DNA of 64,000 bases from an uncultured Acidimicrobiia bacterium. GTDB lineage: Bacteria > Actinomycetota > Acidimicrobiia > Spongiisociales > UBA5794. Position 1 is the stretch's first letter; each line of letters begins with the position of its first letter. Shown piece after piece: positions 1 to 64,000 of this stretch. The notes beneath the pieces were generated by a model. It saw nothing but the letters and a program-made list of their open reading frames with translations, was not told where the DNA came from and ran no database searches. Made by a program: the position numbers and the translations under genes. The stretch is taken from assembly GCA_963759175.1 (NCBI GenBank), contig CAVWXP010000008.1, positions 10,050 through 74,049 of the forward strand. Reading direction: 5' to 3'.

Positions 1-354
1 GAACAGCCCTTGTGGCGCCAGTCGATCGGGGATTGCCAGCCCAGCGAGAGCGCGGCTAACAGATGCAACGAGACCCTTGTCCTCCGCAACTGCATTTGGA
101 ACCGCTTCGATCGGGAAGCCGTTCGTCCAGGTGAGCAGCTGCGGGATCAGATCGCTCGGTCCCCAACCCATCACGGTGGTGAGTCCCTGCGCATCGGTCG
201 CCTTGTCGACCAGCGAAGGGCCGATATAGCCCACTCCCTCGAAGTAGAGGCCCACCGAATCCGTGGAAACGATGGACGGGTCGTAGGTTACCTCGACCAC
301 CCACCACGCCCACGATGGATCGATACCAACGTCAGCTTTGACTTCCTCGGGCAC
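1..354 (-). CDS. hypothetical protein, partial (5' portion; 3' end beyond window start)
   Basis: Minus-strand frame is open from a GTG at 354 to beyond position 1 (VPEEVKADVGIDPSWAWWVVEVTYDPS...) and reads more protein-like than the overlapping listed ORFs 10..375(+) and 288..848(-). Confidence 0.3.
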   Translation of the reverse strand, partial: MPEEVKADVGIDPSWAWWVVEVTYDPSIVSTDSVGLYFEGVGYIGPSLVDKATDAQGLTTVMGWGPSDLIPQLLTWTNGFPIEAVPNAVAEDKGLVASVSRALAGLAIPDRLAPQGLF

Positions 355-690
355 CTGCGAGAGATCGAGCGGTAGCTGACGATACCTCGGTGGCTGCTCT
401 GCCCACGCTTGGGTCGCAGCAGCCGCGTCAAGCGTCCCCGACCGAGACGCGGAAGCGCGGCGAGTCGTCCCGCCTCAGACGCCTCAGGTGACACTGCCGC
501 AGCACGTCCGTAGATTTCCAGGTCACGAGCGATCTCAAGAAGCGCAGTCTGGGGCGTCGCGTTTCCCATCGCTGCTACTTCGAGGTCGGCTTTGATCGAC
601 TCGGGAAGACCCGCTGCGGGCTGTCCACTCGCGGATTCGAGTACAACGTGCCGAACAGGACCGGTTCGCCACTCGCTGTGTGCCTCACTG

Positions 691-1068
691 TTAGTGCAAC
701 GGTGTAGCGACCCTCGGCGCTGAGCGTAGCCCTGGCCAAGATGCGAACGTGAATTCTTCGCCCTCCACTGGGGCAGGCACATGGATAGCTGGTCCGGACC
801 GTTGGGGGTAGGAGCCTCGCTCATAGCTAACACCCACGGACTCTCCACTCCAGAAGGTCGTTTCGCTCAAGGGGCTGTCCGAAGCGGATTCGGCCACCAC
901 CTCCACGATCGCGGCAAAGGATGACTCGTCAAGGGCTGGCGGTGCTTCGTCCATGATCCCTTGCATGCGACTTGAGACCTCGTTGATAACCGCCGCGGTG
1001 GCAAGCAGGGCGAGCAGGGCTCCAATCAGCAGCAGCTGGTACTTCACGGTCACTCGTCGCACAGTCAT
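691..1068 (-). CDS. small membrane-anchored hypothetical protein (N-terminal TM helix)
   Basis: 125 aa ORF with one hydrophobic helix (LLLIGALLALLATAAV). Its start overlaps the stop of the upstream metalloprotease gene (ATGA at 1065-1068), suggesting co-transcription. Confidence 0.45.
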   Translation of the reverse strand: MTVRRVTVKYQLLLIGALLALLATAAVINEVSSRMQGIMDEAPPALDESSFAAIVEVVAESASDSPLSETTFWSGESVGVSYERGSYPQRSGPAIHVPAPVEGEEFTFASWPGLRSAPRVATPLH

Positions 1069-2198
1069 CGGTTCAACATCACGCGTGTCCGGTCAACCTT
1101 GACGTAGGTTGGGTACCCCGAGCCGTCGATCGGGCGCTCCATGTTGTTGTAGACCGCGACGCGAGTGTGCAATCGACCGTTCGTCCCACCGGTGTCCTGC
1201 CACATGACAGGTGTACTGCAGTACGACCAGTACGTACCGGGATAGCACGTGGTACTCACATCCACCCAGCCGCCAGGGGACAATGTCGAGTTGAGGTTGG
1301 CGCACGACGACACGATGTTGCCTTGGTACATGTGCCAGCGCGCGTAGAGGAAGAGCTTGACGTTTCCACTATCGATCGACGACGCTTTGCGGTAGTTGAC
1401 GCGGGCCTTCAAGTTGCCTGAAACCGTCCACGGGATGATGGTGCTGTTCTCGATTCGGGTATACCAGTGTTGGTTCTTGAAGAGGGCGTACCACGGCGAA
1501 CCGTCGGCGCCACCGCCAGACGATGAGGCATAGAAGCTCGGAGAACCGACCTGTGTCCACCACTCGAGATGGCCCGATTCGTTCTCCTCGAACGATGCGT
1601 TCGCAGTGATCGTGTCATAGCCACCCGAGGTCTCGAACTGTGAGGTGAGAGCCGCCTCGTCATCGTTCGAGAGGGTCTCCCTAGCGGTGCTCGTCACGCA
1701 CGTCGCCATTGTCGCCGGTCCGCCAGCGAATGCGTCGTCATCCCCAGAGTGACCGAGGCCGAAGGCGTGGCCCCACTCGTGCGCAGCAACCTGGGTCAGC
1801 GTGAGCGGATTCGCTGGGTCGTTGTATGCCGAGAGCTTCTGGGTGTTGAACTCGATGTTGTGGACTACGAAGCAGACGGTTCGGGCGTTGCTTGTAGAGC
1901 CGAGGTCTTGCCATCGAGCAGTCCACGATTGGCCACCCTTCGTGATCAGCCAGCCCCCGTTGTACCGCTCAACGTCGTGCGCCCATGCATAGAAGCCGTC
2001 CTCGAACTCGCCCTTCAGGGCCGGGTAGGTATTCCACTCGCTGCCGTTGTACGCCCATGTCGACGTCTGAAGGTCTCCGCAGGGACTTGACCCGTAGGTG
2101 ACGATGTCAGGGTTCGCGGCTGACGCAGCACCGCCAGTGACGACTGTTAGAACCACCATCAGCACCACCGTTGGTGCAATGTCCCTTAGGTTCCGCAA
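1065..2198 (-). CDS. secreted matrixin-like (M10/metzincin) zinc metalloprotease with C-terminal beta-rich domain
   Basis: Signal-peptide-like N-terminus. HEWGHAFGLGHS matches the metzincin HExxHxxGxxH(S) motif, followed by a Met-turn-like GGPATMAT. About 190 aa C-terminal extension. Confidence 0.8.
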   Translation of the reverse strand: MRNLRDIAPTVVLMVVLTVVTGGAASAANPDIVTYGSSPCGDLQTSTWAYNGSEWNTYPALKGEFEDGFYAWAHDVERYNGGWLITKGGQSWTARWQDLGSTSNARTVCFVVHNIEFNTQKLSAYNDPANPLTLTQVAAHEWGHAFGLGHSGDDDAFAGGPATMATCVTSTARETLSNDDEAALTSQFETSGGYDTITANASFEENESGHLEWWTQVGSPSFYASSSGGGADGSPWYALFKNQHWYTRIENSTIIPWTVSGNLKARVNYRKASSIDSGNVKLFLYARWHMYQGNIVSSCANLNSTLSPGGWVDVSTTCYPGTYWSYCSTPVMWQDTGGTNGRLHTRVAVYNNMERPIDGSGYPTYVKVDRTRVMLNR

Positions 2199-2279
2199 GC
2201 GTGCTCACCAACCCTTCGCCGATGATTGCAGAGTGCTCGAGCACATCAGGGTTGTCAATGACCATTTGCACCTAGTCAT

Positions 2280-2311
2280 GGCACCCTTGCGAAGCTGGTC
2301 GCAAGGGTGCC
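2280..2311. repeat. perfect 13-bp inverted repeat (GGCACCCTTGCGA-N6-TCGCAAGGGTGCC) hairpin
   Basis: Seen directly in sequence between the metalloprotease start and the IS remnant. No T-tract follows. Confidence 0.6.
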
Positions 2312-2406
2312 TCCGATCGTCCTTGGTCGAGCTTGCTTCCGCGGCTCAGTCCCGACTGGACTCGTCACCTCGACGCCAGGTTCGCTAGCTGTGACAACCG
2401 AAGACG

Positions 2407-2990
2407 TTGTCCCTGCCTGGATGGAGTGAAGGGGAGCCCTCCGAACGAGACTGTGGGTTGACGGACTCACAACTCGAAGGAAGGCTCGCCCACGGTAGGT
2501 CTCTGCATCCGAATACGCCTCTCACGGTGGAGGGACGTCGTCGGATGATGCGTTGTATCACGGATCGTGGCTGGTCGGTGACCGCGACAGCCGAGCGGTT
2601 CCAGGTCGATGCCAAGACGGTGCGGAAGTGGCGGGACCGGTGGCTGTTTGACGGCGATGCTGTGTTGTGGGATCGATCGTCTCGGCCACGGCGGTCACCG
2701 AACCGCACACCGAGGCACCTGCGACGTCGGGCGCTGCATCTTCGCTCCAAACGCGGTGGAGTGCTGACCACGTCGAGGTCGGGTTGGCACCCTCGACCGT
2801 GCAAAAGATCCTCAACAGTGCCGGTATCGGTCGTCTGGATAGTGGAGACCGGGCCACGCGGCGTGAACCCGTACGCCGGTATCAACGAGAACACCAGGTG
2901 AGCTCATCCACGTTGACATCAAGGAGCTCGCCGGGATCCCACACGGCGGCGGATGGCGCACGAGAGGACGCGGCTACCCCGGTGAAGGCG
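2407..2990 (+). mobile_element. IS481-family transposase remnant (N-terminal half, in three reading frames; truncated)
   Basis: Frame 1 gives MRCITDRGWSVTATAERFQVDAKTVRKWRDRWLFDGDAVLWDRSSRPRRSPNRTP, typical of the IS481 Tnp N-terminus. Frames 2/3 give PVRRYQREH and GELIHVDIKELAGIPHGGGWR, then homology stops. No terminal inverted repeats identified. Confidence 0.65.
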
Positions 2991-3001
2991 CCAGGGTCCG
3001 C

Positions 3002-3898
3002 ATGGTCGGTGATTCTCAGTCCGACATTGGATCGGACGGTTCAGGCCAAGCACCAGCGGCAGAGGGAGGGCACGACGCTCGCTACAACGCCGCAACCGGA
3101 GTCCAGCATCGTTGTGGTGTTCTTGGAGATCGGTCCGACCGAAGACCGGATGCTGCTGTCGAGATGCTCCGATCTCGCCCCGAATCCGTCGAGCTGCTCG
3201 CGGTGACTACCACGGAAGCGGAGGCAGAGATCCGGGCGGGTATGCCACCTGGAGAGCCGATGTGGAGCGACGGACCGGGATTGGTCGCCTCCGTGCGGAT
3301 CCGTGTCGACACTGATGCCGATGCCAACACGCTGATCAAGTATGCCGCCGACCTCCAGGGTGTCTCGTGGGCTGATGCCTATGTCGGCGCGATCGACGCG
3401 TACCCGCCGTGGAGCTACCAGGGATCAACCGTCGTCGAGTACGACGTGACCACGACGACATCCGTCGGCCCCGTAGCAACCGAGGCAGACCTCCCCTCGA
3501 TAACCCTCAACGCATTCGGCGGCAGCGAATCGGTCAACCTGTCGGAACTTGAACGGCCTCTGCTGATGGTGCTGTGGGCACCGTGGTGTGTCCCATGCAA
3601 CTCGCAGGTCGCGGTCGTCGAACAAGTCGCTGCCGCTCGCCCGGGCCTGAACGTGGTCGGGGTCGCCGTCGAGACAACGGGAACCGTGCCGGCAACGTGG
3701 GCCGATGATCTCGATTCATGGCTTTCTGAGTGGCAACCCACATATCGGAACTACCAAGACGACGGCGAGCTGTGGGCCGCGCTCGATGCATACGGCCTAC
3801 CTGTCGTGGTCCTCGTCCAACAGGGCGACGCCGCTCAGCTCATCCCCGGCGAACTCACCACCGATGAGCTACTGCGGGAGATCGACGAACGATCGTAG
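3002..3898 (+). CDS. TlpA/ResA-like thiol:disulfide oxidoreductase (thioredoxin fold); N-terminus possibly replaced by IS-derived sequence
   Basis: C-terminal about 140 aa has LWAPWCVPC (WCxxC) in thioredoxin-like context. The ORF starts inside the IS481 remnant and lacks a signal peptide or membrane anchor. Confidence 0.5.
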   Translation: MVGDSQSDIGSDGSGQAPAAEGGHDARYNAATGVQHRCGVLGDRSDRRPDAAVEMLRSRPESVELLAVTTTEAEAEIRAGMPPGEPMWSDGPGLVASVRIRVDTDADANTLIKYAADLQGVSWADAYVGAIDAYPPWSYQGSTVVEYDVTTTTSVGPVATEADLPSITLNAFGGSESVNLSELERPLLMVLWAPWCVPCNSQVAVVEQVAAARPGLNVVGVAVETTGTVPATWADDLDSWLSEWQPTYRNYQDDGELWAALDAYGLPVVVLVQQGDAAQLIPGELTTDELLREIDERS

Positions 3899-3915
3899 CC
3901 CTGCCGCGAACGCCA

Positions 3916-4455
3916 TCACGCGCCATCTGGTGAGCCTCGGCGTCCACTGGCGGCGTAGCGTGTGGATGCGCCGTGGCAGCGCTTGTACTTGTCGCCGGAC
4001 CCGCACGGACACGGTTTGTTGCGACCGATCTTGGTACCGGGTCGAGAAGGCAGGCCTGACATCTTCTGAGTGGCCTCAAGCTGCCGTTCACGGACCTCAA
4101 CCTCGTACTCGGCTCGTCGAAGCTGCTCGCTCCACCTGACAAGCCGCTCCTCACCTTCGGCGAGCATCCGCTCTCGCCCGTCGAGCGCTTCTTCCCGTTC
4201 GTCGAGACGACGCTCAGCCCGCTCCAGAAGCGGCAGCGCATCATCGCCATCGCCCGCAGACACCAGCTCACCATTGATCAACTCGGCAATCGCCCGACCC
4301 ATCGAAACCCCGACCAGGTGGCAATAGCGCTTCCAGGTCGACCACACCGCCTCTCTGACCGGAACCCGCACCATCCGGTACCGCTCATCACGACCGAGCC
4401 CCGCTAACAGCTTCCGATCCAATCTCGCCAATGTGCCACGGTTGAGGTCCATCAC
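3916..4455 (-). CDS. SEC-C motif (SecA C-terminal-like zinc-binding) protein with coiled-coil region
   Basis: C-terminal [21 protein letters not shown] matches the SEC-C metal-binding motif. The central region is Arg/Glu-rich coiled coil. Confidence 0.55.
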
Positions 4456-4468
4456 CTCCGCCTCACCC

Positions 4469-4482
4469 GTCTACATGTAGAC
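4469..4482. promoter_or_regulatory. perfect 14-bp palindrome GTCTACATGTAGAC, 14 bp upstream of the SEC-C gene start
   Basis: Seen in sequence; candidate operator. Confidence 0.4.
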
Positions 4483-5067
4483 ATCGGGCAACTTGTTGCA
4501 CGTGCGTGTGGTTTTGGAGGGTGGCAGGCGCGCATCGCGATCGCGATCCGGGATGCGCTGGCGAGTCGACTGCTGGGCTGATGCGGTTGGTGTGACATCG
4601 GGTTCCTTTGTCGCGATTGGCTAAGTGCTCATCGTGGAGTAGGACCCTGTCATCTCGTGACCATTCGCCGCGACCGTCGGGGATCGAGGGGATGTCCGGA
4701 CACCGTTGGGGCGCTTGGTGAAGTGCTCTGGGCGCTCTCGACGTCCACGAGGATGCTCGCAACAACCGATACGAACGTTCCTGGCTGTCCAACCGCCACG
4801 AGGCCGTGACGGCCTGTTTCAACGCTCGCGACGGCCGGGGCTCCGGCATCCGCGGACGCATCCAGCTCCGTCGTTGCGCGTGCGACCCCTTTCCGCAGAG
4901 TGTCAGGAGACCTGTCGCGAACCTTCCAACTCGAACGTTCGGCGAGCCTTGAGGCCTACCCAGCGAGGTTGCCGGAGCGTTGGGCGGCGAACCCGCCGAC
5001 CCCGATTCTCTGTCAATGAGCGTCGAGTTGGAGGGTTGCTGACACTCTGGCGACAGGGTCATCCGGC

Positions 5068-6183
5068 ATGGTCGCCACAGAGAACGCGTCGAAGGGACGT
5101 GAGGTGGCTTCGATCCGCAGAGTTGTTCACCGGACCGGTCGCACGTCGTGGCAGGCCCGGTGGAGGGACCCCACCGGGGCGCAGCGGTCGAAGAACTTCG
5201 GTCGTCGTATCGACGCTGAACGGTTCCTCGTTACCGTCGAGGCCCGCAAGCTCGCCGGCACCTACATCGACCCCGGTGCAGGACGTGTCCGCCTCGGCGA
5301 CTTCACTGAACAGGCCACCTCGGGGTGGGTGAACCGACGCGACTCGACGAAAGCCCGCGACGAGTCGTATCTGCGCAGCCTCGTCCTCCCCGCCTTCGCC
5401 GACATGCCGATCGGCGCCATCGGTGTCTTCGACGTCCAGGAATGGGTGGGGGACCTCGACGCCGACGGGTACGCCCCAGCCACCATCCGCAAGGCCCACC
5501 AGCTGCTCGGACGAATCCTCAACGACGCGGTCAGCGGCGGAATCATCGCCGCCAGCCCGTGCCGCAACATCACCCTGCCCAGGATCGAAGACACCGAGAA
5601 GCGGTTCCTCTCCCCCGACGAGATCACCCACCTCGCCGACACCATCGATCCCCGCTACCGAGCCCTCGTCATCACCGCCGCGTACACCGGGTGCCGCATC
5701 GGGGAACTCATCGCCCTCGACACCGACCGCTACCAACCCGACCAGCAGATCATCCGCGTCGAACGATCACTCGCCGAGGTGCGCGGGCACCTCCGCTTCG
5801 GGCAACCCAAAACCGCAGCCGCCCGCCGCGCCGTGTCGCTACCGCACTGGCTACCCGACGTGATCGACCGGCACCTGGCGGACTATCCGCCCGGACCCGA
5901 CGGCTTGCTGTTCACCGCCTCCGAAGGCGGGCCCATCCGCCGCAACGCCTTCCGATCCCGCGTCTGGCTCCCCGCCGTCGACGACTCCGTCGGTGAGCCG
6001 ATGCGGTTCCACGACCTGCGCCACAGCCACGTCGCCCTCCTCATCGCCCAAGGTGCCCACCCGGCCGTGATCGCCTCCCGCCTCGGGCACACCAGCGTCA
6101 AGACCGTCCTCGACGTCTACGGCCACCTCTACGAAGGCCTCGACCGCAACGCCGCCGACACCCTCGACCCGCCCTGGGACTGA
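5068..6183 (+). CDS. int: tyrosine-type site-specific recombinase/phage integrase
   Basis: Catalytic-domain motifs RFHDLRHSH and GHTSVKTVLDVYGHL. About 370 aa. Ends 98 bp from the 3' end of tRNA-Val. Confidence 0.9.
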   Translation: MVATENASKGREVASIRRVVHRTGRTSWQARWRDPTGAQRSKNFGRRIDAERFLVTVEARKLAGTYIDPGAGRVRLGDFTEQATSGWVNRRDSTKARDESYLRSLVLPAFADMPIGAIGVFDVQEWVGDLDADGYAPATIRKAHQLLGRILNDAVSGGIIAASPCRNITLPRIEDTEKRFLSPDEITHLADTIDPRYRALVITAAYTGCRIGELIALDTDRYQPDQQIIRVERSLAEVRGHLRFGQPKTAAARRAVSLPHWLPDVIDRHLADYPPGPDGLLFTASEGGPIRRNAFRSRVWLPAVDDSVGEPMRFHDLRHSHVALLIAQGAHPAVIASRLGHTSVKTVLDVYGHLYEGLDRNAADTLDPPWD

Positions 6184-6188
6184 TCGTG

Positions 6189-6209
6189 ATGTGGACGCAA
6201 TGTGGACGC
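6189..6209 (+). repeat. tandem direct repeat 2x (A)ATGTGGACGC between int stop and the tRNA 3' end
   Basis: Seen in sequence; candidate arm-type integrase binding sites in the attachment region. Confidence 0.4.
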
Positions 6210-6280
6210 GACGCAACCGGCACCGCGACCAAGGAAGGGGATTGACCTAGGAAATCCAACAGCACAAGGGCTTCCGGTCG

Positions 6281-6352
6281 TGGGCGCTACTGGGATCGAA
6301 CCAGTGACCTCTGCCGTGTGAAGGCAGCGCTCTCCCGCTGAGCTAAGCGCCC
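6281..6352 (-). tRNA. tRNA-Val (anticodon CAC)
   Basis: Reverse complement folds as GGGCGCT acceptor stem, anticodon loop TTCACAC and GGTTCGATCC T-arm. CCA not encoded. Confidence 0.85.
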
Positions 6353-6432
6353 GAATGCATCGGCATTGTAGGTGCCTGCGCTCGTGCACCGGCACCGCCA
6401 CCGGGCAAGGTGCTGGCGACGAACCAGTCCTC

Positions 6433-7362
6433 CTACAGGTCGACGACCCGTCGGAATCCCAGGTGGCTCATGCCGGTATCGATCATCTGGGGTTGCCTCG
6501 CAGCCGGCCGATATCGGTAGCAGTACTGCGGCGTGCACAGGTGGCTGCCACCCTTGACGACCTTGCGGGGAATCGGGGTGCCCGGCATGTGTGGGTCGAG
6601 GCTGTCGTCGCGCAGCGCGCCCCTGGGATCGGGCGGCGCACAACATGATGGCTCCCCCACCAAGGAAGCGGGATCGTTCGTGTACCAGTCGTCGGTCCAC
6701 TCCCACGTGTTGCCGGTCATGTCGTGGAGGCCGTAGCCGTTCGGAGGAAACGACCCCACGGGCGAGGTCCGGATCCAGCCGTCGAGTTCGGTGTTTTCGA
6801 AGGGGAACGTCCCTTGCCACGTGTTGGCGAGCGGCGCCGACTCCTGGGGGTCGTCATCGCCCCAGGCGAATCGTGCACCGTCGAGACCTCCCCGGCACGC
6901 GTATTCCCACTCGGCCTCGGTCGGTAGCCGCCCTCCCGCCCATGCACAGAAGGCCGCAGCGTCCTCGTGGGACATGTGCACCACGGGATGGTCCTCGATC
7001 CCCGCGACGCTCGATCCCGGACCGAGGGGCCGGGACCAGCTCGCACCGGGCGTCCACCGCCACCACTGGCGGAAGTCGGTCAGCGGTACCGGGCCGCTCG
7101 TCATGGTGAACACGAGGGCACCCGGGGTGAGATCGGCGGGCGATGCACCCGGATACAACGAGGGGTCGAGATCTCGCTCGGCGACCGTCACGTAGCCTGT
7201 CGCTTCGACGAAGTCGGCGAATCGGGCATTGGTCACCGGGTACGGGTCGATGCCGAACGAGTCAACACGCAAACGTCGCACCGGCGCCTCGTCCGGGTAG
7301 AACTCATTCGATCCCATGGCGAACTCGCCACCATCGATGGGTATCGGATCGGGCTGTGTCAT
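6433..7362 (-). CDS. formylglycine-generating enzyme (FGE/SUMF1) family protein
   Basis: Motifs MTGNTWEWT, RGGS and C-terminal SHLCTPQYCYRYRPAAR (catalytic Cys pair). Confidence 0.85.
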   Translation of the reverse strand: MTQPDPIPIDGGEFAMGSNEFYPDEAPVRRLRVDSFGIDPYPVTNARFADFVEATGYVTVAERDLDPSLYPGASPADLTPGALVFTMTSGPVPLTDFRQWWRWTPGASWSRPLGPGSSVAGIEDHPVVHMSHEDAAAFCAWAGGRLPTEAEWEYACRGGLDGARFAWGDDDPQESAPLANTWQGTFPFENTELDGWIRTSPVGSFPPNGYGLHDMTGNTWEWTDDWYTNDPASLVGEPSCCAPPDPRGALRDDSLDPHMPGTPIPRKVVKGGSHLCTPQYCYRYRPAARQPQMIDTGMSHLGFRRVVDL

Positions 7363-7429
7363 CTCGCTCGCACGCTAGCCCGAGCGCTGGGGTGGTCGAC
7401 ATCGGTCGAGGCGTGGCGGTCAGCGACCT

Positions 7430-8851
7430 TCAACGGGGCACAGCCGTTCGGACGGCGTGGCCGACAGCCGCCCGTTTCGCCACCACCTGTTCACCTATCG
7501 CCTCCACCCTGCGGCCACGAATCCACTGCTTGGCGACCTTCGCGATACGAACGACGCGCTCAGATGCATATACGAGGGCGGCGAGGCTCAAGGGGAGCAG
7601 GATCCCGGTGACGACACCGGCGATCACCGACTCACGGAAGGCCTGCCACACCGCGATCGCCCAGGCAATGCCGAAGAACACGATCGCACCGGCTGGCTTT
7701 GCGGTGGCCTTCACCGCGGGTTCGACGGGCAGGAAGCCGATGGCACCGACGAGGAGGAGCGGCCAGATGTTGACCGTCAGCCCGACGAGGGCGAGGGGTA
7801 TCGCTACGAGCAGAACGAGGGCGCTGCGGATGAGGAAACCGACGAAACTCCCCGTGCCCATCTTGTGATAGACCTCGGCATCGGTCAGTCCCACACCAGA
7901 GAGGTCGCCATCGAGCTCCTCGGTTGCCGTCATGATCGCTGACTTGTCCGAGGCATCGACTCTCGCGAGATCGGCTGCGAGGAGATCGCGATCCGCTATC
8001 GACACCGGGGCGGCGGGGTCGGCGGCTTCTGATCTGAGCGTCACCTCGGCGGCGTGGGTCAGGGTCTTCGCCTCGTGCCAATCGGAGAAGTTGGGTGCAA
8101 CCCTGCGCAGGTACAACTCGATGTCGGCTGTCAGGCGCGCTACCGCATCGCGATTGTCCGGCGACGCTTGACCTTCTGGCGCGTACTGCTCGATCGATGC
8201 GTCGAGGTCGATCGGGGTCCCGGCGTTGATGAACACGTTCGACCGCAGCGCCGCCTTGTTCTCGTAGTGGATGCCGATCGGGAGGATCCGGATGCCAGCC
8301 GTCCCCTCCTGCCTGGCGCCGAGGGCGATGCGGGCCGCACCGGTCTTCACCGGGGCGATGGACGGGTCCTCCCTCGTGATGCCCTCGGGGAAGATCAACA
8401 GCGGTTCCCCTGCGGCCAGGGCTGCGTAGCACGACGCGAACATGTCCTTGTTCGACGAAGGACCCTTCTGCTCCTTGGGCTTGTGGACCGGTATGGCCCC
8501 GATCGCGTTCATGATCCAACCTGCGAAGGGCACCTTCCAGATCTTGTCGCGAGCGACGATGCGAGGGACCACCGGGGATGCATAGACCAGCAGGAACGGA
8601 TCAGCGAATCCGCCAAAGTGGTTCGACACAGCGAGCACGGGCGCCCCATCCGGTAGGTCGGCGCTGGTCGAAGCGAGAACCTCGACCCGCTCGTAGAGGA
8701 AGAACACCGCGAACGAGACCAGTCGCTTGATGAATCGGTCACGCCATCGCAGGTTCGAGCGAGCCGGTCGCCGTTCGTCGTCGTGCTCACCCATGGGCGA
8801 CCCGTTCGTGGATTCCGAGTCCCACCGCGATCGTCTCCTCACGCCGAGCAT
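7430..8851 (-). CDS. PlsC/LPLAT-family acyltransferase with C-terminal multi-TM domain
   Basis: NHFGGFADP (HxnD-like; the spacing is non-canonical) and IFPEGITRED (FPEGTR) motifs. Four hydrophobic helices in the C-terminal 150 aa. Confidence 0.6.
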   Translation of the reverse strand: MLGVRRRSRWDSESTNGSPMGEHDDERRPARSNLRWRDRFIKRLVSFAVFFLYERVEVLASTSADLPDGAPVLAVSNHFGGFADPFLLVYASPVVPRIVARDKIWKVPFAGWIMNAIGAIPVHKPKEQKGPSSNKDMFASCYAALAAGEPLLIFPEGITREDPSIAPVKTGAARIALGARQEGTAGIRILPIGIHYENKAALRSNVFINAGTPIDLDASIEQYAPEGQASPDNRDAVARLTADIELYLRRVAPNFSDWHEAKTLTHAAEVTLRSEAADPAAPVSIADRDLLAADLARVDASDKSAIMTATEELDGDLSGVGLTDAEVYHKMGTGSFVGFLIRSALVLLVAIPLALVGLTVNIWPLLLVGAIGFLPVEPAVKATAKPAGAIVFFGIAWAIAVWQAFRESVIAGVVTGILLPLSLAALVYASERVVRIAKVAKQWIRGRRVEAIGEQVVAKRAAVGHAVRTAVPR

Positions 8852-8963
8852 CGGCTTGTCGTCCGTTCCCTGTTCGCGCCTGAGTATGGCCCCCGCGACC
8901 GCGTTCCTCCACTCACGCGGGTGGTGTGCTCGGACCCATCACGTCGACGGGTACGATCGCTCC

Positions 8964-9317
8964 GTGCACATCGAGGAGTTCGAACGGGAGGTGGAGGTCG
9001 TCCTGGCTCGCCTGCCCGATTGGGTGAAGGAGGCCATGGACAACGTCTATGTCGTCGTCGAACGGCGGCCGTCGAAGGCGCAGGACCCTACAGGGGATGG
9101 ACTGCTCGGGCTGTACGAGGGGGTATCCCTCGACGAACGGGGGTTCGACTACTTCGGCGTGGCTCCCGACAGCATCTTCGTCTTCTATGAGCCACACATG
9201 GCCCTCGGCCTCACGGGCCAGGCGCTTCGGGACGAGATTCGTACAACGGTCCTCCACGAACTCGGACATCACCTCGGCATGACGGACGAGCGGCTTCACG
9301 AGCTCGGATGGGCCTGA
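8964..9317 (+). CDS. zincin-like metallopeptidase family protein (DUF1025-like)
   Basis: TTVLHELGHHLGMTDERLHELGW motif. GTG start chosen at 8964; an ATG at 8886 is also possible. Divergent from the acyltransferase gene. Confidence 0.5.
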   Translation: MHIEEFEREVEVVLARLPDWVKEAMDNVYVVVERRPSKAQDPTGDGLLGLYEGVSLDERGFDYFGVAPDSIFVFYEPHMALGLTGQALRDEIRTTVLHELGHHLGMTDERLHELGWA

Positions 9318-9679
9318 ACGTCGCGGGTAGCATGGTTCCAGAACGAAGGGAGTCCCACGTGGAAGATCTGATCAAGGACATCCAGGCCCGCACGGGCCTT
9401 CCCGCCGACAAGGTGCTCGAGGTGGTGACGATGGTCACCGACTACATGCGCAACGCGCTACCCGAGGACCTGGTCGCACAGATCACCCAGTACCTCGGTT
9501 CAGCGGCCGAACAGGCCGGAGGCGCTGCCGGCTCGGCGCGATCGGTCGCCTCATCCGCGACCGCAGCAGCCGCGACCGCCGCATCCGGCGTCATCGGAGC
9601 AGCATCCGGTGCTGCAGGAACGGCGTACACGGCGGCGCGCACGGTGGTCAACGACGCCATGACGAACGACGATCAGTGA
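9308..9679 (+). CDS. hypothetical protein (Ala-rich C-terminus)
   Basis: ORF overlaps the stops and starts of its neighbours (translational coupling into plsB). No recognised motif. Confidence 0.4.
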   Translation: MGLNVAGSMVPERRESHVEDLIKDIQARTGLPADKVLEVVTMVTDYMRNALPEDLVAQITQYLGSAAEQAGGAAGSARSVASSATAAAATAASGVIGAASGAAGTAYTAARTVVNDAMTNDDQ

Positions 9680-12105
9680 CCGCACCGACCCCTATCGATC
9701 TCCACGACCACGATCCCCCGTGGCCGGTCAAGGGCGGACCGTACGTCCTCCTGATCGACGCCTCGAGTCCCGTAGAGGACAGCCTCATCCGAGCCTGGTT
9801 CGCTCGCGTGGCAAACGGCGTGACCGATCCGGTCGACATCTTCCGACTCCCACCGTCGAGACGTCGACGTGCCTTTGCATCGGTGGATCCCATCATCGAC
9901 CAGCGCCTGTCCGAGGAGGACGATCCGCTCCTGATCCCGGTACGCGTCGTGTGGCTCGCACCCGAACGCGACGGAGTGCGAAGGGTCACCGTCCGCGACA
10001 GCATCAGGCTCGGCGACCCCAGGGACCCGAACCGCCTCCGCCAACGTGCCATCCTCGCCACCCATCCGGAACGAGCTCGTGTCATCGTCGGCGAACCAGC
10101 GCGACGAACCACCCTCATGCGTCGCTGGCTCGAGCCGGAGGGTCGTGGTCCTGCCGATGGAACCACGTTCGGCGAGTTCGTGGCCCTGCGGGCGTGGCTC
10201 GCCCTGGAACGCTCGGAACGGCGTCTCCGCGGTCAGCGCTACAAGGTGCCGCGTTTCCTCGAGGAGGACCTGTTCTGGAGTCGCCCGTTCCAGTACGGCG
10301 TCCAGAAGCTCGCCGAGGAGGAGGGCCGCTCGGAACGTCGCATGCAGCAGCGCACCAAGCGATACCTCAAGGAAATCGCCGCCAAGCACACACCGTACGT
10401 CATCGACCTCGTCAACCACATCACCCAGATCCTCATCCAGGCCGCACACCAGAGCGTGGACTACTCCCCTGAGGAGCTCGCATCGATCGTCCGCCTCGGC
10501 GAGTCCGACCCGTTGGTGTACCTGCCCTCCCACAAGTCGAACTTCGACCATCTCGTGCTCCAGCACGTCCTCTTCGAGAACGAGCTGCCCCTCAACCACA
10601 CGGCCGGCGGCATCAACCTCAACTTCTTCCTCGTCGGCCCGCTCCTGCGCCGATCAGGGATCTTCTTCATCCGGCGTGAGTTCAAGAAGAACGAGCCCTA
10701 CAAGTTCGTTCTCCGCCAGTACCTGGACTATCTGCTCGAGAAGCGATTCGCGCTCGAGTGGTACATCGAAGGTGGCCGCTCACGCACGGGGAAGCTACGC
10801 GAGCCGCGCCTCGGGTTGCTTGCGTACGTCGCCGACTCCTACCAGCGAGGCATCGTCGATGACGTCGTCCTGGTCCCGGTGTCCATCAACTACGACCAGA
10901 TCACCGACATCGCATCGTATGCCGATGAGCAGAAGGGCCGCGAGAAGGAGAAGGAGTCCTTCATGTGGGCCGTCAAGTTCATCTCGGGCCTCCGACGCCG
11001 CAACGGCAGCATCCACGTCCGTTTCGGTGAACCCCTCCCGCTCAGCAGCCGGATCGGGCGCGACGACGACCTCACGGAGGGAGAAGGCAGGCTCGCTCTG
11101 CCAAAGGTGGCGTTCGAAGTGAGTACGCGCATCAACGATGTGACCCCGATCACCGCCACAGGCCTCGTGACGTTGGCGCTGCTCTCAGGGGGCTCCCGCG
11201 GATTCACCGTCAACCAGACGATCGAGATACTCGACCCGTTCCTCGCCTTCGTGACGGAGCGGAACCTGCCGACCACGTTCGATCACGCCATGTCCTCCCG
11301 CATCGAGGTCGAAGGCGCACTCGAGTCGTTGCGCGCCAACGATGTGGTGGCGCGCACCGACGGGTTGACGGAGACCCTCTATGCCATCGGCGCCGACCAG
11401 TATCTCGAGGCCGCCTACTACCGCAACACGATCATCCACTTCTTCGTCACCACCGGCATCACCGAACTCGCCATAGCCCGCGGCGTCCTGTCACAGGGCC
11501 CCATGGACGAGGAGTCGATCGTCGAACGGGCGCTCGAGCTGCGTGACCTCCTCAAGTTCGAGTTCTTCTTCGCTCCCAAGAAGGAGTTCGCCGATGAGAT
11601 CCGCGTCGAGATCGACCGCTACCGACTCGATCGGGGCGACCCCGGTGCACCCGTGATGGTGGATATCACGGCGATGCTGCCAGCCAAGAGCCCGATCGTC
11701 CTCCGCCCGTTCCTCGAGGCGTACTTCGTGGTTGCCTCGGCGCTTGCGTCGTTTGCCGATCTGGAGGTCCAGGTCGACGAGTTGCGCAAGGCCTCCCTCC
11801 AGATGGGCGAGCAGCTCTACTCCCAGGGCAAGATCAAGAACCACGAAGCGGTCTCGACGGCGCTGTTCGCCTCGGGTGTCGAACTCATCGACAATCGGGG
11901 TCTGCTCGCGGCAGACAGCGTTGCCCGTCAAGGCCTTCGGACGGAACTCGACCAGATCCTGGCCGCTCTCGACGAGCATCGCCTCCATCTGAGCGATATA
12001 GGTCGCTGGACCCATATATCCGCTCAACTTCGCCGTATCCCTGCCGATACAGGGAAGAAGGGCAAGCGGAGTTGTGCGTGCAGTGCACGCAGGAGACGTC
12101 GATGA
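9676..12105 (+). CDS. plsB: glycerol-3-phosphate 1-O-acyltransferase PlsB
   Basis: 809 aa with SHKSNFDHL (HxxxxD), GIFFIRR and EGGRSRTGKL motifs, diagnostic of PlsB. Confidence 0.85.
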   Translation: MTAPTPIDLHDHDPPWPVKGGPYVLLIDASSPVEDSLIRAWFARVANGVTDPVDIFRLPPSRRRRAFASVDPIIDQRLSEEDDPLLIPVRVVWLAPERDGVRRVTVRDSIRLGDPRDPNRLRQRAILATHPERARVIVGEPARRTTLMRRWLEPEGRGPADGTTFGEFVALRAWLALERSERRLRGQRYKVPRFLEEDLFWSRPFQYGVQKLAEEEGRSERRMQQRTKRYLKEIAAKHTPYVIDLVNHITQILIQAAHQSVDYSPEELASIVRLGESDPLVYLPSHKSNFDHLVLQHVLFENELPLNHTAGGINLNFFLVGPLLRRSGIFFIRREFKKNEPYKFVLRQYLDYLLEKRFALEWYIEGGRSRTGKLREPRLGLLAYVADSYQRGIVDDVVLVPVSINYDQITDIASYADEQKGREKEKESFMWAVKFISGLRRRNGSIHVRFGEPLPLSSRIGRDDDLTEGEGRLALPKVAFEVSTRINDVTPITATGLVTLALLSGGSRGFTVNQTIEILDPFLAFVTERNLPTTFDHAMSSRIEVEGALESLRANDVVARTDGLTETLYAIGADQYLEAAYYRNTIIHFFVTTGITELAIARGVLSQGPMDEESIVERALELRDLLKFEFFFAPKKEFADEIRVEIDRYRLDRGDPGAPVMVDITAMLPAKSPIVLRPFLEAYFVVASALASFADLEVQVDELRKASLQMGEQLYSQGKIKNHEAVSTALFASGVELIDNRGLLAADSVARQGLRTELDQILAALDEHRLHLSDIGRWTHISAQLRRIPADTGKKGKRSCACSARRRRR

Positions 12106-12764
12106 CGACGACAGACATGCAGCACGAAGCATCACATGCAGCGTCCCGGGACGCGTCCGATGGACCGTCGTCCGCAACCTCGATTCCCACGACATCGGAC
12201 CCAGCATCCGAACTCCTCGCCAAGGCGCGCTACGAGGCATTCCGCCTCGTGACCGAGGCCCGTCAGGAGGCCGAGGAGATCCTCGACGAGGCCCGCGCAG
12301 AAGCGGCCAGCATCCGCAAGGACGCCGAGGTGCAGGCCGAGTCGATCGTCGACGCCGCCCACGTCCGCTCCAAGGAGATCATCGCATCGTCGGAACCCGA
12401 CGGCGACACCCACGCAGCCGAGGCCGTGGCGAACCTCGAGCACGAACACGAGGCATTGACCCAGAGGGTCAGTTCACTCCGCACGCTTGCCGACCAACTC
12501 GAGGAGAGGTTCGCCGCCCTCGCAGCCACCGCCAACGCGACGCACCCGACGATCGAGGAGCCTCCGCGCCCGGTCCTGGACTACTCGCCGTCCGTCCCGC
12601 GCCGTGTAGCGGCCGAACCCGTCGATGACGAGGACGAACCGGTGACCGAGCGGGGATCGTTCTACAGCCGCCGGTCGGCGAAGCTCCCGCGTATCGGTGA
12701 CGCGGGTGGCAAGGACGCGCTCGACATGATGCGATCGCTCAGGGAGTCATTCGACGACGAGTGA
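12102..12764 (+). CDS. hypothetical coiled-coil protein (DivIVA/ATP-synthase-b-like helical region)
   Basis: ATGA overlap with the plsB stop. EAEEILDEARAEAASIRKDAEVQAESI helical repeat. Confidence 0.45.
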   Translation: MTTTDMQHEASHAASRDASDGPSSATSIPTTSDPASELLAKARYEAFRLVTEARQEAEEILDEARAEAASIRKDAEVQAESIVDAAHVRSKEIIASSEPDGDTHAAEAVANLEHEHEALTQRVSSLRTLADQLEERFAALAATANATHPTIEEPPRPVLDYSPSVPRRVAAEPVDDEDEPVTERGSFYSRRSAKLPRIGDAGGKDALDMMRSLRESFDDE

Positions 12765-12770
12765 GCCGGC

Positions 12771-13394
12771 TCAGGCGTAGAAGGGGTTCGTTCCGAGGGA
12801 GTGATCGGTGACGTCGACGACCTCGTCGATCTCGGGAATCGCTTCGAGGATGGCCCGCTCGATTCCCTGACGAAGGGTCACCGCAGCGAGGCCACAGCCC
12901 TGGCATCCACCGCCGAGCTCGAGCATCGCCGTCGTGTCCTGCACCGAGATCAGATGCGCTACGCCGCCATGGGAGGCGATGGCCGGGTTGATCCGCTCAC
13001 TCAACAGGGTGCGGATCTTCTCCTCCGGCGTCCCGACCAGCTCGAGGTCTCCCAATTCGCCACCCGGCAGCTCCGGGGAGGGGACGTTCGGATTCCGCAT
13101 CACGAGGCCGGGACCGGCACCGTCACCTGAGAGGTCGAGGACGGCACCACGGAGGTTCTCGACCGAATCGAGGGCGATCGCAACCGGCAACCCACCATGG
13201 TCCTCGACCAGGTCGGTCGACGAGATGTCGTCTCCGCGCAGGAACGCCGTCTCGTAGATGAATCCTTGGGCGCCGACACCGGTGATCCGCAACCCGAGGT
13301 GCAGGTCCGGGATTCCTTCGCCGTCTCGCAGCGACAGGATCTTGTCGCGTGCGGCCTCGGTGATTTCAACGATGGACGTAGTGGTATCGCTCAT
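12771..13394 (-). CDS. nfuA: Fe-S cluster biogenesis protein NfuA-like (HesB/IscA-like N-terminal domain plus Nfu domain)
   Basis: C-terminal GGGCQGCGLAAVTL (CxxC Nfu motif). N-terminal A-type carrier-like fold. Confidence 0.75.
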   Translation of the reverse strand: MSDTTTSIVEITEAARDKILSLRDGEGIPDLHLGLRITGVGAQGFIYETAFLRGDDISSTDLVEDHGGLPVAIALDSVENLRGAVLDLSGDGAGPGLVMRNPNVPSPELPGGELGDLELVGTPEEKIRTLLSERINPAIASHGGVAHLISVQDTTAMLELGGGCQGCGLAAVTLRQGIERAILEAIPEIDEVVDVTDHSLGTNPFYA

Positions 13395-13436
13395 GATGGC
13401 GGGATGGTACCCACCGGTGCCGGGGTACCGCGACGA

Positions 13437-13751
13437 TCACGGTTTGAGGATGACCAACTCGTTCGTGCGTAGATCGAGCACCTGCTCGTCGGCGCTGGCG
13501 CGGTCGGCGATCCACCGTGCGAGGGACTCCCCCGGCACCCTGACGATCCACCACATCACGTCCGTGGTATCGGATGCACGCATGTCATGCCACCGTTGAC
13601 GACCGACGGCGATCGCCTCGGCCTCGACGTCGAACACACCGAGAACCTGCTGCGACGTCCCGGGAAACGGGCGTCCGGGTTCCGGCGATGGTTCGCAAAA
13701 CTCAACGACTTCGAATGCCATGCTGTGTCCACTCCTCGAGCCCACGAGCAT
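13437..13751 (-). CDS. hypothetical protein
   Basis: ORF with reasonable composition and no recognisable motif. The start may be at the internal Met (13721). Confidence 0.3.
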   Translation of the reverse strand: MLVGSRSGHSMAFEVVEFCEPSPEPGRPFPGTSQQVLGVFDVEAEAIAVGRQRWHDMRASDTTDVMWWIVRVPGESLARWIADRASADEQVLDLRTNELVILKP

Positions 13752-13926
13752 GCTACCAAGCGGCCGAGAGGCGGGCGAGGGTCAACTCCGCCCCGCACGA
13801 CGTGACTAGTCGGTGGAACGGATGCCGGAGGAACCGGAAGAAGGCTGAAACGTCGCCTATCGTCGGAGGGTCCTAGGATCGAGATCGCCCAACACCCCAA
13901 ACCGCCCACTCCATCGGAGGAACATC

Positions 13927-15362
13927 GTGGCACGAGACCTTCCGGTCATCATCCAGGGCGGCATGGGCGCCGCCGTGTCGGACTGGCGTCTCGCACGCGC
14001 CGTGTCATCGTACGGCCAACTCGGCGTCGTCTCCGGTACGGCACTCGACGCCCTCCTGGTGAGACGACTCCAGGTCGGCGATCCCGGTGCACACATGCGT
14101 CGTGCGCTTGCTGCGTTCCCCATTCCCGAGGTCGGCCAACGGATCATCGACCGGTACTTCGTGGATGGCGGCACTGGCGAAGGGGAACGCTACGCAACCA
14201 AGCCGATGGTCTCGCACCGTTCATCGGATCGCACCGAGGAACTGATCGTCGCGGCCAACTTCGTCGAGGTGTTCCTCGCCAAGGAGGGACACGACAACCC
14301 GGTCGGTATCAACTTCCTCGAAAAGATCCAGGTACCGACACTCCCCTCCCTCTATGGAGCGATGCTCGCACGCGTCGACTACATCCTGATGGGCGCAGGG
14401 ATTCCCCGGGCGATCCCTGGGATCCTCGATCGGCTCGCCGAGGGCTTCGACGTCGAGATGCGCATCGATGTCAAGGGCGTCACCGACAAGGGGGACCCGT
14501 TCGTCCGGTTCTCACCGGCTCGCATCGCCAAGGGAGTCGTCGATCGGCTCCCGACGTCCCCGTTTCCTGGCCATCGTGTCCTCACACGTCCTTGCGAAGA
14601 TGCTCGCAACCAAGGCGTCGGGCGAGGTGGACGGCTTCGTCGTCGAGCTTCCCGTCGCCGGTGGGCACAATGCACCTCCGCGTGACCAAGGGGGTCTTCA
14701 ACGATCTCGGTGAACCACTCTACGGAGAGCGGGACGAGCCGGACCTCGAAGCCATCGCCGATCTCGGCAAGCCGTTCTGGCTCGCCGGTGGATTCGGCGA
14801 GCCCGGCCAGGTCGTCGCTGCCCTCGAGAAGGGCGCAACTGGCGTCCAGGTGGGCACCGCATTTGCCTACTGCAACGAGTCCGGGTTCACGAGGGAGGTC
14901 AAGGACGAGGTGATCCTCAAGTCACGTGCCGGTGAGCTCGAGGTCTTCACCGACGCCATCGCCTCCCCCACCGGGTTCCCGTTCAAGGTCGTCCAACTCG
15001 ATGACACCGCTTCGAACGCCGTGGTGTACGAGAAGCGCGAGCGGATCTGCGATCTCGGCTACCTGCGCCACGCCTACGAGAAGGAGAACGGATCGATCGG
15101 ATGGCGATGCCCGTCCGAGCCAGTGGACGACTACCTCGCCAAAGGCGGCGACATCGCCGACACGATCGGTCGCAAATGCCTGTGCAACTCACTGGTCGCC
15201 AACGTCGGTATGCCCCAGATCAAGAAGAACGGTGAGGTCGAACCCATGCTCGTGACGTCTGGTGACGATGCCGTCACGGTGAGCCGGTTCGCCCCCGAGG
15301 GATCGACCGAGTACTCGGCCGCCGACGTGCTCGACTACCTCCTCCAGGACGTCCACGCCTGA
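13927..15362 (+). CDS. nitronate monooxygenase (2-nitropropane dioxygenase/FabK-like), apparently frameshifted twice
   Basis: [14 protein letters not shown]-terminus and [14 protein letters not shown] core. The protein continues across three frames near 14556 (cccc run) and 14686 (ggggg run). GTG start with GGAGGA Shine-Dalgarno. Confidence 0.7.
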
Positions 15363-15382
15363 CACCCGCGGCGGCAGCGACG

Positions 15383-15787
15383 TCAGGGGGAACCGGGCAT
15401 CCACGTCTCGCTCACGGCGATCCATCGCCATCCGTGCCGCACCGACGGGTCCGCGGTCATGGCGACGGACGTTCGACGAGCGGTGCTCACATCGCCGTGG
15501 GTCTGGTGTTCCTCGTACGTTGCGAACACCACACCTCCCACTTGGCTCCTCACGACGGCGTTTGCGATCCGGATGGCAACGGTGCGGCGACCGAAACCCG
15601 CCTCCACGAGCTCGACGATCTCGGAGCGGTTCCGGATCGTGGCATCGGGACCGATGATGTAGAACCCGGGTCCGAGGGTGGAGGTGAACTCGTCGAGGTT
15701 GCGTGACGGGTCGCCGGCGAACCACCCCACGAAGAAGTCGTGGAGCCGCTCGATCTCTGCGACCACATCGCCTTCGGAGCTGATCAC
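15383..15787 (-). CDS. DUF4440/SnoaL-like (NTF2 fold) protein
   Basis: VVAEIERLHDFFVGWFAGD ... HGWRWIAVSETWMP matches the DUF4440 pattern. GTG start at 15787. Confidence 0.55.
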   Translation of the reverse strand: MISSEGDVVAEIERLHDFFVGWFAGDPSRNLDEFTSTLGPGFYIIGPDATIRNRSEIVELVEAGFGRRTVAIRIANAVVRSQVGGVVFATYEEHQTHGDVSTARRTSVAMTADPSVRHGWRWIAVSETWMPGSP

Positions 15788-15799
15788 GCCAGTGGTAGA

Positions 15800-16823
15800 C
15801 CGGAGATGTCGGAGGGTCCGGCGGCACGAGGAAACCACGTTCGGTGAGGATGAAGAGCCAGATGAGCGCTGGCACGGCAAGCACGGCCGAGGCTCCAAAG
15901 GCGATGAGAAGGCTCCATAGGACGGCCGCGGATGCAGCGCCTTCCTCGATGGTCAGGACGTCGGGCAGCAGCCATGGGTACTGGCCGATACCCCAGCCCC
16001 AGATGATTGCAGCTGTCGCCACCACGGCGAGGACACGCGAGAGATGCTGGCGTCGCCACCACACAGCCATGAGCGAACCTGCCCCCGCTACGGCAGACAG
16101 ACCTACCACCGCGATGCCTGCAGGCGACATCAACCCGTCATGCAGTGTCGGGTCATCGACGCTGATCACCGCGATTCCGCCGAGGGCGATCAATCCGGCC
16201 AAGGCACCCGATCCCATGGCTCGGTTGCGGAAATAGGAGGCGAGGTCGTCCCGGCCAGCCCGTGCCGCATCCCGTGACACCAGGACAGCAGCGAGATACG
16301 CACAGGTGACGACGGCCAGAAGGGCCCCAAGTCCTGAGGTGGGGTTGAGCCACGAGGTCCACGGGTCGCCCGCTGCATTGCCCAGGGGAACCCGTCCCGA
16401 CGCCACTCCGCCCGCGACCGCACCGAGGAACATCGGCGTCACGAACGATGATGCTGCGAACAGCGCCCCCATGACGCGTCGTTTCGACAGGGTCGGCGCC
16501 CATTTGCGGAAGGCGAATGCCGAACCGCGCATGATGATGCCGAATCCAGCAACCATCATCGGGATGTACATTGTCGTCATGATCGACACGAACGCAGTCG
16601 GAAAGGCCGTCCACAGGTAGACCAACACGAAGATCAGCCAGACGTGGTTCGCTTCCCACACAGGGCCTATCGATCGCTCCAGCTGGGAGCGAACATCGGA
16701 CCCGTCGTGAGCGCTCCCCGCGAACAGGTCCCAGATTCCCGCACCGAAGTCAGCCCCACCGAAGAGCGCATACGCAGTGACCCCAACCCAGATGATCGCA
16801 ACAACGACCTCGGCGAGGGTCAT
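15800..16823 (-). CDS. cydB: cytochrome bd ubiquinol oxidase subunit II (CydB); 3' end uncertain
   Basis: Starts MTLAEVVVAIIWVGVTAYALFGGADFGAGIWDL. About 331 aa of CydB-like TM sequence. The frame has no stop until 15189 and overlaps the DUF4440 gene. Confidence 0.75.
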
Positions 16824-17335
16824 GCATCCACCTTGGGGGGCCCGTACGGCGTCGGCACGTCCTCGCCAGCACGCATTCTTCGCGCAATGATCCGCAAGAC
16901 GGCAATCGTCAGGAACGTCAGCACGATGTAGAGGGCACTGATGGTCACGGCCGAAGCCACGACTCCCGTCGACGCTGACACCGCTCCAACGGTTCGCACC
17001 TGCTGCCAGACGATCCATGGCTGGCGACCGACCTCTGTCGTGACCCAACCAGCCTCCATGGCAACGATGGCAGCTCCACCCGCTGCGACGGCCGCCCACC
17101 AGAACACTCGCTGCTCGGGTGGCGCACGGCGTCTCCACCACGACCATGCAAACCACGCAGCCAGCACGAGAAGCGCCGACCCGATGCCGACCATGATCTG
17201 GAATGACCAATGCACGACGTTGACCGGCGGCAGGTCAGCCGCATCGACCGCATCGAATCCAGGGACCTCGGCGTTCACGTCGCGTGCGGCAAGGAACGAG
17301 GCGAGTCCCGGGATCTCGATGGCTCCCACGACCCT
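16820..17335 (-). pseudogene. cydA: cytochrome bd oxidase subunit I (CydA) C-terminal fragment only (5' two-thirds absent)
   Basis: HWSFQIMVGIG and EAGWVTTEVGRQPWIV (CydA C-terminal signatures) present. No CydA N-terminal sequence (heme b558 His, KLAAxEAxWET Q-loop) in any frame upstream. ATGA overlap with cydB retained. Confidence 0.65.
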
Positions 17336-17777
17336 CCTCGTCGGGCCTCGGGGCCCGTGGGTTGTCGGTGAAGCCTGCCTCGCGGTGCGACAGATCACAG
17401 AACGGTTGGTTGCCGCTCGCCCCGCACCGACACAGCGCCGCGCGTGGGCTCGCCGTGAATGCGTTGCCATCACGATCGGTCACCTCGATGGCGCCGCGCA
17501 CCATGAGCGGACCGTTGGGCCACGGGACGATCGTCGTCGGGACGTCCGGCACCTCACCCCGGGCCCCGTCGAGCCGCTCGTAGCGCAGCGCACCCGACGG
17601 ACACGACTCGATGGCCGCCACGACGGTCGCTGTCTCAGCCGCTTCCAGGTCGACCCATGGTCGCCGTCGCGTGTCAAAGGCTCCGTTGCCCTTGCGCAAG
17701 CAGATACCACTGTGGATGCAGAGGCTCGAGTCCCAGAGGACCCTGATCGCGTCGGATTCGTAGGTCCGGTGTGCCAC
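17235..17777 (-). CDS. iron-sulfur protein: divergent 4Fe-4S mono-cluster ferredoxin-like domain plus CDGSH-type domain
   Basis: CIHSGIC...CPSGAL (Fer4_13/DUF1271-like) and LCRCGASGNQPFCDLSH (CDGSH-like). The Arg-rich tail after about 17370 looks like read-through into the cydA deletion junction. Confidence 0.6.
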   Translation of the reverse strand: MAHRTYESDAIRVLWDSSLCIHSGICLRKGNGAFDTRRRPWVDLEAAETATVVAAIESCPSGALRYERLDGARGEVPDVPTTIVPWPNGPLMVRGAIEVTDRDGNAFTASPRAALCRCGASGNQPFCDLSHREAGFTDNPRAPRPDEEGRGSHRDPGTRLVPCRTRRERRGPWIRCGRCG

Positions 17778-17787
17778 GGCCGGAACC

Positions 17788-19455
17788 CTACTCCGCGCGT
17801 CGCTCGGTGCGAGCGGCGCCTAGACGAGGATCCACGCCGAACAGTCCGTCGCGAGCTTGCCATCGGTGATGCGGTCCACTTGCCACCAATACCTCGCCGG
17901 CCGGGAGGGGTACCTCTGACGTTGACATGTTGACGACACATGCCACACCCGATCCCCTGCGGAAAGCGACGACGCCAGCGCCAAGATCCAGCCACTCGAG
18001 ATCCTCGTCGTTCATCATGTGGAGCCGACGTAGTTCGAGTGCCCGCCGGTACAGGTCCAGGGTGGACGATGGATCGGTGTTCGATGCGGCGGCGAATGCG
18101 CCCCATCCCGGGGGTTGCGGCAACCATGGTTCCACCGAGCCGAACCCCGCCGAGGGTCCGTCATCAGACCACGGGATGGGCACCCGACATCCATCGCGGC
18201 CCTTCTCCGTGTGTCCCGACCGTGTCCATACGGGATCGTCGAGTACCTCGACCGGGAGGTCATACACCTCGGGTAGCCCGAGCTCCTCCCCCTGATACAT
18301 ATAGGTCGAACCGGGAAGGGCGAGCATCAGCAGCGTTGCGGCTCGGGCGCGGCGCAGACCGAGGGCGTCGTCGACCTCGTCGCGGTCCCCGTCGAGGAGC
18401 CACGTCTTCGAACGGGTTCCGGGCGGAAGGGCGTATCGGGTTGCATGGCGCACGACGTCATGGTTCGAGAGCACCCAGGTCGGAACCGCACCCACGGATG
18501 CGGCACCTTCGATCGATGTCACGATGGCGTGGCGCATCTGGGCGGCGTCCCAATCGGCTTCGAGGAAGTCGAAGTCGAACACCTGGTGGAACTCATCGGC
18601 CCGCAGGTACCGCGCAAGTCGGTCCCAGTTCGCCACCCATGCCTCAGCGACCATGACCGTGTCGGGATACTCATCGAGCACGGTTCGCCATCCCCTGATG
18701 ATGTCGTGGACGTCGTCGCGGTCCCAATGGGGATGTGCTCCGCGTGCGAGGACACGGTCCTGATCGGTCTCGTCGGCATCGTCTGCGTCATGGTCGATGT
18801 CGGGGAAGCTCTGGTCTTTTGCGAGACCATGGGCGACATCGACCCTGAAACCACATGCGCCGAGATCGAGCCAGAACCGGAGGATGTCGTGGAACGCCTC
18901 CCGCACCCTCGGGTTCTCCCAGTTCAGGTCGGGTTGGCTGGGGTCGAACAGATGGAGGTACCACTGGCCATCGGGAACCCGCGTCCACGTCGACCCACCG
19001 AAGACGCTTCGCCAATTGTTCGGGGGTAGTTCTCCGTCGGGGCCCCTGCCGTCGCGGAAGATGTAACGATCGCGTTCCGGCGAGCCCGGCGGCGCCGCAA
19101 GGGCTTCGCCGAACCAGCGGTGGGCTGATGACGTGTGGTTGGGAACCAGGTCGACCATCACCTTGATGCCGTGGTCCCCGGCCTCGGCGATCAGCGCCTT
19201 CGCCTCGTCGAGGGTCCCGTAGAGGGGGTTGATGTCGACGTAGTCCGCCACGTCGTAGCCGCCGTCGTTGAGCGGGGACGGATACCACGGGTTGACCCAG
19301 ATCGCATCGACCGATAGTGACGCCAGGTAGGGCAATCGTGACCGGATACCTGCGATATCGCCCGTTCCGTCACCGTTCCCATCGGCGAATGACCGGATGT
19401 AGACCTGGTAGAAGGCGCCGCGTCGCCACCACGGAACGGGGATCTGGGAATGCAT
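17788..19455 (-). CDS. GH13 alpha-glucosidase / oligo-1,6-glucosidase family
   Basis: Start MHSQIPVPWWRRGAFYQVYIRSFADGNGDGTGDIAG. Motifs DLVPNH, GFRVDVA and EAW, characteristic of GH13_31-type enzymes. Confidence 0.85.
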   Translation of the reverse strand: MHSQIPVPWWRRGAFYQVYIRSFADGNGDGTGDIAGIRSRLPYLASLSVDAIWVNPWYPSPLNDGGYDVADYVDINPLYGTLDEAKALIAEAGDHGIKVMVDLVPNHTSSAHRWFGEALAAPPGSPERDRYIFRDGRGPDGELPPNNWRSVFGGSTWTRVPDGQWYLHLFDPSQPDLNWENPRVREAFHDILRFWLDLGACGFRVDVAHGLAKDQSFPDIDHDADDADETDQDRVLARGAHPHWDRDDVHDIIRGWRTVLDEYPDTVMVAEAWVANWDRLARYLRADEFHQVFDFDFLEADWDAAQMRHAIVTSIEGAASVGAVPTWVLSNHDVVRHATRYALPPGTRSKTWLLDGDRDEVDDALGLRRARAATLLMLALPGSTYMYQGEELGLPEVYDLPVEVLDDPVWTRSGHTEKGRDGCRVPIPWSDDGPSAGFGSVEPWLPQPPGWGAFAAASNTDPSSTLDLYRRALELRRLHMMNDEDLEWLDLGAGVVAFRRGSGVACVVNMSTSEVPLPAGEVLVASGPHHRWQARDGLFGVDPRLGAARTERRAE

Positions 19456-19512
19456 GGCGACAGTATGCACGGTTCCGGTTCCTTCGTCGGCACCGAGCGA
19501 TACTGTTCCGGG

Positions 19513-21438
19513 ATGCGCAAGCGCCTTGCATTCACGGTAGGCATGGCCGTCATCGGCGCGTTGATCGTGATGTCCCCGGCCCTGGCGACCGGGGGCGAGG
19601 GTGAGGCGTGGCCTTCGTTCACGGAATCGAGCGCATGCGGCGCCCAGAGGATCAGCACCCCCCACGCCGAACGTACGGGGGGCCTGTCGACCGACACGAT
19701 CCTGCGTGGTGAATTCGGTGCCTATTTCGGCCGCACCGTCGCCGATGTCTTCTCCTCCAGGGTGCTGTGGCCTGTCCCTGGTTCGACCGAGGTCCTGGCG
19801 GTGCATGCTGCGATGGTCCCGGCCCTCGACGAGGCAGCGCGCTCGCTCGAAGAGGCGTTCGCTCGCGGCGACCAGTACGAGATCGACAATCGATCGACCT
19901 TCTCGACGGCAGCACGCACGATCGGCGGCAGCCTTCGCATCTCGCGTCACACCTACGGCATCGCATTCGATGTGAACGCTTCCACCAATCCGTTCCGTGG
20001 GGACAACCGATTGGTGAGCGACCTGCCATCGTGGTGGATCGACCCGTTCCTCGATGCCGGGTTCTGCTGGGGTGGCTTGTGGATCGGCAAGAAGGATGCC
20101 ATGCACTTCGCATGGCAGGGTCCCGCGTTCAGCGGATACGAGAGCATTCCCCTCCCCGCTCCCCCGCTCACGGATACGGCTCGCTTCACGACGCCTGACG
20201 TCACCCAGCTCGTCGTGCCTCGCTCTGGCTCCGACGTCGTTGCCACCGTTCTCGCCGATGCCCAGGGCAATGGCGCCATCGACGTCGTCCGTATCGAGGT
20301 CGACGGCGACGACGTGATCCTCGACACCTCCGTGGCTTCGCGCCGCCACAACGCATGCTCGGCGCGTCGGTCGATCGTGAGCGGCCTCGGCGCCGAGGCC
20401 GCTGGTGCCCACACGATCGGGATGGGAGATTGGGATGGAAGGGGCGGTCAGGACCTCTGGCTCGTCAGCGACAAGGACGGGATTCTGCGCCTCACGGTTC
20501 GGTGGGCGTTCGGTGGCTACGCGGCGGAGACGACGACCAACACGGCCGTTCCGACGCCCTCACCCTCGGCTTGGATCTCGACTGCCGACTTCGATGTCGA
20601 TGGCAGCCTCGACCTGGTCGTCGCCGATCGCGGGACGGTCACGGTGTGGTCGGTTGATCCCGATTCCGGTGCCACATCGATCCTCGATGAGTTCGCCGAT
20701 CCGTTCCCCGGAGCCGACGAGCGATTCATCGGGGATCAGGATCTCGACAACCTCCCGGACCTGTGGGCCATAGAAGACGGTGCCGTCACCACGGCACGGG
20801 CAGCTGACGGCTACATCGCTTCGGGACTGACACAGCAACCGACCTCGCTGGGCACCAACTTCGAGGACGTGGTCGCTGCTGACTACGACGGCGACGGACG
20901 CGCCGATCTGATCAGCTTCGATGGGACCATGAAGCGGGTGTGGCTCGGCAACACCCGGCTCCCGGACGACCTTCCCCTCGACGTGTGGTTCGTCTACGAG
21001 GAACCCGAATGCGAGGAGGGCGAGCCGACGTGGGACCGCGAGGAGCTGCGCTTCTCCACCAGTGGCTGGGTGGCTGAGGGCTCGTATGGGTGGAGGACGT
21101 GGAACGGTCTCCCCACCACGTGCGACCCCGAGGACGAGGGCTGTGCTGTCGGACCCGTCACGGCACGATCCTTCGCCGAGTTCCTGGCCTGGATCGATGG
21201 TCTGACGCCTGCGACCGAGGATGTGTCTCTCGCAGCTCCGCGTGCCGTGACGATGGCCGGATACCGGTTGCCGTGCGCCCTCGACGACCGAGCGTGCTGG
21301 GATCGACCGATGGAACGAGCTGATGTCGCGGCCTACTTCGGGGTCTTCATGGCGGATCGTCGTGGCGACACCCCCTCACCGCACCGATGGGTCTTCGCGG
21401 TGCCGCCAGCGGATGTGACGATCCTCATTCCCGAATGA
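19513..21438 (+). CDS. secreted M15-family (LAS/VanY-like) peptidase domain fused to FG-GAP/VCBS repeat region
   Basis: Signal peptide MRKRLAFTVGMAVIGALIVMSPALA. SRHTYGIAFD...DAMHFAW zinc-ligand pattern. Repeats DWDGRGGQDLW, DFDVDGSLDLVVAD and DYDGDGRADLISFD. Confidence 0.6.
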   Translation: MRKRLAFTVGMAVIGALIVMSPALATGGEGEAWPSFTESSACGAQRISTPHAERTGGLSTDTILRGEFGAYFGRTVADVFSSRVLWPVPGSTEVLAVHAAMVPALDEAARSLEEAFARGDQYEIDNRSTFSTAARTIGGSLRISRHTYGIAFDVNASTNPFRGDNRLVSDLPSWWIDPFLDAGFCWGGLWIGKKDAMHFAWQGPAFSGYESIPLPAPPLTDTARFTTPDVTQLVVPRSGSDVVATVLADAQGNGAIDVVRIEVDGDDVILDTSVASRRHNACSARRSIVSGLGAEAAGAHTIGMGDWDGRGGQDLWLVSDKDGILRLTVRWAFGGYAAETTTNTAVPTPSPSAWISTADFDVDGSLDLVVADRGTVTVWSVDPDSGATSILDEFADPFPGADERFIGDQDLDNLPDLWAIEDGAVTTARAADGYIASGLTQQPTSLGTNFEDVVAADYDGDGRADLISFDGTMKRVWLGNTRLPDDLPLDVWFVYEEPECEEGEPTWDREELRFSTSGWVAEGSYGWRTWNGLPTTCDPEDEGCAVGPVTARSFAEFLAWIDGLTPATEDVSLAAPRAVTMAGYRLPCALDDRACWDRPMERADVAAYFGVFMADRRGDTPSPHRWVFAVPPADVTILIPE

Positions 21439-21475
21439 TGTGGTCACCGCGGCGGTGGCGTGGGACACTGGACCA

Positions 21476-21679
21476 ATGAGCGAGAGGCCAACCTACCGCC
21501 CCGGCGAGCAGCCCTATGACCGGTTGAATGGCATCCGGATCGGCGCCCTCGCCGGCGGTATCGCCGGTGCGGTTCCTGCGGCGATCCTGCAGGGATGGTT
21601 CGCCCTCCTGATCGCTGTCGGCGCAGTGGTCGGCGCGGTGCTCGGTGGTCGGTGGGCAGCACGGGAACGCCCGGAATAG
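21476..21679 (+). CDS. small hypothetical membrane protein
   Basis: Gly/Ala-rich TM segments. Weak. Confidence 0.25.
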   Translation: MSERPTYRPGEQPYDRLNGIRIGALAGGIAGAVPAAILQGWFALLIAVGAVVGAVLGGRWAARERPE

Positions 21680-21867
21680 CTACCGTCGTCCTCGATGCCA
21701 TCCCGGCCGTCGATCGCGATCCACGAGGGACAAGATGAACATCCGAGAACGCCTCGAGCCGCTCCCACCGTGGGTCAGGTTCATCGCCATCAGTGCGATA
21801 GCGCTGTTCGCAGGCCTCGGATTGATGATCCTCTTCCTGCTGTTCGGCTTGATGTTCACCGTGTGAT

Positions 21868-22236
21868 TCAGGCCACCGTCCAGGTCCACGCGTACCAGAT
21901 GATCAGCCCGTTGAAGACGAATCCGACGACGATCAGGAAGTTGTCGTAGAGGCCGTCGTAGGGCAGACCTGCGAGGTTGAACAGCACGAGCGCTGCTGCA
22001 GCGACGATGCTGACCCATCGGATCGATGGATACGCGAGGGTGAGGGACAGCACCACCATGACGATCGGGATCAGCATCGTGAGCGCAGCCAGCATCCACA
22101 TCCACTGCGTCGCAGGTTCGCCGTCGATCTCGCCAGGGGTGAAGTCCCCAGCGAAGATCCGTAGTACGTCCCCGAGCAGGTAGGTGAGCATGAGTGCCGT
22201 CCAGACACCGGCGAGGATGATTCTCACGGACTCCAC
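21868..22236 (-). CDS. hypothetical 4-TM membrane protein
   Basis: 122 aa with four hydrophobic helices and good codon bias. Confidence 0.45.
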   Translation of the reverse strand: MESVRIILAGVWTALMLTYLLGDVLRIFAGDFTPGEIDGEPATQWMWMLAALTMLIPIVMVVLSLTLAYPSIRWVSIVAAAALVLFNLAGLPYDGLYDNFLIVVGFVFNGLIIWYAWTWTVA

Positions 22237-22279
22237 GGTTGATCGTCTCCCTTCGGGTCACATGGTGCCGACACCGTCG

Positions 22280-23252
22280 TCACATCGTGATGACGGTCGT
22301 TCCACGGTTGTGCCCTTCGCCGACATGGGTGACCGCATCGATGCCCGTCGTCCAGCGGGTAGGTCCGATCGATAACTGGCATCACTGCGCCGCTCTCGGC
22401 CAGATCCCTGAGCGTGGCGAGGTCATCCTCGTTCGCGACCGACAGGAACGGGCGCCCTTGTTGCTTGTGCACCACCGATGCGAACGCCGACTTCACGGGC
22501 GTTCCGAGTCCTCCGAACCATCCGGTGGGAGCGGGCGCACCGTTGGCGAGGAGCAGGCCGTCGGGGCGAAGCACCTGACGCATGGCCTTGAGCGAGTGTT
22601 GACCGACGTTGTCGAAGACCAGGTCGTACACCGGCTCACCTTGCGTGAAGTCCTCACTGGTGTAGTCGATGACGTGGTCGGCGCCGAGGGACCGGACCAG
22701 GTCGATCGCCCCCGTCGAACACACACCCGTCACCTCGGCGCCCATCGACTTGGCGATCTGCACCGCAAAGGTGCCCACGCCCCCCGATGCGCCGGTGATC
22801 AGGACGTGCTGCCCGGGCGTCAAGTTGCCGTGGGTACGCAACGCCTGGAGGGCCGTCATCGCTGACACGCCGACTGCCGCGGCCTGCTCGGATGTCAGGT
22901 TGCCGGGCTTGGGAACCAGCGACTCGGGCTTGGTGGAAGCGTATTCGGCGAATGCACCCTTGCACGAACCGAACACCTCGTCTCCCGGTTCGAGAACGGT
23001 GACGTTCCTACCGACGGCCTCGACGGTCCCGGCGATATCGGTTCCGATGACGCCGCTCGGGCCTCGCATCGTTCGGAACATGGGCCGCATGACCTTCGGG
23101 TAGCCACGGACTCCGTAGACGGCGCCGATGTTGATTCCCGCTGCTGCGACGCGGACGACGACGCCGTCGTCATCGAGCGTTGGTTCGTCGATGTGAGAAA
23201 GTTCGAGTGCCTCTTTCGGCGTACCGAACCCAACTTGGACGATTCCCCTCAT
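22280..23252 (-). CDS. NAD(P)H:quinone oxidoreductase / zinc-type MDR alcohol dehydrogenase family, frameshift near C-terminus
   Basis: MRGIVQV...GASGGVGTFAVQIAKSMGA (Rossmann GxGxxG). The true C-terminus GIDAVTHVGEGHNRGTTVITM* lies in an adjacent frame after an extra G in a GGG run (about 22343). Confidence 0.75.
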
Positions 23253-23400
23253 GATGCTCCCTCGGCGGTCGCAGGAGATCTGAAGTCCTTGCGACGCATT
23301 GCGTGTGCGCCCTGTCGGCGCTCCCCCGATCCTACGCAGCGGGTCGATGAAACCCTGGTCGGGCTCGCATTCGACCACTCGGGGGTCGTACGATCCGCCA

Positions 23401-23586
23401 ATGGACGATCAAGCACCATCAACCACCGAGTCCGATTCCGTCGAACCCGACCAAGTTCCAGACGCCGTTGCCGTCGCCAACGACGAGCTCACGATCGCCC
23501 TGACTCCGCCGCAACTGGCGATCGTCGTGGCTGTACTCGCCATCATCGTCATCTGGGTGGTCCGGCGGAGGCGCACAAAGGACTGA
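23401..23586 (+). CDS. small hypothetical protein with C-terminal TM helix
   Basis: 61 aa; weak. Confidence 0.25.
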   Translation: MDDQAPSTTESDSVEPDQVPDAVAVANDELTIALTPPQLAIVVAVLAIIVIWVVRRRRTKD

Positions 23587-23659
23587 TCATCGAAGTGGGA
23601 CGAGCCGACCAGACGGGATGGGGACGCGCTCCCGAAGGTCCGGGGAACACACCGGCCTC

Positions 23660-25396
23660 TCAGTCGGAGGGACTCCCCGCTCCGTCTGCAAGAGGTGGCT
23701 GCTGATCCTCGGCCAATTGCATTCGGCGGAGGAAGTCGGTGACGCCGTCGTCGACTTCGAGGTAGATGCCCTCGCCGGCGAGACGGTCAACGATGCCGGT
23801 CGACACAAGTTCGCCCTGTATCTCGGTTCTCACTCGCGCCATCGCGAATCCGATGGTCTCCTGGTCGAGTTGGTCGAGCATCTCGACGAGCACCTGGGCG
23901 CCGGTCGAATCGATGTCGGTGACGGCCTCGGCGTCGAGCAGCACCTCGGTGACCGCGTCTTCGGCCGTGTCGATGGCTGAGCTGATGTCGTTGCGGAGTT
24001 GGGTCGCGTTGGCGAAGAAGATCGGGGCGTCGAACCGGTAGATGAGGAGTCCGGGGAACGTCGTGGTGTCGGTGTGATCTTCAACGTCCCGGTAGGTGTC
24101 GGTTCCATCGAGACGCCCGAGCACCGCTGTGTGGGGGGACGACGCTCGCAGCACGACGGCGAGAAGCGACAGCGCCACGGCAACCAGGATCCCTCCGAGC
24201 ATCCCGATGATCAGCACGGCAAAGATCGTGAAGACGCCCATCCAGAACTCGGTTCGCCGATAGTGCCACAACGCGGTGAACTCGACGGTGTCGAGCAACC
24301 CGAGGCCGGCGACGATCACGACGCCGGCGAGGGTCGCATCCGGGAGATACGCGAAGACCGGAGCGAGCACGAGCAGGGTGAGGAGGACGAAAGCCGCCGC
24401 CCATAGATTCGCGACCTGGCTCTTCGCTCCCGCATCACCGAGCACGAAGCTCCTCGACTGGCTCCCGTTGACCGGGAACCCACCCAAGAACCCAGATCCG
24501 ATGTTGGCGGCACCGATCCCGAAGAACTCCCGGTTGGCGTCGAGGCGATAGTTGCTGATGCTGGCGAGGGAGCGGCCGGTGAGCACGCTGTCGGGATAGA
24601 CCAGCAGCGCCACGGCGAAGGCCGGACCCAGCAGACCAAGCGTGTCGCTGAGCGGAACCCCCGGCAGGCTCGGGATCGGAATGCCGGAGGGGAACTCTCC
24701 GACCACGGCAACGTCGATATTGAAGATCCATACGAGCGCCGTGAACACCACCACGGCCACGAGGGCTCCCGGAATCGCCCGTGCGAAGCGCTTGAACAGC
24801 ATGACGATCGCGATCGTGCCGACACCGATCGCCAGCGCAGCAAGATCGGTGTCGCCGAGGTTGCGAAGAACGCCACCGATGTCGGTGATGTAGAGACTCG
24901 CGTCGATGTCGATGCCGAACAGCTTCGGCAACTGGCTTGCGACGATCAGGATCCCCGATCCGAACACGTATCCGGCGAGGATGGGACGCGAGAAGAAGTC
25001 GGCGATTCGGCCGAGGCGCAGGAAGCCACCGATGAGCAGCATCGCTCCGACGAAGATGCTGAGCATCGCCGCCATGGCGATGTACTCCTCGGACCCCATC
25101 GCGGCTCGCGGCGCCAGGATCGTGGCGACCATGATCGCAACAGTGGACTCGGGCCCGACGTTGAGTTCCTTGCTCGAACCCCATATCCAGTAGAGGACGA
25201 GCGCCCCGACGGCGGCGTAGAGGCCGTTGACCGACGGCATGCCGGCAAGCGCGGCATATCCGAGCGACTGGGGGACCAGCATCGCCCAGACGGTCAACCC
25301 GGCGAGCATGTCGGGGCGAACCCAGGATCGCTTGTACCGCCTGAGCATCCCGATGCCCGGCGCAAACCGGTCGATTCCGTCCGTGTGTTCAGTCAT
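23660..25396 (-). CDS. SulP-family anion transporter with C-terminal STAS domain
   Basis: N-terminal LAGLTVWAMLVPQSLGYAALAGMP (SulP signature), about 10 TM helices and a STAS-like C-terminus. Confidence 0.85.
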   Translation of the reverse strand: MTEHTDGIDRFAPGIGMLRRYKRSWVRPDMLAGLTVWAMLVPQSLGYAALAGMPSVNGLYAAVGALVLYWIWGSSKELNVGPESTVAIMVATILAPRAAMGSEEYIAMAAMLSIFVGAMLLIGGFLRLGRIADFFSRPILAGYVFGSGILIVASQLPKLFGIDIDASLYITDIGGVLRNLGDTDLAALAIGVGTIAIVMLFKRFARAIPGALVAVVVFTALVWIFNIDVAVVGEFPSGIPIPSLPGVPLSDTLGLLGPAFAVALLVYPDSVLTGRSLASISNYRLDANREFFGIGAANIGSGFLGGFPVNGSQSRSFVLGDAGAKSQVANLWAAAFVLLTLLVLAPVFAYLPDATLAGVVIVAGLGLLDTVEFTALWHYRRTEFWMGVFTIFAVLIIGMLGGILVAVALSLLAVVLRASSPHTAVLGRLDGTDTYRDVEDHTDTTTFPGLLIYRFDAPIFFANATQLRNDISSAIDTAEDAVTEVLLDAEAVTDIDSTGAQVLVEMLDQLDQETIGFAMARVRTEIQGELVSTGIVDRLAGEGIYLEVDDGVTDFLRRMQLAEDQQPPLADGAGSPSD

Positions 25397-25405
25397 CTCG
25401 GTCCC

Positions 25406-25882
25406 TCACGGGTGTCTCGGGGTCGGTCGGCTCATGTCGGCTGGGGCGTCGTCGTGAGAGCCGTCTTTGGCGTTCCCGATCCGGGTGCCTCGCTCGACTT
25501 CGAGCTCGAGCAGCACATCGACAACATGATTCATCTGCTCATCGGTGACGGGATCGAACCGGTATGCCTCGTGGACGAAGGCCGCCGTGTCGCCTCGGAA
25601 GTCGTGTCCGAAGGACTTGAACTGTCCAGGAATCACTCGCATTGCGTTCATGGCATCCACCATCACCTGAACGAATGAGATCAGCGGCACCCATTCCATC
25701 CGTTCCGGCACCCCACGTCCCCTGGTGTCGGATGCAAGCCAAGCAGGGCGTTTCACCGCCATGCGGAATGACATCTGAGCGATCGGATCATTGTCGTGGT
25801 CCAGCACGATCGCCCGAAGCTGATTGGCTTCCGCTCGAGGGAGTCCATGCAACTCTTCGATGCGGTCGAACGCATCGTTCAT
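25406..25882 (-). CDS. hypothetical protein (operon partner upstream of SulP)
   Basis: 158 aa, 9 bp upstream of the SulP start. No recognised motif. Confidence 0.45.
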   Translation of the reverse strand: MNDAFDRIEELHGLPRAEANQLRAIVLDHDNDPIAQMSFRMAVKRPAWLASDTRGRGVPERMEWVPLISFVQVMVDAMNAMRVIPGQFKSFGHDFRGDTAAFVHEAYRFDPVTDEQMNHVVDVLLELEVERGTRIGNAKDGSHDDAPADMSRPTPRHP

Positions 25883-25943
25883 ATTCGATCTTTGGGGAAA
25901 TGGTTGGCGCTCATCGCGGTCGCCACTTCGTGTTCGAGATGCT

Positions 25944-26525
25944 TCAGGTTGAGATCCGTACGTACGTGATGGAGGGAACGTCGGCCAGGGTGTCTTCGAC
26001 GATCGACACCAGGCTCTCGGGACATCCGATCACCAGGCTCACTCCACAACGGTCTGTCTGACCACCGACGCGGGCGAGATCCCCCCACGACATCGACCTC
26101 CGGGTCTCAGCAGCGAGCGTTGAGAGCCCTGCGCGCTCCCCTGGTTTGCCTGCGAGGTAGCCGGTTCCATCAACAGCCGACGGGTATAGCCAAAGGACGA
26201 GGCCGGTTGCCGGCCCCCAACCGTCCCCGAGCGCTCGACCGATAGTTGATGAAAGAGCGAACTTCCTGAGGATCTTCGTTGCCCCGCCGTCTTGTGGTCC
26301 GACGATCGCCATATCGACCTGGTCGACAACGTTCCTCTCGACGAGGAGGTCCTTCACCGCCTGATAGGCATTTCGGGCCGCTTCAACGGACTCCAGACAT
26401 GCTGTGATGAGGACGATGGTCTCAGGCCCTGGGGATTCGCTGTCGTCATACCGATCCGGAGGCACAGCGTCACTCCAACGACGGCGCTGTGGCTGAGACA
26501 CCAGCCGATGCACCAGATCGCTCAC
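25944..26525 (-). CDS. DUF1269-like (general-stress-type, tandem ACT-like fold) protein
   Basis: ETIVLITAC...AARNAYQAVKDLLVERNVVDQVDMAIV pattern resembles DUF1269/YflT-type proteins. Weaker than the second copy at 36001. Confidence 0.45.
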   Translation of the reverse strand: MSDLVHRLVSQPQRRRWSDAVPPDRYDDSESPGPETIVLITACLESVEAARNAYQAVKDLLVERNVVDQVDMAIVGPQDGGATKILRKFALSSTIGRALGDGWGPATGLVLWLYPSAVDGTGYLAGKPGERAGLSTLAAETRRSMSWGDLARVGGQTDRCGVSLVIGCPESLVSIVEDTLADVPSITYVRIST

Positions 26526-26574
26526 GAGGTTCGTACTTCATATGCGAGACCATTGCGCGCTTCGATCAATGGCG

Positions 26575-26592
26575 CATCACCCGAAACGGGTG
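26575..26592. promoter_or_regulatory. palindromic motif CATCACCCGAAACGGGTG (copy 1 of recurring CACCCG-N3-CGGGTG element)
   Basis: 50 bp upstream of the DUF1269-like gene start. An identical 15-bp palindrome architecture recurs four more times in the window. Confidence 0.6.
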
Positions 26593-26614
26593 CGATTGGT
26601 GGAAGGTCCGCGGC

Positions 26615-29282
26615 TCAGTCGACCAGGTGAAGGAAGCGAGCGGCTGCAACCGCTTCACTGCGCTTCCCGGCGCCGAGCTTTCGGTAGATGATCTTGAGGT
26701 GGGATTTCACGGTGTTGCGGGAGATCATCAGCTCCTCCGCCAGTTCGGCATAGGTCATGTGGCTCGGCAAGAGCCTCAAGAGAGTCAACTCGCTCTGCGT
26801 GAGTGGTTCGAGAAGGGTGAACTCATGGACTCCGGGAGACGGTGGAGTCGCCGTTGATGCGGGAGCAATCAGATGCCCGCTGATGGCGACCGCGTTGTCG
26901 AACGTCGCACCAAACCTGGATCGCTCGTCGAGGAATCGCTGGATATGACCGGTCTCCGAGGCGAGGCGCATTGCGGCGGCAAGGGCGGTGATCGCATCCT
27001 CTTGTTCGCCTACCGTGAGCAGCCAGCGTGCCTCGACGAGGAACCCATCCATGCGATGCACAACCGTCACTTCTCGGTTGTCTGGAAGTGCCTCGAGCAG
27101 CGTTCGTGGATCCTGGCCTTGCTGCGCAACGAGCCATGCTTTCAACAGGGCGTGTCGGATCGAGGGCCCCCCGACATCTTCGAATTGCCCGATCAACTCT
27201 GCTGCCTTGTCGACATCTCCTTCGAGCAAGTGGAACCGCACGGATTCCTCGAGGATCCGGTCGTGGTACACACCCTTAACGTGACGCCCTGCTGGCGTGA
27301 TCCGTGCGCGATCGAGTTCCTTGCGAACGGACGCCATATCGCCAAGGGACCACGACGCACGCGCCCGGACAAGATGCGCCTCGACGAACGCCGGGACATA
27401 CGCGCTCGTGTCGATCCTATCCATGACTGGATCGAGGAGTTCGAACACGTCCTGCAGTTCGCCCCGTTCCCAGGCGACACGTGCTGCGGGAACCGTCACC
27501 ATGCCGAACTGTGTCGTCGAGCCGAAGCCGGACGACATGAGTTCGTCTCTGGAGGAGAACGTCAGAGCCTCGACCTCGCTGAGCTGACCGCGACCAAACT
27601 CCAGATTCGCTCGCTTCGTGATCCCGTCGGCCCGATTCGCCGGAATCTTGCTCTCGGGGGAGAAGATCCACTCGTACCATCGCTCGAGTTGTCGCATACC
27701 CAAGCTGTACTGCTCATCAGCGGACAGGAGAGCACCGAATACCGACTCGACGAAGCCGTTCTTGCCGGGCACGCCTGCCATCCCCTTGACCAACTCAACG
27801 ACGCGGGCAAGGTCTCCCCTGCGATACGCAGACATCGCGATCGCTTCATCCAGGAACTGAGCAGAGGTCATTCCAAGCGGCCCCGTTTCACCTATCCACG
27901 CATCATCGACTGAACTATCCCGAGCCTCGATGAGTCCGTCGATGGCATAGTCGAGGACGTGATCGAGCTCTGATTCGGGTTTGTCAAGGTAGACAGCGGC
28001 CATACACCACGCCGTACGCATGAGAATTGACACGTCCGAACTCAAGCTGTTGAGCTCGCTGATCATGTCGTAGAGGGTGGACGCCTGGCCTGCGCCGAGC
28101 AATTCCGGGAGAGCCTCGGTGATCCAAACGTCGACCTCGTCGGCGACGCCACCTCGCGCAGCGAGCGAAACCGCCTCGAGCGTGTTCCCATGACCGTGCA
28201 TCCATCGTGCCGCAACCCCACACAGGTCTGCGGCACGCTTCGGCTGCTGACGCCACAGGACTGCTCGCATCGACATCTTGAGTATGTCGTGGTAGGCGTA
28301 TTCGGTACCGCCGTCGTTGCTTGCGCTCGTGAACAACCCCGATTGCTCGAGTTGGTGGAGAATCGCTGCGCTGTCCGCCCTCCCTGTGAGGTGATCGCAC
28401 AGCTCCGTCGGCATGACGTCGAGGATCGAGGTGTCGAGGAGGAACTGTCTTTCGGCGCCATCGAGATGATCAAGGACCTCCTCGACCAGGTAGCGACCAA
28501 CGGCGTCATAGGCGCCATCGAAGGACCCCACCGCCGGCACTTCTGAAATCGACGCTTCGGTACCACGGAACGATGCTGCCCCGGCAGCAAGCCGAATCCC
28601 GCCGATCCACCCCATGGCTCGGCGATTCAGCTCCGTTCGCGACGCTGTCCGTGGTCTCGTGGCCGTAGACCCTGGTGATGAGATCGGTGGCCTCCGCGTC
28701 GGTGCACCTCAGGTGAGCGGTCCTGATCTCGAGCAGGTCCCCCGAAACGCGATACCGAGAGATGCTGAAGGAAGGATCCGACCGCCCGATGAGAACGATG
28801 TGGACCCGCTCGGGCATCTGGGCCACGACCTGCGCCAGAAGATCGCTTGAGCCACCCGCGGACAGGGCCTGGATGTCATCGATGACCAGGATGCACGAGT
28901 CAGAGCCCTCAGCGAATGCGGCCGACATCGCGTCAATTGCACGCACGAGGCCGTTCGACGGGTTCGACATGACCTCGAGGGTCGCGCCTGCGACATCCGG
29001 GTAGACGGTCGCCACGGATTCCACGAGATGCGTTGCCAGCCTGACCGGGTCGTTGTCATACCGATCGAGCGAGAGCCAACCGACGGGAAGTTCCGGGTGG
29101 TAGGACAGCCAGTCTGCAACCAACCAGGTCTTCCCGAACCCCGCAGGCGCCGTCACGACGGTGATCCGATGGTCGAGGATTCCCTCGGACAACGCGAGCA
29201 ACGCTCTTCGCTCGATGGCGGATGCGGGCAACCGAACAGGTCGGACCTTCGTTGGGACGGCCGTGACCTGTTGTTCACCCAT
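26615..29282 (-). CDS. LAL-family (MalT-like) large ATP-binding LuxR-type transcriptional regulator, one frameshift
   Basis: Walker A ITVVTAPAGFGKTW, central helical/TPR-like region and C-terminal LuxR HTH (ELAEELMISRNTVKSHLKIIYRKLG). The two ORFs are joined across a GGGG run near 28611. Confidence 0.8.
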
Positions 29283-29343
29283 GAGGAATCCAGACTCTCG
29301 TGCCGACACTATACGGATGGCGAGGCCGCTCACCGACCGAAAA

Positions 29344-29358
29344 CACCCCATTCGGGTG
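29344..29358. promoter_or_regulatory. palindrome variant CACCCCATTCGGGTG in divergent LAL-regulator / AI-2E promoter region
   Basis: One mismatch to the CACCCG-N3-CGGGTG core. 62 bp upstream of the LAL start. Confidence 0.45.
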
Positions 29359-29368
29359 AGGCAGGCAC

Positions 29369-30517
29369 ATGGCATCAACGGATACATTCGCCAGACCAAC
29401 AGCGAGCCAAGGAGCACCGGTGGCTGCCAAGCAAGACACGCAGATCCAGATGGATGGAGTCACCAGCACCGGCCGCAAGGCATGGGGTTTCGTGGGGATC
29501 ATCGTCCTCTCGGTGATCATCTATGTCGCGCTCGCATCCCTCTCGGGCCTTGTCATCCCGCTCATCGTGGCTTCGGTGATCGGCGCACTCTTCGTTCCTC
29601 TCGTCGATCGGCTCGCAGGGTTCCTTCCGAGGAAGGGAGCCGCTGCCATCGTGCTCGTCGGTCTTCTCGTCGTCGGGTTCGGGGCGGTGGCCGTCGCCGT
29701 GAACGGGGTCGTCGACCAGGGGCCCGAGATTCGGGTCCAGATGGCCAGCGGTATCGAGACGATCCGGGAATGGCTTGCCGATGCAGGAATCGACATCTCG
29801 AGCGGCGAGCAGGTCGTCGACAGCGGCGAGGAGTCCATCACAGATATGGCTCCCGGCCTGACATCATTGGTCGGCTCGATCTTCTCGAGCGCCGGCGCTT
29901 TCGTGGCGGGAACGGCAGTGTCGCTCTTCCTGCTGTTCTACCTCCTCACTGACTGGAAGATGATGACCGAGTGGGCGGGAACCCACCTGGGGCTTCCCCG
30001 GGACCTGGGGGCGGGAGTCGTCGACGACGCTGTCTGGTCGGTTCGCAGATACTTCTATGCGCTCACGCTCACAAGCCTTTTCACAGCGGTCGTCATCGGG
30101 ATAACCGCCGCCATCATCGGTGTTCCCCTCGCCTTCACGATCGCCCTCGTCACCTTCATCACGTCGTACGTTCCGTACGTCGGGGCATTCGTGTCCGGTG
30201 CCTTCGCTGTTCTGATAGCCCTGGGAGGCGGCGGGATCGAGGATGCCCTGGTGATCCTCGCAGTGATTCTGCTCGTCCAGATCGTGCTCCAGCCAATTCT
30301 CCAGAATCGCATGACGGCGTCGGAACTCGACCTGAATCCCGTCGTGAGCTTCGGATCGACGATCGTCGGTGGAGCATTCGCCGGTGTGCTCGGAGCGACG
30401 CTGTCCGCACCCGTCGTAGCCGCGGTCATTCGCATCAACGCCCGCGTCAAGGACTACGAGCAGCACGGACAGGTCGACCGAACCAACGCTGCCACCCATG
30501 GTGGCGACGGGTCGTGA
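29369..30517 (+). CDS. AI-2E family transporter (UPF0118/PerM-like)
   Basis: Eight TM helices with the AI-2E pattern (...LLFYLLTDW...ITSYVPYVGAFVSG...). The true start may be the Met at 29450. Confidence 0.75.
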   Translation: MASTDTFARPTASQGAPVAAKQDTQIQMDGVTSTGRKAWGFVGIIVLSVIIYVALASLSGLVIPLIVASVIGALFVPLVDRLAGFLPRKGAAAIVLVGLLVVGFGAVAVAVNGVVDQGPEIRVQMASGIETIREWLADAGIDISSGEQVVDSGEESITDMAPGLTSLVGSIFSSAGAFVAGTAVSLFLLFYLLTDWKMMTEWAGTHLGLPRDLGAGVVDDAVWSVRRYFYALTLTSLFTAVVIGITAAIIGVPLAFTIALVTFITSYVPYVGAFVSGAFAVLIALGGGGIEDALVILAVILLVQIVLQPILQNRMTASELDLNPVVSFGSTIVGGAFAGVLGATLSAPVVAAVIRINARVKDYEQHGQVDRTNAATHGGDGS

Positions 30518-30548
30518 CGGACAACCAGGTCCCGGACCACAAGGAGCG

Positions 30549-30947
30549 ATGATGGCAAGGGAAACAAGCGGCTGGGCTGTTGGCTGGACGATGTTCGCCG
30601 CGATCATGATGCTGATGATGGGCGGCTGGTGGATCATCGCCGGATTCGTCGCGGTCGTGAACGACGAGTTCTTCGTCGTCACGCAGGACTGGATCTTTCA
30701 ATTCGATGTCTCGACGTGGGGCTGGATCCACCTCATCATCGGGGCGATCGTGCTCATCGCAGGATTCGGTCTGTTCACGGCCGCGACCTGGTCTCGGGTC
30801 GTGGGAGTCATCCTCGCCGTGCTTTCGGGCCTCATCGCCTTCGCATGGCTGCCCTGGTATCCGGTCTGGGGTGCGATATTCATCGCCGTATCGATCTTCG
30901 TCGTGTGGGCACTCACAGCCCATGGCGAAGACATAACACACGCATAG
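30549..30947 (+). CDS. hypothetical Trp-rich 4-TM membrane protein
   Basis: AAGGAG Shine-Dalgarno 7 bp upstream; strongly hydrophobic. Confidence 0.5.
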   Translation: MMARETSGWAVGWTMFAAIMMLMMGGWWIIAGFVAVVNDEFFVVTQDWIFQFDVSTWGWIHLIIGAIVLIAGFGLFTAATWSRVVGVILAVLSGLIAFAWLPWYPVWGAIFIAVSIFVVWALTAHGEDITHA

Positions 30948-30966
30948 GAACGGCGTAGATTCCCTC

Positions 30967-31275
30967 ATGACGGCCGAACCCATGTCAAACACCGAGACCC
31001 TCTTCGACAAGCACGTGTATCAGTTCCTCGCGGGAGGAGCCGTCCTTCTTGTCGTCACGGGAACGATCGTCTACCGAATCCTCGAGGACTGGAGTTGGGT
31101 CGATTCCGTCTACTTCAGTGTTGTTGCCATAACGACGGTTGGGTTCGGTGATCTGAGCCCGTCGACGGATGCGTCGAAGATCTTCACTGTGGTGTACATC
31201 ATGGTGGGGATATCGCTGATCACGACCTATCTGAACGCACGGCTCAAGGTCAGGGCCGCCAAGCGCATCGGCTGA
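30967..31275 (+). CDS. minimal two-TM potassium-channel-like protein (pore helix plus TVGFGD filter)
   Basis: TM1, pore helix YFSVVAITTVGFGD (K+ selectivity-filter-like; F replaces the usual Y), then TM2. 102 aa. Confidence 0.55.
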   Translation: MTAEPMSNTETLFDKHVYQFLAGGAVLLVVTGTIVYRILEDWSWVDSVYFSVVAITTVGFGDLSPSTDASKIFTVVYIMVGISLITTYLNARLKVRAAKRIG

Positions 31276-31334
31276 CGTCTGTGCGCGGGCCACGGTCTAG
31301 CCAGGCGGTCCTGAGCCTGTTGATCTCCGGCACA

Positions 31335-31349
31335 CACCCGAATCGGGTG
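31335..31349. promoter_or_regulatory. palindrome CACCCGAATCGGGTG followed by ATG (copy 3)
   Basis: 61 bp upstream of the lipoprotein gene (31414), in the same orientation relative to the gene as the other copies. Confidence 0.55.
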
Positions 31350-31413
31350 ATGATTCGAACTCGATTTCGTGACAGGTTGCCAGCATCAACTCATGGCCAG
31401 AGAGAGGGCAGCA

Positions 31414-32283
31414 ATGCGTCGCTTCCGCAACATTCCAAACGTGATCCTCATGGTGGTTCTGGCCCTGGCGGTCGGACTCGCCGCGTGCGACAGCGACACT
31501 TCCATCGAATTGCGCCCCGAGGATGGGACCGCAGCTCCAGAATCCCCTGAGGCCACCACGCCACCCGAGACGGCACCTCCCGAAACCCCAGATGTGGGAG
31601 GCAACGGTGACGCCGCTCAACCCGCCGACGGAGAAGACGGCGACGGTATCCCGCCCTGGGTGTGGATCGTCGGACTTCTTGCGCTCGTCGGACTCGTCTC
31701 GTGGCTCGGAGCGCGCTCAGGGTCCAATCGTTCAGAACCCGCCGATGCAGCTCAACCTCCGCCAACTCCGGACGAACCAGCGGCCGCGGCCGTTCGCCAA
31801 GCGCTTGGTGATGCCCAATGGCTCCACGACAAGTTCGACACGATTGCGGTCGTCTCCCATGCCGACGCGACATATGCATCCACCACGAACCCGGATTCCC
31901 CACCGCCCCTGTCTACAGATTGGGATGCGATTCCGTCACGTCTCGCCGATGCGAGAAGCAGCCTCACTACGGCATCAGGGGTGACACGTGATCCAGCAAT
32001 CGCCAACGCATGCACGCAGCTGATGTCGCATATGGATTCGACGAGCACGGCCATCTCCGGTTGCCACGACGCTCGGGTTGCTCGTCGGGCAGCCGATGAC
32101 GGTCTACCCAACGCAATTCCGCAACAAGAAGCGTGGGCTGCGGATCAGCGAGCCCAGGACGACCTGTCGGTTTCGCGGTCCGCCCTGCAGGTCGGGATGC
32201 GACCGCCTCGTCCGCGCGCGGCATCTGAGCATTCAGGCGAGGCCTCGGCGATCCGGTCCCGGGCGAAAGGGAACATGAAATGA
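31414..32283 (+). CDS. Pro/Glu/Thr-rich lipoprotein with a second TM segment
   Basis: Lipobox LAAC after a signal peptide. A low-complexity acidic/proline region, then a TM helix. Confidence 0.45.
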   Translation: MRRFRNIPNVILMVVLALAVGLAACDSDTSIELRPEDGTAAPESPEATTPPETAPPETPDVGGNGDAAQPADGEDGDGIPPWVWIVGLLALVGLVSWLGARSGSNRSEPADAAQPPPTPDEPAAAAVRQALGDAQWLHDKFDTIAVVSHADATYASTTNPDSPPPLSTDWDAIPSRLADARSSLTTASGVTRDPAIANACTQLMSHMDSTSTAISGCHDARVARRAADDGLPNAIPQQEAWAADQRAQDDLSVSRSALQVGMRPPRPRAASEHSGEASAIRSRAKGNMK

Positions 32284-32636
32284 CGACTGAGGGAAGTCCC
32301 TCCCCGACTCGTCTGGCAGAACAACGGACCTACTTGGCGGCCGAGCGGACGCTCTTCGCCGTGCTGCGGACTGGTTTGGCCATCGCTGCCGGAGGCTCGG
32401 TGATCGTCTCCTTGCTTGGGGACCGCTGGCCATCGTGGATCCAGGTCCCCCTCGCGTCCGTGTTCCTCGTCGTGGGTTACGCCTTGGTACTCCTGGGCCT
32501 TCGCCGCTACCAAAATATCGCGAGGCGAGTCGAAGCTCGGGGTGGGAAGGAGCTCGACATCGTTCCCGTTCGCACCATGACGATCCTCACCTACTCGCTC
32601 GAGATCGCGATCACGGTGGTCGTCGTCCTTTTCTGA
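32280..32636 (+). CDS. DUF202 (YidH-like) membrane protein
   Basis: LAEQRTYLAAERTLFAVLRTGLAIAAGG matches the DUF202 signature. ATGA overlap with the upstream gene. Confidence 0.6.
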   Translation: MTTEGSPSPTRLAEQRTYLAAERTLFAVLRTGLAIAAGGSVIVSLLGDRWPSWIQVPLASVFLVVGYALVLLGLRRYQNIARRVEARGGKELDIVPVRTMTILTYSLEIAITVVVVLF

Positions 32637-32903
32637 CCGGCTCGTTCAACAGCTGAGGGCCGGACCGGACGCATCCGATCACCTCCCGCCCGATGGCACC
32701 AGAGCCGGTACCACCAAAGGGGGGCGACCTCACGGTCGCCCCCCCCTCGTGTACGCGTTGTCCGACTGCTACTGCCTCGCCATCATCCTCTGATACTTGA
32801 GGTCGTCTGGCTCGAGATGGCTGACATCGTCATCCTCGAGGTCGATCCGAACCCAGTTCAGCGTGCCCTGATATGCAATCGCGGCACCAGGGAGCTTTGG
32901 CGA

Positions 32904-34573
32904 TCATCCCTCGTCCGATGATTCGTCTGCGATCCAGACATGACCGCGGTCGATCGCCTCCTCGACCTCGGCTCGCATCTCGGCTCTCGCTTGGCTCACG
33001 TTCCCTTCGCCGATCGAGGCCGCTGCCCCCGTCACCTCGAGTTGAGCGAGGGCGGTCTCCTCGACTCCTACCAACTGGAGGCGGCACGACGCAGACTCCA
33101 ACGCCTTGGCATACCGCTGAAGCGTGTCGGTGAAGGTGGTCCCGAGGTCCTCCAACCCTCGCAAACGGAGAATCACGACAGAACGTTCGGAGTCGTCGGT
33201 GATGACTGGCAGGAGTTCCTCGAATACGGCTGCGGAGGCGAAGAAGACTGACCCGTATGGTTGGAGAACGATCACCTCGCGACGACCGACGGCCTCGGGA
33301 GCGTCCGATTCGACGGCTCCCTTGTCGGTCAGCTCGATGCGGCGGATCGAGACATTCGCCGAACTCCCGATGATGTAGAGAAGCATGGAGAGGACCACTC
33401 CAACGAGGACCGCGTATTGCAGGGGGATCACGATCGTGAGCACCAATGTCGCTCCCATGCCGATTCTCTGGATCCTTCCTGCATTCCAGATGGCCACGAT
33501 CTCGGGAACCTTCACCGTTCGGTACCCGACGACCATCAGAAGGGCCGCCAGGGCGGGCATGGCTATGTATCCGACCACGCCGGCCAGGAAGATGATCGTG
33601 ACGGCCATGACGCCACCGGCGATGAGCTGGGCGAGGGATGTACGCATCCCAGCTTCTTTCACGAGGGACGTCGCAGAAGCCGAACCCCCGACGGGCATGC
33701 CACGGAACAGCCCAGATACCAGGTTGCCGACTCCCTGACCGATGAAGTCCTTCGAGGCGTCCCCGTAGCTGCCGTCCGGATTCGGGAACGCACTGGTGAT
33801 TCCCGCTCCTTGGACGAGGCCCACAAACGCGAGGGCGATCGCCGGGATGATCAGCGATGGAACGGCATCGAGCACGGGAATGCTCGGAACAGGCAACCCG
33901 CTCGGGATGTCTGCGATCGACCGCAGTTGGAGCACGTCGCCACCGAAGGCCAGAGCTGCAACAGAACCAGCAGCAACCGCGACAACCATCCCGAGAGCGC
34001 CCAGTCGAGTCCGTTCCAAAAGGACGATCGCCGCGACTGTCCCCAGTCCGATTGCGAGTGTGGCCGAATCGACCTGCAATGGGTGCGCTACGAGGTCCAG
34101 GGTTCGTGCGAGCCTGTTGCTCCCCTCTGCCGCGTAGCCGGTGAAATTGTCGAGCTGCCCAAGGACGATGTTGATCCCAACGGCGCTCATGAAGCCCACC
34201 ATCACCGACTTCGAGACGAATCGGAGGATGAATCCGAGCTTCAGGAGGCCAGCGACGAGCATGACAACCCCGGTTAGGAGCGCGAGGCGAAGAGAACACG
34301 ATCGGCGTCTTCGCCGACTCGTACGATGCCGACGTCAGCCACCACCAGACTCATGGCTCCCGTCGCCTGGACAGTCATGTACACGGTCGATGTGGCAAAT
34401 GCTGCCCCCACCATGCCGTACAGATATCCGTACAGGCCGAATACGGGGTTCACCCCCGCGACGAGGCCTTGTGCAAGGCCGTCGGGAATACTCTCGACAC
34501 CAAGCACGAGTCCCGCTACCGAGTCCCGCTTGAGGTGAGCCGGATCGAATCTCGCACGAATCCGTTCGAGCAT
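32904..34573 (-). CDS. SulP-family anion transporter with STAS domain (second copy), one frameshift
   Basis: N-terminal SulP signature (GLAQGLVAGVNPVFGLYGY) in ORF 34274..34573 and the transporter body plus STAS in 32904..34262. The frames join near 34270-34290. Confidence 0.75.
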
Positions 34574-34580
34574 GGGCCAG

Positions 34581-35930
34581 CTAACTCCTTCGATCCGTCA
34601 TGGCACGACGATGCAGCGATCGACACGACGCTTCATCACCCGTTTCGGGTGCTTCGGGCGGGACGGAATGCCGTGCTGACGCATCAGCCGGTTTCGGCAC
34701 CCCGAGCTTGGTGATCTCCGACGGGGCTCGGCCCGAGACGAGGAGTCGACACATGAGCTTCATGGCTGGATCGATGTGGGAGAACAGCCCCTTGTATGAC
34801 GGGCAGAGGTAGTTGAGCCCGGGGTCGCCATCCGGGGTCTCGGTGAACCGGTTCCGTGGGCACCCGCCGTGGCACGCGAAACGGACGTCGCAGTCGAGGC
34901 AATACTCTGGAAGGGTGTCGCGCTTGGCCCGTCCGAACGCCTTCTGCTTGTCGGAGGCTACGAGGTCGATCATCGGGGTCTCGGTGATGTTGCCCAGTAG
35001 ATGGTCGGGCTCGACGAAGTGATCACACGAGTACACATCGCCGTTGTGTTCCATCGCCAGGGCCAGTCCACACGTCTCCTGATGGATGCACAGTCCTCCC
35101 GGCTCGCCGTACCAGCTTGCGAGAGCAGTATCGAACGTCTGGACGTACACCTCACCGACGTCACGCTTCACCCACTCATCGAATATCTCGATGAGGAAGC
35201 GGCCGTATCCCCCCGGCGACACCGAGCGGTCGGTCACGAACGTGCCCGTCTGCGTATACAAGGGCCGCTTGTCCTTCTTCGACGTAGACCATCCGAGATT
35301 CGCCAGCGGGAGGAATGTCTCCGTGGACCGCTCGATGATCGGAATGAACTGGATGAATCGCGCCCCGAGTTCGTCACGGAAGAACCGATACACCTCGGGG
35401 CCCCGCTTCTCGTTCGCGGCATGAACGGTGCACAGAATGTTCACATCCACCCCGGCCTCGATGAGGTGCCGGTGACCGCCCATCACGCGGTCGAACGAGC
35501 CAACCCCGCGACGATCGGTCCGATACGCATCATGCACATCCTTCGGCCCGTCAACGGAGAGTCCAACGAGGAACCCGTTCTCCCTGAAGAACTCGGCCCA
35601 CCGATCATCGATGAGAACCCGTTCGTCTGGATCGTGTAATCGATCTGCTGGCCCGGTCGACGGTGCCGGTCAACGAGTTCAACAGACCGACGGAAGAAGT
35701 CGAGCCCCATCATTGTCGGTTCGCGCCCTGCCATGCCACGGTGACATTCGGGGTCTTATGGGATTCGAGTAGCTGCCTCAGGTACTCCTCGAGCAACTCG
35801 TCAGCCATCCGGAACCGATCACCGGGATACAGCATCTCCTTCGACAGGAAGAAGCAGTAGTCACAATCGAGGTGCAGATCGGTCCGGTCGGCTTCGCCAA
35901 CATGTGATAGGCCGGAGGCTTGACCGCCAT
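34581..35930 (-). CDS. anaerobic sulfatase-maturating enzyme-like radical SAM/SPASM protein (AslB/AtsB family), at least three frameshifts
   Basis: HMLAKPTGPIC...DCDYCFF (CxxxCxxC region), GLDFFRRSVELVDRH...IQTNG, and a SPASM Cys cluster (CIHQETC...CDHF...CLDCDVRFACHGGCP). The pieces are in different frames via single-base deletions. AAGGAG Shine-Dalgarno upstream of 35930. Confidence 0.7.
34633..34650. promoter_or_regulatory. palindromic motif CATCACCCGTTTCGGGTG (copy 4)
   Basis: 60 bp upstream of the SulP #2 start codon. It lies within the doubtful 3' tail of the anSME ORF. Confidence 0.55.
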
Positions 35931-36000
35931 CAGTGACTGACTCCTTCAGGTGAGCGACTCCGGGAGGACACTGCCTCCGAAGACCGATGCGCGATGCGAG

Positions 36001-36786
36001 TTATGCCTCGGGTGCGGCCTCTTCCTCTTGTTCATCATCTGCCGGTTCTTCCTCTTTCGCAACTGCTGCACCGTCAGGGGTGTCGACGGTATCCACGACG
36101 GCCGCCACCTCGTTGTACGTGACGCCATCTTCGTCAGCGACCGCAGTCCGAATGTCGACGGCACCCTCGGTTGCATCGATGCTGAACACGGCAAGCTCGT
36201 CAGCGCTTGCAACGACTTTCCTGGCCGCTACGCCGTCCTCGGTGACCACCACGGCCATGAGAACGTCCTCTTCGGCTGCAAGGTGATCGCGGATGATGGC
36301 CGAGATCTCCTGCGCTGTGGCCATCGTCTCTTCATCGGTCGACTCGGACCTGACTGCCTCGATGAACGCCGTGCTGGTCGTCACGACAATCGCCGACGAG
36401 CCCTCCGGAAGAGCAGCGCCGAGCTCGTCGAGCGATCGATTGTCAAAACCCGCATCAGAGTGTGCCGCGACCCCACCGACCGCTGCGCCGGCGCCTGCCC
36501 CGAGTGCCACTCCGGCTGGTCCACCCAACACACCGATGAGTCCACCGATCAGCGCTCCGATTCCTGCTCCCTTGCCGGTGCTCATGTCACCGGATTCATT
36601 GATGTGTACGTGCCCGCCCGTGTCCCGGCGGACAATGGCCGCATCCTCGAAGTCGATCAAGCCATCCATGCGTACTTGTCGGGCCCTGTCCAAGGTCTCC
36701 TTGGCTGCTGATTCATCGCCGTACGCCGCAATCACGACACCGACCCCGATTGGGCCCTCTACCTGGGATTCATCGCTCACGATCAT
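36001..36786 (-). CDS. DUF1269-family protein (tandem repeat, Gly-zipper membrane segment)
   Basis: VIAAYGDESAAKETLDRARQVRMDGLIDFEDAAIVRRDTGGHVHINE followed by a GxxxG-rich segment. The second half repeats the fold. Confidence 0.6.
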   Translation of the reverse strand: MIVSDESQVEGPIGVGVVIAAYGDESAAKETLDRARQVRMDGLIDFEDAAIVRRDTGGHVHINESGDMSTGKGAGIGALIGGLIGVLGGPAGVALGAGAGAAVGGVAAHSDAGFDNRSLDELGAALPEGSSAIVVTTSTAFIEAVRSESTDEETMATAQEISAIIRDHLAAEEDVLMAVVVTEDGVAARKVVASADELAVFSIDATEGAVDIRTAVADEDGVTYNEVAAVVDTVDTPDGAAVAKEEEPADDEQEEEAAPEA

Positions 36787-36887
36787 TCGCTCCTTCTGGG
36801 TGTCCTCACTGGTGCCTGACGCGGATGATGGATCCGCTGCAGGCTCTGTCGTCCATGACGCATGGTCAAGGATCCGACACCGAGCGG

Positions 36888-36905
36888 CATCACCCGTTTC
36901 GGGTA
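36888..36905. promoter_or_regulatory. palindromic motif CATCACCCGTTTCGGGTa (copy 5)
   Basis: The 17-mer CATCACCCGTTTCGGGT is identical to copy 4. 102 bp upstream of DUF1269 #2, in the divergent region shared with the MBL hydrolase. Confidence 0.55.
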
Positions 36906-37183
36906 TTGCGAAGCCATCCAGGTCGGGTGCGCGACCGCCCGAGATCGTTCCACAGGCCGGTCGTCCGTGGCGCCGGAAGCGGGACCGGATCCACCTACGA
37001 CGAGAACCTCCGGTTGCGTGACGTCATGATCCACGATGTTGACAATGCGCGAGGCGCTCGGGTTCTCAACAGGGCCCGACAAGCAGCACACACGATGGTG
37101 CGTCACCGTTTCGAGGATCGGAAGGGCCGTCGCCGCCAACACGCGTAGGGTTGGCGACCTGAGCGGCGATCTGGAAAGGCTCG

Positions 37184-37951
37184 ATGCAGACGAACGTGAT
37201 CGAGGTGGCATCGGACGTCTTCTTCGTAAAGGGGCCTCGCACCAACTGGTGTCTGATGCACAATGAGGACGCTGTCACCCTCATCGATGCTGCCTGGCCC
37301 AGGGATTACTCGTTCGTCATCGACTCTCTACGCCAGATCGGGGCTTCTCCGCAGCAGGTCGAGGCGGTTGTCCTGACGCATGCCCATCCGGACCATGTCG
37401 GTGTGGCGGAGCGATTCCGCGCCGATCACGGTGCGGTCGTTCACACGCATCGTGCGGAGGAGGGCCACGCAATCGGCCGGTACCACGAGCATGTGCGAAC
37501 AGTCGATCTCGTCGTCCGGATGTGGAGGCCTTCGGTCTTCGCCTTCGCGATCAACGCGATCGCTCGGGGAGGCTCAAGGACGACCCCGGTGGCTTCGGTC
37601 GACACATTCGACGTATCGGCCATCAGCGTTCCGGGAGGACGTCTCGTACCGGTACCCACACCCGGCCACACGAGCGGCCATTGCTCGTTCCATCTGCCGG
37701 ATCACGGAGTCGTCATAACCGGCGATGCGCTCGTGAACCGCAATCTTCTCACCGATCGCCCCGGACCGCGGCTGATGCCATCCATCTTCAGCCACGATCC
37801 ATCCGAGGCAGTGAGATCCCTCGATGCCCTTGCCGGACTCGAGGCCGATGTGCTGTTGCCCGGTCACGGACAAGCCATGCGCATGACGCCCGACGATGCT
37901 GTTGCCAAAGCAAGAAGCCGATTCATGCACGCAGGGAGATGGGACCGCTAG
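37184..37951 (+). CDS. MBL-fold metallo-hydrolase
   Basis: THAHPDH metal-binding motif, plus downstream His/Asp ligands. Confidence 0.8.
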   Translation: MQTNVIEVASDVFFVKGPRTNWCLMHNEDAVTLIDAAWPRDYSFVIDSLRQIGASPQQVEAVVLTHAHPDHVGVAERFRADHGAVVHTHRAEEGHAIGRYHEHVRTVDLVVRMWRPSVFAFAINAIARGGSRTTPVASVDTFDVSAISVPGGRLVPVPTPGHTSGHCSFHLPDHGVVITGDALVNRNLLTDRPGPRLMPSIFSHDPSEAVRSLDALAGLEADVLLPGHGQAMRMTPDDAVAKARSRFMHAGRWDR

Positions 37952-37980
37952 CACAGCCATATCCAGGCATCACCTGACGG

Positions 37981-38262
37981 GCTTCAAATTCGTCGCCGTG
38001 CCGCTTGCACGGCAAGCTTCTCCTTCTCCAAAGCCTCCGTGGCGTCTGAACGGCCAGAGCGGAGCGGAACACCGGAGCGCAGAGAGCCCACACAGGAGAA
38101 GCCCCACGGCTTGGCCGCAGGGCTTCGAATCCGTCGCCGTACCGCTTGCGCGGCGGGCTTCTCCTGTTCTCCAAAGCCTCCGTGGCGCTTGAACGGCCCG
38201 AGCGGAGCGGACACCGGAGCGCAAGGCGCCCACGATTGGGGAGAACCCACGCCGACGAACGT
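37981..38262. repeat. tandem duplication of an approximately 141-bp unit (2 copies, about 85% identity) downstream of tRNA-Val(GAC)
   Basis: The copies align. Each contains a tRNA T-arm-like GGCTTC(A/G)AAT(T/C)CG segment and internal stems (GCCGTGC-N5-GCACGGC). Confidence 0.6.
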
Positions 38263-38314
38263 GCCGGTCAATGAATTGGGGGGAAGACCGCCAAGCAATC
38301 GTTCTCCCCAATCG
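38233..38314. repeat. 14-bp perfect inverted repeat CGATTGGGGAGAAC ... GTTCTCCCCAATCG (54-nt spacer) abutting the 3' end of tRNA-Val(GAC)
   Basis: Seen in sequence. The right arm ends one base before the tRNA 3' end. Confidence 0.6.
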
Positions 38315-38386
38315 TGGGCGCTACTGGATTTGAACCAGTGACCCCTGCCGTGTCGAGGCAGTGCTCTGCCGCTGAGCTAAGCGCCC
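38315..38386 (-). tRNA. tRNA-Val (anticodon GAC)
   Basis: GGGCGCTTAGCTCAGCGG..., anticodon loop CTCGACACG? read as TCGACAC, GGTTCAAATCC T-arm. Confidence 0.85.
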
Positions 38387-38440
38387 GGGTTTGTCGGTGA
38401 CCAGAAGATAGCCATCGAGGATGACATACCACTGCGGTCG

Positions 38441-38511
38441 AGGCGACGCCGGGAATCGAACCCGGGTACAGGGTTTTGCAGACCCTTGCCTCGCCACTCG
38501 GCCACGTCGCC
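38441..38511 (-). tRNA. tRNA-Cys (anticodon GCA)
   Basis: GGCGACGTGGCCGAGTGG..., anticodon loop CTGCAAA, GGTTCGATTCC T-arm. Confidence 0.8.
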
Positions 38512-38544
38512 AATAGGAAGGGCGGTCCTCGAGACCGCCCTCTC

Positions 38545-38620
38545 TGGAGCGGACGACCGGGTTCGAACCGGCGACCTCAACCTTGGCAAGGTTGCGCTCT
38601 ACCAGCTGAGCTACGTCCGC
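38545..38620 (-). tRNA. tRNA-Gly (anticodon GCC), CCA encoded
   Basis: GCGGACGTAGCTCAGCTGGTAGAGC..., anticodon loop TTGCCAA, GGTTCGAACCC, ...TCCA. Confidence 0.85.
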
Positions 38621-38653
38621 GTTCGGGCGATGGTACCACTCGATCGCGTCTTT

Positions 38654-39295
38654 CTACTGTGTGGAGCTTCGCTCGTCGATCGGCACCACATGGACGAGTT
38701 GACCCTGATCGCTGTCGTGTGTTGCGCTCGGTGCGCGCTGCAGCGCCGTGGCGACATCGGCCACGCCGCGGTCGATGATCGTGAGTTCTGGCATGTCGTA
38801 CGCATAGTCCCAACCGTGTGACGTCACGAGGATGAGCAGGCCGACGAGTTCGCGAAGGGTGAGCAGGAGGATGACGAGGCCGAGGACGAAGAACGCCACG
38901 CGTCGATTGGACTCCCCCGGTCCCATGAGCGCGAACGCCGGGATGGCGACCATCACGCCAACCACGGCGAGGACGGCGTGGCGAATCATCTTGGTGCGTC
39001 GGGTGACCAACACCTCGTGATGGATAACGGCTGCCTTGGCAGCGCGCAGGCTCGTGAAGTGAGTGGCTTCGATGGATCCGAGAACCGGGTGGCGAGATTC
39101 CTGCACGTGGACGACCCAACCGCCGTCGACCGGTCCCCCGGCGGGTTCGATGCGGTACCCGTCGTGACAGTGGGTGTCCCCATATGTGGTCCAACCCGGA
39201 AGATCCACGAGCTCCTCGTTCCAGTCCTCCCCAACGGTACCAACGAGATCACGGCGGCGGTACGGTTCTGGCGACCTCGACCGAGAGCATGCCAT
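38654..39295 (-). CDS. hypothetical membrane protein
   Basis: The C-terminal half has two or three TM helices. The start is uncertain because the ORF overlaps the divergent YihY start. Confidence 0.35.
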   Translation of the reverse strand: MACSRSRSPEPYRRRDLVGTVGEDWNEELVDLPGWTTYGDTHCHDGYRIEPAGGPVDGGWVVHVQESRHPVLGSIEATHFTSLRAAKAAVIHHEVLVTRRTKMIRHAVLAVVGVMVAIPAFALMGPGESNRRVAFFVLGLVILLLTLRELVGLLILVTSHGWDYAYDMPELTIIDRGVADVATALQRAPSATHDSDQGQLVHVVPIDERSSTQ

Positions 39296-40175
39296 GGAGA
39301 TCCCCAGACCACTGCGGTACCCCCTCGCCATCGCCAACGATGTGCGCATCGAGAGCAGTCACGACAACGTCGTCATCGTCGCAGCCGGCGTTGCGTTCTA
39401 TGCGGTGTTGGCTCTCCTGCCCGCCCTGTTCGTGTCCCTGTCGCTGTACGGCATCTTCACCGACATCGCGGAGGCCGAACGCCAGATCGACGCCTTGCTC
39501 GAGGTCTTTCCCGCGAGCGCCAGCATGGCCCTCGACACGCAGATTCGATCGATCGCCGCGGCGTCCCATGTGAATCTCAGCCTCGGATTCGCGGCATCGA
39601 CGGTCGCTCTTCTCTGGACCGTCTCCAACGCGACGCGGGCCATGATCCGTGCGGTGAAGATCGCCTACGACCAGGAAGAGGAGACATCACCGCTCGAGAA
39701 GCGTGTCGTCGCCATAGCCATCACCGTCGGCGTGATCATCGCAGTCGTGGTCGCTCTGGCCCTCATTGCGGCGGTTCCCGTGTGGTTGCGCCGATTCGAC
39801 CCAACGGATGCCATCGTGACGATCGGCAACTTCCGCTGGCTCGCCGTGGGAGCGGGCATGGCGCTGACCGTCGGCCTGCTGTACCGCTATGCGCCGCCGA
39901 TACGGCCGGATGGCTGGCGATCGGTGGTGCCGGGCGTCATCTTCGCAGCCGTCACCTGGACCGCTGCATCGATCGGCTTCAGCATCTACGTCTCATCGTT
40001 CGCGAACTACAACGAGACGTACGGGACCCTCGGCGCGGCGGTGATCCTGTTGTTGTGGTTCTGGTTCACTTCACTGGCGGTGATCGTCGGCGCCGAGGTC
40101 AACGAGGCGCTGGCCCTCCGGCCATACGACCGGAACCGTGCCAATGCGACGATCACGGCACCACCGGGGAGTTGA
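39294..40175 (+). CDS. YihY/BrkB-family inner membrane protein
   Basis: GVAFYAVLALLPAL ... six TM helices; YihY family pattern. Confidence 0.75.
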   Translation: MEIPRPLRYPLAIANDVRIESSHDNVVIVAAGVAFYAVLALLPALFVSLSLYGIFTDIAEAERQIDALLEVFPASASMALDTQIRSIAAASHVNLSLGFAASTVALLWTVSNATRAMIRAVKIAYDQEEETSPLEKRVVAIAITVGVIIAVVVALALIAAVPVWLRRFDPTDAIVTIGNFRWLAVGAGMALTVGLLYRYAPPIRPDGWRSVVPGVIFAAVTWTAASIGFSIYVSSFANYNETYGTLGAAVILLLWFWFTSLAVIVGAEVNEALALRPYDRNRANATITAPPGS

Positions 40176-40613
40176 TCAAGACGAGGCCACGCCTGTTGAT
40201 CCGAAGCCTCCGTCGCCGCGTGCGGATTCCTCGAGGGTGGCTACCCCTTCATACGTCGGTCGCTCCACAGCGACGATCACGAGTTGGGCGATCCGGTCGC
40301 CACGTTCGATGGCAAAGACCTCGCGTCCGTGGTTGATGAGCGCCACCCGCAGCTCTCCTCGATACCCCGCATCGATCAGGCCCGGAGCGTTGATCACGGT
40401 CACCCCCGATCGGATGGCCAACCCGCTGCGTGGGAGGACGAGCCCGGCATAGCCCTCCGGAATCGCCATCGCCATGCCGGTCGGGACGAGGGAGCGGTCC
40501 CCCGGCTCGAGGACAACAGCCTCGGAGGCCGTCAGATCGGCGCCGGCATCACCGTCGTGGGCAAAGCGGGGAAGCTGATACATGGCATCGGATGGCAGGA
40601 CCGGTATCTTCAT
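40176..40613 (-). CDS. dut: dUTP diphosphatase (dUTPase)
   Basis: dUTPase motifs AGADL, GLVLPRSG, GVTVINAPGLIDAGYRGEL and RIAQLV. Confidence 0.9.
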   Translation of the reverse strand: MKIPVLPSDAMYQLPRFAHDGDAGADLTASEAVVLEPGDRSLVPTGMAMAIPEGYAGLVLPRSGLAIRSGVTVINAPGLIDAGYRGELRVALINHGREVFAIERGDRIAQLVIVAVERPTYEGVATLEESARGDGGFGSTGVASS

Positions 40614-40643
40614 GGGTGGATTCTCCCACGAAGCGACACCACC

Positions 40644-41801
40644 ATGTCACGCACCACCTCCAACGGTTCAAACGGCAACGACGGCAGCTGGTTCCTCGAG
40701 GCAGTTGGTGCCAAGGAACGGGCGCCCACGCCCATCGAGTCCGTTGCCGAGCTCGAGGCAGAGAACACGGCCACGGACATCGAGGTATTGGCGACCGTAC
40801 CGGCGCAGGCGGCACCGATCGTCGCCTTCGATGGCGACCCCGGCACCTCCACATCGTCGTTCCACCCGGTCCCGGTGGCGCCGCCACCACCGGCCCTCGA
40901 GGAGGACACAGCGTCGGAGCTGGCGACGTCCTCACCGGCCCCGTCCGCTTCCGACGATGCCGACCTGGCGCCCGTCTTGCGCTCCAGACGTCGCTTCCGA
41001 TGGCCGGTCGTCATCGGTCTCTTCGCCATCATCGGTCTCATTGCTGTTGCAGCCTGGTGGCTACCCCGATCGGTCCAGGACCAAGCCCTGGCTGTTCGCC
41101 AGGGCTACTACGACGCGGCCGCCGAGCTGCGCGCGTACCTACCCACGGCACAGACCGGACTCGACGCCATCACGAACCCGACGTCGGACGAGGCAGCCGT
41201 GTCAGGAGCGGTGCCCATCGTCGCCGAGTTCGACACGAAGGCGTTTGCCCTGGCGAGTGCCACGGCCGAACCCCTTCCGTCGGTTCCCCCGCTCGTCCCG
41301 TCCTCGCCGGTGGACGAGTTGGTTCCCCTCAAGGCGACAGGGTCGATCCTCGGTGCGGCAGCGTCGGAGCTCGCACGGTCCCTCGGTGGCGCCTACGTGT
41401 ACCGCACCTCGATACCGCTCCTCCTCGACACGGGGCCGCTGCCGACGTCGGCGACGACACAGGAAGTCAACGAGATCAGTGTCAGACTCGCCGAATCCCT
41501 CGCGACGGACGCCGGGATCATCGCAGATCTTCCCGACCAACCGATCTTCGCCGAGGTCCTCGTAGGGGCAACGGCCGCTGCCGAGCGGTACGCCGCATGG
41601 CAGGATGAGTACCTCGCCTCCCTGACAGGCGAGGATCCCGAGGCGGCCACCATCCTGATCGAGGAGATCGACACCATGCGCGACACGCTCGACGCCATCA
41701 ACGAAGCGGCGCTCCTGGACTACCGAACGGCGAACGACGCGGGGATCGTCACGCTCGCCAACGAACTCGACGCCTATCTCGTGGCCATCAGTCGCCCGTA
41801 G
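40644..41801 (+). CDS. hypothetical Ala/Pro-rich single-pass membrane protein
   Basis: Real start placed after the divergent dut. One TM helix (WPVVIGLFAIIGLIAVAAWWL). Confidence 0.5.
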   Translation: MSRTTSNGSNGNDGSWFLEAVGAKERAPTPIESVAELEAENTATDIEVLATVPAQAAPIVAFDGDPGTSTSSFHPVPVAPPPPALEEDTASELATSSPAPSASDDADLAPVLRSRRRFRWPVVIGLFAIIGLIAVAAWWLPRSVQDQALAVRQGYYDAAAELRAYLPTAQTGLDAITNPTSDEAAVSGAVPIVAEFDTKAFALASATAEPLPSVPPLVPSSPVDELVPLKATGSILGAAASELARSLGGAYVYRTSIPLLLDTGPLPTSATTQEVNEISVRLAESLATDAGIIADLPDQPIFAEVLVGATAAAERYAAWQDEYLASLTGEDPEAATILIEEIDTMRDTLDAINEAALLDYRTANDAGIVTLANELDAYLVAISRP

Positions 41802-42246
41802 GGAGTTCGACCTCGAGGTTGGCGGCTTCCTTCTCGAAGTCGCTGGCGTTCTGGAACTCCTTGTACACCGAGGCGAACCGCAGGTAACCCACTTCGTCCA
41901 GATCCCTGAGCCCCTCGAGGACGATGCGTCCGATCTCATCGGCGTGGATCGAGCCCTGCGAGGTGTAGGCGGCACGCTCCACCGTCGCGACGAGGTCATC
42001 GACGGCATCCTGGGGAACGGGCCGGTCGGCGAGTGTGATCTCCACCCCGAGGCGCACCTTCGAGGCGTCGAAGGGTTGACGGCGCCCGTCGCGTTTGATG
42101 ACCACGACCGCCGACGCACGCTCGAAGGTGGTGAACCGGTGACCACAGCGCGGACAGGAGCGTCGCCGCCGAATGGCCCGACCCTCTTCCGCGGGTCGGC
42201 TGTCGATGACTCGAGTGTCGGCTGTCATGCAGAGGGGGCAACGCAC
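41788..42246 (-). CDS. nrdR: transcriptional repressor NrdR
   Basis: VRCPLC...CPRCGHRF zinc ribbon followed by an ATP-cone. GTG start. Confidence 0.85.
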   Translation of the reverse strand: MRCPLCMTADTRVIDSRPAEEGRAIRRRRSCPRCGHRFTTFERASAVVVIKRDGRRQPFDASKVRLGVEITLADRPVPQDAVDDLVATVERAAYTSQGSIHADEIGRIVLEGLRDLDEVGYLRFASVYKEFQNASDFEKEAANLEVELPTGD

Positions 42247-42342
42247 GGGACGAGCGTACCCCGTCATTCACTCCAGTGCTGATGCGACCAGTCTCCACGA
42301 TCGTCCCTTGAGCCGTACCGACAGCAGGGATACAGTCGGTAC

Positions 42343-43779
42343 ATGACCCGTATTGCGGTCGTCGGCGTGCTCGTATGTGCTCTTGCAGCCACGTCGTGTG
42401 GCACCTCGGAGCCTTGGGCGGAACAGGTTGACGTGGTCGTGGCATCGCTCGAGAGCGCCTATGACGCCGAAGACGCATACGCACTCGCCAGGTTCTTCTC
42501 CGCTGGCGGCACGCTCGACCTCATGATTTGGGAACGCGGAATCGCACGGACGCCGGCGGAGGTCGTCGAAGCAGTTCCGCAGCTCTGGTTCTCGGAGCGT
42601 GGTTTCGCAAACGTGTCCGCAGACCACGTCTTCGTCTCCCCCGACGCTGCGATGATCTGGTGGTTCGCCGGTGCCGATGGCGGATTCCAGAACTGGTTGC
42701 AGACCTACACGTTCGGTGCTGCAGGAACAGCGTCACGCGCCTATCGAGCCCTCGAGGTTCCGATGGATCAGGTCTCGGAGACCGAACTCGCCGTGCTCGA
42801 TTTCGTCGATCGCTATCTGGAAGCGTGGGGATCCGGCGACGCGTCAGCTATCGGGGCCTTGTATGCCGATGATGCTCTCGTCGTGGACGAGCTGAACGCT
42901 CGTGAGTGGCGTTCTCGGTCACAGGTGGTCGATGACCTCGCCTCTCAACCACCGCTCGAAGCCGGTCCGTGGCCAGGGGTCTTCGTCTACGAGGATGGAG
43001 ATGTGATCGAGGCGATCTCGCTCGTGCAGACACGTGAGGACTGTCCGAGCCTCGAGGCCCGGCGATGGGTCTTTGCCCAGGGAACCATCTCGCACGAGCG
43101 TCGTTTCGTCCACGTCCCCTCAGCCCGTCGATGCGAAAGGGACCTCCCCTCGGGATGGTGGGTCGACTACCAGCTTCCGCCAGATCTCCAGGAGAACGTG
43201 ACAGAAGTGATCGACGTTGGCGGTGCGCGTGTGGATCTCGTCAACGCCGAGCCTCTCCACGAGGAGTTCTCCAGCTACCTGTTCGCCAAATATGCAGCGT
43301 CGGGTATCGGACTGCCACAGGTCGAAGCCGTTTGGTTCCCTCCAGCGCCCGAGTGCCTCAGCTACTCCGGCCTCGCCATTGAGTCTGATGCCAGGTACGC
43401 CGATCGTCACACCGTCATCGTGTGCCGCACGGTTGATCAGCTCGCGGGTGATTCGGCATCCACGTGGTCATACACAGCCTCGACATGGGGTCTCCACGAA
43501 CTCGCACACATCTGGATGCTCGACCATCTCACCGACGACATCCGTACCGACTTCAACCAAGCATCGGGTGTCGACGTCTGGCGGAGCAATGATGTCCCAT
43601 GGCGTGAACGGGGCGTGGAGCTCGCTGCAACGACCATCGGATGGGGTGTCGCCGGGAACGACCAGGCGAAATGGCCTCTCTTCCCCGTACCCCCGTGCGA
43701 GCGACTCGCAACGTGGTACGAGCTGTTGACCAAGAGCAACCCCGTGACCACCTGCGGCATCGACGGGTGGTCGCAGTGA
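42343..43779 (+). CDS. lipoprotein with two NTF2/SnoaL-like regions and a C-terminal HExxH (HELAHIWMLDH) domain
   Basis: Lipobox LAATSC. DFVDRYLEAWGSGDASAIGALYADDALVV (NTF2-like). Possible zinc-binding HELAH. Confidence 0.55.
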   Translation: MTRIAVVGVLVCALAATSCGTSEPWAEQVDVVVASLESAYDAEDAYALARFFSAGGTLDLMIWERGIARTPAEVVEAVPQLWFSERGFANVSADHVFVSPDAAMIWWFAGADGGFQNWLQTYTFGAAGTASRAYRALEVPMDQVSETELAVLDFVDRYLEAWGSGDASAIGALYADDALVVDELNAREWRSRSQVVDDLASQPPLEAGPWPGVFVYEDGDVIEAISLVQTREDCPSLEARRWVFAQGTISHERRFVHVPSARRCERDLPSGWWVDYQLPPDLQENVTEVIDVGGARVDLVNAEPLHEEFSSYLFAKYAASGIGLPQVEAVWFPPAPECLSYSGLAIESDARYADRHTVIVCRTVDQLAGDSASTWSYTASTWGLHELAHIWMLDHLTDDIRTDFNQASGVDVWRSNDVPWRERGVELAATTIGWGVAGNDQAKWPLFPVPPCERLATWYELLTKSNPVTTCGIDGWSQ

Positions 43780-44285
43780 TCGGCGCCGCGAGGCTGGTGC
43801 TCAGCGTTGCCGCCGCAGTGATCGCGACATCGTGTGGCTCGACCGCGAACACCATCGAAATGACCGTGCATCTGGATCGAGGCCAATCCTGGGAGCTCCA
43901 GGGGGACCCCGTGGACAGGGGCGTGGTCTGCGAGAGTGGCCGTCGCCAGCCCATCGGGTGGGTCGACCTCGAAGGGAATCCCTTGACCTTCGAGGAATGG
44001 GTACCGCTCCTGGAGATGGCAGAGGCCTCGAACGGGGAAGTCATCGCGTTCGAGGTCATCCACCAGTACGTCTGTGCCGACGGTTCTGGATCCTTCACGA
44101 TCCGAGAGCTCGCTGATCCGGATGCTGCCACCTGGCACATCGACGGCGGAACCACCGCCTACGCCCATCTGAAGGGATCAGGCGAATGCGACCTCGTCAC
44201 TGCCCCAGTCGAGCCCGGTGATCCTCCCGGCGGCATGCCGATGCGCCTCGATTGCGTCGGATCGATCACCGAAGAGAGCCCGTGA
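43776..44285 (+). CDS. lipoprotein, hypothetical
   Basis: GTGA overlap with the upstream gene. Lipobox AVIATSC. Confidence 0.45.
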   Translation: MIGAARLVLSVAAAVIATSCGSTANTIEMTVHLDRGQSWELQGDPVDRGVVCESGRRQPIGWVDLEGNPLTFEEWVPLLEMAEASNGEVIAFEVIHQYVCADGSGSFTIRELADPDAATWHIDGGTTAYAHLKGSGECDLVTAPVEPGDPPGGMPMRLDCVGSITEESP

Positions 44286-44304
44286 AGATGGCGCTCCGGG
44301 CGAT

Positions 44305-44595
44305 CTAGCGAGTGGTCACGACGGGGATCTCGAGGACCTGGCCCGCTTGCAGGATCCCGCCGTTCAGATCGTTGATCCGTTCGATGGTGGCGATGATGGC
44401 CCTCGGGTCACGGTTGTCGGGTCCGTGATCCTCGGCGATCTGCCAGAGCGTGTCCCCGGGCCTGACCCGGTAGTCGAAGGTATCGGTGACGTCGCCGGTT
44501 GCGTACGACGCCGAGGCGAGCAGAAGGAGCACGACCACCACCGTGATGGAGATGATGGAGAGCGCCCGTATGCGTGCGCTGTTCGTGATGGTCAT
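44305..44595 (-). CDS. LysM-domain membrane protein (SOS-regulated Rv2719c-like position)
   Basis: TM helix then LysM (YRVRPGDTLWQIAEDHG...). Divergent from lexA with three LexA boxes in the spacer. Confidence 0.6.
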   Translation of the reverse strand: MTITNSARIRALSIISITVVVVLLLLASASYATGDVTDTFDYRVRPGDTLWQIAEDHGPDNRDPRAIIATIERINDLNGGILQAGQVLEIPVVTTR

Positions 44596-44720
44596 GCGTC
44601 CTTCTCCTCGTTCCTCAGCAGCCCAGTTGCGGGCGGAGCGTGAGCTCCTATCCCCGAACCTATCGACCGGGTGTGACACGTTCCGGTGCCGTGGGCGCCG
44701 CACCGGGAGCCACCACCAGG

Positions 44721-44736
44721 CCGAACATGCGTTCGG
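44721..44736. promoter_or_regulatory. LexA (SOS) box cCGAACatgcGTTCGg
   Basis: Matches the actinobacterial/Cheo-type TCGAAC-N4-GTTCGA consensus. Confidence 0.7.
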
Positions 44737-44752
44737 TGCATGGATCAAGGTA

Positions 44753-44767
44753 TCGAACGTCTGTTCG
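44753..44767. promoter_or_regulatory. LexA (SOS) box TCGAACgtctGTTCG
   Basis: Consensus match. Confidence 0.7.
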
Positions 44768-44776
44768 CTTGTCAAG

Positions 44777-44791
44777 TCGAACATATGTTTG
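44777..44791. promoter_or_regulatory. LexA (SOS) box TCGAACatatGTTCG
   Basis: Consensus match, 50 bp upstream of the lexA start. Confidence 0.7.
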
Positions 44792-44840
44792 GTCCCGACG
44801 CAACAACGCACTACCCTTCCGTCAACGACCAGGAGGGAAT

Positions 44841-45473
44841 GTGCCCGATCGCACCGAGCTCACCGACCGCCAACGCCAGATCCTCGACCTCATCCGCTCC
44901 ACGGTCGCCCAGCGCGGCTATCCGCCGTCGGTCCGCGAGATCGGCGACGCGGTCGGGCTCAGCTCGCCGTCGACGGTCCACAGCCACCTGTCGTCGCTGG
45001 CCGAAGCCGGCTTCATCCGCCGTGACCCGACCAAGCCTCGCGCCATCGAGGTCGTCGACGACGACGATGGCGCCATCCCGATCTCACGGGCAGCGGTTCG
45101 CGATGTCCCCCTCGTCGGCCACATCGCAGCCGGTAGCCCGATCCTCGCCGAGGAGGACATCGAGGAGGTCTACCCCCTACCCACGGAACTCGTTGGTACC
45201 GATCCCGTCTTCATGCTCCGGATCCGGGGCGATTCCATGATGGACGTCGGGATCTACGACCGCGACTACGTCGTCGTCCAGAAGCAGTCCACGGCGAAGA
45301 ACGGCGACATCGTCGCTGCGCTCGTCGGTGGTGAGGAGGCCACGGTGAAGCGGTTCGAGCGCACCGACACGGGCGTCGTCCTGCATCCCGAGAACGATGC
45401 CTACGAGCCGATGGTCTTCACCAAGGACATCGAGGTTCTCGGTGTCGTCGTAGCGGTGTTGCGAAGGCTCTGA
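44841..45473 (+). CDS. lexA: LexA repressor
   Basis: N-terminal winged HTH (LTDRQRQILDLIRS...), AAG cleavage region and S24 peptidase (GDSMMDVGI...). GTG start with AGGAGGG Shine-Dalgarno. Confidence 0.9.
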   Translation: MPDRTELTDRQRQILDLIRSTVAQRGYPPSVREIGDAVGLSSPSTVHSHLSSLAEAGFIRRDPTKPRAIEVVDDDDGAIPISRAAVRDVPLVGHIAAGSPILAEEDIEEVYPLPTELVGTDPVFMLRIRGDSMMDVGIYDRDYVVVQKQSTAKNGDIVAALVGGEEATVKRFERTDTGVVLHPENDAYEPMVFTKDIEVLGVVVAVLRRL

Positions 45474-45494
45474 GCACCTTCCAGGCAACCACGA

Positions 45495-46250
45495 TCAGTC
45501 GACGGATCCCCTGAAGACGACCTCGGCCGGACCCTCCATCCATGCGCCGGACTCGTCGAACGAGATCGTGAGCACTCCCCCGCGCAGGTGCACGGCGACA
45601 GGAGCCTCGACGCCACGGATCGTATGGGCCATGTAGGCAGCTGCGGTGGCTCCCGTTCCGGATGCCATGGTCTCCCCGACGCCCCGCTCCCAGATCCTCA
45701 CCCGGATACCACCGTCGTCGAGGATCTCCACGAATTCGACGTTCGTCCGGTTCGGGAAGATCGGGTCGCGCTCGATCCGCGAGCCCACCTCCGCAACATC
45801 GGCGGCATCGACATCATCGACGAAGAGGACGGCATGGGGATTGCCGATGGCGAAGGGATGGACATCCCAACCGGCCACACGCAACGTGCCGGTGCGGAAT
45901 CCCACCGGGTCGCCAACGAAGGCCACCACGGTGTCCGCCTTGACCGTCACCGGATGGTCCCCGGCCTTCGTTTCGACCACGAACTCGCGGCCGTCGACCC
46001 AGCCACGCTCGTACCCGAGCCGCGCAACGCAACGGAGGCCGTTGCCGCACATCTCGGCCTCTGAACCGTCGGCATTCCAGTAACGCATCCGGATGCGGGT
46101 CTGGTCGATCGAATCGATGACGAGGACGCCGTCGGCACCGATCCCCGTCTGACGCTCGCACCAGCGCACGACGACGTCCGAAGCCGGATCGAACGGTCCG
46201 TCGATGACGATGAAGTCGTTGCCCAATCCCTGGACCTTCACGAAGTCCAT
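45495..46250 (-). CDS. dapF: diaminopimelate epimerase
   Basis: MDFVKVQGLGNDFIVID ... CGNGLRCVA (DapF active-site Cys motifs). Confidence 0.9.
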   Translation of the reverse strand: MDFVKVQGLGNDFIVIDGPFDPASDVVVRWCERQTGIGADGVLVIDSIDQTRIRMRYWNADGSEAEMCGNGLRCVARLGYERGWVDGREFVVETKAGDHPVTVKADTVVAFVGDPVGFRTGTLRVAGWDVHPFAIGNPHAVLFVDDVDAADVAEVGSRIERDPIFPNRTNVEFVEILDDGGIRVRIWERGVGETMASGTGATAAAYMAHTIRGVEAPVAVHLRGGVLTISFDESGAWMEGPAEVVFRGSVD

Positions 46251-47150
46251 CCCGCAGCCTCCCCTATCGCTGCCACTGCGTCGTCGATTCGCCGTGCACG
46301 GTCATCCTGCCACGCCAGCCACTCAATCCGCGGATCTCGTCGGAAGAAGGTGCGTTGGCGCTTCACGAGGCCCATCGTCGCAGAGAGCACCTCCACGGTG
46401 GCCTCGGTGAGCGTCGTGTCGCCGTGCACCACGGGGATCAGCTCCTTGTACCCGACCGCCTGACGAGCCGTGCGTCCGAGCGAATCGAGCGAGACCGGCA
46501 ACCTCATCGACGAGCCCCGCTGCGACCATGTCGTCGAATCGGGCCTCGACTCGCTCCCGAACGGCCTCTCCCGGATCGATGCCGACGGCTGTGAACGACA
46601 GATAGCGGCCGATACTCGGCCACGTCAGCGGCCTTCGTTCGAAGTCGCCCGAGCCGTGGGCGTCAATCCGGTCAGCTGCTCCACTTCCACGGCTCGGATC
46701 ACACGCCGCGGATTGTCGAGGTCGACGAGCTCACCCGCGGAGGGGTCGGAGACCAGCAGGCGATCCACGAGGTCGTCGAGGTCCATGGCCTCGAGCTCTG
46801 CACGAACCGCCGGGTCCGTCGGCGCAAACGTCAACGGGTCGACGAGAGCACGGAAGTGCAGACCGGACCCGCCACAGACGATGACGCGACCCCGACGGGC
46901 GATCTCCTCATCGATCGCCGATCGCCCCAGGTCCTGGTACGTACGGACATCGAAGTCCTCGGAGGGATCAGCGACATCGACCATGCGGTAGGTGATCTCG
47001 GACCGGATGGCCGCCGATGGCTTTGCGGTTCCGATGTCCATGCCCCGATACGCCTGCATCGAGTCGATGGAAACGATCGAGGCACCGAACCGGCGTGCTG
47101 CCGCCTCGGCAACCTCGGACTTACCCGAAGCAGTCGGCCCGACGATCGCG
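46238..47150 (-). CDS. miaA: tRNA dimethylallyltransferase MiaA (frameshift between 46507 and 46625; start codon unclear)
   Basis: IVGPTASGKSEVA P-loop just after the miaB stop. SMQAYRGMDIGTAKP. C-terminal AVGYKEL region in ORF 46238..46507. Confidence 0.7.
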
Positions 47151-47157
47151 ACGATGT

Positions 47158-48546
47158 TCAGGAGACCGCCACTCCTTCGAGATAGTGCGGCGCTCCACGG
47201 GTGATGTCCACATCGAACGTCGTACCCGGTGGCCAGGTGCCCGGCACATGGACGATGCGATTTCCACGGGTTCGGGTCGTCGCCACGGCGGCATTGCGTT
47301 TCGAAGGGCCTTCGACCATGACCTGTTCCCTCTTGCCGACCTGACCGCGGTTGCGCTCGAACGTGATCTCGTTCTGGAGTTCCACAAGACGGTCGAATCG
47401 AGCCTGGACGACGTCCCTGTCAACCTGATCCGGCATCGTTGCCGCTGGCGTACCTGGTCGGGGTGAGAACTGGAACATGAAAGCGTTGTCGAACCGTCCG
47501 CGTTCCATCACGGCGAGCGTCTGGTCGAAGTCGGCCTCTGTCTCTCCGGGGAACCCGACGATGACGTCGGTCGAGGCTGCCAGGTCGGGCACGATGTTGC
47601 GCATCATCTCGAGTCGCTCGAGGAACCGCTCCGCCGTGTAGCCGCGGTGCATGGCAGCGAGGATGCGATCCGAACCGGATTGGAGCGGGAAGTGGATCTG
47701 CTCGCACACCGCAGGCGTCTCTGCCATGGCCAGGGCGACGTCCTCGCGGAAGTCCTTGGGGTGCGGGCTCGTGTACCGGATGCGCTCGATGCCGCGAACA
47801 TCGCCGACCCGCCGTAGGAGGTCAGCGAAGAGCGGTTTGCGGCCATTGAGATCGAGGTCGCGACCATACGAGTTGACGTTCTGCCCCAACAAGGTGACTT
47901 CCTTGACGCCGCTGAGTGCAAGGGCTTCGACTTCTCGTATGACGTCACCTGGGCGTCGCGAGATCTCGGCACCGCGCACGATGGGGACGATGCAAAACGT
48001 GCACGAGTTGTTGCAGCCGATCGTGATGGTGACCCATGCCGAGTGATCCGACTCCCGCAGGACCGGCAGCCCGCTCGGGATGTCGGCGGTCGACGTGGTC
48101 TCCTCCCAGATCTCGGTGACCGGTCCCCACTCCTCGGCGTGATCGAGGAGATCGACCACACGATGGACGTTGTGCGTGCCGAAGACGACGTCGACCCAAC
48201 CAGCCCGTTCCTGGATGATGTCGCGCTCCTTCTGGGCGGAACACCCTCCGACGGCGATCCTCAGGTTCGGATTGCGGTTCTTGGCCGCCTTGAGTGAGCC
48301 GAGGTATCCGTACAACTTCACATCAGCGTTCTCGCGGATCGTGCAGGTGTTCACGACGATCAGGTCGGCGCCGTCTGGTGACTCGGCAGGAACCATGCCG
48401 TCGGATTCGAGTAGCCCCGCGATCCGTTCCGAGTCGTGTTCGTTCATCTGACATCCGAACGTACGGACGAAATACGACTGACCCACGCGAGTGGGCGTGC
48501 GCACGGGCTTGACGCCCGGCATCCCGAGCATGGTGACTTCCGACAT
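47158..48546 (-). CDS. miaB: tRNA-2-methylthio-N6-dimethylallyladenosine synthase MiaB
   Basis: FVRTFGCQMNEHDSERIAGLLE (MTTase N-terminal domain), radical SAM CNNSCTFC, TRAM C-terminus. The start could be 48531. Confidence 0.85.
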   Translation of the reverse strand: MSEVTMLGMPGVKPVRTPTRVGQSYFVRTFGCQMNEHDSERIAGLLESDGMVPAESPDGADLIVVNTCTIRENADVKLYGYLGSLKAAKNRNPNLRIAVGGCSAQKERDIIQERAGWVDVVFGTHNVHRVVDLLDHAEEWGPVTEIWEETTSTADIPSGLPVLRESDHSAWVTITIGCNNSCTFCIVPIVRGAEISRRPGDVIREVEALALSGVKEVTLLGQNVNSYGRDLDLNGRKPLFADLLRRVGDVRGIERIRYTSPHPKDFREDVALAMAETPAVCEQIHFPLQSGSDRILAAMHRGYTAERFLERLEMMRNIVPDLAASTDVIVGFPGETEADFDQTLAVMERGRFDNAFMFQFSPRPGTPAATMPDQVDRDVVQARFDRLVELQNEITFERNRGQVGKREQVMVEGPSKRNAAVATTRTRGNRIVHVPGTWPPGTTFDVDITRGAPHYLEGVAVS

Positions 48547-48559
48547 GGGGCTCGCCGAT

Positions 48560-50086
48560 CTACCGGGCGTAGTCCTTGGCCCGATACTCGCGGATGACCG
48601 TGATCTCGATCTGGCCGGGATACTGTAGGTCGTCTTCGAGCTTTCGCGCGATGCGCCGTGCCAGGTCCTTGGATCCGACATCGTCGAGGCTCCCGGGATC
48701 CACCACGACCCGGACTTCGCGTCCTGCCTGGAGTGCGAAGACCTTCTCCACGCCATCGAAGCCCTGGGCGATCTCCTCGAGCCGTTCGAGCCGACGGACA
48801 TAGGCCTCGAGGGCTTCGCGCCGGGCACCCGGCCGAGCTGCCGACACGGCATCGGCCGCTTGGACGAGGACGGCCGTGAGGGTTCGCGGCTCAACCTCGT
48901 TGTGGTGGGCCTCGATCGCATGGACGATCGCTGCATCCTCGTCGAAGCGTCTGGCGATCTCGGCACCGATGAGGGCGTGGGAACCCCCGACTTCGTGGCT
49001 CACGGCCTTCCCGATGTCGTGGAGGAATGCGGCTCGCTTGGCCTCCGTGCCGTCGACGCCAAGCTCGTTGGCGAGCATCCCCGCGATGTGAGCGGATTCC
49101 ACGATGTGATCGAGGACGTTCTGCCCATAGCTGGTGCGGTACTTGAGCCGACCGACGAGAACCGTCAGTTCCGGGTGCAGGCGGGTGATGCCGACTTCGA
49201 GCATCGCCCACTCCCCCGCATCGCGGATGGACTGCTCGACCTCGTCGCGTGATTTCTCGTACGCCTCTTCGATGGACGTCGGATGGATGCGTCCATCCTC
49301 CACGAGACGCTCGAGCGCGCGACGTGCGATCTCGCGACGCACCGGATCGAAGGTGGAGACGGCGACCGACTCCGGTGTGTCGTCGACGATCAGGTCCACT
49401 CCGGTCACGGCCTCGAACGTTCGAATGTTGCGACCGTCCCTACCGATGATCCGACCCTTCATGTCGTCGGACGGGAGCGGCACCGACGCCATCGTGGTCT
49501 CCGACACGACATCCGATGCCATCCTCTGAATCACCGTCGCAAGGATCCTTCGGCCTCGCTTCTCGGCCTCCTCACGGGCACGGCTCTCCATGTCGCGTAC
49601 GAGGACCATGGCGTCGCGCCGTGCCTCGTCCTCCACCTTCTGGAGCAGCTCCTCCTTCGCCGCCCGCGAATCGAACCCTGCGAGGGCCTCCAACTCGAGG
49701 CGTGCCTCCTCCTGGGATCGAGCCGCCTCGGCCATGGCATCAGATGCCGCCCGCTCCTTGTCGATGACCAGCTCCTCGCGCTGGGCGAGGTTCGCCGCCC
49801 GCTGCTCGAGCGTTGCTTCGCGTTGTTCGATGCGGCCCTCCATCGTCCCCATCTCGACACGACGATGCTCGATCGTGGCTTCCTCTCGGTCGCGATACGT
49901 ATCAGCGAGCGCACGCGCCTCTTCCTGGGCACGGGCGAGGATGCGCTGGGCTTCCATGCGTGCATCGCCGAGCACCTCTTCGGGTGCCGGCGGTTGCTTG
50001 ACGATTCGTCGTCCGACGAGCAGGCCTGCGACGAACATCCCGGCAACGACCAATCCGGGTATCAGCAGGTTGAGGGCCTGGTCCAT
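48560..50086 (-). CDS. rny: ribonuclease Y
   Basis: N-terminal TM helix, long coiled coil, KH domain (GRIIGRDGRNIRTFEAVTGVDLIVDD) and HD domain (HDIGK...). Confidence 0.85.
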   Translation of the reverse strand: MDQALNLLIPGLVVAGMFVAGLLVGRRIVKQPPAPEEVLGDARMEAQRILARAQEEARALADTYRDREEATIEHRRVEMGTMEGRIEQREATLEQRAANLAQREELVIDKERAASDAMAEAARSQEEARLELEALAGFDSRAAKEELLQKVEDEARRDAMVLVRDMESRAREEAEKRGRRILATVIQRMASDVVSETTMASVPLPSDDMKGRIIGRDGRNIRTFEAVTGVDLIVDDTPESVAVSTFDPVRREIARRALERLVEDGRIHPTSIEEAYEKSRDEVEQSIRDAGEWAMLEVGITRLHPELTVLVGRLKYRTSYGQNVLDHIVESAHIAGMLANELGVDGTEAKRAAFLHDIGKAVSHEVGGSHALIGAEIARRFDEDAAIVHAIEAHHNEVEPRTLTAVLVQAADAVSAARPGARREALEAYVRRLERLEEIAQGFDGVEKVFALQAGREVRVVVDPGSLDDVGSKDLARRIARKLEDDLQYPGQIEITVIREYRAKDYAR

Positions 50087-50305
50087 GCGTCCTCGTTTCC
50101 TCCGATACGGAAACGAACGTGCCGAGCTACACGAGCTCGGCACTCACAGCACATGTAGTTGATGGAGCGGGAGCTACCCCGGGCGATCACCTCATGGTGC
50201 GTTGTTGTTCGTCACGGTTGGAGTATCGGTTTCAGTAGTGGTGTGTATGTGAATGCCCTCGGATGGTACCGCATGGGGCCGTGTCTCGGAGCACATTCCT
50301 CGCGG

Positions 50306-51370
50306 TCACTCCTCGTCGGGCGCCTCGGTTTCGGCGGTCGCGACGGCGTCAGTGGCTTCGGCTTCGTCGTCCACGATCACCCCGACCGCACGGAGTACCT
50401 GATCCTGCAGCTGCATCGCCAGTTCCGGGTTCTGGCGGAGGAAGTCCTTCGCCTTCTCACGGCCCTGTCCGAGCTGTTCGTTCTCGTAGGTGAACCACGC
50501 TCCTGCCTTGCGAACGATGCCTTCCTCGACGGCGACGTCGAGCAGGCTTCCCTCACGCGAGATGCCCTCGCCGAACATGATGTCGAACTCGGCGATACGG
50601 AACGGCGGAGCGACCTTGTTCTTCACGATCTTGGTGCGCACCCGGTTCCCGATGTTCTCGGTCCCGACCTTGATGGCCTCGATGCGTCGGATGTCGATGC
50701 GAACACTCGAGTAGAACTTGAGGGCTCGGCCACCGGGGGTCGTCTCCGGCGAGCCGAACATGACACCGATCTTCTCGCGCAGCTGATTGATGAAGATCGC
50801 GGTCGTGTCGGATCGGTTGATGGTCCCGGCGAGCTTGCGCAGCGCCTGGGACATGAGCCGTGCCTGGAGGCCGACGTGGGTGTCACCCATGTCGCCTTCG
50901 AGCTCGGCACGGGGTACGAGGGCTGCCACCGAATCGATCACGACCACGTCGAGGGCACCCGACCGGATCAGCATGTCGGCGATCTCGAGGGCCTGTTCCC
51001 CGGTGTCGGGCTGAGCGATGAGCAGTTCGTCGATGTCGACCCCGATGGCGCGGGCATAGCTGGGATCCAGGGCGTGCTCTGCGTCGATGAATGCCGCCGT
51101 ACCGCCGTTGCGCTGCGCTTCTGCGACGACGTGAAGGGCGAGGGATGTCTTGCCGGAGGACTCGGGACCGTAGATCTCGACGATGCGGCCGCGGGGCACC
51201 CCACCGATGCCGAGGGCGAGGTCGAGCGAGAGGGCGCCCGTGGGGATGGCCTTGATCCTCGTGATCTGGTCGGTGCCGAGGCGCATGATGGCACCCGTAC
51301 CGAACTGCCGTTCGATCTGGGACATCGCCATCTCGAGGTTCTTGTCCTTGTCGGTGTCCTTCGTCGCCAT
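50306..51370 (-). CDS. recA: recombinase RecA
   Basis: [12 protein letters not shown] Walker A; classic RecA throughout. Confidence 0.95.
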
Positions 51371-51466
51371 GGTTTCCCTTTCTCTGTGGTGTCCGACACG
51401 GTATCGAGTGCCTGTGACACGATCGCGTCGGACGACCATCCGGGTGCAATCGTCACGCCATGGTAA

Positions 51467-51482
51467 CCGAACAGACGTTCGA
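51467..51482. promoter_or_regulatory. LexA (SOS) box cCGAACagacGTTCGA upstream of recA
   Basis: Consensus match, about 97 bp upstream of the recA start. Confidence 0.7.
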
Positions 51483-51494
51483 TGCGAGTATTTC

Positions 51495-51623
51495 GAGCTA
51501 TGAGCTTTGAGCTGTGAGCTCATGAGCCATGAGCGCGGCGGTTGGCGGTCGACGGTCCTTCCTGCTGTGAACCGTGAACCGTGAACTGTGAACCGAACTC
51601 AAAGCTCAAAGCTCAAAGCTCAG
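51495..51623. repeat. cluster of tandem heptamers (6x TGAGCTN, 4x GTGAACC, 3x CAAAGCT) with a 13-bp long-range inverted repeat TGAGCTTTGAGCT / AGCTCAAAGCTCA
   Basis: Seen in sequence between the thpR stop and the recA SOS box. Confidence 0.6.
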
Positions 51624-51641
51624 CCCCTTCCACCAGTGTGG

Positions 51642-52196
51642 TCAGCTGGCGAGGGGGAACCGTTCGAGCGGGGTGTAGGTGATCCCGCGAGGCGTGGGGT
51701 CGGTCCGGAACAGGGTGACCGCATCGACGCGGAACGGGACCGTGAACTCGGCGAAGGAGTCGAGGAGCTTGCGCACGTCCCTGGGCGGCCGCACTCGTGC
51801 GAGGGTGATGTGGGGCACGAAACGTCGTTCGGTGGGTTCGAGGCCCGCGTCCCTGCACGCCGCTTCGCAATGTGCGGCAACATCATCGAGCACACCGGAG
51901 ACATCATCGATCGCGACGTGGATGACGGCTGCCTTCGATGGTCGTGGGAAGGCGCCGAGACCGCTGCATCGGACCGACCCGGGAGGCACCGGTATCGCAT
52001 CGCCGAGCTCGTGCGACACACGGTCGACCTCGAGGTCATCGATCGGCCCCAGGAATCTGACCGTCACGTGCCAGTTCGCAGGAACGACTCGTTTCCCCGG
52101 TATGACCGGGCCCGGACTCGCCGTGTCGAGGGACGCAGCGAGTCGGTGACGGACTTCGTCGGACAGGTCGACGGCCAGGAAGGCATTGCCCGTCAC
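51642..52196 (-). CDS. thpR: RNA 2',3'-cyclic phosphodiesterase (ThpR/LigT, 2H family)
   Basis: Two H-x-T/S-x motifs (HVTVRFLG; HITLARV). GTGA overlap with the cinA stop. Confidence 0.7.
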   Translation of the reverse strand: MTGNAFLAVDLSDEVRHRLAASLDTASPGPVIPGKRVVPANWHVTVRFLGPIDDLEVDRVSHELGDAIPVPPGSVRCSGLGAFPRPSKAAVIHVAIDDVSGVLDDVAAHCEAACRDAGLEPTERRFVPHITLARVRPPRDVRKLLDSFAEFTVPFRVDAVTLFRTDPTPRGITYTPLERFPLAS

Positions 52197-53431
52197 GAGT
52201 CTGCGATGGCCAATCGGAGGTGGTGCAGAGCCGCCGTCGACGTGTAGGTCCTGACCCGTTCGCGATCGCCTGGCATCCGGATGGTCCTGGCCCGCTCGAG
52301 CGTCGGCGTGGCGACGGCGACGCACATCGTTCCCACGTCGCGTTCGAGCGGTTCGGGCCCCGCCGACCCGGTGACGGACACTGCGACGTCGACGCCGAGG
52401 CGTTCCCGCGCTCCGCGCACCATCTCGAGCGCTGTCTCCTCCGAGACCACACCGTGGGTTTCCATGACAGCCACCGGAACAGCGAGCAACGACGCCTTGA
52501 CGTCGGGCGCGTAGGAAACGATCGACCCCCGGAACGTCGCGCTGCAACCGGGGACCGATGTCAAGCGACCAGCGATCATCCCACCGGTGGCGGATTCGGC
52601 CGTTCCAACGGTCCAGTTGCGCTCGAGCAGCATCTGGTGGATGACGGCCTCGATCGTGTCCTCATCCGCACCGAACACGTGCGACCCGAGGCGGTCGCGC
52701 ACGATGTCCTCGACCGGACCGATGAGCGATCGGGCCGCATCCGGCGTCGGTGCGCGTGCCGTGAGCCGGACCTTGATCTCGCCTGACGAAGCCAGGAAGG
52801 CGACGGTGGGGTTCTCCGACGCGCCGAAGAGATCCTCGAACAGCTCCCCGACGGCGGCCTCGGACATCCCCCAGCTGCGGATCAGGCGACTCATCACGAC
52901 GCCGTCGACGTCGCCGGAGAGCTCCTGGAAGAACGGAAGGACCTGCTCGTCGAGCATCGGCAGCATCTCAGCCGGCACGCCCGGAAGACTGGCGACCCAG
53001 CAGCCGTCGATCTCGATGAGAAAGCCCGGTGCGCTGCCCTTGTCGTTGCGAATCACTTCGGCGCCCTCTGGCCGGTACGCCTGACGCAGGTTCGAGGACG
53101 GGAAGTCGCGCCCGAGGGCTTGCCACCGTTGCCGCATCGCATCGGCGTACGCATCGTCGTAGGTGAGGGGAACGCGAGCTACCTCAGCCACCACCTCGCG
53201 CGTGATGTCGTCCTGTGTCGGGCCGATGCCGCCGGTGATGATGAGGGCATCGGAGCGACGGATGGCGGCGGAGATGGCCTCGGCCATGCGTTCAGCGTTG
53301 TCGCCGACGACGACCTGATGGTGGTGGCTGAATCCCCGATCGGCGAGACGCTGGGCGATCGCCGTGGCGTTGCTGTTGACGATCTGGCCGAGAAGGAGCT
53401 CGGTTCCGACGGCGAGGATCTCGACGTTCAC
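52193..53431 (-). CDS. cinA: CinA (competence/damage-inducible protein; NMN deamidase domain)
   Basis: VNVEILAVGTELLLGQIVNSNA MoCF-biosynthesis-like N-terminal domain plus C-terminal CinA domain. GTGA overlap with the rimO stop. Confidence 0.85.
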   Translation of the reverse strand: MNVEILAVGTELLLGQIVNSNATAIAQRLADRGFSHHHQVVVGDNAERMAEAISAAIRRSDALIITGGIGPTQDDITREVVAEVARVPLTYDDAYADAMRQRWQALGRDFPSSNLRQAYRPEGAEVIRNDKGSAPGFLIEIDGCWVASLPGVPAEMLPMLDEQVLPFFQELSGDVDGVVMSRLIRSWGMSEAAVGELFEDLFGASENPTVAFLASSGEIKVRLTARAPTPDAARSLIGPVEDIVRDRLGSHVFGADEDTIEAVIHQMLLERNWTVGTAESATGGMIAGRLTSVPGCSATFRGSIVSYAPDVKASLLAVPVAVMETHGVVSEETALEMVRGARERLGVDVAVSVTGSAGPEPLERDVGTMCVAVATPTLERARTIRMPGDRERVRTYTSTAALHHLRLAIADS

Positions 53432-54765
53432 GACACGACCGTTGCCGACGTGTCCGCTCCGTACACACCGTCGATCGTGGCGCGCACCCACTGCCCTGCC
53501 GTGCCGCGGTCGAGCACGATCATGCCATCGATCTCGGGAGCCTCCCGGTACGAGCGACCGACAGGAGTGCCGTCCTCGACCTGGTCCACCAACACGTCGA
53601 CGGTCGATCCGACGGAAGCTGCGTTCTCGCCGGCCGTGATGTCGTCCTGGAGTCGCTGGAGGTACCTGAGCCGCTCCTCGATCGCGGTGCGATCCACCTG
53701 GTCCGGCAGCTCGGCGGCGGTGGTTCCGTCCTCGAGCGAGTACGGGAAGAAGCCAGCCCACGACAGGCGCGCCTCCGAGAGGAACGACGCGAGCTCCTCC
53801 ACGTCATCATCCGTTTCCCCGGGGTATCCGACGATGAAGCTGGATCGGGTTGCGGCGGCGGGGGCTGCCGTACGGATCCGTGAGATGAGGTCGAGGTGCT
53901 GCTCGCCACTCCCGGGCCGACGCATGGATCGCAACAGGTTCGCCGAGGCATGCTGGAGCGACAGGTCGAAGTAGTCGGCGATCACGTCGTGGCCGGCCAT
54001 GAGGTCGATCAGGCCCTGGCGGATCTCCCTGGGATACAGGTAGTAGAGCCGAAGGCGCCGCAGGTCCGGCACGTCCGCGGCGCTTGCGACGAGGCGTTCG
54101 ATCGACCCGGCACCGTTGTCCCTGCCGTAGGCGGCGAGATCCTGTGCCACGAGGACGATCTCCTGCACACCCTGGGACGTGAGTCCCTCGATCTCGGCGA
54201 TGATGCCGTCATGGGCCCTGGACCGTTGCTTGCCCCGGATGAGCGGTATCGCACAGAACGAGCAGGTCTTGTTGCACCCCTCGGCGACCTTCACGTACGC
54301 ATAGGGGGTGGAGGGGGTTGGGCGAGCGACGACGTCGAGGATGTCCATCTTGGAGCTCCGCACACCGGTGATGGAGATCGGTTCCCACGTCTCGCGATAG
54401 TGGGTCATCCGATCGAGCTCTCCGACGAGTTCGGGGTATCGGTCCAACCCGATCACCGCATCGGCCTCGGGAAGTGCCTCGATCAGCTCCTGCTCGTATC
54501 GCTGGGCCATGCAGCCCATCACTACGAGCTTCGCGTCGGCGCGTTTGGCCCCGGCCAGATCGAGGATGGTCTCGACGGACTCCCGCCTCGCGGCATCGAT
54601 GAAGCCGCATGTATTGACCATCACGACGTCGGCCGTCGCCGGATCATCGGCATCCACATAGCCCGCCTGGCCGATCACCGAGGCGATCTTGTCGGAGTCG
54701 ACCTGGTTCTTGGAGCATCCGAGCGTGGTGATCCACACGGTCGGTTGGGTGGTGGGAAGGGCCAT
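53428..54765 (-). CDS. rimO: ribosomal protein S12 methylthiotransferase RimO
   Basis: VWITTLGCSKNQVDSDK N-terminus, radical SAM CNKTCSFC and a TRAM-like C-terminus. About 445 aa. Confidence 0.8.
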   Translation of the reverse strand: MALPTTQPTVWITTLGCSKNQVDSDKIASVIGQAGYVDADDPATADVVMVNTCGFIDAARRESVETILDLAGAKRADAKLVVMGCMAQRYEQELIEALPEADAVIGLDRYPELVGELDRMTHYRETWEPISITGVRSSKMDILDVVARPTPSTPYAYVKVAEGCNKTCSFCAIPLIRGKQRSRAHDGIIAEIEGLTSQGVQEIVLVAQDLAAYGRDNGAGSIERLVASAADVPDLRRLRLYYLYPREIRQGLIDLMAGHDVIADYFDLSLQHASANLLRSMRRPGSGEQHLDLISRIRTAAPAAATRSSFIVGYPGETDDDVEELASFLSEARLSWAGFFPYSLEDGTTAAELPDQVDRTAIEERLRYLQRLQDDITAGENAASVGSTVDVLVDQVEDGTPVGRSYREAPEIDGMIVLDRGTAGQWVRATIDGVYGADTSATVVS

Positions 54766-54804
54766 CCGTGGGAGCGTACTTGGACGGGGAGGTTGACGGC
54801 CTGC

Positions 54805-55686
54805 TCAGTCGAGGGGCACAAGACGGCCGACTCGTCGCCGAAACGCGATCCTCTCGGTGTATCCGACGGATCGGGCGAGTTCGATGGCTCGGTCACGATC
54901 CCTGCCGCAGTCCTGCGGGTAGTGGGCATCGGATGCCAGCGTGATCGGCACCGCATGGTTGTGGAACCGTCGGAGGAGCTCGGGGGACGGGTACATCTCC
55001 CCGGCCGGCTGGTACAGCCCGGCCGTCGACACCTCGACCGCGGTCCCGCCCCGCGCCGCCGCCACCGCGAGCTCCTCGTACAGGTCGAACGGTGTCTGCT
55101 CGAGGAACACGCCCTGCTTCTTGACGACATCGGCATGGGCGAGAACGTCGAACAGGCCCGACGCAGCGAGTTGGGTCTCGATGGCGAAGTAGTCCTCGTA
55201 GGCAGCTCGCGCACCCCGGTTGTCGAATTCGAATCGCTGCTCAGGGAGGTCGATGCCCCACGCGCCGATCCAATGCGTCGAGGCGATCAGGACGTCGAAC
55301 GGGTAGGGGGCGAGAAAGGCCGCTATCTCGTCTGCGACCTCAGGGAAGTAATCGACCTCGAGACCGAGGAGGACAGGGAGTCCACGATCCTTCGCGTCGA
55401 CGACTGCCTGGACGTACCGTTCGAGCGACAGGACACGCTCGGAGCGCACGTAGGCGCTGGTCGCCGCTGCCAGATCCGTACGTGGGTCGTTCGCCCACCA
55501 TGCCCCGAGGACGTCCTTGGACTCGATGCATCGGTAGAGATGCTCCGTGAACGCGATCTCCGTCGCTCCTCTCGCGGCTGCGGCCTCCACGTAGGCCTCG
55601 ATGTGATCGATCGGGTAGTGGCCCGGCGGCGGACCGACCCCTTCGTAGGGCCCATGGGGGTGGAGGTGCACGTGATAGTCGCCCAT
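54805..55686 (-). CDS. PHP-family histidinol-phosphatase (HisK-like)
   Basis: MGDYHVHLH... and His/Asp/Glu metal ligands of the PHP fold. Confidence 0.7.
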   Translation of the reverse strand: MGDYHVHLHPHGPYEGVGPPPGHYPIDHIEAYVEAAAARGATEIAFTEHLYRCIESKDVLGAWWANDPRTDLAAATSAYVRSERVLSLERYVQAVVDAKDRGLPVLLGLEVDYFPEVADEIAAFLAPYPFDVLIASTHWIGAWGIDLPEQRFEFDNRGARAAYEDYFAIETQLAASGLFDVLAHADVVKKQGVFLEQTPFDLYEELAVAAARGGTAVEVSTAGLYQPAGEMYPSPELLRRFHNHAVPITLASDAHYPQDCGRDRDRAIELARSVGYTERIAFRRRVGRLVPLD

Positions 55687-55717
55687 CGCGACGAGCGTAG
55701 CCCCGTGGCGGCAGGGT

Positions 55718-56131
55718 TCAGTTTGCGTCTGGCGTGTCCACACCGCGGTCGGTCAGGATGCCCTTGATCACGCCGATGCGTGCCGTGATGCGGGGCAGTC
55801 CGTGGGCATCGCCGATCCCTTTGTTGATCTGCACGCCGCCGAGGTTCCCCATCTCTGACGTCGTGGCGCCGCCGCCACCGGCCTGGGTGACGAGGTCGAT
55901 CCGCTGCTTCTCGATCGCCCGCACCTGGGAGCGCAGACCGGCCAGTTCGGCGAGGAGCTCCTCCGTGCTCCTCGCTGCATCGAGGGGGTTGTCACTCGAA
56001 CGGGCGATCGCCCTCAGGTCGTCCTGGCGTTTCTGGAGTTCGTACCGCTCGGCGAAGGCGTCCCGCGGGAGGTCGATCAGCTGCTTCTGGATGTCGGCGA
56101 GTTCCCTGGTGATGTCGTGCGATGCATCCAT
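55718..56131 (-). CDS. hypothetical coiled-coil protein
   Basis: 137 aa ORF from the internal Met. No motif. Confidence 0.35.
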   Translation of the reverse strand: MDASHDITRELADIQKQLIDLPRDAFAERYELQKRQDDLRAIARSSDNPLDAARSTEELLAELAGLRSQVRAIEKQRIDLVTQAGGGGATTSEMGNLGGVQINKGIGDAHGLPRITARIGVIKGILTDRGVDTPDAN

Positions 56132-56141
56132 GGACGTGACG

Positions 56142-57932
56142 CTAGCGACCGGGCTGCGATGCGCCCACGCCCGATGGAACGAGCGTGGCCGGGACCCACC
56201 CCCGGACCGAATTGAACACGGCCAGTGCTGGCGCCTCGACGACATCACGAACCGACACCGATCGCTCGACCAGTTGGCCGGACTCGATGAGGTGACGGCG
56301 CATGATGCCCGGGAGGAGACCATCCGACACCGGGGGCGTGACCCACCCTCCGGCTACGGCGACGGCCAGGTTCGCGATGGTGGACTCGGTCACCATGCCG
56401 CGATCGTTCGTCAACAGGACGTCGTCCCATTCCCGGTGGCGCTGTGCACGCTGGTCGTACAGCGATCGGTCAACGGTCTTGTGGAACAACCGGAGGTCCG
56501 ACGGATCGACCGGATCGAAGTCGATGCCGAGCCTCACGATGTCACCGTCGGGACCGGGTCCGGTCGAGAACCGAGCGGGGGCTTCCTCCGCCGTGAACGA
56601 CGGTGGTCCCGATCGCTCCACGGCGACACGCACGCGCATCGGCCCGTCGAACCCTGCCGCCACCTCGTCGAGGCCACGACGGATCGCCGCCTCGTCGAAG
56701 GGCAGGGCGAAACGGGAACAGGATGCTGCAAGGCGTCCCACGTGCTCGTCGAGCCAGACCCACGATCCATCCCAACGCGCCGTGGTGAAGACTCCGGGGA
56801 CCATGGCGTCGGCGGCGAGCACATTCGCCTTCGTCAGAGCCTCCTCGTACTCGGTGTGCACGTCGGACCCCCAGGTGATGCCGCCGCCCACCCCGTAGCA
56901 ACCGACGCCCTCCGATGTGTCCAGGACGACGGTGCGGATCGCAACGTTGAACGATGCCCCGTCGAGGCCGTCCCCCGGGGGGATGAACCCGATCGCTCCG
57001 CAGTACACGCCGCGGGCCCGGGGCTCGAGTCGCTCGATGATCTCCATGGAGCGCGCCTTCGGGGCTCCGGTCACCGAACCGCAAGGGAACAGGGCCGAGA
57101 ACACATCGATGAGCGAGACATCGCTACGGAGGTTGGCCGACACCTGGGATGTCATCTGCCACACCGTTCGGTAGCCCTCGATGGCGAAGAGCTCCTCCAC
57201 CTCGACGGACCCGAACTCGGCGATCCTCCCGAGGTCGTTGCGGATGAGGTCGACGATCATGAGGTTCTCGGCCCGGTCCTTGTCTGATGCTCCGAGATCC
57301 GAACGCAACCGATCATCCTCGCCGTCCCATCGTCCCCGGGGCCTGGTGCCCTTCATCGGACGTGTGGTGATCGAGCCGCCGTCGACGGCGAAGAACCGCT
57401 CGGGCGACACCGAGAGCACCGCGAGGTCGTCATGCGCGACGTGGCATGCGAACCCAGCCTCCTGTGCCTCGAGCAGGTCCTCGTACAACGCTCCGGGATC
57501 TCCGGAGAAGGCGGCCCGTAGGGGGAACGTCAGGTTCACCTGATAGGTGTCGCCGAGGCGGATGTGGTCCCGAACGGTCGCGAAGGCGTCCTCGTACGCG
57601 GGGCGGTCCACCATCGGGCGCCAACGTGACATGTCATACCGACCTGCGATGGGCCGGTCGGTCCGTCTGGTCACGACGTGCCGACCGGCGAACGCCCCGA
57701 ACCAGGCATAGGGGACGTCGGGACGGTGACTCGCAGCGAGCGCCGGGTCGAACGCCGGGGCGGCGTCGTAGCTGACGTAGCCGGCGACCCAGCGTCCTTC
57801 GCGGGACTGGCGTTGTGCCCACTCCAGAGCGGAGGTGACGTCGGCGAGTTCGTGCGCCGTGTAGCTCCCGACCGGATCGGACAGGGCGAAGGACGTGCCC
57901 CGGGCGAGGTCGTCGAAGCGGGCGATCGGCAT
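56142..57932 (-). CDS. pabB: bifunctional aminodeoxychorismate synthase component I / aminodeoxychorismate lyase (PabB-PabC fusion)
   Basis: Chorismate-binding domain (PMKGTRPRG, GAIGF) followed by a class-IV aminotransferase-like domain. Confidence 0.8.
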   Translation of the reverse strand: MPIARFDDLARGTSFALSDPVGSYTAHELADVTSALEWAQRQSREGRWVAGYVSYDAAPAFDPALAASHRPDVPYAWFGAFAGRHVVTRRTDRPIAGRYDMSRWRPMVDRPAYEDAFATVRDHIRLGDTYQVNLTFPLRAAFSGDPGALYEDLLEAQEAGFACHVAHDDLAVLSVSPERFFAVDGGSITTRPMKGTRPRGRWDGEDDRLRSDLGASDKDRAENLMIVDLIRNDLGRIAEFGSVEVEELFAIEGYRTVWQMTSQVSANLRSDVSLIDVFSALFPCGSVTGAPKARSMEIIERLEPRARGVYCGAIGFIPPGDGLDGASFNVAIRTVVLDTSEGVGCYGVGGGITWGSDVHTEYEEALTKANVLAADAMVPGVFTTARWDGSWVWLDEHVGRLAASCSRFALPFDEAAIRRGLDEVAAGFDGPMRVRVAVERSGPPSFTAEEAPARFSTGPGPDGDIVRLGIDFDPVDPSDLRLFHKTVDRSLYDQRAQRHREWDDVLLTNDRGMVTESTIANLAVAVAGGWVTPPVSDGLLPGIMRRHLIESGQLVERSVSVRDVVEAPALAVFNSVRGWVPATLVPSGVGASQPGR

Positions 57933-58003
57933 GCGACGAAGGCTACGCGCCGATTCGGCCCAACGCGTATGCTGGCGGTCCCGGACGCGGAGGTTCCGAA
58001 GCG

Positions 58004-59614
58004 ATGCACATGCAGGACGACTTCCCTCTTCTCCTGAGCACCCTCTACGACAACGCCGTGTGGCAGTACGGGCGTCAGGAGATCGTCTCGGTCGAAGCCG
58101 ACCTCAGTATCCACAGGACGACGTATGCGGCCACCGACGACCGCATCCGCCGGCTCGCCACGGCCCTCGGGACCAAGCTCGGAACGGAGGCCGGCGACGC
58201 CATCGGCACGTTTGCATGGAACAACCACCGGCACCACGAGCTCTACTGGGCTACCGCCAACACCGGTCGGGTGTGCCACACCCTGAACATCCGGCTGTTC
58301 CCGGAGCAACTCGTGTACATCGTCAACCACGCCGAGGACCGGGCGATCTTCGTCGATCCCGACCTCGCTCCCGTCCTTGCGCCCCTCATCGATCAGTTCA
58401 CGTCGGTCGAGCACGTGGTCGTGATGGGAGCGGATGCCTCGGCCATTCCCGGAGCGATCGCCTACGAAGACCTGATCGCCGACGTGCCACCCATCGCGTC
58501 ATGGCCCATCCTCGACGAGCGGAGCCCGATGATGTTCTGCTACACGTCTGGGACGACAGGCAATCCCAAAGGGGTGGCATACACGCAGCGATCGACCTAC
58601 CTGCACACGATCTCGAACCTCGCGGCCAACCCGGTTGGCGCCGATGACAACGTCCTGCCGGTGGTGCCGATGTTCCATGCCGCGGCGTGGGGATATCCGT
58701 TCATGGCGGTCACCGTCGGGGCCAAACTGACCTATCCGGGTCCCGACCTGTCGGGAGAGGGCATCACGAACCTGTTCGTCGATGAGCGGGTCACGTTCTC
58801 GGCGGGGGTCCCAACGGTGTGGCTGGGTATCCAGCACCATCTCGAAGCGAACCCCGGCATCGACCTGTCCCATGTCCGGGCACTGTTCTGCGGCGGATCC
58901 GCCGTGCCGCGAGCCATGATCGATTGGTTCGAGCGCAACACCGGTGTTCGGGTCGTCCAGGGGTGGGGCATGACCGAGATCAATCCGATCGCGTCGGCGG
59001 CGACGGTCAAACCCTGGATGGCCGACTGGCCGTGGGAGGACCAGCTCGATGTGCTCGAGACGGCCGGGCGGCCCATACCCGGCCTCCAGGTGAAGATCGT
59101 GGACGAGTTGAACGAGCCACTTCCCCACGATGGTGAGGCATTCGGTGAGCTCCTGATCCGTGGGCCCTGGGTCACCGCCGAGTACTACCGGGATCCTCGT
59201 TCGGCCCAATCCTTCGAGGACGGATGGCTGAGGACCGGCGACGTGTGCAAGATCACGCCCGACGGCTACATACGCATCACCGATCGGGCCAAGGACGTGA
59301 TCAAATCGGGTGGCGAATGGATCTCGTCACTCGATGTCGAGAATGCGATCATGGCCCACCCCGATGTCGCTGAAGCCACAGTGGTGGGTCTCGAGCACGC
59401 CAAGTGGCAGGAGCGACCGGCTGCCTTCATCGTCCCGAAACCCGGCAGCGCCATCACGCCGGAATCCGTCCGCGAGTTCCTCGCACCGCGCATCGCCCAT
59501 TGGTGGATGCCGGATGAGATCGTGTTCATCGATGCCATCCCCAAGACGGGCACCGGCAAGTTCGACAAGAAGGTCGTGCGTGAGCGCTACGCCGACCTGC
59601 TCCTCGAAACCTGA
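58004..59614 (+). CDS. AMP-dependent synthetase / long-chain fatty acyl-CoA ligase
   Basis: MFCYTSGTTGNPKGV AMP-binding motif. About 535 aa. Confidence 0.85.
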   Translation: MHMQDDFPLLLSTLYDNAVWQYGRQEIVSVEADLSIHRTTYAATDDRIRRLATALGTKLGTEAGDAIGTFAWNNHRHHELYWATANTGRVCHTLNIRLFPEQLVYIVNHAEDRAIFVDPDLAPVLAPLIDQFTSVEHVVVMGADASAIPGAIAYEDLIADVPPIASWPILDERSPMMFCYTSGTTGNPKGVAYTQRSTYLHTISNLAANPVGADDNVLPVVPMFHAAAWGYPFMAVTVGAKLTYPGPDLSGEGITNLFVDERVTFSAGVPTVWLGIQHHLEANPGIDLSHVRALFCGGSAVPRAMIDWFERNTGVRVVQGWGMTEINPIASAATVKPWMADWPWEDQLDVLETAGRPIPGLQVKIVDELNEPLPHDGEAFGELLIRGPWVTAEYYRDPRSAQSFEDGWLRTGDVCKITPDGYIRITDRAKDVIKSGGEWISSLDVENAIMAHPDVAEATVVGLEHAKWQERPAAFIVPKPGSAITPESVREFLAPRIAHWWMPDEIVFIDAIPKTGTGKFDKKVVRERYADLLLET

Positions 59615-59694
59615 GACCGTCGGGGCCCGCGACGATCTGCCCGTGCCGGCCCCGGCTCGGCGTGCTCGTGCATGGGTCCTGTGTTCAACCCTCG

Positions 59695-59979
59695 TCAGCC
59701 CATCGGGTAGTAGGTGGGAACGTCCTCGACCCATGTGCTCGCGTCGCACGACGGACACCGGTATTCGACCTCGACGGCGGTCCAACCCGACCATTCCCCG
59801 GTGGTCATCGAGCGCACCGCGCCGGTCCGGACGAAGTGCCGCTGCTTGGCGACCTGCCCGCAGCTGCCGCAGGCGAGCGGTGGCGAGCACAGGTCGGCGA
59901 TCGCCTCGAACAACCGATGCATCGGTCCGTGATGCGCGGGACCCTGACGGGATGGAGCCGTTCCGTGCCTCGTCTCCAT
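59695..59979 (-). CDS. small Cys-rich (zinc-ribbon-like) hypothetical protein
   Basis: CGSCGQ ... YRCPSCD Cys pairs; weak. Confidence 0.3.
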   Translation of the reverse strand: METRHGTAPSRQGPAHHGPMHRLFEAIADLCSPPLACGSCGQVAKQRHFVRTGAVRSMTTGEWSGWTAVEVEYRCPSCDASTWVEDVPTYYPMG

Positions 59980-60123
59980 GACACACCTCCTCCTCATGAT
60001 CTCGCACCCACCGACCGGGTTCAAGGAGATCCGCGTCGGATCGTCGCCTGTCGATGCGAAGCCCCTCCATGACGAAGAGCGCCGTTTTCACGACGCTCCT
60101 CTCTGGCTCGGACCGGCGACGTC

Positions 60124-62373
60124 CTAACCGAGTACCTGCTCCAGCTCATCCTCCGATATGAGGACCGCACGGGCCTTGGAACCCTCTGAGGGCCCCACGA
60201 CACCCTTCGACTCGAGGATGTCCATCACGCGTCCGGCACGGGCAAACCCGATGCGGAGCTTGCGCTGGAGCATCGAGGTCGACCCCAGCTGCGATCTCAC
60301 GACCAACTCGATGGCCTCGCGCATGATCTCGGGATCCTCACCATCGAACTCCTCGACATCCGCTGCCTTCTGGTGGGCCTGCTCGAAGACCTCCGAGTCC
60401 CGGTACTGGGCGTCGCGCTGCTCGCGAACCCAATCGACGACGGCATGGATCTCGGGCTCGGACACGAATGATCCCTGGATACGTTCCGGCTTGGGGTCGC
60501 GGGCGGTCACGACGAGCATGTCCCCGAGGCCGACGAGTTTGTCAGCCCCTCCCTGGTCGATGATCACGCGGCTGTCGGTCTGGGACGCGACCGAGAAGGC
60601 GAGGCGTGATGGCACGTTCGCCTTGATCACGCCCGTGATCACGTTGACCGATGGTCGCTGCGTGGCGAGCACGAGGTGGATGCCCACGGCACGTGCCATC
60701 TGTGCGATCCGGACGATGGAGTCCTCGACCACCCTGCCCGCCACCATCATCAGGTCGTTCAACTCATCCACGACGATCACGATGTAGGGGAATCGATCGA
60801 ACATCTCCTCGTCGAGACCACCCGCGTCGTACTGCTCACGGAACGAGTCGATGTCCCTGACCCCGGCGTCGGCGAGGAGGTCGTAGCGCCGATCCATCTC
60901 CGCGACCGCCCATTGCAGGGCATCGGCGGCCTTCTTCGGGTTCGTGATGACCCTGGTGAGGAGATGGGGGGCGTCGTTGTACTGGCCCAGTTCGACGCGC
61001 TTGGGATCCACGAGGATCAGGCGTACCTCCTCGGGCGTCGAACGCATGAGGATCGATGTGAGCAGTGAGTTGATGCACGAGGACTTGCCTGCGCCTGTCG
61101 CTCCGGCGATGAGCACGTGGGGCAGCTCGGTGAGTCGGAGGAAGCGCGGGGTGCCTGACACGTCCACGCCGAGGCTCACCAGCATGGGATCGTGGTCGGC
61201 CTGCGCCTCGTCGGACGTGAGCACGTCGCCGATCGTCACGAGGTGGCGCTTGCGGTTCGGGACCTCGACGCCGATGGCCGACTTGCCCGGGATCGGCGCG
61301 AGTATGCGGACATCGGCAGCAGCGAGCGCGTAGGCGATGTCGTTGCTCAGGTTCGTGACCTTGTTGACCTTCACTCCCGGTGCGAGCTCGATCTCGTAAC
61401 GGGTCACGGTGGGACCGGGAACGATCCGCACGAGGCGGGCATCGACACCGTGCTGGAGGAGCGCCTCCTCGAGTGCTTCACCGGTCTCCTTGAGACCACG
61501 GCCGTCATGACCTTTGGCGCCGCTCAGCTTGAGGATGTCGAGCGGGGGCAGCTCGTATCCCTCACGCGTGGGCGGCGCCGATACCTTGGGCTTGGTGCGC
61601 TTCTTGGGCGCAGGAGGGGCGACGACGTCGGCCTCGGTGGCGTACTCCTCGGGGAGGAGGTCGTTCGGCACATCGGCCGGGCCGGACTCGCGCAGGTCCA
61701 CGACCACCTCGGTGGCGGGTTCGACATCGTTGGTGCGGCCACCCGCCACGGCTCCCCAGGTCGTTCGGACGGATGCCGCGAGCGATCGCAGCACGTCGCC
61801 GAGCGATGCCCGCGTCACGAGGAGCGCTCCCACGCCGATGATCGCCACGAGCACGACGAAGGCTCCCCAGTAGCCGATGAGCCGCTCGAGCGGGAAGGCG
61901 ATGATCGAACCGACGGCGCCACCGTTCTCGCTGACGCTCTCCTGACCGCCTGCCAACGGGACATTGCCGGTCATGAGGTGGAAGAGGGCGACCGAACCGA
62001 GGAACAGGACGGCGACCCCGCTGAGCGTGCGTGTGCTGTCGTCCTTGTTGATGACCCCGATCATGGCGAGGCCGGCGAACATGAGCGCGAGCGGGACGAC
62101 GAAGGCCCACATGCCGACCAGGAATCGGATGCTCGCCGAACTCGAGGTGCCGATCGGACCCGAGAGGTCGAAGAACGACAGGAACACGAGGGCTCCCGCC
62201 ACGATGAGGACGACGCCCCACACATCGGACTTGTGGTGGCCGAGATGATCGCCGATGCGTGTCGGAACCGCCCGTAGCGCTTGGGCTGTCCGCTTGATCA
62301 ACGATGGTTTCTTCTGTTTGCGCTTCGCAGCACTCCGCCCCGTGGCCCGACCGCTCGAGGTCTTCGTTGCCAT
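60124..62373 (-). CDS. ftsK: DNA translocase FtsK/SpoIIIE
   Basis: N-terminal four-TM region, linker, motor domain with AGATGAGKS Walker A and a C-terminal gamma (winged helix) domain. Confidence 0.9.
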   Translation of the reverse strand: MATKTSSGRATGRSAAKRKQKKPSLIKRTAQALRAVPTRIGDHLGHHKSDVWGVVLIVAGALVFLSFFDLSGPIGTSSSASIRFLVGMWAFVVPLALMFAGLAMIGVINKDDSTRTLSGVAVLFLGSVALFHLMTGNVPLAGGQESVSENGGAVGSIIAFPLERLIGYWGAFVVLVAIIGVGALLVTRASLGDVLRSLAASVRTTWGAVAGGRTNDVEPATEVVVDLRESGPADVPNDLLPEEYATEADVVAPPAPKKRTKPKVSAPPTREGYELPPLDILKLSGAKGHDGRGLKETGEALEEALLQHGVDARLVRIVPGPTVTRYEIELAPGVKVNKVTNLSNDIAYALAAADVRILAPIPGKSAIGVEVPNRKRHLVTIGDVLTSDEAQADHDPMLVSLGVDVSGTPRFLRLTELPHVLIAGATGAGKSSCINSLLTSILMRSTPEEVRLILVDPKRVELGQYNDAPHLLTRVITNPKKAADALQWAVAEMDRRYDLLADAGVRDIDSFREQYDAGGLDEEMFDRFPYIVIVVDELNDLMMVAGRVVEDSIVRIAQMARAVGIHLVLATQRPSVNVITGVIKANVPSRLAFSVASQTDSRVIIDQGGADKLVGLGDMLVVTARDPKPERIQGSFVSEPEIHAVVDWVREQRDAQYRDSEVFEQAHQKAADVEEFDGEDPEIMREAIELVVRSQLGSTSMLQRKLRIGFARAGRVMDILESKGVVGPSEGSKARAVLISEDELEQVLG

Positions 62374-62464
62374 GGGACACCAACTGTACCCAACGTCGTC
62401 GCTACATCCAACCACCCTTCGCGCGATCGTCCGCGCGGAGAGTTACACACCTGTGATTTCCCGC

Positions 62465-63508
62465 TCAGGGCACCGATGCGAGGCGGGTCCGATTCGGTCC
62501 GAACACGTGGAACCGGCGCGTCCAGAGTTCGACGGTGTCCCCGACCGACGGGTAGCCGTCCCGGGTGCGCACGATGGCCGGGTCGCCGGCGAGGTCGACG
62601 TGCACGAAGCCATGGTCGCCGTGGTGCTCGACCGACACCACCGTCGCGTTGAGGCCTGCCATGGGAACGATCTCCCAGTCCTCGGGCCGGACACCGACGG
62701 TGACGTCCAGAGACTCGAGCGGCTTCGGCATGGGAAGGGCGCCGGATGCGAGGACGATCTCGCGCTCGCCCACCCGACCAGGGAGCATCGACATCGGCGG
62801 GCTCCCCACGAACGATGCAACGAAGGCGTTGGCGGGCCGGTGGTAGATGTCATGGGGGGTCCCCAGTTGCACGACCCGGCCGCGATCGATCACGAGGATG
62901 CGGTCACCGAGGGCCATCGCCTCGATGGGATCGTTCGTGGCGTACATGGCCGTCACGTCATATCCGCGTTGCAGGAGCCGGATCTCGGATCGCATGTCCT
63001 GGCGCAGGACCGGATCGACACGGGCGAGCGGTTCGTCGAGGAGGAAGACCGATGGCCTGCGCACGAGCGCCCTTGCGGCCTGCACGAGCTGTTGGTGGCC
63101 TGCCGCGAGTTTGTTTGGCATGCGTTGGAGGAACCGCTCGATGGTCATGGCACGCGACTCTGCCCCGACCCGGCGATCGATCTCGTCGCGATGGACACCA
63201 TGCACCTCGAGGGGGAACGCCACGTTGTCCCGGACGGAACGGAACGGGATCAGCGCGTTGTCCTGGAACACCATCGCGACGTCGCGCCTGGCCGGGGGCG
63301 TCTCGGTGACGACGACACCGCCGAAGAGGACGTCGCCTCGCGTCGGCATGTCGAGGCCCGCCACCAAGCGCAACAGGGATGTCTTGCCGCTGCCGGAGGG
63401 TCCGATCACCGCCAACATCTCACCGTCGTCGATCGTGACCGACACATTGTGGAGTATCTCGACGCCGGACCGCTCGAGGGTGACACCGTCGAGCACGATG
63501 TTCGCCAT
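62465..63508 (-). CDS. ABC transporter ATP-binding protein (MalK/PotA-like importer ATPase)
   Basis: GPSGSGKTSLL Walker A, LSGGQ-like signature region, Walker B LLDEP, C-terminal TOBE-like domain. Confidence 0.85.
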   Translation of the reverse strand: MANIVLDGVTLERSGVEILHNVSVTIDDGEMLAVIGPSGSGKTSLLRLVAGLDMPTRGDVLFGGVVVTETPPARRDVAMVFQDNALIPFRSVRDNVAFPLEVHGVHRDEIDRRVGAESRAMTIERFLQRMPNKLAAGHQQLVQAARALVRRPSVFLLDEPLARVDPVLRQDMRSEIRLLQRGYDVTAMYATNDPIEAMALGDRILVIDRGRVVQLGTPHDIYHRPANAFVASFVGSPPMSMLPGRVGEREIVLASGALPMPKPLESLDVTVGVRPEDWEIVPMAGLNATVVSVEHHGDHGFVHVDLAGDPAIVRTRDGYPSVGDTVELWTRRFHVFGPNRTRLASVP

Positions 63509-63547
63509 GACGTGAGCGTACCGTCCCCGATCTACCCGTTCGGGTGA

Positions 63548-64000
63548 TCAGATCTCGATGACCACCGGGAGGACGACGGGGCGACGCTTCACGGAGCTCT
63601 TGACGGCCCTCGTGGCGGTATTGCGCACCCGACGGCGGAGGGTGTCCGGATCGATCGGATGATCGAGGCTGGCGACCGAGGCACGGACCCGTTCCGCGAC
63701 CACGGCATGGAGGTCCTCGTCATCGGACGTGACACCGTGCGAGTCGACATCGGGTCCGATGAGGATCTCGCCGGTGCTGAAATTGACGCCGATCGTCACG
63801 ATGAGCACACCGTCATCGGCGAGGTGCCTGCGGTCGCGGATGATCGTGTCGGCGTCGCCGACCTCGGCCCCGTCGACGTAGACGTATCCGCCGGGGATGG
63901 CGCCGCGTTCGACCGTGAGCTGCCCGTTCTCGAGGACCACGACGTCGCCGTCCTCGCAGATCTCGACCTCGGGGATCTGCATGGCACGCCCGAGGGCCGC
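63548..64000 (-). CDS. rnj: ribonuclease J, C-terminal portion (gene continues beyond window end)
   Basis: The C-terminal domain pattern of RNase J (...GEILIGPDVDSHGV...). The frame is open to the window edge. Confidence 0.55.
   Translation of the reverse strand, partial: AALGRAMQIPEVEICEDGDVVVLENGQLTVERGAIPGGYVYVDGAEVGDADTIIRDRRHLADDGVLIVTIGVNFSTGEILIGPDVDSHGVTSDDEDLHAVVAERVRASVASLDHPIDPDTLRRRVRNTATRAVKSSVKRRPVVLPVVIEI

Follow-up and report, generated by a model that had tools for sequence, protein, structure and literature searches.

Introduction

The recA gene of an uncultivated Acidimicrobiia lineage is preceded by a dense block of tandem heptamers with long-range inverted symmetry. Is this block a control element of recA, or is it a simple repeat that belongs to a known class? 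The block was first noticed in the 64-kb stretch of DNA analysed here (hereafter the window), and the original prediction offered three readings of it: a terminator or attenuator of cinA-thpR, a binding array for an additional regulator, and a slippage-prone tract.

Structure and position of the repeat block

Tandem Repeats Finder detected three period-7 arrays at 51495-51622 upstream of recA, which confirms the three types of heptamer array previously described beyond the LexA box. All three are held in the 271-nt spacer between thpR and recA (Table 1). Read in the recA sense, the block is composed of (TGAGCTT)3-TGAGTTC-(GGTTCAC/AGTTCAC)4, a spacer of about 32 nt, and (CTCATGG CTCATGA GCTCACA GCTCAAA GCTCATA GCTC). 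With 3.6, 4.1 and 5.6 head-to-tail copies of a 7-nt unit, each array has the three or more copies that define a long simple sequence repeat (SSR). The count of six TGAGCTN units given earlier was only partly borne out, as three exact TGAGCT copies are present together with three one-mismatch variants (CGAGCT, TGAGCC and TGAGCG).

The distal array begins about 20 nt past the thpR stop and makes up the 5' arm of a hairpin. The proximal array is the reverse complement of the distal unit; it makes up the 3' arm and stops about 6-10 nt upstream of the candidate -35 element. The block spans the region between the thpR stop (51642-51644) and the recA ATG (51370) and is non-coding. Judged by the candidate promoter, it is located in intergenic DNA upstream of the -35 element, and not in the recA leader to which the original prediction had assigned it.

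The 13-mer TGAGCTTTGAGCT is found at 51501-51513, and its reverse complement, 89 nt off, at 51603-51615 and 51610-51622, so the proposed 13-bp inverted repeats about 90 bp apart do exist, although the full inverted repeat is longer, with 27-nt arms. Six matches to the 13-mer were obtained at up to two mismatches, against 0.47 expected by chance. The 27-nt-arm repeat is the top-scoring local inverted repeat of the whole 64-kb window. No further copy of the heptamer motifs was detected in the window, even at two mismatches, nor did Tandem Repeats Finder return another period-7 array scoring at least 40 there; neither the window nor the 84 kb of related loci contained any other period-7 array with at least three good copies. 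Repeats of other kinds do occur: next to three clustered tRNA genes (38315-38620) are a 143-nt tandem repeat (37979-38233, 1.8 copies, 86% matches) and the two arms (38226-38246 and 38301-38321) of an inverted repeat that is perfect over 21 nt.

Table 1. Coordinates of the heptamer arrays, recA control elements and adjoining genes in the window.
Feature	Position	Strand	Basis
thpR/LigT-like 2',5'-RNA-ligase-family gene, TGA stop 51644-51642	51642..52196	-	Pfam LigT_PEase / 2_5_RNA_ligase2 on 184-aa L081 product
Distal heptamer array, (TGAGCTT) x3.6 in recA sense	51598..51622	-	Tandem Repeats Finder, unit CTCAAAG, 100% matches; pattern search
Middle heptamer array, (GGTTCAC/AGTTCAC) x4.1 in recA sense, GTGAACC on + strand	51567..51595	-	Tandem Repeats Finder, 90% matches; pattern search
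Non-repetitive spacer of about 32 nt between middle and proximal arrays; AGCAGGAAGGACCGTCGACCGCCAACCGCCGCG with flanking bases, recA sense	51535..51566	-	Read from sequence
Proximal heptamer array, NAGCTCA-type x5.6 in recA sense	51495..51534	-	Tandem Repeats Finder, 82% matches
Imperfect inverted repeat, 27-nt arms 51495-51521 and 51595-51621, 89% complementary, 73-nt interior	51495..51621	.	Inverted-repeat search
Candidate SOS-regulated promoter: -35 CTCGCA 51488-51483, -10 TACCAT 51465-51460	51460..51488	-	Alignment with relatives
LexA (SOS) box CGAACAGACGTTCG, separate from arrays	51468..51481	.	Core invariant across 11 relatives
Second promoter-like motif TGTCACAG-N8-TACCGT (TGTCAC-N10-TAccGT), LexA-independent, between SOS box and recA start	51398..51419	-	Alignment
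recA coding sequence, ATG at 51370	50306..51370	-	ORF list; Pfam RecA_N/RecA_C on identical product

Control elements of recA and neighbouring genes

Upstream of recA, thpR is preceded by cinA and rimO; the thpR start coordinate is approximate, as it is taken from the 184-aa gene call in the relative L081. The SOS box was found as predicted. It is contained in the 17-nt spacer between the -35 and -10 elements of the promoter that we assign, as a candidate, to SOS regulation, and a generic sigma-70 promoter scan of 51200-51800 returned no match. The second promoter-like motif is near-invariant in 11 relatives and is also present in more distant Acidimicrobiia; we take it to resemble the actinobacterial LexA-independent RecA-NDp/PafBC motif. 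A GAAAGGG ribosome-binding site follows downstream of it. In the alignment of 11 relatives, the SOS box core, the -10 region, the TGTCAC...TACCGT motif and the ribosome-binding site are all invariant or nearly so.

Three SOS boxes in a row (44722-44791) are situated directly upstream of the lexA ORF (about 44830-45473, + strand), and the middle one, CGAACGTCTGTTCG at 44754-44767, is an identical 14-mer to the recA box. About 165 nt past the recA stop, a 10-bp G+C-rich hairpin is followed by GTTCGTTTCC (50143-50119, - strand). It is plausible from its appearance that this hairpin is the recA terminator, and it is the only canonical-looking one nearby.

An ATG in the proximal array is in frame with recA and is separated from it by no stop codon (51371-51523, - strand), giving a 405-aa ORF. 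We rejected this ATG at 51523 as the recA start; a 1-nt indel in L081 breaks the frame, and in the relatives recA begins with the ATG that follows the conserved ribosome-binding site. Database RecA entries from several relatives are 383-413 aa long, and these probably reflect the same gene-calling artefact.

Variation among close relatives

The loci of relatives were retrieved by a RecA protein search in which 7995 homologues were scored. Among the species-representative genomes, the best RecA identity was only 77-80%. Six metagenomic relatives from at least five different samples have RecA identities of 95-100% (L081, 100%; L082, 99%; L083 and L084, 98%; L085, 97%; L086, 95%), and all of them carry the heptamer block, hereafter the cassette, directly upstream of the same leader. 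Together with the window, this makes seven independent assemblies that have it.

The cassette is hypervariable. In the comparison of recA upstream regions that the original prediction had suggested, repeat number differs, and the cassette measures 129 nt in the window and 128, 64, 149, 156, 120 and 121 nt in L081 to L086, respectively, i.e. 64-156 nt overall. For the distal array, about 9-10 units were counted in L083, L084 and L085, and about 3-4 in L081, L086 and the window; the middle array ranges from 2 to 5 units across the seven variants; and the proximal array, with 5-6 units in the window, is reduced to 2-3 in L082-L086, all of these copy numbers being based on short-read metagenome assemblies in which errors are possible. 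The spacer of about 32 nt is present in the window, L081, L083, L084 and L086, and missing in L082 and L085. In the latter two, the middle array is reversed, with 2 or 5 copies, and the distal arm resembles the reverse complement of the proximal arm of the window; the interior of the cassette is therefore inverted in L082 and L085. On the aligned variants, this inversion implies that the inverted heptamer arms recombined with each other or that the template was switched from one to the other.

The change is concentrated in the cassette. Over 7070 nt, the window and L081 show 24 differences; indels are limited to two events, of 4 nt and 1 nt, and both fall within the cassette. L083 and L084 differ in 17 of 2149 aligned columns, 10 of which belong to the cassette of about 150 nt. 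The adjoining 123-nt promoter/leader is indel-free in all six relatives and 94-99% identical, and the recA coding sequence is 92-94% identical in L082-L086. The view of the block as a slippage-prone tract is well supported by these data, in that unit numbers vary at RecA identities of 95-100% and all indels in the 7-kb comparison of the window with its nearest relative are confined to the cassette.

The gene bordering the block on the upstream side is thpR in the window and a GNAT acetyltransferase gene in some relatives, and in L082-L085 the first heptamer units overlap the last GNAT codons or stop. The GNAT gene lies between thpR and recA in L082-L085, L264, L335 and L336, and is missing from the window (51620-51650 region), L081 and L086. 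Where it is missing, CACTGG is joined to TGGAAGGG..AGCT; this looks like a deletion between GG microhomologies, by which the last GNAT codons (GAAGGAGCTGTGA) would have become the beginning of the heptamer array. In L083 and L084 the array displaces the GNAT stop codon and alters the GNAT C-terminus.

Relatives lacking the cassette and other Acidimicrobiia

The distribution of the cassette is restricted. No heptamer array was found upstream of recA in L261, L262, L263, L264, L335 or L336, whose RecA proteins are 90-95% identical, and none anywhere in the four large loci L261-L264 (76 kb). The SOS box and second promoter are conserved in these six relatives, whose genes follow a common order, rimO-cinA-thpR-(variable gene)-recA-rny-miaB. 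The original prediction had named absence from close relatives that do without the array as evidence against its reading, and these six lineages present exactly this situation. As far as the alignments can tell, the cassette lies outside the conserved recA control region, which does not need it.

L335 carries a single TGAGCTG, located at the GNAT stop codon, and a single GCTCAGC about 100 nt apart, in the equivalent place; by its sequence and location, this single-copy pair looks like an unexpanded precursor of the cassette. A 46-nt tandem repeat (three copies, 70% matches) is present at 17628-17767 of L261, near an nrdR-like gene on a 2.7-Mb contig.

Among 20 Acidimicrobiia-type loci, seven have a tandem array with a unit length that is not a multiple of three within the 400 nt that precede recA, and the remaining 229 kb of these loci have only seven such arrays. 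The window is one of the seven loci, and the unit differs from locus to locus. L001, the nearest reference-genome relative, has a different heptamer pair in a matching inverted layout and position: AGAATTC and TCTGCAT, inverted to each other (2750-2871, fold z -2.5). The others include CTTCCGY x4.6 in L002 (2834-2865), period-14 arrays in L005 (357-385) and L033 (2834-2862), a period-11 array in L011 (2682-2727), and a 17-nt unit x3.2 in L012 (2758-2913) which contains TTGACC plus half an SOS box and thus repeats the -35/operator region. We did not adopt the idea that the recA upstream region is a tandem-repeat hotspot in Acidimicrobiia, as the contrast is mostly one of non-coding with coding DNA and the window was chosen for its repeats; the hotspot is unproven. 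Recurrent repeats upstream of recA are nevertheless the one lead able to raise the interest of this locus.

Predicted folding of the cassette

RNA fold prediction, as suggested originally, yielded -80.3 kcal/mol with a z of -5.3 and a 27-bp closing stem for the sense strand, and both strands fold at about -80 kcal/mol with z about -5. The closing stem, i.e. the pairing of the outer arrays, is kept in seven of seven variants with z from -2.7 to -6.4, and is the single property common to all of them. Together with the inverted heptamer pair of L001, the kept arm pairing is a hint of selection for the hairpin over pure neutrality. Since the cassette occurs in both orientations, any function it has would be orientation-independent, which points to a hairpin or cruciform rather than to a directional protein site.

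No canonical terminator was detected in 51200-51800, and no U-run follows the stem on either strand. The sequence after the stem is GAAAUACUCGCAUCG, and the interior of the hairpin is 73 nt rather than a short loop. The missing U-tract is weak evidence, because canonical terminators are not enriched in this genome.

Heptamer arrays in unrelated organisms

A scan of a metagenome collection for the 18-mer TGAGCTTTGAGCTTTGAG, equivalent to (TGAGCTT)2.5, matched at least 120 contigs with G+C fractions of 0.24-0.67. Among the matches listed, none has the recA leader or the middle array, and the contigs therefore represent unrelated loci; nor is any member of the window's own clade among them. Two or more distinct adjacent heptamer arrays are present in 48 of the matches listed (at least 120), and an inverted partner array within 300 nt in 26, compared with 7 in a reversed-sequence control. 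Several arrays among the matches listed begin directly after a stop codon (e.g. L258, L160 and L178). In these respects the cassette resembles generic heptamer SSR clusters. The possibility that the array is a generic repeat occurring at many unrelated intergenic sites thus holds across other organisms, in these at least 120 unrelated contigs.

We rejected TGAGCTT as a special cross-phylum unit, since permuted heptamers are equally frequent in viral contigs: in a viral collection, 13 hits were obtained with the 18-mer, 13 with each of two permuted heptamers of matched composition, and 40 with GTTCACG. It appears that heptamers of many different sequences are common as tandem repeats.

A dispersed palindromic family with the layout GGTGACATTTTCGAA...(CAAAGCT)n...(GAGCTTT)n...TTCGAAAATGTCACC...GGGATTGGCTGTAC was also encountered among these metagenome matches, in low- to mid-G+C organisms. 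Its members are L143, L149, L150, L154, L156, L168, L172, L177, L231, L234, L243, L247, L248 and L251. From its sequence, the family looks MITE-like, with heptamer arms.

Interpretation of the repeat block

We propose that the block is a lineage-specific heptanucleotide SSR cluster without a specific regulatory role, and assign this reading a probability of about 0.7 on the comparisons above. Its seed was probably one inverted TGAGCTG...GCTCAGC pair located around the stop codon upstream. The pair would have grown via replication slippage, gaining and losing 7-nt units, as deduced from the comparison of variants. Sub-arrays would then have formed as mutated units spread, and the interior may have been flipped by an exchange between the inverted arms, through recombination or template switching. 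If the cassette has any role, it would most likely be that of an orientation-independent hairpin on read-through RNA, serving as a 3'-end barrier or insulator before recA. Located about 20 nt past the upstream stop, such a hairpin could halt read-through transcripts or lead to their processing.

The terminator or attenuator reading developed from the original prediction holds that the cassette is primarily selected to terminate or insulate cinA-thpR(-GNAT), blocking read-through and keeping recA under LexA, the heptamer texture being merely how the stem was built. Part of it stands, namely a long stem that survives turnover and inversion in all seven variants. The hairpin starts about 20 nt past the thpR stop and overlaps the GNAT stop codon in L082-L085, the sense strand folds strongly (-80 kcal/mol, z -5.3), L001 repeats the layout with a different heptamer pair, and the absent U-tract counts weakly where canonical terminators are not enriched. 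The rest of the reading fares less well, because no U-run follows the stem, whereas the hairpin downstream of recA (50143-50119) does have a T-rich tail; the interior is 73 nt; stem quality is uneven (z -2.7 to -6.4); and nothing comparable is seen in L263, L264, L335 and L336, where RecA is at 90-95% and the upstream gene is the same and co-oriented. We consider this reading unlikely. Were the hairpin to control how much transcription reads into recA, the cell would have in it a simple, mutable means of adjusting basal recombination and SOS capacity. An extended version is a long shot: the cassette would be a slippage-tunable, orientation-independent hairpin insulator whose stem length sets cinA-thpR read-through and so varies LexA-independent basal RecA among sub-populations, and the other Acidimicrobiia repeats (L001, L002, L005, L011, L012 and L033) would reflect repeated selection for tuning, not chance. 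A contingency element, phase- or rheostat-variable, would likewise generate RecA heterogeneity, with slippage tuning recA expression via read-through or the upstream promoter context. Copy number does differ between near-identical strains, and the 7-nt SSRs that control hmw1A in Haemophilus influenzae provide a precedent (PMC8262952 and PMC12721329). However, the arrays are located upstream of the -35 element, outside the promoter spacer, the 5'UTR of the SOS transcript and the ORF, so that unit changes leave the promoter geometry unaltered. SSR contingency loci act through frame, promoter spacing or the 5'UTR, and here the arrays end before the -35 element and the promoter/leader is indel-free. 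The arrays are also short (2-10 units) and sister lineages have none, and the sequence comparison makes a contingency element appear very improbable.

The remaining two readings concern what the block would bind or where it would have come from. As an operator array, the heptamers, especially GGTTCAC, would be iterated sites for a further transcription factor acting on recA. Direct repeats do lie close to the -35 element, and GTTCAC-like cores occur in OmpR-family regulator sites. A 7-bp period, however, puts the sites off one helix face, while the known actinobacterial heptamer/PHO-type sites repeat every 11 bp. The palindrome GAAC-N4-GTTC is missing from the arrays, whose GAAC/GTTC cores share one direction. 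Unit number, unit sequence and orientation all shift within the clade, and the array is missing one step out, in the next relatives, where the SOS box and second promoter are invariant and the -10 element and ribosome-binding site are conserved without the cassette. The regulator array of the original prediction is therefore not supported and appears scarcely credible. Among specific candidates, the PhoP PHO box (GTTCACC units every 11 nt), the SARP heptamers (TCGAGNN every 11 nt) and the CRP/GlxR site, a palindrome, were ruled out by the 7-nt spacing, the lack of a palindrome and the non-conserved array. Alternatively, a small non-autonomous mobile element, MITE- or REP-like, may have inserted upstream of recA. 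Terminal inverted 27-nt arms around a unique interior, confinement to one narrow clade and the dispersed palindromic family with (GAGCTTT)n arms in other metagenomic organisms would agree with this. Yet no second copy was found in 64 kb at two mismatches or in the flanks of the relatives, no target-site duplication is evident at the cassette, and the middle array and interior occur in none of the matches listed (at least 120 metagenome contigs). Moreover, the arms vary by whole units, as SSRs do, and L335 shows a plausible unexpanded precursor in place; we regard insertion of such an element as highly improbable.

The SSR-cluster reading clarifies an eye-catching block. It is probably not a new recA regulator, and the real control elements lie downstream and are conserved without it. 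The locus also offers a clean natural example of a fast-changing heptamer SSR cluster beside an indel-free promoter in an uncultivated Acidimicrobiia lineage.

Comparison with known repeat classes

In many prokaryotes, no class of long SSR is described as more abundant than the heptanucleotide repeats; slippage would be promoted, according to the proposed explanation, because 7 nt is the length of DNA that the polymerase holds (Mrazek et al. 2007, summarised in PMC4679880 and PMC4692102). Genomes with many 5-11-nt repeats included those of Actinobacteria (Mrazek, Guo and Shah 2007, summarised in PMC4679880 and PMC4692102). The recA cassette shares with the prokaryotic long SSRs tandem 7-nt units in a few to tens of copies, a non-coding location, length polymorphism and the attribution to slippage; that class is defined genome-wide by over-representation (PMC4679880, PMC4692102), whereas the cassette is one site seen in 64 kb.

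Hairpin-forming elements of other classes show a looser likeness. Similar to REP/BIME palindromes, MITEs and hairpin terminators, the cassette is an imperfect palindrome right after a stop codon and forms a long hairpin on the upstream transcript; unlike them, it has no dispersed copies in the 64-kb window, no conserved family sequence, no target duplication and no U-tract. Rfam gave no family at the gathering threshold for the whole window, or at E<=1 for 51300-51720.

A 7-nt SSR controls hmw1A/hmw2A expression in Haemophilus influenzae; like the cassette, it precedes a gene, and its copy number differs from strain to strain (PMC8262952, PMC12721329). The hmw1A/hmw2A repeat is part of the transcribed 5' region, consists of many units and has an expression effect shown by experiment (PMC8262952, PMC12721329); in contrast, the cassette lies upstream of the -35 element and is short.

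The intergenic heptamer families come nearer. In the heptanucleotide repeats of Calothrix PCC 7601 (cited in PMC4692102) and the TAACTGA repeats of Beggiatoaceae and Cyanobacteria (PMC4679880), tandem heptamers are likewise intergenic and often mixed with related heptamers, and both sources give their function as unknown. These are genome-wide families with one conserved unit (169 sets for TAACTGA), mostly just upstream of start codons (PMC4692102, PMC4679880), whereas the cassette is local, has drifting units and sits upstream of the promoter. Dispersed copies of the kind seen in the STRR, TAACTGA and GGGAATC families were absent from the 64-kb window at up to two mismatches.

The Xanthomonas GGGAATC and Nostoc GGGGAYT repeats are also intergenic with heterogeneous units (Rehm et al. 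2015, PMC4692102). They comprise 2-26 units, and their inverted pairs are able to form stem-loops or cruciforms (PMC4692102). They differ in being G-rich, in forming G-quadruplexes and in occupying about 180 sites per genome (PMC4692102), while the cassette units TGAGCTT and GGTTCAC are not G-tracts. In Xanthomonas, sister species have their heptamer repeats at shared intergenic sites, where both length and sequence vary extensively and some of the repeats are inverted pairs (PMC4692102). The recA-upstream block is a new example of this known, poorly understood class, the intergenic heptanucleotide SSR clusters.
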